Position numbers and translations under genes: made by a program
The notes under the pieces: generated by a model
What the model was told of the DNA's origin: nothing
Seen by the model: the letters and a program-made list of their open reading frames with translations, nothing else
Database searches by the model: none
Assembly: GCA_964016885.1 (NCBI GenBank)
Contig: CAXHJY010000074.1
Location: 1 to 35,397 of the forward strand
Direction: 5' to 3'
Length of the DNA stretch: 35,397 bases
From: Eledone cirrhosa
Taxonomy: Eukaryota
In this document: positions 1 to 35,397 of the stretch, piece after piece
How positions within the stretch are numbered: position 1 is the stretch's first letter
How the letters are laid out: every line of letters begins with the position of its first letter

Positions 1-193
1 CATATATATATATATATATAGACATATATATATATATATATAGACATATATATATATATATAAACATATATATATATATATATATAGACATATATATATA
101 ATATATAGACATATATATATACAGAGACATATATATATATATAGAGACATATATATATAGAGAGAGACATATAGATATATATATATATATATA

Positions 194-239
<46 letters not shown>

Positions 240-311
240 TATATATATATATATAGAGAGAGACATATATATATAGACATATATATATATATAGACATAT
301 ATATATATATA

Positions 312-365
<54 letters not shown>

Positions 366-499
366 TATATATTTATATAGACATATATATATAGACATAT
401 ATATATATATATATATATAAACATATATATATATATATATATAGACATATATATATATAGACATATATATATAGAGAGATATAGAGATATATATATATA

Positions 500-571
<72 letters not shown>

Positions 572-942
572 TATATATTTATATAGACATATATATATAT
601 ATATATAGACATATATATAGACATATATATATATATAGACATATATATATATATATATATAGAGATATATATATATAGACATATATATATATATATATAG
701 ACATATATATATATATATATATAGACATATATATATATATATATATATAGACATATATATATATATAGACATATATATATATAGACATATATATATATAT
801 ATATAGACATACATATATATATATATATAGACATATATATATATATATATATAGACATATATATATATATAGACATATATATATATATATAGACATATAT
901 ATATACATATATATATAGAGAGACATATATATATATATGGAG

Positions 943-989
<47 letters not shown>

Positions 990-1026
990 TATATATATAC
1001 ATATAGACATATATATATAAATAGAC

Positions 1027-1059
<33 letters not shown>

Positions 1060-1080
1060 GACATATATATATAAATAGAC

Positions 1081-1111
<31 letters not shown>

Positions 1112-1516
1112 GACATATATATATATATAGACATATATATATATATATATAGACATATATATATATATATAGACATATATATATATATATATATATAGAC
1201 ATATATATATATATATATATATATAGACATATATATATATAGACATATATATATATATAGACATATATATATATATATAGACGTATATACATATATATAT
1301 ATATATATATAGACATATATATATATATAGACATATATATATATATATAGACATATATATATATATATAGACATATATATATATAGACATATATATATAT
1401 ATATATAGACATATATATATATATATATAGACATATATATATATATATATAGACATATATATATATATATATATAGACATATATATATATATAGACACAC
1501 ATATATATATATATAG

Positions 1517-1595
<79 letters not shown>

Positions 1596-2036
1596 TATAT
1601 ATATATAGAGATATATATATATATAGACATATATTGAGAAATATATATATATAGACATATATAGACATATATATATATAGACATATATAGACATATATAT
1701 ATATATATAGACATATATATATATATATAGACATATATATATATATATACATAGACATATATATATATATATATATATAGACATATATATATATAGACAA
1801 TATATATATATATATATATATTAGAATTGGAGGTATATATATATATATATAGACATATATATATATAGACATATATATATATATAGACATATATATATAT
1901 AGACATATATATATAGACAGATATATATAGACATATATATATATATATAGACATATATATATATATATAGATATATATATATATATATAGACATATATAT
2001 ATATATAGACATATATATATATAGACATATATATAT

Positions 2037-2073
<37 letters not shown>

Positions 2074-2179
2074 TATATAGATATATATATAGACATTATA
2101 TATATATATATAGACATATATATATATATAGACATTATATATATATATATATATATATATAGACATATATATATATATA

Positions 2180-2223
<44 letters not shown>

Positions 2224-2237
2224 TATATATATATATA

Positions 2238-2284
<47 letters not shown>

Positions 2285-2525
2285 ATATATATATATATAT
2301 ATATATATATAAACATATATATATATATAGACATATATATATATATAGACATATATATATATAGACATATATATATATATATATAGACATATATATATAT
2401 AGACATATATATATATATATATAGACATATATATATATATATATAGACATATATATATATATATAGACATATATATATATATATAGACATATATATATAT
2501 ATATAGACATATATATATATATATA

Positions 2526-2595
<70 letters not shown>

Positions 2596-2861
2596 TATAT
2601 ATATATATATATATAGACATATATATATATATATATAGACATATATATATAGACATATATATATATATATATATATAGACATATATATATATATAGACAT
2701 ATATATATATATATATATATATAGACATATATATATATATATATAGACATATATATATATATATATATAGACATATATATATATATATAGACATATATAT
2801 ATATATATATATAGACATATATATATATATATATAGACATATATATATATATATATATATA

Positions 2862-2899
<38 letters not shown>

Positions 2900-2917
2900 T
2901 ATATATATATATATATA

Positions 2918-2975
<58 letters not shown>

Positions 2976-3066
2976 TATATATATATATATATAGACATAT
3001 ATGTATATATATAGACATATATGTATATATATATAGACATATATGTATATATATATATATATAGAC

Positions 3067-3097
<31 letters not shown>

Positions 3098-3161
3098 GAC
3101 ATATATATATATATACATATAGACATATATATATATATATATAGACATATATATATATATA

Positions 3162-3197
<36 letters not shown>

Positions 3198-3225
3198 TAT
3201 ATATAGATATATATATATATATATA

Positions 3226-3265
<40 letters not shown>

Positions 3266-3860
3266 TATATATAGATATATATATATATATAGATATATAT
3301 ATATATATATAGACATATATATATATATAGATATATATATATATATATAGACATATATATATATATAGACATATATATATATATAGACATATATATATAT
3401 ATAGACATATATATATATAGACATATATATATATAGACATATATATATAGACATATATATATATATAGACATATATATATATATAGACATATATATATAT
3501 ATAGACATATATATATAGACATATATATATATAGACATATATATATATATAGACATATATATATATATATATATATATAGACATATATATATATATAGAC
3601 ATATATATAATATATATATATAGACATATATATATATATGGACATATATATATATATAGACATATATATAGACATATATATATATATATATATATATAGA
3701 CATATATATATATATAGACATATATATATATAGACATATATATATATATATATTGACATATATATATATATATAGACATATATATATATATATATATTGA
3801 CATATATATATATTGACATATATATATATATATATATTGACATATATATATATATATATT

Positions 3861-3891
<31 letters not shown>

Positions 3892-4247
3892 TGACATATA
3901 TATATTGACATATATATATATATATATATAGACATATATATATATATATAGACATATATATATATATATATTGACATATATATATATATATAGACATATA
4001 TATATATTGACATATATATATATATATATATATTGACATATACATATATATTGACATATATATATATATATATATATATAGACATATATATATATATATA
4101 TATATTGACATATATATATATATATATTGACATATATATATATATATATTGATATATATATATATATATATATATTGACATATATATATATATATATTGA
4201 TATATATATATATATATATATATTGACAGATATATATATATATATAT

Positions 4248-4339
<92 letters not shown>

Positions 4340-5022
4340 ACATATATATATATATTGACATATATATATATTGACATATATATATTGACATATATATATA
4401 TTGACATATATATATATATATATATTGACACATATATATATATATATATATTGACACATATATATATATATATATATATATTGACACATATATATATATA
4501 TTGACACATATATATATATATACATTGACACATATATATATATATATATATATATATTGACATATATATATATATATACATTGACATATATATATATATA
4601 TACATTGACATATATATATATATATATACATTGACATATATATATATATATACATTGACATATATATATATATATATATACATTGACATATATATATATA
4701 TATATACATTGACATATATATATATATATATATATATATACATTGACATATATATATATATATATATTGACATATATATATATATATATATATATTGACA
4801 TATATATATATATATATTGACATATATATATATATATTGACATATATATATATATGTATATATTGACACATATATATATATATATATATATTGACACATA
4901 TATATATATATATATATATTGACACATATATATATATATATATATTGACACATATATATATATATATTGACATATATATATATATATATATTGACATATA
5001 TATATATATATATATATATTGA

Positions 5023-5059
<37 letters not shown>

Positions 5060-5251
5060 ATACATATATATATATATATATATATATATTGACACATATA
5101 TATATATATATATATATATATTGACACATATATATATATATATATTGACACACATATATATATATATATATTGACACATATATATATATATATATTGACA
5201 CATATATATAAATATATATTGACACATATATATATATATATATATATATTG

Positions 5252-5317
<66 letters not shown>

Positions 5318-5411
5318 ACACACATATATATATATATATATATATATTGACACATATATATATATATATATATATATTGACACATATATATATATATATA
5401 TATATATATTG

Positions 5412-5451
<40 letters not shown>

Positions 5452-5515
5452 ACACATATATATATATATATATATATATATTGACACATATATATATATA
5501 TATATATATATATTG

Positions 5516-5565
<50 letters not shown>

Positions 5566-6018
5566 ACATATATATATATATTGATATATATATATATATA
5601 TTGATATATATATATATATATTGACATATATATATATATATATTGACATATATATATATATAAATTGATATATATATATATATATATTGACATATATATA
5701 TATATAAATTGATATATATATATATATATATTGACATATATATATATATATATTGACATATATATATATATAAATTGATATATATATATATATATATTGA
5801 CATATATATATATATAAATTGATATATATATATATATAAATTGATATATATATATATATAAATTGATATATATATATATATATATTGATATATATATATA
5901 TATATATATTGACATATATATATATATATATATATTGACATATATATATATATATATATGTTGACATATATATATATATATATATTGACATATATATATA
6001 TATATATATATATTGACA
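1..6018. repeat. Interrupted (TA)n microsatellite/minisatellite array with TAGACA, TTGACA, TTGACACA, CATTGACA and AAATTGATA interruptions
   Basis: Read directly: short (TA)n runs separated by recurrent GAC-containing motifs. It explains the spurious IY-repeat ORFs. Confidence 0.98.
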
Positions 6019-6579
6019 TATTTGGGAGCAAAGATTGGGAATACGGAAGATGATGTGGTTGAGAGGAAGAGCAAGGCCTGGGCAGCGTGCCACAGCTTGA
6101 GATCGGTGTGGAAGTCGGACCTTCGTAGAGACCTGAAAATCCGCCTCTTCATTGCTGTAGTGGAGTCTGTGCTGCTGTATGGGTCTGAGACTTGGACACT
6201 GACCAAGAGACTCACTCAGATGGTGGATGGGTGCTACACGAGAATGCTGAGGATGGCTCTGAACATTAATCAGTATACACTGAGGATGAAAAACTCAGAG
6301 CTGTATGGGAGCCTCCCAAAAGTCAGCTCAAAAGTGACACAGAGGAGACTGAGGTTGGCTGGACATGCTCACCGACATCCAGAGTTGACATTGCACTCCG
6401 TGCTCCTTTGGGAGCCCCTACATGGACACACTGGAAGAGGAAGACCAAGGTTAACATATGTTGATGCCCTAAGGACAGACACTGGTCTGTTGGAGACGCA
6501 GGACATGGCAGCGATAATGAGGGACAGAGACCGCTGGAGAGAACTCGTCCATGGATCTCGGGAATTTTACCCGCCTTAG
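6013..6579 (+). mobile_element. 5'-truncated non-LTR retrotransposon (RTE-like LINE), C-terminal region downstream of the RT core
   Basis: Open 188-aa frame with [33 protein letters not shown] and GRGRPRLTY motifs typical of RTE-clade C-termini. The stop TAG runs directly into ATAGATATATA. Confidence 0.9.
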
Positions 6580-6581
6580 AT

Positions 6582-6645
<64 letters not shown>

Positions 6646-7004
6646 ATATATATATATATATATATATTGATATATATATATATATATATATTGATATATA
6701 TATATATATATATATTGATATATATATATATATATATATTGATATATATATATATATATATTGATATATATATATATATATATATTGACATATATATATA
6801 TATATATTGACATATATATATATATATTGACATATATATATATATATATATATTGACATATATATATATATATATATATTGACATATATATATATATATA
6901 TATATTGACATATATATATATATATATATATTGACATATATATATATATATATATTGACATATATATATATATTGACATATATATATATATATATATATA
7001 TATT

Positions 7005-7051
<47 letters not shown>

Positions 7052-7113
7052 ACATATATATATATATATATTGACATATATATATATAGACATATATATA
7101 TCTGTATAGACAT
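6580..7113. repeat. Continuation of the interrupted (TA)n array (TTGATA/TTGACA/TAGACA units)
   Basis: Same unit types as the array to the left of the LINE. Confidence 0.95.
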
Positions 7114-7730
7114 ATAATTTCTATGTTTCTCAAGAATGTTTGCTATAGGGGGAAGGGTGTAGTCGAGGTGTATAGAAAGGAACTAACACTATGTATATGA
7201 TTAAATAGTTGTTTTTTTTGTAAAAAGAACAGATAAAAAGTATACACATGAATAAATAGTGTAACAATTAATACTTGACCTCGAGAAAAAAATCGGCTTG
7301 ATGGCCTTATATATATATATGTGTGTGTGTGTGTGTTATTTGTTTATTTTATCTGATTTGTCAAGGATCAGTTACCAATGTTTTCATCGCTTCCTGCAAC
7401 AGAAAAAGAGGGGGTAGTGGGGGAGAGAGAGAAAGAGAGAGTTAGTGGTGGAGAGAGAACGGGAGGGGGAGAACACATGACCACCAATTCTGTAATGACA
7501 GGTGTCAGTCGACAAAGATGTCTAAAACCCGATGTTAAAATTTTTCTAATACGATTTCCTTCCTTTGTATGCACTTGCCTTGCACATACAGTAATTTTAT
7601 AAAGATTATTTACTGTTACTGTCTGCTAAAATAATAATAAACAAATAGATGAACGTAAATAAATATTTTTTTTTTAATGAAATACTACAGTTCTATTTTA
7701 TTTTTAATTAATTTAATTATTTTTTTAATT

Positions 7731-8215
7731 TTAAAACTCTTTTAGTACCAAACTGTCGGAAACCGCCCCCTGGTTCTGCGACACAAAACTGTTTATTTTC
7801 AAATGTTTATATTTACTTTTCAAAAACCATTCCATCCTAATTTTATGTAAAAATCCTTTCTTAAGTTATGTTCCAAATATGTGATAAATGAAAAAGTTGA
7901 TTATATTATTAAATCCCTCCAAATTCTTGATTATTTGAAAATAATTGACTGTCTTTCAATCGAAATATTGTAACGAAAGGGTTAAAGTGTTTATATTTAT
8001 CTAAAATCCTTCCGTCATAGTTTTATGTAAGAACCTTTATTAATTTATTACGAAAGTTAGTTATATTATTAAATCCTTCTAAATTCTTGATTATTTGAAA
8101 ATAATTGACAAGGCGATGTCCTATCATGACCGCAGTCTAATGACGGAAACCAGTAAAAAAAAAAAGCTTAAGTGGAAGAATGTCTTTCGATAGAAATCTG
8201 GTAACGAAAGGGTTA
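7731..8215. mobile_element. Putative TTAA-type (piggyBac-like) MITE with a tandemly duplicated right part
   Basis: Degenerate left end TTAAAACTCTTTTAGTACC versus right end GTAACGAAAGGGTTAA (7970-7985). Sequence ~7800-7985 is repeated at ~7986-8215, ending GGTAACGAAAGGGTTA. Confidence 0.55.
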
Positions 8216-8489
8216 GAAAGTTGGAAATGTAATTGAATTTAATCTAAAATATCTATATATTTTGTGTTTATTTACCTATTATATTTGTTTTTAGGTTGTT
8301 GTTTTTTTGGTTTTCTTTGCATGTCATTTCATTATATATATATATATACATAAATACAATATTTCGCTATTTTTCTTTTTGCTTTTCTTGCTTTCGTTGT
8401 TGTTTTATTTTAGAGAGAAATTATGGATTAAATTAAACAGCATCTTACTATAAACAAAGGAATATGCATAGACATCTACAAACGCCAAC

Positions 8490-8640
8490 ATTCGACCTGC
8501 TAACAATAGCAACAAAAATCCCTCTACTGTTTGTAAAAGGACATATTGGATAATCTATATAGTGCCTGATTTAGATTTACTGTACGAAAAAGTGAAGAGA
8601 TGGTCAAAGCTGGAACAGCTTAGATGATAGGGGATGCTCC
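8490..8640 (+). repeat. Dispersed interspersed repeat; related copies on - at ~19920-20005, ~26045-26240 and ~29940-30135
   Basis: Shared motifs GGACATATTGGATAAT / ATTATCTAATGTG and TGCTAACAATAGCA / CTGCTATTTCTAGCAG across copies. Confidence 0.6.
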
Positions 8641-8839
8641 TTCAGAGCAGAACCAACAATAAAAACGATACACATTCACACAAATTTGCATGGGGAGGGG
8701 GTGCGTTTTATTTGCCGTACACGCATTTGCATTAATATAGAGACACCTGTATATGCATATGTTTGAATGGGCTTGCATTCATGCGTGCTAATCATAATAT
8801 GTATAAACGTAACATTTAGTCACTCGCACATACAATGAC

Positions 8840-8911
8840 GCACACGCATATATATATATGTATATATATGTGTGTGTGTGAGTGAAATATGTTACTCCAC
8901 CTTTGTGTGTA

Positions 8912-8967
<56 letters not shown>

Positions 8968-9207
8968 TGCGTATGTACTCATAGAAATGGGTATTTGAAA
9001 GAATATGTGCATATAAGTATGCAAATAGATACACATTTATATAGATGCGTGCATACATATGTACGTATACTTGAATATGTACATGTATAATTATGTATGT
9101 ATGTATATGTGGGTGAGTGTGCATGTGTATGGTTTTATATGTGTGTGTGTGTACGTGCCTGTACCTATATGCGCCTCTCTCTCTCTCTCGCATATATATA
9201 TATATAT

Positions 9208-9261
<54 letters not shown>

Positions 9262-9299
9262 ATATATATATATATAATATATATATAATATATATATAT

Positions 9300-9332
<33 letters not shown>

Positions 9333-9455
9333 ATATATATATATATAATATATATATAATATATATATATAATATATATATAATATATATATATATATAA
9401 TATATATATATATATTATATATATAATATATAATATATATATATATAATATATAT

Positions 9456-9507
<52 letters not shown>

Positions 9508-9530
9508 TTTTGTATATATGTGTGTGTAGT
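8840..9530. repeat. Compound microsatellite (TG)n/(TA)n/(TATAA-interrupted)/(GA)n
   Basis: Read directly. Confidence 0.95.
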
Positions 9531-9830
9531 GAAAAATGCATTCAGTATACCCTGCAAAGTGGCTGACGATAGGAAGGGTATCCTGTTGTAGGGACCAGAC
9601 CAAAAAGGGGTCAAGAGGACACTTTAGTTGTATCAGGGACACAACAACCTTTCTAGTGTTGGTGATCTACACTATAAACACATGTAGTACACTCTGTAAA
9701 GTGGTTGATGATAAGAAGGGCATCCAACCATGGAAAACCTGCCAAACAAATAGTCAGGTCTCCTCAGCTGTCTCAAAGATATGATAACCTTCTTAGTAAT
9801 GGTGCCATGATAAAATGCTCTTGGTAGAGT
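9530..9830 (+). mobile_element. Degenerate RTE 3'-UTR-related fragments
   Basis: CAGTATACCCTGCAAAGTGG...AGGAAGGGTATCC and GTACACTCTGTAAAGTGGTTG...AAGGGCATCCAACCATGGAAA match the UTR at ~17695-17755. Confidence 0.6.
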
Positions 9831-10589
9831 GCACTTATATGTAAGTGAGATGTACGCTTATTACAGTAGTGTTCTAGTAAAGAGTGGCTTCGACTATAAG
9901 ATGTGATACACACCCACATCCTACCACCCAGACAAAAATATAGGCCTTATAATACGACTCTGTTTTCCCATCCTTGTTCTCTCAACATAAAGACTGACAT
10001 ACGTAGAAGATTAGTAGCAAGAATAAATAAGCACTTCTGTAGACATCACAATTATAGAGGTATCTTTAATAGAAACAACCTAAAGGTTAAGTGCTGAATT
10101 ACATATAAGCCAACAACTCCTAAAATTGAGACATGCACATGTAGGAATAAAGGGGTTAATTTCCAACACACTGCTTATTATTATTCTATTTTTATTTCTC
10201 AAACTCCCTGTTAAATGGCTGGACTAAGGAAGGACATTCAACCATAGGCCATGCCAAAATGGAAAGTGTGACCCATGTAGGATAGCAGGAACTTATTCAG
10301 TCTAAATAAGAACTGATCCAGACCATAACAACATATCAAACACATGCCAGCATAAGATATAATATAACTTGTGATCACATGACAACCACATTATGCTAGA
10401 TTTGTTTGGGGAAGTGGTAAATTGATCATGTATGTGCTTTGATATCTTCCTCCCTACATCTCTCACTCTCACATAGTGTTAACAAGACATATTCATCCTC
10501 TACATGGTCAGTGGTTAAACAACAGCTGTCTATAGCTATCTACCTATGTAGCTGTCTATCTTCAAACAAAAACAACATCCCTCTATCTA

Positions 10590-10800
10590 TTTTCCTGACT
10601 GTCTATCTATCTATCTATCTATCTACCTATCTCTCTTTCTATCTATCTTCCTAACTGCCTATCTACCTACCTAATTGTCTGTATGTCGCTTTAGCTGTCA
10701 ATCTCTCTATATCTCTATTTTTATATCTACTATCTACATAACTGTCTACTTGTCTGTCTATAGCTATTTATTTATGTATATTTACCATTGTATCTATCTT
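10590..10800. repeat. Degenerate (CTAT)n microsatellite
   Basis: Read directly. Confidence 0.8.
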
Positions 10801-11649
10801 TGGACAAGGATAACAATAACAATAGCAGTCTGTAGCATTGGTTTGATCAATGCCTTCCATGGAAAATATTGTAGCGGGAATCTGTGTGGAAGTCCATTGT
10901 ATGTATGTGTTTGTATCTATGACAGTCTCCCTAAAATCCACCCAGTACACTATGCAGTATGTAAGAATATACATAGGCAAGATGTAAAACATGTGGATAT
11001 CAGTAGCACTGATTATTTATTTTGCCTATGGTGAGCCGTTCAACCCTTTCTAGCATGGAAAACAGATGTTAAATGATGATTATATCTTCAAAACTGAGTA
11101 TTCATGAGTTTCTACTCAGAGTTTCTCTTTACCGATTCTCAGGCAAGAAATTTGTTATGGTAAAGAGCTGCTTAAATTGATGGTAGTTGGCCATGGGATA
11201 TAGACTGGGCTATGTCTCATGTCTCATAGAGGAATGAGATGGTGGTTAAAGGGCAAAAAACCAGTTACAATACTGTTCCCTCCCCTTACCCCTTGTAACT
11301 AATAAGTTACAAGTCATAAACAAGCAACACGAGTTAGTAGGTGTAGAAATAAAACACTTGCATGGGTTAGATGAGTTCTTCTTCTTCTTCTTCTTCTTCT
11401 TCTTCTTCTTGCATGGGTTGAATAAACACACACATACCATCACATATTCATTTTACATCTGTCTTTCAATGCTTGCATGTGTTGAATGAGTTTTGAAATT
11501 AAACAGGTCAGATAACCACATCTTACTCATGTGTTCTATTTTGGCGTGATTTCTATGGTTAGATGCCATTCCTAATGCCAACAACTTTACTGTGTGGCTA
11601 AATGTTTTAAAGTCTGTCATTAGGCCAGTGCTTGTCCTGGTTTCCTTGT

Positions 11650-12864
11650 TGTTAAGCAACTGAGAGTACAAGGCTCAGTCATCACACCCCTCCTATTTGT
11701 TATACTCTTCCAGCCATAATAGAGGAATTCAAGGCTGTTTCTCCATGGGGATACCTGTATGCTGATGATACCTAAATATGTAGAAAAACTAAAGTTGCAG
11801 ACATGGAAACAAAATCTGGCATCAAAGAGCCCCAAAGTAAACCTAGCAAAGAATAAAATTTTAGTTAGTAAGAAAGAGGATAAAACTCTGTCACCATCAG
11901 GATAATGACTGCTCTGTATGCAGAAAAGGAGTAGTTAGAAACTCCATATGATGTTCCCTGTGTTTACAATGGGTGTACAACAGATGTAGTGAGATCATGA
12001 GTAGAGTGACACAGAAGGTTGATTTCATATATAACAGGTACACAGGAGTAGTCAACAGTAAGGATACTTGTGAAATTAACATCCTCAAATTCTCAGGATC
12101 ACTAGAAGCAGTAGATAGCTTTTGCTATCTATATGGCCTCATTAGCAATGGAGGGGGATTTACCAAAAGTGTTGTAGGTAGTTCAGGGAGCTCTTACTTC
12201 TGATGACAACAAAGGGTTTCTCTGACAGAGTAAAGGGTAGATTGTATGATGTTTGTGTTTGAACAGCTGTGTGGGCTATGAAAGCAGAAAGTCAATGACA
12301 ACTAGAAAGGAATGAAGCATGCATGATTCACTGGATGTGTAATGTTAGTGTGCATGAGTGACAGGGCACAAGATGAGAGCTGAGAGAAAAGCCTAGTATA
12401 ACAGATGACACAGAATCATTATGAATGGTGACTTGCCATGCTAGGAAAGACCCACCTACCAGTGCAAGCATGGTACTGCTGAAAGTAAATGTGGTGAGAG
12501 ATTGAAGACTAAAAACTGCATAGAGTGGAGAGATCACTTTTAGCCTGCAGCAGACAAGAAAAACTCTAGTATTTTGTGTCATGACAGAACACACACAGTA
12601 TTCTGAAAAGCAGTTATGGATGAACTGAAACAACATAGAATAGAAAGGAGGCTTTGATCCTGTCAAGGACTTGACAACCTCGCTAGTGAATGTACCATGA
12701 AAAAATGCATCCAGTACAATCTGTAAAGTGGTTGGCATTAAGAAGGCCATCTTGCCACAAGATGGAATATATGAGCAAAATGTGGTTATTTGACCTGTAT
12801 TGTTGCAGGCTAAGGTTACCTGTCCAAGTGTGGAAAGCAAATTTAAAATGATGATAATGATGAT
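11650..12864 (+). mobile_element. Decayed RTE LINE fragment (RT domain to (GAT)n tail)
   Basis: QGSV..PLLF at ~11669, YADD at 11758-11769, EAVDSFCYL at ~12105-12131, UTR motif CTGTAAAGTGGTTGGCATTAAGAAGG and a terminal ATGATGATAATGATGAT. Many stops and frameshifts. Confidence 0.85.
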
Positions 12865-12873
12865 ATATGCGTA

Positions 12874-13053
12874 TGAGGGTCAGCTGAAAAGATCATAGAC
12901 TGACCAAGATACTCTCATGGAATGACCAAATGAGGTTTATTTTTCAACATACTCCCTGGAAAGAAACAATAGTTATTTATAAGAAGAAGTGAAAGTAATG
13001 CATGCAAGATTTCACAGCACTAGTCAGCATATGAACTTTTCAGCCTACCCTCA
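12874..13053. mobile_element. Mariner-family MITE (internal-deletion derivative, ~180 bp)
   Basis: Imperfect TIRs TGAGGGTCAGCTGAAAAGATCATA ... TATGAACTTTTCAGCCTACCCTCA with TA on the left. The right half matches the mariner end at ~33130-33246. Confidence 0.85.
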
Positions 13054-13450
<397 letters not shown>

Positions 13451-13875
13451 GAGAGACGTAAAATAAGAAAATTATAAAATTAACTTACTTAATAAAATAT
13501 CACTTCCAACTAATTAGTTTCTGAAATGGAATAAATATATTTTCCGAAGAAAACATATAGAATCATTTCGTCATCAGGGAAGACTATTCTCATCTAAGTA
13601 TCCAGGCAAAGCGGGGACTCTGGAAACTTGTTCAAAAATAATTCAGTGGATAGAAAATAGCAAAGCGTGGACTGAATTCCTAGCCATTGAGAAAATCACT
13701 GCCTCTGCGTCGGTGGCAAATTCAAAAAGAATCAATCACGTGACATCGAGGTCAATCAGTGGAAAGTGGTTTGCTAATAAGACAGCGGCCTGCTTGCTAC
13801 CATAGCAGCAGTCGTGGCCAATATTGCTCGACAAATAATTTGGAGATAATTATAAAGAATTAATATCTAGTAACA
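13451..13875 (-). mobile_element. Putative Penelope-like pLTR / non-autonomous retrozyme-like element inserted in (TA)n
   Basis: Non-coding unique island bounded by TA repeats. It carries a hammerhead near its 3' end followed by an AT-rich tail. Confidence 0.6.
13503..13582 (-). ncRNA. Type I hammerhead ribozyme motif (Penelope-type, palindromic stem III)
   Basis: The minus strand reads CUUCC-CUGAUGA-c[GAAAUG..AUAUGUUUUC(UUCG)GAAAAUAUAU..CAUUUC]a-GAAAC-UAAUUA-GUU^GGAAG. Stem I is CUUCC/GGAAG. Confidence 0.8.
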
Positions 13876-13931
13876 TATATATACATACAGATGCATATCA
13901 ATGCTAGCAAATATATAGGTTTTGTCTTAGT

Positions 13932-14008
13932 AACTTTGTGGTTCAATGCATGGGGTTGCAGAACAATCATATTATTGTTCTGCAACCCATGCATTGAACC
14001 ACAAAGTT
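13932..14008. other. Near-perfect 77-nt hairpin (35-bp stem, one bulged G, 6-nt loop)
   Basis: AACTTTGTGGTTCAATGCATGGGGTTGCAGAACAAT-catatt-ATTGTTCTGCAACCCATGCATTGAACCACAAAGTT. Confidence 0.9.
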
Positions 14009-14009
14009 T

Positions 14010-14250
14010 TATGTATATTTATTTATATATATATTTATATTTATATTTATATATATTTATATTTATATATATATATATTTATATATATATATATTTATAT
14101 TTATATATATATATATTTATATTTATATATATATATATTTATTTTTATATATATATATATATATTTATTTTTATATATATTTATATATATATATATTTAT
14201 ATATATATATATTTATATATATATATATTTATATATATATATATTTATAT
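14010..14250. repeat. (TA)n/TTTA-interrupted microsatellite
   Basis: Read directly. Confidence 0.95.
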
Positions 14251-14307
14251 ATAAAATATTAAACAAATAATGAATAAACAATTCCTTATATTAAACAAAA
14301 AAAGTTC

Positions 14308-14456
14308 ATTATTTAACGATCGTTTCTAGGGTATATATGTGTTATAATTGGTATGCATATTCAACAGATCTATGTACAAAATTATACAAAATTATACAAA
14401 TTATCAAGATTAAATATACATACCTAACACATATATACGCCGTCTTCAGAAATAAT
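14308..14456 (-). ncRNA. Type I hammerhead ribozyme motif (mirror copy in the left palindrome arm)
   Basis: Reverse complement of 14471-14619. Confidence 0.75.
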
Positions 14457-14470
14457 CTTCAGAAATAATC

Positions 14471-14619
14471 ATTATTTCTGAAGACGGCGTATATATGTGT
14501 TAGGTATGTATATTTAATCTTGATAATTTGTATAATTTTGTATAATTTTGTACATAGATCTGTTGAATATGCATACCAATTATAACACATATATACCCTA
14601 GAAACGATCGTTAAATAAT
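14471..14619 (+). ncRNA. Type I hammerhead ribozyme motif with a 116-nt stem II
   Basis: AUUAUUU-CUGAAGA-c[long stem II: GUAUAUAUGUGUUA/UAACACAUAUAUAC; GGUAUGUAUAUUUAA/UUGAAUAUGCAUACC]a-GAAAC-GAUC-GUU^AAAUAAU. Stem I is 7 bp. Confidence 0.8.
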
Positions 14620-14812
14620 GAACTTTTTTTGTTTAATATAAGGAATTGTTTATTCATTATTTGTTTAATATTTTATCTTGACTCTGTATACCGTTTATCT
14701 TTCACCGAAAGTGGATCTTCATTACATCTCTTCTTTCCATGATATCCGGAATACATTGAGTTCTTCATACGGATTGGACACTACCGTAAACTCTTGGTAG
14801 ATTTATCTACAT
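14471..14812 (+). mobile_element. Penelope-like pLTR-type element with an inverted partial copy at its 5' side
   Basis: The hammerhead-bearing unit continues to GTAGATTTATCTAC and then into (TA)n. Inverted partial pLTR copies are characteristic of Penelope-like insertions. Confidence 0.6.
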
Positions 14813-14833
14813 ATATTTATATATATATATATT

Positions 14834-14866
<33 letters not shown>

Positions 14867-15790
14867 TTATATATTTATATATATATATATTTATATTTAT
14901 ATATATATTTATATATATATATATTTATATATTTATATTTATATATATATTTATATATATATTTATTTATATATATATTTATATATATATATTTATATAT
15001 ATATATATTTATATATATATATTTATATATATATATATTTATATATATATTTATACATACATATACATATTTATATATACATATACATATTTATATATAT
15101 ATATATATATTTATACATACATATACATATTTATATATACATATACATATTTATACATACATATACATATTTATATATACATATACATATTTATATATAC
15201 ATATACATATTTATATATACATATTATATTATACATACATATATATTTATACATACATATCATCATCACCGTTTTACGTCCGTTCTTCCACGCTAGCATG
15301 GGTTAGACGGGTTGTCCTGTTGTGGGCAGTGTCTGGTCGGCTGACCATGCCTTGCTCATACAGGAACTGATCTTTATACATATATATATATTTATACATA
15401 TATATATATATTTATACATACATATATATTTATACATACATATATATTTATACATACATATATATATATTTATACATACATATATACATATTTATATTTA
15501 TACATATATATATTTATACATATATATATATATTTATACATACATATATATATATTTATACATACATATATATATATTTATACATATATATATATTTATA
15601 CATACATATATATATAGATTTTTACATACATATATATATATATTTATACATACATATATATATATACATATATATATATTTATACATATATATATTTATA
15701 CATATATATATTTATACATATATTTATACATATATATATATTTATACATATATATATATATTTATACATACATATATATTTATACTTACA
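14813..15790. repeat. (TA)n/(TACA)n/TTTATACA microsatellite tracts
   Basis: Read directly; interrupted by the RTE end at 15259-15371. Confidence 0.9.
15259..15371 (-). mobile_element. 3' terminus of an RTE LINE (same family as 17294-17887)
   Basis: Reverse-complement match to ~17764-17876, including the (GAT)n tail. Confidence 0.85.
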
Positions 15791-15794
15791 TATG

Positions 15795-15843
15795 CAAACC
15801 CATGCAAGCGTGGAACATGGACGTTAAACGATGATGATGATGA
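15795..15843 (+). mobile_element. Ultra-short RTE 3' end
   Basis: AACCCATGCAAGCGTGGAACATGGACGTTAAACGATGATGATGATGA. Confidence 0.75.
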
Positions 15844-17094
15844 TATATATTTATATATATATACATACATATGTATGTATATGTGTGTGTGTGTGCGTGC
15901 ACTTGTGTGTACATATATATGTCAGGTCATTCAACACAACCTAGTGTGTGGTTAAACTCTACCAAGCCTGCTTGGTAAAGAAAGAGATTTTTGGATACTC
16001 TACAAGATAAAAAGCAAAATTCATGAAAGGGTGAGAGCAATTCATGAGAGTCAACAGCCATCCAATAGTGTGTATTATGTGCCTGTACAAATATGTGTAA
16101 ATACACACCTGAACAGGATATACTAACTTGGAACCTCCAATGTTTGTGGTCTTTGTGTTAGCTTAATGTCTTCAAATATTTAAAAAGTGGCTCAGTGTGT
16201 CAACTAAGCTACTGTCACGATAAAATCTGGGTAGATTCCTTCTGTGGCAATTTTTTTTTAATTTCAACATCACCTGCTTCTCTTCCCTTTTCCAGCACAA
16301 GTCAAAATGGAATTTTTAACACCATATAGACAGCGAACCTTTCATTGCAATGATCCGAATAGTATGTACACCTGTGATAATGAAATACTACCATTTCTCT
16401 AGTTTTGTTATTTAGAAGGTGTAGTAAATGCACGAGCAGTCACGATTCTTCATCCTACTTAATGGACTGTTAGTATCTGGGAGGTGACAGGCAGTCTTTG
16501 TCTTGCCATGGTGTGTGTCTTCATCCTTGTAAAAAAAATTATGATGGTGAAGAGCAGTATTGTTAGAAGGAGCAAGAGGAGTGCCAAATGTTGTCATACT
16601 TGATAACAAGTTGACAACCACCATATAAATCATCGTCAACATCATCATTTTACATGTTACCAAAGATTAGCCTGTTTGGAGAACCATGTCTTGTTCATAC
16701 AGTTCATAGTTTGGCTGGATGGCCTTGTTAATGCTGATCACCTTATAGGATGTACTAGGTGTCATAATGACAAGGTGTAATGGGTAAAATGTATATTATA
16801 TTTTATATTAAGTGTATAGCAACCTTTATACAATATGTTTATGTATAATAAAAGCATATTTAGTTTCTTTGTGAGTATTTTAAGCTGTGATCATATCACA
16901 GCTACCTTGATATCCATTTATTTTGGAATTATTACTTCTTGTCAACACTTGCTTTATCTACGCTCAGACATCAAGATAAGAAAGACCTTTTTAAAGCCTT
17001 ATAGATTTCATAAACAAAGTAGTCTTGTTGAAAGCTTATTTACATATAGTGTTCAGACACCAAGAGACTCAATGTATGTTTATTATATGTAAAC

Positions 17095-17275
17095 ATATAC
17101 GGTTTCCTATATATATATATATAAGAAACCATATATGTTTATATATATATATATATAGGAAACCATATATTATATATATAGGAAACCATATGTTTATATA
17201 TATATATAGGAAACCATATAATGTTTATATATATATATAGGAAACCATATAATGTTTATATATATATATATATAA
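17095..17275. repeat. Minisatellite (TA)n-GGAAACCATAT
   Basis: About five units plus one inverted unit at 17101. One more unit follows the RTE insertion at ~17889-17905. Confidence 0.85.
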
Positions 17276-17293
17276 GCATATATATAAAGCATA

Positions 17294-17887
17294 AATGAAT
17301 TGAGAGAGAGACTGAGCATATGAGGAATCAAATGCTGTGTGCAAGAGAGGCGGTTGCATTGGTATGGACATGTGATGCGTATGAAGGATGACAGCTGCAT
17401 AAAAAGGTGCAGAGCACTAGAAGTCGATGGAAACTGCAGAGTGGGGAGACCCAAGAAGACCTGGGATGAGGTGATAAAAGCCGACCTTGTCCAATTACAC
17501 ATCTCAAAGGCGATGACACACGACCGTGACGCAGTAATACAGAAGACCCGACCTCCCACGGGTACAAGCCGAAGCTGAAGCATAGAGACAATATGTCCCC
17601 ACACCCTCCCACTGCAAAGTGGTCGTGGAGGTGCCACGGCAAAAAAGCACCCAGCCCACACTGTAAAGTGGACGTGTAGGCACCACGGAAAAAAAGCACC
17701 CAGCACTCACTGTAAATGAGGTTGGTGTTAGGAAGGGCATCCAGCTGTAGAAATCAAGCCAGAATCAGTTCCCATATGAGCAAGACAAGGTTAGCCGACC
17801 GGACACTGCCCACAATAGGACAACCCGTCTAACCCATGCTAGCGTGGAAGAACGGGCGTAAAACGGTGATGATGATGTTGATGATGC
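17294..17887 (+). mobile_element. 5'-truncated RTE LINE (C-terminus, 3' UTR and (GAT)n tail)
   Basis: QERRLHWYGHVMRM...GRPKKTWDEVIKADL. The UTR has internal CACTGTAAAGTGG..GCACCCAG repeats and the tail is GATGATGATGTTGATGATG. Confidence 0.9.
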
Positions 17888-18659
17888 TATATAGGAAACC
17901 ATATATTATATATATATATATTTCGCTACAATGTTTTCTATACCTTTCATTTATATATATATGTTTATATATATATATAAAGAGAAAGAGACGGAGGGAG
18001 GGGGTTTGTGTATGTGTATAGCTTTAAAGATATGCGTATGCGCACATGCACTTTTATACACAGTAGGTGGGTGCACCGGCGTATTTTCTATAAATCATTT
18101 CGAAGCTACCTGCCTATATCTAACAAAAAGCTCATTTCCAACAGATCAGTTGCGCAAGCAGGTGGAGTGGAAACATGCATTTAAAAAAAATATAAATAAA
18201 CTGTAATAAAAAAAAAATACTATTGTTATTATAAAGCGCTATCTTTTTTCTCACCTACTCTTACTCTCCTTTCACACATATATCCATTCGGGAGAATTAC
18301 GTCAGATTTGTGGGAATGTTTTTGCTTAATTTTTTCTTTCTTATTCTTTAATAAAATATCTCTCTTGTTTGTTTGTATGTTATGCTTAAAATAGCACAAT
18401 AGCGACATTCATGTCGTTTCTGATTCACGCCAAGACGCGATGGTTAAACTCCATTGAAAAATACGTCTGTCTTAAATTTGACGTCCTAATCGAAACTAAT
18501 GCGCCTCCTTCCCCGCCAGAAGTGATAAATGTCATGATTTATTCTCCAAGCACCTAAAAATAACTTCGTACACCTATCCCAATGTTATGACACCTCTAGA
18601 AATAGTTATCAAATCTCCCACTAACCGGACCTACATAACGAAACAATGTAGTGACTGAT

Positions 18660-18813
18660 TTAATAATAATAATGGTTTCTGATTTCGGAACAAGGCCAGC
18701 AATTTTGAGGGAGGGGAAATTCGATTAAATCGACCTCAGCGTTTTACTGGTACTTTATTTCATCGACCAAGTAAGTATGAAAGGCAAAGCTAACCTCGGC
18801 GGGATTTCAACTC
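18660..18813 (-). mobile_element. tRNA-derived SINE (3' part)
   Basis: The minus strand reads TGAGTTGAAATCCCGCCGAGGTTAGCTTTGCCTTTCAT...AGTACCAG...(ATT)n tail. Related copies lie at 21907, 24645 and 25530. Confidence 0.75.
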
Positions 18814-20054
18814 ATATTAAGAATAACAATTTATTTACCACACGGGGCTCACATAAAGAAAACATTAATGACGGCACAGGACGTTTCAGTGTGGGTTTTG
18901 TGTGTAAAATGGTAATAACAAAAGTAAAAAAAAAAAAACTAAACATTTAAAAATCAAACAAATCCCCCAATGGGGTGGGATTCTGAGGGTCAAGTGTAGC
19001 GAAAGCACACAAAAAAGTTACTCTGATCGCTAGGGCAAGGGGTTTTTACAGCCGGAACTAACAACAACTATGAGCTAAGTCTGATTGATTAGTTCTGACC
19101 TTCGGCTAAACAACAACAACTATGTAAATCATGTTATAACCATTAAGCCGGCTTCGTAGACATTACATCTTAGTTGCGTCGCTCATGTCCTTGAAAAAGA
19201 GTAATGGAAAAAAAACAAAAACATGATAAATACATTTCTCAAAACTATTTCTTTATTTTCTATTTAAAAAAAACCAGGGCTGCGAAGAGGATGGTGTACA
19301 TTGTATTTACTTATTAACGTGCATTTAACAAGATCTTGCAGTGTATTTTGCTATTTAGCATGTGTGTTTGTGGATGAGGTGAGAATTAAGGTTTTATTAG
19401 TCGGTATCGTGCAGGTGTGTATGTTTAAACTTTTATCGATGAAATGATAACTATTCATATAATAAGGATCAGTTCCAAAATGGCCAATGTGTCTGGCAAA
19501 GAGAATCCTTAATAATTTATATGCTACTTGCATGCATATTGAATTATCTGTTCGTTAAAGTTTGGTTCCAAAGAAGCGTTATTTTATATTGCGAATCCTT
19601 AAATCATTAATATGAGAGCTCGAAATATGAAAACGAAAATATCTCGCCAGATTCAGATACAGGTTAAGGTTTGGGGTTCTTTCATTGGCTCATACAATAC
19701 CATAGAGGAGAGAGAGAGAGTGTGTGTGTGATCGCGTGTGTGAAACAAGAACATAAGCATCCCAGTTTTCCCGATTTTTTTTTGTCATTGACAAAAGAGC
19801 TCGAATAAAAAAAATAAAAAAAAAAGAAACCCGAAAATATTTCGTCTCGTATTGATTGCGCATGCTCCACTCATAAATTGAGCAAATCTATTTCAGTAAT
19901 GACCGTATTGATTTATTTGATGTATCTTGGATTATATTATCTAATGTGAACTTACTTGTTTAAGACTGAGGAGAGTTAGCTGCTATTTTTAACAGTTTGA
20001 GCAGGTATCAGCAACACTTTTTTTGTAATAGTCCAATTTTGATTTGATTTTTTT

Positions 20055-20492
20055 TAGTTTTTCCCATGGCCCATACATATGTATATCATATCAATATTTT
20101 AAAAAAAAGCAATTTATAAAGTCCCAAGGCCCATCTCAATGGCCCACTCATGATATTTTAGCCTTTTTCCATGGCCCACATGTATGTTATATCTTATCTC
20201 CCATAGAAACAACTTTAAAAGTCAAAGGCTCCACAGAGAGCACCTCAATGGCCAACTCTTGATATTTTTCGTTTTTTCCATGGCCCACATGTATGTTATA
20301 TCTTATCTCCCATAGAAATAACTTGAAAAAGTCCAAGGCCTCATAGGGAGCACCTCACTGGCTAACTCTGGATATCTTAAGTTTTTTCCGTGGCCCACAT
20401 GTATGTTATAACATATCTCCATATCTCCCATAAAAAGAAAACTTGAAAAAGTCCAAGGCCCCACAGAGAGCCCCTCAATGACCCACATGTAG
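20055..20492. repeat. Tandem repeat, ~110-bp unit, ~4 copies
   Basis: Recurrent TTTTTCCATGGCCCACATGTATGTTATA...AAAAGTCCAAGGCC...CACCTCAATGGCC. Confidence 0.9.
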
Positions 20493-20559
20493 AGTCGCTG
20501 CACACCTCTTTCCCATCCCTGCCATAGAAACTTTGACATTTACCTTGCGACGTTTATGT

Positions 20560-21350
20560 TGTGCTACTAAAAGAGCTTTAATTGACGTAACAGCAATAAC
20601 ATTCACAATCCGTAATCCGAGAATTTACTCTTCCGCTCCACAATGCCTGTCGTGAAAATTTACTATTATTCCAGCGTAGTAGGGAGCCTTGGTAAATGGT
20701 TTGATGTGTCTTATTTATTGTTTTAAGATCAAATCTTGCATCGAAGTTTTATATTCCTTCCGAGTCAGTAAAATAAATGGCTGTTGCTATTTTTCTTTTT
20801 CAACTTGTTTTAAGTAGTGATTATTTATTTTAACGTACTGTTGATTCTTCATTCTGCAGTTCTAAATCTAATTTGTGGGAAGCAAGTTTACATTTTGTGA
20901 GAAATACTACATTCACATTAAAACTCTATAAAATGTTGAAAATAGCTATTACAAACGCTTCCCAGATTCTGAGAAAATCAAACAAATCGTTCTAAGGCAT
21001 ATCCATTTCGGGTTTGTGAAGTGGTTTTCCATTGCTCTTTATTATTCTTTTTATTGGCAGAAAGCTTATCAGTTGATAAAAACGAGTGGTTATATTGTCC
21101 ATCTCAAAAGAATTAGCTACTTCAGTGAAGAGAAATAAATACAACAAATAGTCAATGCTTCTATTCCATATCTTCATTATCATTGTTCTGGAGTAAAGAC
21201 TTAAGTGTTGATCAAGATTATATTACAAATCATTTACTTTCAAATCATTTACACTTCTGCATCAATGGATGAATGGGGCAAAATACGTCTTTGAACCTTT
21301 TAGAAAATCGATTAAATAAGTTTCGGTGAGAGATATTTAATCCTGTTCAT
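20560..21350 (+). pseudogene. Possible highly decayed hAT (SPIN/Charlie-like) transposase remnant
   Basis: Translated scraps YYYSSVVGSLGK (~20662-20697, cf. VRWLS.GK), YYKRFPD (~20946) and GAKYVFEPF (~21275, cf. GSTY.CE..F) occur in the expected order. Confidence 0.4.
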
Positions 21351-21379
21351 AGGTTAAATGAATATTGGTGATGATAATA

Positions 21380-21880
21380 GTGGCACAATTACATACATTT
21401 ATTTATGTCTTAGACGGAGTGAAAAGCAGCGCTCATGACTATTGCAGATCCTCCAAGACCGACAAGGTTTATAGGATTGATGTTCAGTTAACTGCCGGAA
21501 AAATGAAGGGGTGGGGATTTCCAGGTGGCTATATTTTAAGTGTGCAACACAGATGGGTGATTGATGTGAAAATGGGATGAAGGTCTGGGTGATAGATTAA
21601 GCAGATATGAGACAGCTCATCTTTGAATAAGAATTTGTGTGTTGAATGACATTCTTTAGGTGCTTGTATGTGTGTAGCAGTAGTACCACCCCCAGATGTG
21701 GGAACAGTACTTTATTATGGATTTTGGAGCTTTGTAGAAGGTCAATTCATATTCTGGCTTTGAAGAGGAAGGCTAGTTTTTTGTTTTTTGTGGAAGGGGG
21801 TTGGGGCGCAAATTTGTAGCAACCTGGTCGGTTTTAATTGCATGCTATCCATAGAGATAGTAAGGTACCACAAATATATA
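21380..21880 (-). mobile_element. Decayed CR1/L2-group LINE, 3' coding end
   Basis: Minus-strand scraps LAFLFKAR, YKA and YCSHIWGG (cf. the RP.MEYCS.IW motif). Confidence 0.6.
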
Positions 21881-21906
21881 TTATTATTCCTTATATATTA
21901 TTATTA

Positions 21907-21950
21907 TTCCGCCGAGGTTAACTTTGCCTTTCATCCTTACGGGGTCGATA
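21907..21950 (+). mobile_element. SINE central-domain fragment at the Gypsy junction
   Basis: TTCCGCCGAGGTTAACTTTGCCTTTCATCCTTACGGGGTCGATA. Confidence 0.7.
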
Positions 21951-23965
21951 CCCTCAGCGCCTCCGAGCGGAACGCTGCGCTGTTGTCCATCAGCAGTTCG
22001 TCCACAGGGCCCCGCTCCAAGAACACCTCTCAACGTCCGCATGATTTCCTCGGCCGTTCCAGTCTTCATCTCCCTCCATATCGCCATCCGTCCCGGTCCA
22101 CAGTCGACCATCGAGAGGTACGTTCCCTGTCGGTAGTGTGTTACATCCACCGCCAATCGCTTCCAGTCGCGATCCACCGGGAGGCTTCCCGTTTCGTGCA
22201 CACCCGGGGCAGGATCAATGGACTGACATCGGACGCAGCCTCTAACCACTCTTTGAACACTGTGTCTGTTAACGTCCGAGTCGATTCCCCTGGCTAGGAA
22301 CAGAGTTCTATCCACCCCCATGTGGTGCATGTCATGCAACCCTTTCAGATCCGACTCGGTCAGCCGACACACGGCAGCTATCTCCTCTGCTACCTCCTCC
22401 GGCGCTTCCATCCAGGCCTTCTTCACCCTGGTTAAAACGTCCGCCCTATTTTTCTCTGAGGGCACGAAAACTATGCTCAGCCTCAGGTCGAACTCGGTGG
22501 CCAGCTCTCCTAAAGTTCCCAGGCGGCGCTTTATCAGCATCTCCCCCCCCCCTCTCGTTCGCACTCTCTTCTCACTGGTGAGCACTGATCTCGTTCGCAC
22601 GCTCTTCTCACTGATCTCACCCATCCGAGTACAGTAGCTGAGTCGGTGCGTATCTCGATGGTGCACAGTCCCCACCTCAGGGCGAGGTTCACCCCTCTCA
22701 ACACCGCGTCCAGTCCGGCCACATTGATGTGGTTGCAGTCGTCCTTCTTCCTAAGCCAGGCTGCATCCTCGACCTCAACACCTCCTATCTCCAACGTGAC
22801 ACCCAGCGCTATGCTGCTGGCATCGCACCATACGGTCCCGCTCTGCGATTTGGGAACATGCACTGGGTCGTCGGCCTTAACCCTCTCCACGATCTCCTGC
22901 ATCATGGCCACCGTCCTCTCTCCCACTCTGTCACTCCAAGTCACCCTTCCCGCTCGTCTCTTGACATAGCTGCATGCCGTCCGGAGCCTCCCAGCAATCG
23001 GGTAGTGACCCACCAACTTTCCACACACCGAGAAAAGCTCCCGCCTACTCATACTTGGGCCCAGTTCTGGAACTTCATTTCCCCTCTGGAATACTAACAC
23101 GTCCGTCCTGTCTCGCCGTAGCCTAAGTCCCAGCGCGGCTCCTCCCTCCAACGCTTCTGACGGCTTCGCAGCCAGTCCATACCCCTGTAAATGGCTCGTG
23201 ACCTCCGCCGCCGACACTACAGACTCGTCCACTAGGATGTCGTCAATGTAGGAATTAGTGGCCTTCTTCATCTTGTCGTCCTTTCCCAGAATGGTCTTGA
23301 GGACCGCCGCCATGATCTTCGGTGCAGAGCTCAGCCCGAAACCGAGCCTGGTCAGGCAATATGTCCGGCCCTTATACCTGACCAGCTGATACTGCCAGAG
23401 CTTCTCATCTATATGTAATTGCAGGTATGCCGACTTTAGATCTACGATTGCGGAACCCCCCGTCATGCGTTTCCACTAACGCAGGGTTTCCCCACAGACA
23501 TCCGTGACCTCGCCACCCGTGTGGCATGACACGTGCTCGTTCAGCTCCCGAAAGTCCAGTACCGGCCTCACCTTGTTCTTCGTGGGTTGCGCCACCGCCA
23601 TTAACGGCAATACTCCGCACTTCACCCCCTCTTTCCAGGGAAGCAGTATGCTCTCCTCAATCCATCTCTCTACCTCTAACTCGAACTCTCTCCTAATGTC
23701 TCCCTTCAATGTGTGTTGATAGCAGCCCACTTTGGTCTTCAGTGTTGGTGGTTCTCCCTTCCAGTACCACTCAACAACCCATCGCTGCCCATCGAACACA
23801 GTCTTGAAGTATTTGTCCTGCACAGTGTAAGCGGGGTATTTCTCCTCGAGAGCCTTCAGGTTCTCCTGTCGCGTACTCACAGCGCATACCGATGCGGCGC
23901 CGCCAAACGACACACCGACGTTGTTCACTGTGACGCCTCTGAGACGGCCAATTGCGTCCAAGAGA
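21951..23965 (-). mobile_element. pol: Ty3/Gypsy LTR-retrotransposon pol fragment (RT, RNase H, integrase N-terminal part), pseudogenised
   Basis: RPVLDFRELN, VDLKSAYLQ, LGFGLSSAP, YIDDILV; RNase H WCDAS and RTDSATV; integrase zinc finger H..HH...C..C and WKRLAVDVTHY. In-frame stop at 23476-23478 and a frameshift near 22545-22620. No LTRs seen. Confidence 0.92.
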
Positions 23966-24641
23966 GTAAGTAGGGTTGTTGATGTTAAGAAGATTGTGAG
24001 CACTATAAATTTTATTCTTACCTTATTCCCTCGCTTTTAAGTGTTGCATCTCTGCCATAATTTCCATCTCCGTATCCGACACATTCAGCCACCAAAAATT
24101 ACATGACAGTTTTTTTTTCTAATGTCTGAACGCATGGTTAGTTCTTAAGAGTTTCTACTCTGATACCTTTAAAACTACTGAATCTAGAAAGTCCATTTTT
24201 TTAAAAATCAATGATTATTAATTAAATTATTGTTGTTGTATCTAATTATTTTCCTTTTTACGAATTTTGATTTTGTTTGTTTTGTTTTTTAAAATAAAAT
24301 ATTTAAATATTAAGTACACAACCAAACTTTATTCAACATGCCATGATATACGAGCTTTATGAAAATCAATAAAGAAATGCATGTGATAAATTTTCACATA
24401 CATAGGATACGTAGCAATACAATTTGTTTCTGATATTGGTGACTAATACTTCGCTAATGTAAAATACATGCAGATAACGATCACATCTTTTCAGAAAATT
24501 ATCATTTGTTTTCATTCGTTAAAAATGAATATTTTAAAGCTATTATGAAAGGAATTATTTAGTTGCTGTTTGGTCTCAGGTCAGCTCTGTTGGGGCAGGT
24601 CTATTTTGATCTGAGGCATCAACTGCGACCTGTATTATTAT

Positions 24642-24750
24642 TAGGCGGTTGATTGGCAGTATCGGTAGAGGGTCGGACCCCATGCTTTCCAGCATAGTTA
24701 CGTCCCTTTACGATCTGAGTTCAAATCCCGCCGAGGTTGACTTTGCCTCT
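24642..24750 (+). mobile_element. tRNA-derived SINE, 5' part
   Basis: A-box-like TGGCAGTATCGGT, B-box-like GAGTTCAAATCC, then CGCCGAGGTTGACTTTGCC. Confidence 0.75.
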
Positions 24751-25529
24751 TCTATTTCGCCTCGTTCGCTCTTGGGCTCCCCAACTTTGGTGCTGACTGA
24801 GGCGGCCTGTCGACAGTAGCTTTCGTCAAGGCCAACGTTTCTTCCTTTGGGCAAGCGCCCATCCCATGTGTACGCAAGGACACCATACCGTCTGCTCTCA
24901 GGTCCCCCCAATCCTCCACCCTTGGGCCCCCATTTGCTTATTAATAGTCAGAGATGGGGAGAGCGAGAGAGACGGAGGCAGTGACTATACCAGAATTGCT
25001 AAAGTATTTTGTAGAGTTAAATGTTAAGTGATTTTACGATAAATAGGTAGATAGTCATATATACAGACAAGCATTCTGTAGAATGAATGGATAGAATATG
25101 TGATTATAAGTGAGAATACAATCAATTCCAAGTAACCAGCAAGAACAAGTAGATGTAGAAGAAATTGTGATGAGAGGAGTTTAGGAGTAAGATGATTTCG
25201 ACTTAATTTCTGACATAAATAATTGACACTTCTTAAATGTTAACAATTTTGACGTTTCCGACTTGTGTGTGTGTGGGGGGAGGGGGGGGGGTACCTCAAT
25301 GTTTCCAGCCCTGGCCACAAGACATTCTTGTGGTGGATGATGCTTGGTTATTACAGAGACTTCTTTCTTCTTGTTTAGTCTTGTAATTTTTCAGGCAGTC
25401 GTAAGTGTTAACATAAGGCGTTTCTAGGACATATTTTAAAACCTGGTGGAGGCCATGACCTCTCCAGGTCTGAATACAGCAGCAGATTTCTTCCAGATAA
25501 TGTTAAAGAGGGAGAAAGAGATATATCGG

Positions 25530-25660
25530 AAGAATCGACCCCAGTACTAGACTGGTACTTTTTTATCGACCTCGAATGGGTGAAAGGCAAAGTTGACCTC
25601 GGCGAAATTTGAACTCAGAGAGAGTAAGAGTCGAAATGAATACCGCAAATAACTTAGCCT
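25530..25660 (-). mobile_element. tRNA-derived SINE fragment
   Basis: ATCGACCCCAGTAC..ACTGGTAC..ATCGACC..GAAAGGCAAAGTTGACCTCGGCGAAATTTGAACTCAGA. Confidence 0.75.
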
Positions 25661-26909
25661 CACTGTTACCCACGGTAATGTCGTCACTGTCTTATCTTGC
25701 CTCAAAATGTTTAGAGAACAATACAATATTCCTTGTCGGAATTTGTAATTGAGTGTACTGTCTTCTACTCGATTTCTTTTTCCATTTTTCTAACTCTTTT
25801 TTTTTTTATTGATTCGTTTCTTTTATAGATCATAAACACAATATATTATGTGTCATAATCATATGCTATATATAAAATAAATGCCAGTTTAATAACATAG
25901 CTAAATAAAGACATTATAGCTATTATTGTTAAAACTCAAGAATGGCAAAATAGAAGAATCAGTACAGCACTGAAACTAATATTTAGTTACGTTCTCAGTT
26001 GATATTTCGTTGGAGTTCACTTAGCTGTTCAACTTGGCTATTGATGTTTAGCCACAGATCAACTCTGATCCAATAGACAGATGATCAAAGTTGTTCCAGA
26101 TCTCTTTTTTTAGTCACACACAGTATATCTGGGACAACATTATCTAATGTGCCCTTGTTTTCTTTTAAGACAGCAGGATGTGATTTAAAAGCGATTTGAC
26201 TGCTATTTCTAACCAGCATGTCAATCGAACATGTAGAGGCTAATTTGTTGGTTCATTCCGGGATTAATAGAATAAAAAATGTAGGTTAATTTAATCAATT
26301 AATCGCCCCCTCGTCGTTTTGCTAATGTTAGAGGGGGATACCGGAAAAATAAATTGACCTTGGTGTAATATGAAATCAGAATGTAGAGCCACAAAGAACT
26401 TTGTCCGATTCTTTAATACAGTGCTTCCTAAATTTATTTCGTCACGAAATTTTTACACGAGTTTTAAAAAATAAGGAAACCCATATCTATAATTTGCGTA
26501 CAATGAGAAGAATTTAATAATATATGTTAAAAAATTGTGGAATTTCGGGTCATCACCAGCCCCACTTAGATAATTTTCATTGTTTTGAATTTTTTTTTCC
26601 CTTTTCTTTACGATTTGGCAAAAAAAAGTGTGTTTCAAAGTTGTAATTGTTGTTTTTTTAAGTGAAAAAAAAATGCATTTTTCTATATCATATCGTTCCA
26701 AGTCTCCTATGTAGAAATTTCGAGAAATAGTCGAAATCAAAAGTTACCCGGAGAATGGCGGAAGACACTTGTTCTGAAGCGCCGTCTATATTTTTTTTAA
26801 TAAAAATTTTATGAAGACGCCTTATCTTGTGAAACAAAGTTTTTTTTTTTAACTCTGGAGTTCTTAGGGACCCACTTTCCGAAACTCTGATTTAATAATT
26901 CGGCTAACA

Positions 26910-27262
26910 GGTGCAGGCATGGCTATTTATTTAAGAGGTTAACTTCACCACCACTAGTTATTGTCTAAATACCACTGCTTGGTATTTAGTACATGTGTCT
27001 TCTAGATACTATACCCTCAGGTTGAACAAATCCTTTGAGTGAAATTTGATAGACGAAAACTATTTAGAAGCCCATTGTGTGTGTGTATGTCTTTGTCAGT
27101 GATTATGTTTACTGTTTGTCTTTGGCCCGAAACTTGGCTGTTCAACAAAAAAATAAAATCTATAAAATAGGGTCGATATGATTGACTACTAGATCCCTCC
27201 AAGGCAGTGTACCAGCATCGTCACAGTCAAATGATAAAAACAAGTGAAAGAATAACAGAATA
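26910..27262 (+). mobile_element. Degenerate second SINE family, near full length
   Basis: 5' GGTGCAGGCATGGCT, an internal (TG)n and 3' CCAGCATCGTCACAGTCAAATGATAAAAACAAGTGAAAGAATAA. The 3' end resembles the insert at ~8125-8165. Confidence 0.6.
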
Positions 27263-28773
27263 ATCCACCGAATAATGATGATTCATTATGATGTTTTTCT
27301 TTTTTTCTTTTTCCTAGACACACTAACTCATTTACGAGAGATAAGAAATTGAAATTTATGATATTCGCAAGTCTTTTTGCGTCTTCAGTAATTTCATTTA
27401 TCCATTCTAATTTATTTTATAGTTATATCTAACCACACACCAAATCATAATCCATACTTTAAATATTTTTTGGGGTTTGTTTTTAATCCGTACATAAAAT
27501 ATATATAGTGGAGGCGTATTGAGGAGACTCGTTGATTCGCAAAATTAACCAACGCCAATATCTGACTTCTGCAATAAACAAAGCTTAGAAAATGTAATGA
27601 ATTGATTAAGAAATGACTTTTATTCGATTTACGTCAATAATTTCATTATGAAAAATATTTATCTTTAATCATTCAGTAATGTATTTAACTATTTAAGATC
27701 AAGTCGACGAGGTGTGGACTGGATGTAGCCGGCAAATCCCCCTACTATCTTAAATAAGGAAAGATACATTATGTGTGTAAAAATAATATCCCAGGTGGTC
27801 ACGGTTGAAACATCTGCTGAGTTGGGGTTAAAAACAACAGCTATTTAATATTTTTTGATTCGGAGCCATGAACTTAAATCCCATTAAGCATGGTTAATGT
27901 TGCATACATAGATTTGAAATTTGATATTTTGAGGACGAAAAGATATATAATGGAATTCTGTTAAGCCAAGTGCATATGGGACAATGTAAATAAGATATTC
28001 GTCATAAAGGCGTCTGATTTTTAAAATGCTTCGAGATATTTGTTTTGGCTCTCTGCGCTCAGAATTCAAATCCAGTTGTGGTTAACTTAGGCTTTCATCT
28101 TATATAACCACGGGACCATAAGTGATTATGAAAGCTGCAATGGGTGGAGGTGGTTTATAGCTGTCAGGTATGATGATGATGAGTGAAGTGAAATGTTAAT
28201 ATCTCAAATAAATAAATAAGGAAATAAAACTGCCTATTAGTAGACGAGTTATATAACAGGAAGCTTCTCAATCCCGTTACAGCCACTAACATTTTATTAG
28301 ATATCCCATAATATAAAAAATATTACTACGTTAAAAAGTATTAGATATCACAGCTGTTTGCTGGAAATTTAACACCATTAATAAATTATATTAAAAACCT
28401 ATCCTTATTCTTACATCAACTGACCCACAGGCTATTGTAAAATAGAAAAAAATCGTGATATTAAAAACTATAACAAAAACATTTTTATTTTCACTATCAA
28501 AACAGAAAACCTCGTTAGAATGACTATATCCTACAAAGTTAATGACAAAGCGATGAAATAAAATAATATTCAGTTATATTTTTTCTCTGTATGTAAAGGA
28601 TTTGAAGTGTATAAAACATACAACCAAACAAACCTAATGGACCATGGAAATGAGAAGACTTGAGTAAAAAATATTTCGTAAACAGAGAGGGAGAGATCAT
28701 GATTTTACCAGTTTTAAACTAGTAAGACCATTATTCAGCAGAGCACTCGATACTTGGGATAGTAGAGTGTAGC

Positions 28774-28879
28774 TATATTAGAGAGAGTCGGCGCCTGACG
28801 GCTGAGCTCTTGCCGTCTCGATGAAATTAGCTGTCGAAATGGCAAGAGCTCAGTCGTGTGGCCACGACTCTCTAATATA
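28774..28879 (+). other. Long RNA-type hairpin (pre-miRNA-like), possibly inside a mini-Helitron
   Basis: 26-bp inner stem 28798-28823/28832-28857 with four G.U pairs and one mismatch. Outer stem TATATTAGAGAG..TCG/CGACTCTCTAATATA. Confidence 0.7.
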
Positions 28880-29187
28880 TATATAGAGAGAGGATTAGGC
28901 ACCGAAGGCTGAAACTGGAAGTCTATCATTGTATAGTAAAATATATATATATATATACAATTGTTAGTGTTTTTCTTTATCAAGTAAATTGAATGTATGT
29001 AGCTTGTAGTTAATTTTAGAGACTATCCACGTGTACAAATGACATTTACAGAATAACCGCGAGTATAGATTTAACCCCAGCACTTCCACGTCGCAGTTAT
29101 GTATTAACCAATACATAACGCACTTCTTTGCGTTATCTCTTTCTTACACTTTCTTTTCTTCCCACACTTTTCTTCGGCATATATTGC

Positions 29188-29433
29188 ACTCTCTCTCACT
29201 CTCTCTCTCACTCACTCTCTCTCTCACTCTCTCTCTCTCTATATATATATATTCACACTCACTATAGTGTATATATATATATTCACACTCACTATAGTGT
29301 ATGTGTATATATATATATTCACACTCACTATAGTGTATGTGTAGATATATATATATACACACATACACTATAGTGAATGTGAATATATTTATATATATAT
29401 ATACACATACACTATAGTGAGTGTGAATATATT

Positions 29434-29473
<40 letters not shown>

Positions 29474-29480
29474 TATAGTG
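29188..29480. repeat. (CT)n tract followed by a minisatellite of palindromic CACTATAGTG units in (TA)n
   Basis: Six CACTATAGTG copies at about 29260, 29290, 29326, 29366, 29410 and 29471. Confidence 0.9.
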
Positions 29481-30147
29481 ATGCTTATAAAGATGAATAA
29501 GTAATAATAGAAGTTAGATGCTTACAGATATTTCCTTTCTACCTATATATATATTCTGATTATATTTAGTAGAAGGAAATTGCTAGAACACATGGAAACC
29601 CATCATATTAGATACTTAGAGTCGTTCATAGTCGTTCATAATTTCCTATTTAAATTGGGTGTGACATTTTAAAAATTCTCCTATTTCGCCCCCACAATAT
29701 CACAATATATATAGAGAGATAGAGAGAGCATACGTAAAAAGCAAATAGAATATAAGATGTACACCTCCTTAATGTCACTCCCACACACGCCAGTTTAAGT
29801 GTAGTGTTGTTTTTAGGCAAGTTTCCCTAAAAACTAGGTCCATTTGTGTGGTATCTGAAAGATTCAGACGTTAACATGTTACGTCGATAGGTGACTCGGT
29901 GTACTTTCACTACTGCTCTCTGACTTGCGTTTAACCCGCGGCCAGGCTCTAATTAAGCAGATTTATGATCCAAAATTATTCCAGCTATGACTATCCCATT
30001 TTCTTTCGTTATTTTTCAGATACAGTATATCTAGGACCACATTATGTAATGTCTTTATTTTTAAGCCGGTAGAGTGTTGTTATTCAAAAAATATTGGCTG
30101 CTATTTCTAGCAGACCCAATGACCACGTAGAGGTTTTTGCGTTGTCC

Positions 30148-30235
30148 CTGATAATTTGCCACTACTCGTCTGTCTAGGTTCGTGTGTGTATCTGATAATT
30201 TGCCACTACTCGTCTGTCTAGGTTCGTGTGTGTAT
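30148..30235. repeat. Perfect 44-bp tandem duplication
   Basis: CTGATAATTTGCCACTACTCGTCTGTCTAGGTTCGTGTGTGTAT x2. Confidence 0.95.
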
Positions 30236-31579
30236 GTATGTTTAAGAGAGAGTAAGTAGTGTAAATATGACACATCGTATGTGCGTGTGTGAGAGTTACT
30301 TTAAATCACATTTGAGTTAATTCTTTTTTTCTTTTCATCCACTGAAAATGTTTCATTTTTTACTATAATAATCTTCAAACATTTTTCCCAACTACTTCTA
30401 AATCATACCACACCCACTCTACTTCTGTTAATGATCTTTATGAGGAATGAGAAAGAATGGAAAGAGAGAAAAAAGAAGCAGGCAGTGATTTTTATATCCT
30501 GTATAAGTGGTGGTTGGAGGGGGAACGGCGCACTCTTTTTTTTCTTTTTCTTTATTATTTTAATACACTGCAATGGTAAAAGTTGGCGTGTGGTTAGTGG
30601 AATTCGAAATAAAATTAATAATAATGCATAAAAAATATTTCCATCTATACATCTAATAATTTTTTTTCTTTATGTCTTGTGTAAATCGAATTTGGACGTG
30701 ACTATTTTTTCTTAGATATTATCCACACGATAATAGAATTCGATGTGGTCATTTTAGATATAAACTGAGAAAGTAAGACAAAGGTAGCTGCTGATGTTGT
30801 TGTCTATTGTGTCTGTTCTCTGTTACTGTAAGAAGAGAAAATCACTTCATATCTGGTTCTTAAATTGATTATAAGAGGTCTGGGATATTTTAACACTGCG
30901 TATCGTTTTGGTGAGAATCATGTATCACAATACGTATGCCGGACTACTCTTGTCTATATTATAGTAACTTAACTACGTGATTGGACTTAGCTATTGAATT
31001 TTTAAAAGTCTTGCTAGTATAAAGATACTATATAACATGTTTTAATCAGTATAGCCGACACCAAGAAAAATCTTTCTTACCCCAAAAAAGCATATTTTCT
31101 TTCTTCTTTTTTTTTTTTGTATAATACAGTCCAGTGGTTCTCAAACTAACAAACGCTCAGTCCACTCTCAAATATTAGTACCCCTCGGTATGTCTTTATT
31201 AAAGAGAAGACAAAATGGGTGTGCAACATATAACATTATAACAGAATCTGGACTATAAAAAGTTAATCTTAATTTTATTACACAGCTATTTGTCCTGTCT
31301 CTTTTCAATCATGACAGTGCCACTCTACGCATGTGATAAACACTATAATGTAGTTAGAGAAAGAAGTGTCCTTGACCTTTGCTGTCCCTCTTAGATTAGT
31401 GAGTGATGTGGCTGATAGCCAGGTTGTACATCTCCAGATCAATGTCTGCAGGAAAAATAAAACAAAAAAGATCGTAGGAAGACGAAGGGGAAACTGTGAG
31501 TCAGGTGTGAATGATTTCAACAAAATGAATTCTTTACTTAAGACATCCAAGGACCAGAAATATTCTACTGGATATTTAT

Positions 31580-31810
31580 AGTGATAGGAATGGCATCCAG
31601 CCATAGAAAACTTGCCAAAGGAGTTGAGATGACTCTTTAGTTGTATCAAAAACAAAGCAACTTCATTAATGCTGTGCCATGATAGAATGCATCCTATGTG
31701 CATTATGGAGTGAGAGGTATGTGTGGGGAAAATACAACCTCTAGCCTGACAGAGGTTCTGATTAGGTCTAGCCCTTGCTAGTATGGAAAACATGTTAAAT
31801 GATGATGATG
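31580..31810 (+). mobile_element. Degenerate RTE 3'-UTR/tail fragments
   Basis: AGGAATGGCATCCAGCCATAGAAA and CCCTTGCTAGTATGGAAAACATGTTAAATGATGATGATG. Confidence 0.6.
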
Positions 31811-32499
31811 TCAATCTGGACAACATATCAGGCCTAACCATTGGTAACACTGTCACAAGTGACACATGGACCACTTGAAGAGGATCAAATACCCTCTGCA
31901 CAAGAATGTCTTGAAGTATTTATATTGATGTTTGTCAGAAAAGTTATTCTGGCCAAATTCGATGCCAATTTGACTGTAGGTCTCCATTGAAGAAAATGGA
32001 AATAGTTTGTCTGATTCACCAATAATGTTTTAGTCAAGAAACGAAGCGCAGCACCCCTGACCCTTTTCAGGGTTTCTGAGTCTGGTAGGAGGAAGGAAGG
32101 TATCCTCAAACTGGAGACCTCATCGAAATGTTTGCAACAGAATGGACTCTGCTATAGGTAACCAAGTCTCAGGTGGCAGATTAAATATACCACCCAAGAT
32201 ATTTGGGTATTTAGTGAAGAGAAGGTGAGGGATGGGGGAAACCTATTAGAGAAGACATTATGATTAAATTTTGTTTGGAGATGTATGAATGTCACAACAA
32301 CCCACTTCTTTTTTCCCATAACATGAGTATTTAAAAATATGATGTGCTGTGCATTGTAACTTGATTTTCTTTCCATTCTCAATTATAAAGATTTCCTTCA
32401 TGTCGCTTACACTATTGCAAACGTTGTTGTTGTTAGCTGTTTTAATGATAAATATATAGGTACATCGCTTTGTGGCTTAGGTATTCAGCTCATGACCTT

Positions 32500-32748
32500 A
32501 GAGCCGTGAGTTTGGTTCATGGTGGTATGTTGCTCCAGTCCACTCAGCTGCCAAAAATGAGTTGTACCTGTAATTCAAAGAGTCAGCCTGGTCACATTCT
32601 GTGTCAAGCTGAATATCTCTGAAAACTACATTAAGGATAAACATGTCTGTAGAATGCTCAGCCATTTGCACATTAATTTCACAAGCAGGCTGTTCCGTCA
32701 ATCGTATCAACTGGAACACTCGTTGTCATAACCAACTGAGTGCCAGTG
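32500..32748 (+). mobile_element. SINE-like interspersed repeat body
   Basis: TTGCTCCAGTCCACTCAGCTG..AAATGAGT, a SINE core-like segment recognised from memory only. Confidence 0.45.
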
Positions 32749-32859
32749 TTCATCCTATTGTGTGACCATTTTTTTCTATAGGTGATAGGAGGCAGAATTT
32801 GAACTCAGAATACTCAAAGCCAGAGCTTGTACCTACAAGTTATCTTATCCAACACTCTA

Positions 32860-33246
32860 ACAGTTCCACCTTGGACAAATACTTATTTCGGTCATCTTCA
32901 AAACTCTCCTTTCCTTTCCTATATTCAGCTGCCCACTTTTGCACTGTTGATAAAGCTGGAGCATCATCCCTTAATGTATCAACCATGTCAGCATGAATGT
33001 CCCTGGGAGCTAAACCTTTTTTTTTTTTTTGCAAGTTCTTAACACCACAATGCCAAATGTTGTCCCTTTTCAAGAGAAGTTGCTACTAGTTACTTTTGAA
33101 GTCTTCTTTGAACAGTCAGATATCAGTGTACCTGGAAAGAAAACAGTACATGTTATTAAAAAGAAGAGTTGAAATTAATGCATGCAAGATTTCACAGCTC
33201 TAGTATCACTCCTTCATAGTCAACCTAACTTTTCAGCCCACCCTCA
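32860..33246 (-). mobile_element. Mariner transposon 5' end: TIR plus transposase N-terminal HTH pseudogene
   Basis: KGLAPRDIHADMVDTLRDDAPALSTVQKWAAEYRKGKESFEDD. TIR TGAGGGTGGGCTGAAAAGTT preceded by TA (33247-33248). Confidence 0.88.
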
Positions 33247-33429
33247 TATCCACATTGAAAAAAAAAAAAAAAGGCAAAGTTGATCTTGGTAGAATCCAAG
33301 CACAGAGAGCCTAAACAAATACTGCAAGGCATTTAATCTGATGCCCTAATGACTCTGCCAACTCATTGTAGACAAATGGAAAAAATATAACTTTCCATTT
33401 CCTCTTTCTATAAATCAAAGGAATTTAAT

Positions 33430-33665
33430 CCTATGTAGAAACTGAGCCCAAAATGGAGCATGTGAGCAAGATGTGGTCATTTCAGTCAAGCCTCATGTGT
33501 GACAACCCATCTGACTCATTAAGCAGTGATGATGTTGATTTCATCATCATCACTTAACATCCATTTCCTATACTTGCTTGGTCTGTCATGTACTGATGCT
33601 AGTCAGGTCAGGTGACCTCATCTTGTTCATATAGATCTGATTCTGGCTTGGTTTCTATGGTTGCC
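33430..33665. mobile_element. Two degenerate RTE 3' ends, tail to tail
   Basis: The + copy ends GATGATGTTGAT (~33539). The - copy begins CATCATCATCACTTAACATCC and includes CTGATTCTGGCTTGGTTTCTATGG. Confidence 0.6.
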
Positions 33666-33679
33666 TGCCATGTATTAGT

Positions 33680-34103
33680 AGCTTTTTCCCTGGCACCACC
33701 ACTATCACTTTACAGGGTGGACTGGGTGCTTTTCATCATAACATCAGGACAACCAACCACCTTACAAGGTAGACTAATTGCTTTTCAGAGTGGCACCAGT
33801 AAAACCACTTACAGGGTGAACTAGGTGCTTTTCGGAGTGGCACCAATATGAACAACTTACAGGGTAAACTTGGTGCTGTTCATCAGGGCACCAGGACAAC
33901 TGACCACCTTACAGGGTGGACTGGGTGCTTTTCATTATGGCACCAGGACAACTAACCACTTTATAGGGTTGACTGGTGGGTGCTTTTTGGTGTGGCACCA
34001 GGTGCTTTTCATCATGACACCAGTGCAACCAGGTTACAGACTGGACTGGAGGCTTTTATGTTGTGGCACAAGCACAACCACCTTACAGGGTGACTGGGTG
34101 TTT
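33680..34103 (-). repeat. ~50-bp minisatellite (~8 units) derived from the RTE 3'-UTR repeat
   Basis: The unit TGGCACCAG..ACCACTTACAGGGTGGACTGGGTGCTTTT is the reverse complement of AAAAGCACCCAGCCCACACTGTAAAGTGG..GTGCCA at 17600-17720. Confidence 0.85.
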
Positions 34104-34239
34104 ATATGTATATAGATAGAGAAGACAAATATGTTGCAGTAATTGTTTCAGTTCTTTGTGGTCTAAATTTAAATCCTGCTAAGGTCAGCCATGTGTTACA
34201 TCCTTCTGGAGCATATGAAATAATAGTCAAGTACAGTGC

Positions 34240-34810
34240 TTCTCTTCTGTCTCCCCCCCCCCTCTGATCTTTCTCTTTTCTCTTCTCCTCTCTCCTCTTT
34301 CTCCTTTCTCCTCTTTCTCCTTTCTCCTCTTTCTCTCTCTCTCTCTCCTCTTTCTCTCTCTCTCTCTCCTCTTTCTCTCTCTCTCTCTCCTCTTTCTCTC
34401 TCTCTCTCCTCTTTCTCCTCTCTCTCTCCTCTTTCTCCTCTCTCTCTCCTCTTTCTCTCTCTCTCTCCTCTTTCTCCTTTCTTCCTCTTTCTCCTCTCTC
34501 TCTCCTCTTCTCCTCTCTCTCTTCTCCTCTTTCTCCTCTCTCTCTCTCTCTTCTCCTCTCTCTCTCTCCTCTTTCTCCTCTCTCTCCTCTTTCTCCTCTC
34601 TCTCTCTCCTCTTCTCTCTCTCTCTCTCCCTCCTCTCTCTTCCTCCCTCTCTCTCTCTCCTCTCTCTCCTCTCACTCCTCTCTCTCCTCTCTCTCTCCCT
34701 CTCTCTCTCCTCTCTCTCTCTCCTCTCTCTCTCCCCTCCTCTCCCCTCTCTCTCTCCCTCTCTCTCTCCTCTCTCTCCCCTCTCTCTCTCCCCTCTCTCT
34801 CTTCTCCTCT

Positions 34811-34842
<32 letters not shown>

Positions 34843-34929
34843 CTCTCTCTCTTCTCTCTCTCTCTCTCCCCTCTCTCTCTCTCTCCTCTCTCTCTCCTCT
34901 CTCTCTCCTCTCTCTTTCCTCTCTCTCTC

Positions 34930-34961
<32 letters not shown>

Positions 34962-34965
34962 CTCT

Positions 34966-35008
<43 letters not shown>

Positions 35009-35397
35009 CTCTTTCTCTCCTCTTTCTCCTCTCTCTCTCCTCTCTCTCCTCTCATTCCTCTCTCCTCTCTCTCTCTCTCCTCTCTCTCTCTCTCCCTCTC
35101 TCCTCTCTCTCTCCCTCTCTCCTCTCTCCCTCTCTCCTCTCTCTCTCCTCTCTCTCTCCTCTCTCTCTCTCCTCTCTCTCCTCTCCTCTCTCTCTCCTCT
35201 CTCTCCTCTCTCTCTCTCCTCTCTCTCTCTCCTCTCTCTCTCTCTCCTCTCTCTCTCTCTCCTCTCTCTCTCTCCTCTCTCTCTCTCTATCTCTCTCTCC
35301 CTCTCTCTCTCTCTCTCTATCTCTCTCTCCCTCTCTCTCTCTATCTCTCTCTCCTCTCTCTCTCCCCTCTCTCCTCTCTCTCTCTCTCTCCTCTCTC
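34240..35397. repeat. Polypyrimidine (TC)n/(TCC)-type tract over 1.1 kb
   Basis: Read directly. It explains the RE-repeat ORFs. Confidence 0.98.

Follow-up and report, generated by a model that had tools for sequence, protein, structure and literature searches.

This study revealed that a TA microsatellite within the window, the whole stretch of 35,397 nucleotides that was analysed, probably holds two insertions. One is a solo, inverted-duplicated pseudo-LTR (pLTR) of an intact Hydra-clade Penelope-like element (PLE), and the other is a single 522-bp monomer of a non-coding repeat, which likely owes its mobility to a PLE of this kind; slow self-cleavage is predicted for the type-I hammerhead of each, probably in dimeric form or with the aid of the element's protein. 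This is neither a new ribozyme class nor a new kind of mobile element: the GUU triplet, the palindromic stem III, the targeting of microsatellites and the mismatched base of stem II are already known. What appears to be new, and can be defended from the sequences, is a Hydra sub-lineage in which, as in its non-coding passengers, domain II measures 50-116 nt and mostly has C.A or A.A as its closing pair; the copy number is very high. The features of the locus are as follows.

13056-13450, no strand: TA microsatellite, flank and presumed target
13451-13972, minus strand: family A monomer, 522 bp, ORF-less and retrozyme-like, its 3' end adjoining the TA array at 13450
13503-13582, minus strand: hammerhead A, type I, with a C.A base, GUU and a palindromic stem III; cleavage predicted after 13508
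13973-14008, plus strand: short inverted piece of family A, located at the insertion's 5' end and making a hairpin at 13932-14008 (self-match)
14010-14253, no strand: TA microsatellite between families A and B
14251-14456, minus strand: family B pLTR, inverted 5'-truncated copy, with the shorter 3' end, 64 nt past the predicted cut
14308-14456, minus strand: hammerhead B-, inverted copy, U17 at 14315; predicted cut after 14315
14457-14470, no strand: inversion junction, holding a 13-bp duplication
14469-14621, plus strand: hammerhead B+, type I, with a C.A base, GUU and a palindromic stem III; cleavage predicted after 14612
14471-14811, plus strand: solo family B pLTR (assigned to a Hydra-clade PLE), with the longer 3' end, 199 nt past the predicted cut, and a 135-nt tail at 14677-14811
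14811-15784, no strand: TA-rich microsatellite, flank and presumed target

Both strands of the whole window were scanned with a relaxed hammerhead descriptor, and exactly three type-I cores were found, one in family A and two in family B; a fourth row of the output is an alternative start within the B junction, so that three cores were counted. All of them display CUGANGA, GAAA and UH in this order, with the ends closed by stem I, and share GUU, a palindromic stem III, a C that follows the first core and an A that precedes GAAAC. The Watson-Crick pair at 10.1-11.1, next to the core, is absent from all three, and C.A is found there instead. U.U is a published natural exception to this pair, for instance at the foot of helix II in the Amex2 motif of the axolotl (Cervera and de la Pena 2020, PMC7229834). 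Hammerhead A has a stem I of 5 bp, its core at 13577-13571, a domain II of 49 nt (13570-13522) with the C first and the A last, a palindromic stem III at 13518-13509 and U17 at 13508. In hammerhead B+, stem I comprises 9 bp and domain II 116 nt (14485-14600), and U17 is located at 14612. The pair directly inside C.A is G-C in hammerhead A and G.U in hammerhead B. The sequence allows two readings of C.A: a 10.1-11.1 pair that is non-canonical or, in A, an intact G-C preceded by the usual additional nucleotide after A9 and followed by one more A. The earlier note had described two families of such motifs, with a stem II of 49 or 116 nt, as islands between TA microsatellites, and both the description and the setting were found to be accurate.

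The window consists of AT-rich, animal-like DNA, plausibly from an octopus, with the islands separated and flanked by TA arrays. Hammerheads B- and B+ lie in the arms of a 206-nt inverted repeat of 100% identity (14251-14456 and 14471-14676) and thus represent a single insertion event rather than independent examples. Elsewhere in the window, positions 5989-6579 (plus strand), between TA arrays, hold a fragment similar to the C-terminal portion of a non-LTR ORF of RTE-like type, and a GC-richer island at 21884-24036 (minus strand) holds, by inspection, a fragmented LTR-retrotransposon-like pol with RT, RNase H and integrase-like pieces.

With regard to family B, a DNA search of the 3.0-Gb assembly that contains the window, on which all genome-wide pattern and DNA counts are based, returned 1,512 first-look candidates, and the 40 that were scored are 98-100% identical. 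A 20-nt family B motif downstream of the ribozyme gave 1,767 matches genome-wide and none in the reversed-pattern control. At loci L061 and L062, an open frame of 813 aa lies between two pLTR copies 6.6 kb apart; the order is pLTR, ORF, microsatellite-rich spacer and pLTR, and the hammerhead is found about 490 nt upstream of the ATG. Approximately 3.6 kb of AT- and microsatellite-rich sequence after the ORF (L061:4000-7600) forms part of the unit and is common to distant copies.

The encoded protein exhibits YRDD (RT) and, at its C-terminus, IVYKC..YIG of the GIY-YIG type, as well as RVRWR at position 35, DKT at 115, a CxCx5C linker at 673, CxxC at 771 and CxH at 799, and a motif check found it to lack GxKF/Y. 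The diagnostics given for the Hydra clade are the RWK motif, DKT, the CxCX5C linker, CxxC and CxH around E/N, and the absence of GxKF/Y (PMC8557442). By inspection, the protein resembles Hydra-1_Obim, an octopus member of that clade in Craig et al. 2021 (PMC8557442); Neptune had been our first guess, which was dropped for Hydra on the protein motifs. Given that a Pfam scan of the ORF returned no family, the RT and GIY-YIG assignment is based on motifs and homologs. Judged by these features, family B is the pLTR of an intact 6.6-kb Hydra-clade PLE with an RT/GIY-YIG ORF. Insertion into (TA)n, a hammerhead within the pLTR, a palindromic stem III of 3-5 bp and a mismatched stem II base are also shared with that clade (PMC8557442). 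In contrast, the size of 6.6 kb, the microsatellite-rich 3' region and the 135-nt tail set element B apart from published Hydra elements, which are generally shorter than 3 kb (PMC8557442).

The survey of family B copies comprised 30 position-ordered loci, in which the two arms of one insertion are counted twice. C.A and GUU were found in all 22 readable cores, the remaining eight being truncated or unread. The 3' end lies 64 nt past the predicted cut in 12 of the 30 and 199 nt past it in 16, with two ending elsewhere, and TA adjoins it in 26; in the window, a solo pLTR that ends at +199 is fused to an inverted arm with its end at +64. The two positions correspond to the pair of internal sites at which the RT starts in the anole Poseidon element (PMC11167929). 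None of the 30 begins at the cut site, the nearest start being 21 nt off. Partial tandems (pLTR), inverted 5'-truncated copies, an optional tail and a (TA)n target make up the PLE insertion pattern, which was observed here.

The 5' ends and inversion junctions of family B gather at the ribozyme: six of the 30 copies start 6-7 nt before the core, and 12 start within -7 to +37 of the 6.6-kb unit. AATAAA occurs about 15 nt upstream of this cluster point, and junctions with short reiterations were seen, namely the 13-bp duplication in the window (14457-14471) and an 8-nt unit present three times in L059:1490-1515. The cluster may reflect an RNA 5' end, set by a start site or by poly(A) cleavage, or the stalling of the RT.

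The 522-bp unit of family A gave 2,063 first-look candidates, and the 40 that were scored are 96-98% identical. Copies occur in tandem or as inverted truncated copies and with 50-nt tails. The longest sense stop-to-stop frame is 48 aa, so that the unit has no ORF; arranged in tandem, with every monomer bearing a type-I hammerhead, it resembles the non-LTR retrozymes of animals (PMC7229834; 10.64898/2026.07.22.740005). Unlike those retrozymes, it has longer monomers (505-571 nt), PLE-like inverted truncated copies, 50-nt tails, C.A and a long domain II. A superfamily pattern that left both positions at the stem II base free matched 10,846 times genome-wide and not once when reversed; with the family B counts, this indicates that the motifs are not due to chance. 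Among the first 100 superfamily matches listed, 99 carry C.A and one U.A, over at least seven stem II sequences, and C.A with GUU was found in all 30 fetched family A loci. N7 is a C in most close copies and a T in the window copy. Among the contigs of two sequencing runs, one covers all 29 bins of the monomer with no alternative letter listed at C.A or U17, although it possibly comes from the source sample itself and is not counted as evidence.

The stems of family A covary. In an alignment of 23 motifs (the window copy and 22 of the 30 loci, near-duplicates being left out), 97.8% of cells are paired, versus 31-51% in slid registers. One stem II pair is UA in eight, GC in six, CG in five and AU in four, and another is UA in 12 and GC in 11; these counts include related sequences and do not amount to a probability. 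Stem I covaries or shifts in a compensatory manner across the superfamily. In the 30 loci, the 3' end lies directly on (TA)n in 15, after a tail in one and in the next monomer in ten, and is unresolved in four, against a (TA)n background of 4% (284/7,000). A conserved E-box-like CACGTG and a short direct repeat were also observed in the monomer (window 13640-13760) and might represent an internal promoter.

No autonomous partner of family A was found among the fetched loci; ORF fragments near family A at L015 and L182 were considered for this role and are separate insertions past TA arrays. Similarity between families A and B is limited to the microsatellite. The link between family A and Hydra is therefore drawn from the insertion pattern and the type of stem III, which suggest that family A is likely a non-coding passenger mobilised by a Hydra-type PLE. 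We did not retain the idea that its long stem II arose from a duplicated 3' half-core, since the inner GGAAA is located in a hairpin. The earlier proposal that the carriers belong to a PLE and retrozyme-like system targeting (TA)n is supported by the ORF of element B, the tandems of family A and the 3' ends that adjoin TA.

Several of the features that had been regarded as departures from the textbook hammerhead are ordinary in PLEs. GUU is one of them: U17 is present in 24 of the 56 PLE motifs aligned in Fig. S3 of Cervera and de la Pena 2014 (PMC4209133; figure text as extracted) and in 10 of the 25 Hydra families in File S2 of Craig et al. 2021 (PMC8557442), nearly all of which target (TA)n and 14 of which have U.U at the base of stem II. 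PMC3138052 merely names GUU as a cleavable triplet, and a passage on GUU was not found in the accessible text of PMC1636495. The hammerheads studied here resemble the minimal PLE hammerheads in being of type I, with an extra nucleotide after A9, a palindromic stem III and frequent U17, but the minimal consensus keeps G10.1-C11.1 beside GAAA, whereas families A and B have a domain II of 49 and 116 nt and a longer stem III (PMC4209133). Likewise, the Hydra hammerheads in the accessible part of PMC8557442 have a short domain II, and none has C.A.

C.A is in print once: in PLE-X1_cBra of Chara braunii (Craig et al. 2021, File S2), a C follows the first core and an A precedes GAA, flanking a G-C-closed stem II, which is the arrangement of family A. 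The carrier is, however, one EN-minus element of a plant, whose loop is short, whose cut site is CUC-type and whose target is (CA)n, and its C.A is not treated as a variant in the accessible text of that paper (PMC8557442). The min-HHR descriptor permits an extra N10 and an extra N11 (PMC4209133), and the long-domain sub-lineage was not found in the accessible literature. A literature search returned no published C.A family or long domain II in cephalopod or Hydra elements; figures, bioRxiv supplements and Lunse et al. 2017, which lay outside its scope, may list them. The claim that standard descriptors would miss these motifs holds for min-HHR, which limits loop 2 to 10 nt and stem II to 7 bp (PMC4209133). 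An Rfam scan of 13451-14812 gave 27 matches at E<=10, all of them microRNA-like hairpin noise and none a hammerhead; five loci with short Hydra-type motifs likewise gave no match at the gathering score, so the Rfam miss is not specific to C.A or to length and is uninformative.

The mechanism that we propose starts from direct observations: the structure of the element, two fixed 3' ends in both families, (TA)n flanks, conserved cores and covarying stems. The GIY-YIG nuclease would nick TA repeats, and the RT would then start internally, downstream of the hammerhead, at either of two sites, by analogy with the anole Poseidon element. The RNA template would be mostly uncleaved, since copies keep the whole ribozyme and no family B copy in the survey begins at the cut site. 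C.A would represent a local version of the loose stem II base pair of Hydra-clade hammerheads, which is U.U elsewhere, and the long domain II would be an insertion held by selection in one sub-lineage, likely as a folding or protein-binding module. For the hammerhead fold, the predicted distance above the MFE is 2.5 kcal/mol in A and 1.2 kcal/mol in B; intermolecular duplexes of the palindromic stem III are predicted at -9 and -10 kcal/mol. As stem III can close in the monomer near the MFE, dependence on a dimer is not forced, and monomer and dimer folding are both possible. PLE minimal hammerheads show low activity in vitro (PMC4209133), and low, dimer- or protein-assisted cleavage is the published norm for PLE hammerheads (PMC4209133, PMC11167929).

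Alternatively, the motif could have lost catalysis and be retained as a signal that acts through structure or protein binding, in loading the RT or in defining the 5' end. The usual hammerhead has a metal-binding G at 10.1, which a pyrimidine at this position would lose. The lack of family B copies beginning at the cut site also agrees with this explanation, as does the anole element, for which in vitro insertion was unaffected by ribozyme mutations and none of the reads stopped at the cut site (PMC11167929). Nevertheless, many diverged families retain C3-A9, G12-A14, a pair at 15.1-16.1 and a residue other than G at 17. The search patterns themselves set the core letters and nothing else, but their controls were near zero and the pairing of stem I is in register with the cut site. 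Moreover, a natural U.U at 10.1-11.1 has been reported as compatible with cleavage, while other mispairs were rejected in the same work (Perreault 2011, PMC3088659). A non-catalytic motif is considered unlikely.

The suggestion that C.A, GUU and the long stem II define a distinct hammerhead class, in which they co-evolved to attenuate or gate cleavage, is very unlikely. At least three families that look unrelated (A, B and the L263/L264 element) combine all three, and in a short family with AGCT, residue 17 is U in the C.A subfamily and A in the U.U subfamily. However, a sister family of B combines C.A and a long domain II with GUA, C.A was also found with a stem II of 4 bp and in families with GUA and GUC, and U17 is common in the published PLE motifs cited above. 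For C.A with GUA or GUC, the pattern gave 4,842 matches versus 4,221 in an inflated control, so that only listed families were used. At a gap of 70-100 nt, A11.1 with GUU (2,521 versus 756 in the control) is outnumbered by A11.1 with GUA or GUC (11,044 versus 995); other residues at 11.1 gave 16,682 versus 3,945, and the total excess over control at this gap is about 24,500. Sixty loci from two of these searches (A11.1 with GUA or GUC, and other 11.1) yielded 56 parsed central matches, 25 of which have a stem I of at least 4 bp and a palindromic stem III; these include families with C.A, A.A, U.U, A.G and A.C, and with GUU, GUA or GUC. Given that the three traits vary independently in the genome, the class defined by all of them does not hold, and the co-evolution idea is largely refuted.

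Short-gap motifs provide further material. A generic core pattern with a gap of 11-40 matched 177,341 times versus 14,543 in the control (with some double counting), and U.U predominates among the first 100 matches listed. The short AGCT family matched 27,265 times; the first 100 listed comprise 96 U.U, three C.A and one C-G, with no C.U or U.A intermediate among them. Its U.U/GUA and C.A/GUU subfamilies (e.g. L067 versus L127) share stems I-III and are a natural matched pair for kinetics.

That C.A is a decayed C-G or G-C pair in dead copies, for example through CpG deamination, is extremely improbable and is refuted by the counts: although in family A both letters of C.A adjoin potential CpG context, and the AGCT matches include the one C-G copy, C.A prevails in superfamily A over its stem II variants, intact autonomous elements carry it, and in family B and the AGCT subfamily the A follows a T, so that it did not arise from a CpG. 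Both C.A and GUU are traits of the families, as the earlier note had supposed, and the canonical family consensus that it had named as contrary evidence was not seen in families A and B.

Returning to the reading of a Hydra-clade PLE and its passenger, the long domain II appears to be a trait of one lineage. A second autonomous element has C.A, GUU and a domain II of 90 nt, with 52.5% aa identity over residues 3-472. Autonomous Hydra-type elements with a long domain II comprise those with C.A, GUU and 90 nt (L263, L264, L342) and those with A.A, GUC and 91 nt (L337, L339). Among 78 metagenome loci encoding relatives, a hammerhead was found on the coding strand in 64, and none in the reversed control. 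The 59 distinct motifs all have a domain II of 25 nt or less and never a long one; their base pair is U.U in 23, G-C in 22, G.U in five, A-U in five and other in four, with C.A in none, and GUU is present in six. Viral contigs gave 14 pattern matches, none of which was confirmed.

In a quick tree of 88 RT stretches from this genome and from metagenome relatives (SH-aLRT support, without bootstrap), the long-domain elements share one branch (eight rows, SH-aLRT 85); all rows from this genome lie on one side (91), so that host lineage is confounded with ribozyme type, and the ribozyme label of row L015 comes from a neighbouring insertion. An internal loop of GA-D-U facing AGC was also observed in the distal domain II of eight of 14 long-domain representatives, versus 0.76 expected from shuffles (e.g. 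L296, L310, L309, L316); the loop was defined by eye on those same families and B itself fails its strict form, so that it serves as a lead only.

A more far-reaching proposal, which we hold tentatively and consider somewhat improbable, is that one Hydra-clade sub-lineage turned domain II into a structured module of 50-120 nt, closed by C.A or A.A and often bearing the GA-D-U/AGC loop, which would make cleavage conditional on the element's own protein and mark the RNA 5' end to which the RT copies; tens of thousands of such motifs in this genome would have been missed by current descriptors.

At short gaps alone, about 160,000 hammerhead-like cores were found above control, which is comparable to the 126,247 of the axolotl (PMC7229834). 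The short loop limits in descriptors imply that eukaryotic hammerheads are undercounted. For work on the role of hammerheads in PLEs, this genome offers a natural mutagenesis set on shared backbones: U.U, C.A, A.A, A.G and G-C at the base of stem II, GUA, GUC and GUU as triplets, and a domain II of 10-116 nt, together with young, intact autonomous elements. If the proposal of a structured module is true, the intact element B would be a ready system for testing what PLE hammerheads do.

Follow-up and report, generated by a model that had tools for sequence, protein, structure and literature searches.

A head-to-head pair of truncated, hammerhead-bearing repeat ends inside a (TA)n microsatellite, probably of Penelope-like origin

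How does a perfect palindrome with a hammerhead ribozyme motif in each arm come to lie inside a simple microsatellite, and what would its RNA do? The locus was analyzed within the window, i.e., the whole 35,397-nucleotide stretch of DNA under analysis, which is AT-rich, has the look of animal intergenic DNA, and contains long (TA)n tracts, a LINE-type reverse transcriptase (RT) fragment, a degraded pol region and a mariner fragment. The repeats of the window may resemble those of octopod genomes. As a first-pass annotation of this DNA had claimed, the two arms (14251-14456 and 14471-14676) were found to be exact reverse complements; the match covers 206 nt and goes no further outward. The spacer of 14 nt (14457-14470), which it had described as a duplication of the arm end, is indeed a 13-nt tandem re-copy of the end of the left arm plus one C. 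Among the exact inverted repeats of the window that are not of low complexity and have a spacer of <40 nt, the palindrome is the longest; its arms are 78% AT, and no other match to the arm unit was found in the window beyond the arms themselves. The features of the locus are collected in Table 1.

Table 1. Features of the palindrome and its flanks (positions in the window).
Feature	Position	Strand	Remarks
Left flank, compound (TA)n microsatellite, target	14012..14250		25 TTT, 0 AAA
Left arm, inverted 5'-truncated copy	14251..14456	-	Stops at the shorter family 3' end (=14676), then (AT)n
Left-arm type I hammerhead motif	14308..14456	-	7-bp stem I; core 14449-14443; predicted cut after 14315; mirror of right arm and descriptor match
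Junction	14457..14470		13-nt re-copy + C; 14469-14470 are also the family's native letters just 5' of stem I
Right arm, 5'-truncated copy, sense orientation	14471..14676	+	Depth in all four runs
Right-arm type I hammerhead motif	14469..14621	+	Descriptor match, fold, double-hammerhead cofold
Stem II region, 116 nt	14485..14600	+	44 predicted pairs, 4 G.U; non-canonical base
Predicted decoy strand	14653..14662	+	Exact 10-nt complement of the stem I 3' strand (14613-14622); mirror 14274-14265
One-sided 135-nt tail to the longer family 3' end	14677..14811	+	Small stem-loop closes the tail (predicted fold)
Right flank, same compound (TA)n microsatellite	14813..15050		19 TTT, 0 AAA

The same compound (TA)n microsatellite lies on both sides of the palindrome in one orientation, and a target-site duplication was unreadable since this microsatellite surrounds the palindrome. 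Non-repetitive sequence of 136 nt adjoins the palindrome on the right side only. A second hairpin (13932-14008), with arms of 36 and 35 nt that differ by one indel and a 6-nt spacer starting with C, was observed 243 nt to the left; it is extended by ~45 nt on one side only (to about 13885), with (TA)n on the other, and may be a stub of the Penelope-like element (PLE) type from a different family in the same microsatellite cluster.

Elsewhere in the window, a C-terminal LINE-type RT ORF fragment (5989-6579, + strand; DUF6451, below cut-off) lies between very long (TA)n-type tracts, and a GC-rich, broken pol-like region of LTR or DIRS type (21884-24036, - strand) matched DUF7047 above the cut-off, together with RVT_3 and a weak RVT_1. 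A mariner transposase HTH fragment (HTH_48, below cut-off) was seen at 32840-33082 on the - strand. Small TA-rich hairpins of tandemly repeated palindromic units occur at 17101-17164 and 29325-29376, and two near-identical short repeats in opposite orientation, ~2.5 kb apart (15260-15345 and 17790-17875), are probably SINE ends.

Within each arm, the core CUGAAGA was located at 14478-14484 (+) and 14449-14443 (-), with a third copy at 14462-14456 (-). The second half of the core, GAAA at 14601-14604, is separated from the first by 116 nt (14485-14600). It is followed by a palindromic stem III (14604-14611) of an A-U and a C-G pair with a GAUC loop, whose duplex is worth -10.0 kcal/mol, and by a GUU site with the predicted cut after U14612 (mirror 14315). 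The 7-bp stem I originally annotated holds for the left arm; in the right arm 14469-14477 pair with 14613-14621, which lengthens the stem to 9 bp. The breakpoints of the palindrome lie 7 and 9 nt upstream of the core. The complete hammerhead fold proposed for each arm was recovered as regards the core, stem III and the 116-nt stem II, whereas the base of stem II is non-canonical: in register it reads C14485.A14600, G/A14486-U14599, a G-C pair and C14488.C14597 before the long helix begins, and the minimum-energy fold slips this base by one nucleotide. The extra nucleotide after A9, a feature of minimal PLE hammerheads, is present as C14485; the G10.1-C11.1 pair conserved in PLE hammerheads is absent from the motif of the arms.

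A relaxed hammerhead descriptor matched the window at the palindrome locus only, and gave 2 matches in 13.0 million shuffled bases. Folding of the ribozyme strand, as proposed at first reading, gave -47.2 kcal/mol and z=-6.7 (0/200 shuffles as good), compared with -32.8 kcal/mol and z=-4.5 for the opposite strand. The proposed search with Rfam went the other way: no hammerhead model occurred among the 150 of 183 window matches listed, and when 14457-14812 was searched up to E=10 only two matches were returned, both to miRNA models below their cut-offs, on which ground a miRNA reading was rejected. Taken together, each arm is predicted to hold a type I hammerhead motif with a 116-nt stem II.

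To place the repeat among public sequencing runs, 14471-14812 was used as the query; 23 runs were listed, with part of the query found in 20 of them (16 studies) and at least half of its words in 4. These RNA-free 23 runs say nothing on expression. Four of them were compared with 14457-14812 at 80% likeness, 13 runs with a small share being left out: X1 (contigs of organism A, possibly the window's own source and so not independent support), X21 (raw reduced-representation reads of organism A from a separate study), X5 (organism B) and X7 (organism D). Family members were found in 1,448 contigs of X1, 4,937 reads of X21, 30 contigs of X5 and 10 contigs of X7. Judged by these sequence matches, the repeat belongs to a family that is dispersed in many copies and occurs under at least three organism labels.

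One common sequence continues 5' of 14469 in 273 reads of X21 (agreement 0.91; depth ~717), and the upstream continuation was also seen in contigs of X1, X5 and X7, together with loose ends before 14469 in all four runs. Longer family copies thus run upstream of 14469, and both arms are therefore 5'-truncated. At the other end, a shorter 3' end at 14676, followed by (AT)n, was found in 405 X21 reads and one X5 contig, and a longer 3' end at 14811, followed by (CA)n, in four X1 contigs. The palindrome as first annotated ends at 14676; because X5 contig 15 (depth 43) spans 14649-14812, the segment 14677-14811 is also part of the element. The left arm terminates at the family 3' end 14676 and the right arm, with its tail, at 14811.

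The listed rows show no accumulation of family 5' ends at 14469-14471; 74 X21 molecules end at 14471, which may represent one locus. The positions in X21 at which many reads start or stop coincide with what we take to be restriction-type sites and were not accepted as ends of an RNA or of the element. No element ends at the cut site (14612/14613) appeared in the 23 of 192 loose-end rows listed, and no tandem (going-back) joint among the four joints listed; a single opposite-strand joint, 14550/14678 (72 reads, one start), was too weak for use.

Five alleles common to both arms are minority alleles in X1 (shares 0.42, 0.34, 0.24, 0.06 and 0.43), which implies that the arms were drawn from one template or were homogenised. 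The insertion had been called very young; its 206 identical pairs only bound the age, at 1.5-7 Myr or less under assumed rates of 5e-9 to 1e-9 per site per year. Conversion from arm to arm could erase differences between the arms.

Variation among the copies was then compared with the predicted fold. Variants were listed at 19 positions of 14469-14621 (drawn from 40 of 62 rows listed), of which 8 keep the predicted pair, 5 are unpaired and 6 break a pair singly. None of the 19 falls in the core or stem III, the base at the cut site is U or A only, and the sole listed stem I variant yields a G.U pair. Among the pair-breaking positions, 14489 regains a partner through the U that is in the majority at 14596, and 14486 can pair with U14599 when the base of stem II is in register; 14502 sits at a 1-nt indel, and 14516-14517 belong to a subfamily with another distal loop; 14564 has neither explanation nor rescue. 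Conservation of the core among copies, on which the first-pass annotation had made its ribozyme depend, is thus upheld in that no listed variant touches the core or stem III, and qualified in that invariance of the core by itself is not significant (p=0.20); once stems I and III are counted in, p=0.01 (listed here are 40 of the 62 variant rows). Two CpGs of the core and stem III have no listed change while a CpG at 14746-14747 changes, and the changes at 14486 and 14489 are themselves of CpG type.

In some subfamilies 84-86 nt of distal stem II are missing or the distal loop is a different one (14500-14587), with the proximal helix kept, and one alternative distal loop is common to organisms A and B. 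A>G changes outnumber T>C in the four runs (8:2, 10:5, 4:1 and 2:1; p 0.015, 0.043, 0.097 and 0.37) in a T-rich stretch. A-to-I editing of RNA intermediates could account for the excess, but G.U tolerance would do so equally well and the unpolarised comparison is not significant (p ~0.1), so that an editing imprint was not accepted.

No ORF with a start codon was found in 14471-14812, where the longest frames contain stops, and Pfam gave no match for 14743-14814. A 6-nt deletion (14626) and a common 9-nt insertion (14648) among family copies, both inside the loop of the predicted decoy hairpin, are multiples of three, yet no coding frame with a start codon accompanies them. Pattern scans returned 0 matches in viral_contigs and 0 in genome_contigs (prokaryote); three matches in metagenome_contigs, of 21 nt only each, were rejected as chance. 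No RT/GIY-YIG ORF was found among the 76 ORFs listed for the window (7 examined by domain scan), and the repeat is a putative PLE member, judged by its insertion layout.

On the sequence evidence above, the locus is best described as two 5'-truncated ends of a hammerhead-bearing, high-copy repeat family that lie head to head within a (TA)n microsatellite. In the accessible part of PMC3846280, PLE insertions are described with head-to-head inverted pLTRs, junction palindromes and a one-sided tail, and self-priming is proposed; PMC8557442, as far as available, reports tails of 30-40 nt and microsatellite targets. The two 3' ends, the one-sided tail and the microsatellite flanks match this published pattern, in agreement with the PLE-type inverted insertion of a hammerhead-bearing end put forward in the first-pass annotation, and a PLE-type origin of the palindrome, by either of the routes considered below, is highly probable. 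According to the available text of PMC11167929, a PLE protein cuts AT-rich DNA on both strands and extends each, starting at two internal sites, the interval between them being the tail; the reaction uses uncleaved RNA, and the PLE hammerhead needs protein.

We infer that a PLE reverse transcriptase/endonuclease made two cDNAs here, probably in one event, a route to which we give about an even chance. The enzyme would nick both strands of the microsatellite, and one cDNA would start at each family 3' end, 14676 and 14811, primed on the microsatellite strands, with one uncleaved RNA or two identical RNAs as the template. Both cDNAs would halt at the 5' edge of stem I. One of them would slip back and re-copy 13 nt, which would produce the templated spacer, and the two would be joined head to head over 0-2 nt of microhomology, leaving identical arms and a tail on one side. 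The left cDNA would end at the equivalent of 14471 twice, before and after the 13-nt slip, which suggests a hard stop at that point. The central C could be the family's own letter preceding 14471 or have been copied from a cap; the sequence is compatible with both.

The main rival is a fold-back, in which one cDNA from 14811 stops at the edge of stem I, primes on itself and copies itself, with an endonuclease cut or resolution at 14676. Identical arms with common minority alleles, arm starts within 2 nt of one another and a spacer templated from the arm itself would all be expected of such a product; junction palindromes are taken as signs of self-priming in the accessible part of PMC3846280, and the tail is ascribed to endonuclease-mediated resolution in that of PMC8557442. 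Against this, the inner palindrome offers a loop of 1 nt and only 0-2 nt of native complementarity for priming, and copying must halt exactly at 14676, a position that the mechanism in the available text of PMC11167929 would make the second start site. Two cDNAs from two 3' ends account for the exact end of the left arm more simply, and the inversion by fold-back that had been proposed at first reading is not established; we regard it as rather unlikely. Less probable still is a family of retrozyme-like or SINE-like non-autonomous repeats lacking a PLE body of its own, or an ordinary single copy from which DNA break repair later made an inverted duplicate. The repeat is a short non-coding unit at very high copy number, with no ORF bearing a start codon, and templated re-copies at junctions typify microhomology-mediated repair, which counts for the break-repair version; a stop at the family's own 3' end would not be expected of repair. 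Animal retrozymes have type I hammerheads in units of 150-450 bp (PMC7229834, accessible part), and retrozymes have been proposed to derive from pLTRs (10.64898/2026.07.22.740005, accessible part). Set against a retrozyme are the lack of a tandem array in the window and of a going-back joint among the four listed, as well as listed 3' ends that run into microsatellites and not into a next unit; a non-autonomous family would, moreover, probably still be moved by a PLE enzyme.

The perfect identity of the arms and the low-complexity repeats that flank the region could also be the mark of a sequencing or assembly artefact (a fold-back read or chimera), and the tip of the palindrome is absent from the listed reads and contigs, with no joint or spanning piece among 24 of 1,505 pieces and 23 of 192 loose-end rows listed. 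Perfect hairpins drop out of PCR libraries, and absence from reduced-representation reads says little. An artefact is very improbable, since the inversion is limited to 206 nt and ends exactly at a biological family end, only one of the flanks carries a tail, and both microsatellites run in the same direction (TTT/AAA 25/0 and 19/0), where a fold-back read would mirror the flank. A MITE or foldback DNA transposon was rejected: in all four runs other copies continue upstream of 14469 in common, non-inverted sequence, and there are no fixed TIR ends.

In the two-cDNA reading, the hammerhead would be a passenger of the insertion. The first-pass annotation had supposed that a transcript of the locus must choose between hairpin and ribozyme. 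A read-through RNA is predicted at -336 kcal/mol as a long hairpin and at -171 kcal/mol with the ribozyme forced, so that the choice is far from balanced (~165 kcal/mol in favor of the hairpin), and an RNA prefix ending at 14621 gives -239 kcal/mol as a hairpin against -85 kcal/mol with the ribozyme forced. Because the hairpin is so much the more stable, the locus, if transcribed through, is predicted to be a source of dsRNA and not a switch; its read-through transcript would bury the hammerhead in the long hairpin, and the ribozyme would not form. The DNA hairpin of the palindrome is also stable (-221 kcal/mol), making cruciform extrusion possible.

For a single arm, the calculated probability of stem I is 0.95 in an RNA ending at 14622, falls below 0.1 by 14640 and is <0.01 at 14676; in an RNA starting at 14471 it never exceeds 0.014. 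The strand 14653-14662 pairs with the stem I 3' strand with a predicted probability of ~0.6 in an RNA ending at 14676. It has no listed family variant, while its neighbors 14652 and 14663 vary, and the 10-mer was present in 158 of 20,000 shuffles of 14623-14676, a test set up after the decoy had been noticed. In a cofold of two units, the double-hammerhead topology reached -110.8 kcal/mol compared with -96.0 kcal/mol for two monomers. From these models we infer that a single arm would be active only as a double hammerhead through the palindromic stem III, and that the downstream decoy helix would switch it off, holding it inactive in RNAs that run more than ~20-50 nt beyond the cut site.

A more far-reaching joint reading can be built on these predictions and is, as a whole, improbable. 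It would make the repeat an undescribed PLE-type element with a gated hammerhead of 116-nt helix II, a start at the cap end, divergent RNAs and a record of editing. The hammerhead would act in trans as a double hammerhead, escaping Rfam and the published descriptors; a conserved decoy beside the start of reverse transcription would shut the ribozyme and so keep the template intact; and the capped RNA 5' end would be A14471, where both cDNAs would run off, with the central C copying the cap. If it were true, such palindromes would give rise to divergent sense transcripts, two of them annealing into an active double ribozyme, and the A>G excess seen across copies would preserve the trace of past A-to-I editing in the long stem.

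The 116-nt helix II, the 135-nt one-sided tail and the decoy helix are the features that stand out; they were not found described in open-access full texts, and the supplements of PMC4209133 and PMC8557442, subscription papers or repeat databases may hold the family. The spacers of published hammerhead descriptors cover 7-17 and 35-50 nt (PMC8557442, available part). As the family lies outside both Rfam and these spacers, the number of hammerheads in some animal genomes may have been underestimated. What the hammerhead does in PLEs and how the inverted ends arise are not settled in the accessible parts of PMC3846280, PMC8557442, PMC11167929 and PMC4209133. With its many copies, sharp 3' ends and 135-nt tail, the family would allow a genome-wide table of junctions that could separate fold-back from two-cDNA priming, and the decoy helix makes it possible to ask directly why protein-free PLE hammerheads are poor cleavers.

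Compared with known systems, the animal non-LTR retrozymes (PMC7229834; 10.64898/2026.07.22.740005; both as far as available) are alike in an AT-rich, non-coding unit of ~340 bp, a type I hammerhead and high copy number, and one axolotl retrozyme family has a mismatch at the base of helix II too. Retrozymes are head-to-tail tandem arrays, whereas the palindrome is head-to-head, dispersed and microsatellite-flanked, with no tandem joint among the four listed. Retrozyme membership by tandem units was rejected, as only the two arms match in the window; a unit of >356 nt is possible elsewhere in the genome.

The minimal PLE hammerheads in the accessible part of PMC4209133 have a palindromic helix III, depend on dimers and cleave poorly in vitro, and are sometimes paired on opposite strands 100-700 bp apart. 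The motif described here resembles these minimal or small-helix-III metazoan PLE hammerheads in its type I topology, the extra nucleotide after A9, the palindromic helix III with loop 3, the predicted dimer dependence, the high dispersed copy number and the opposite-strand pairs. It differs from those described there in its helix II region (116 nt versus 6-8 bp), in a helix I of at least 9 bp versus 2-5 bp, in having no G10.1-C11.1 pair and in the downstream decoy for helix I.

The endonuclease-positive PLEs (Penelope/Poseidon and Neptune) differ in that no ORF lies between or beside the repeats of the palindrome, in a tail of 135 nt here versus 30-40 nt there (PMC8557442, accessible part), and in that the arms of the palindrome are of equal 5' extent with a 13-nt re-copy as the spacer. 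A hammerhead together with a microsatellite target would fit the Neptune clade, going by the available text of PMC8557442. The likeness to these PLEs extends to head-to-head, 5'-truncated copies of ~200 bp, a junction palindrome, a one-sided extension, two alternative 3' ends, an AT-rich or microsatellite target and a hammerhead in the repeat; by this comparison, the palindromic layout is the published PLE insertion pattern, and the locus appears as debris of a known kind.
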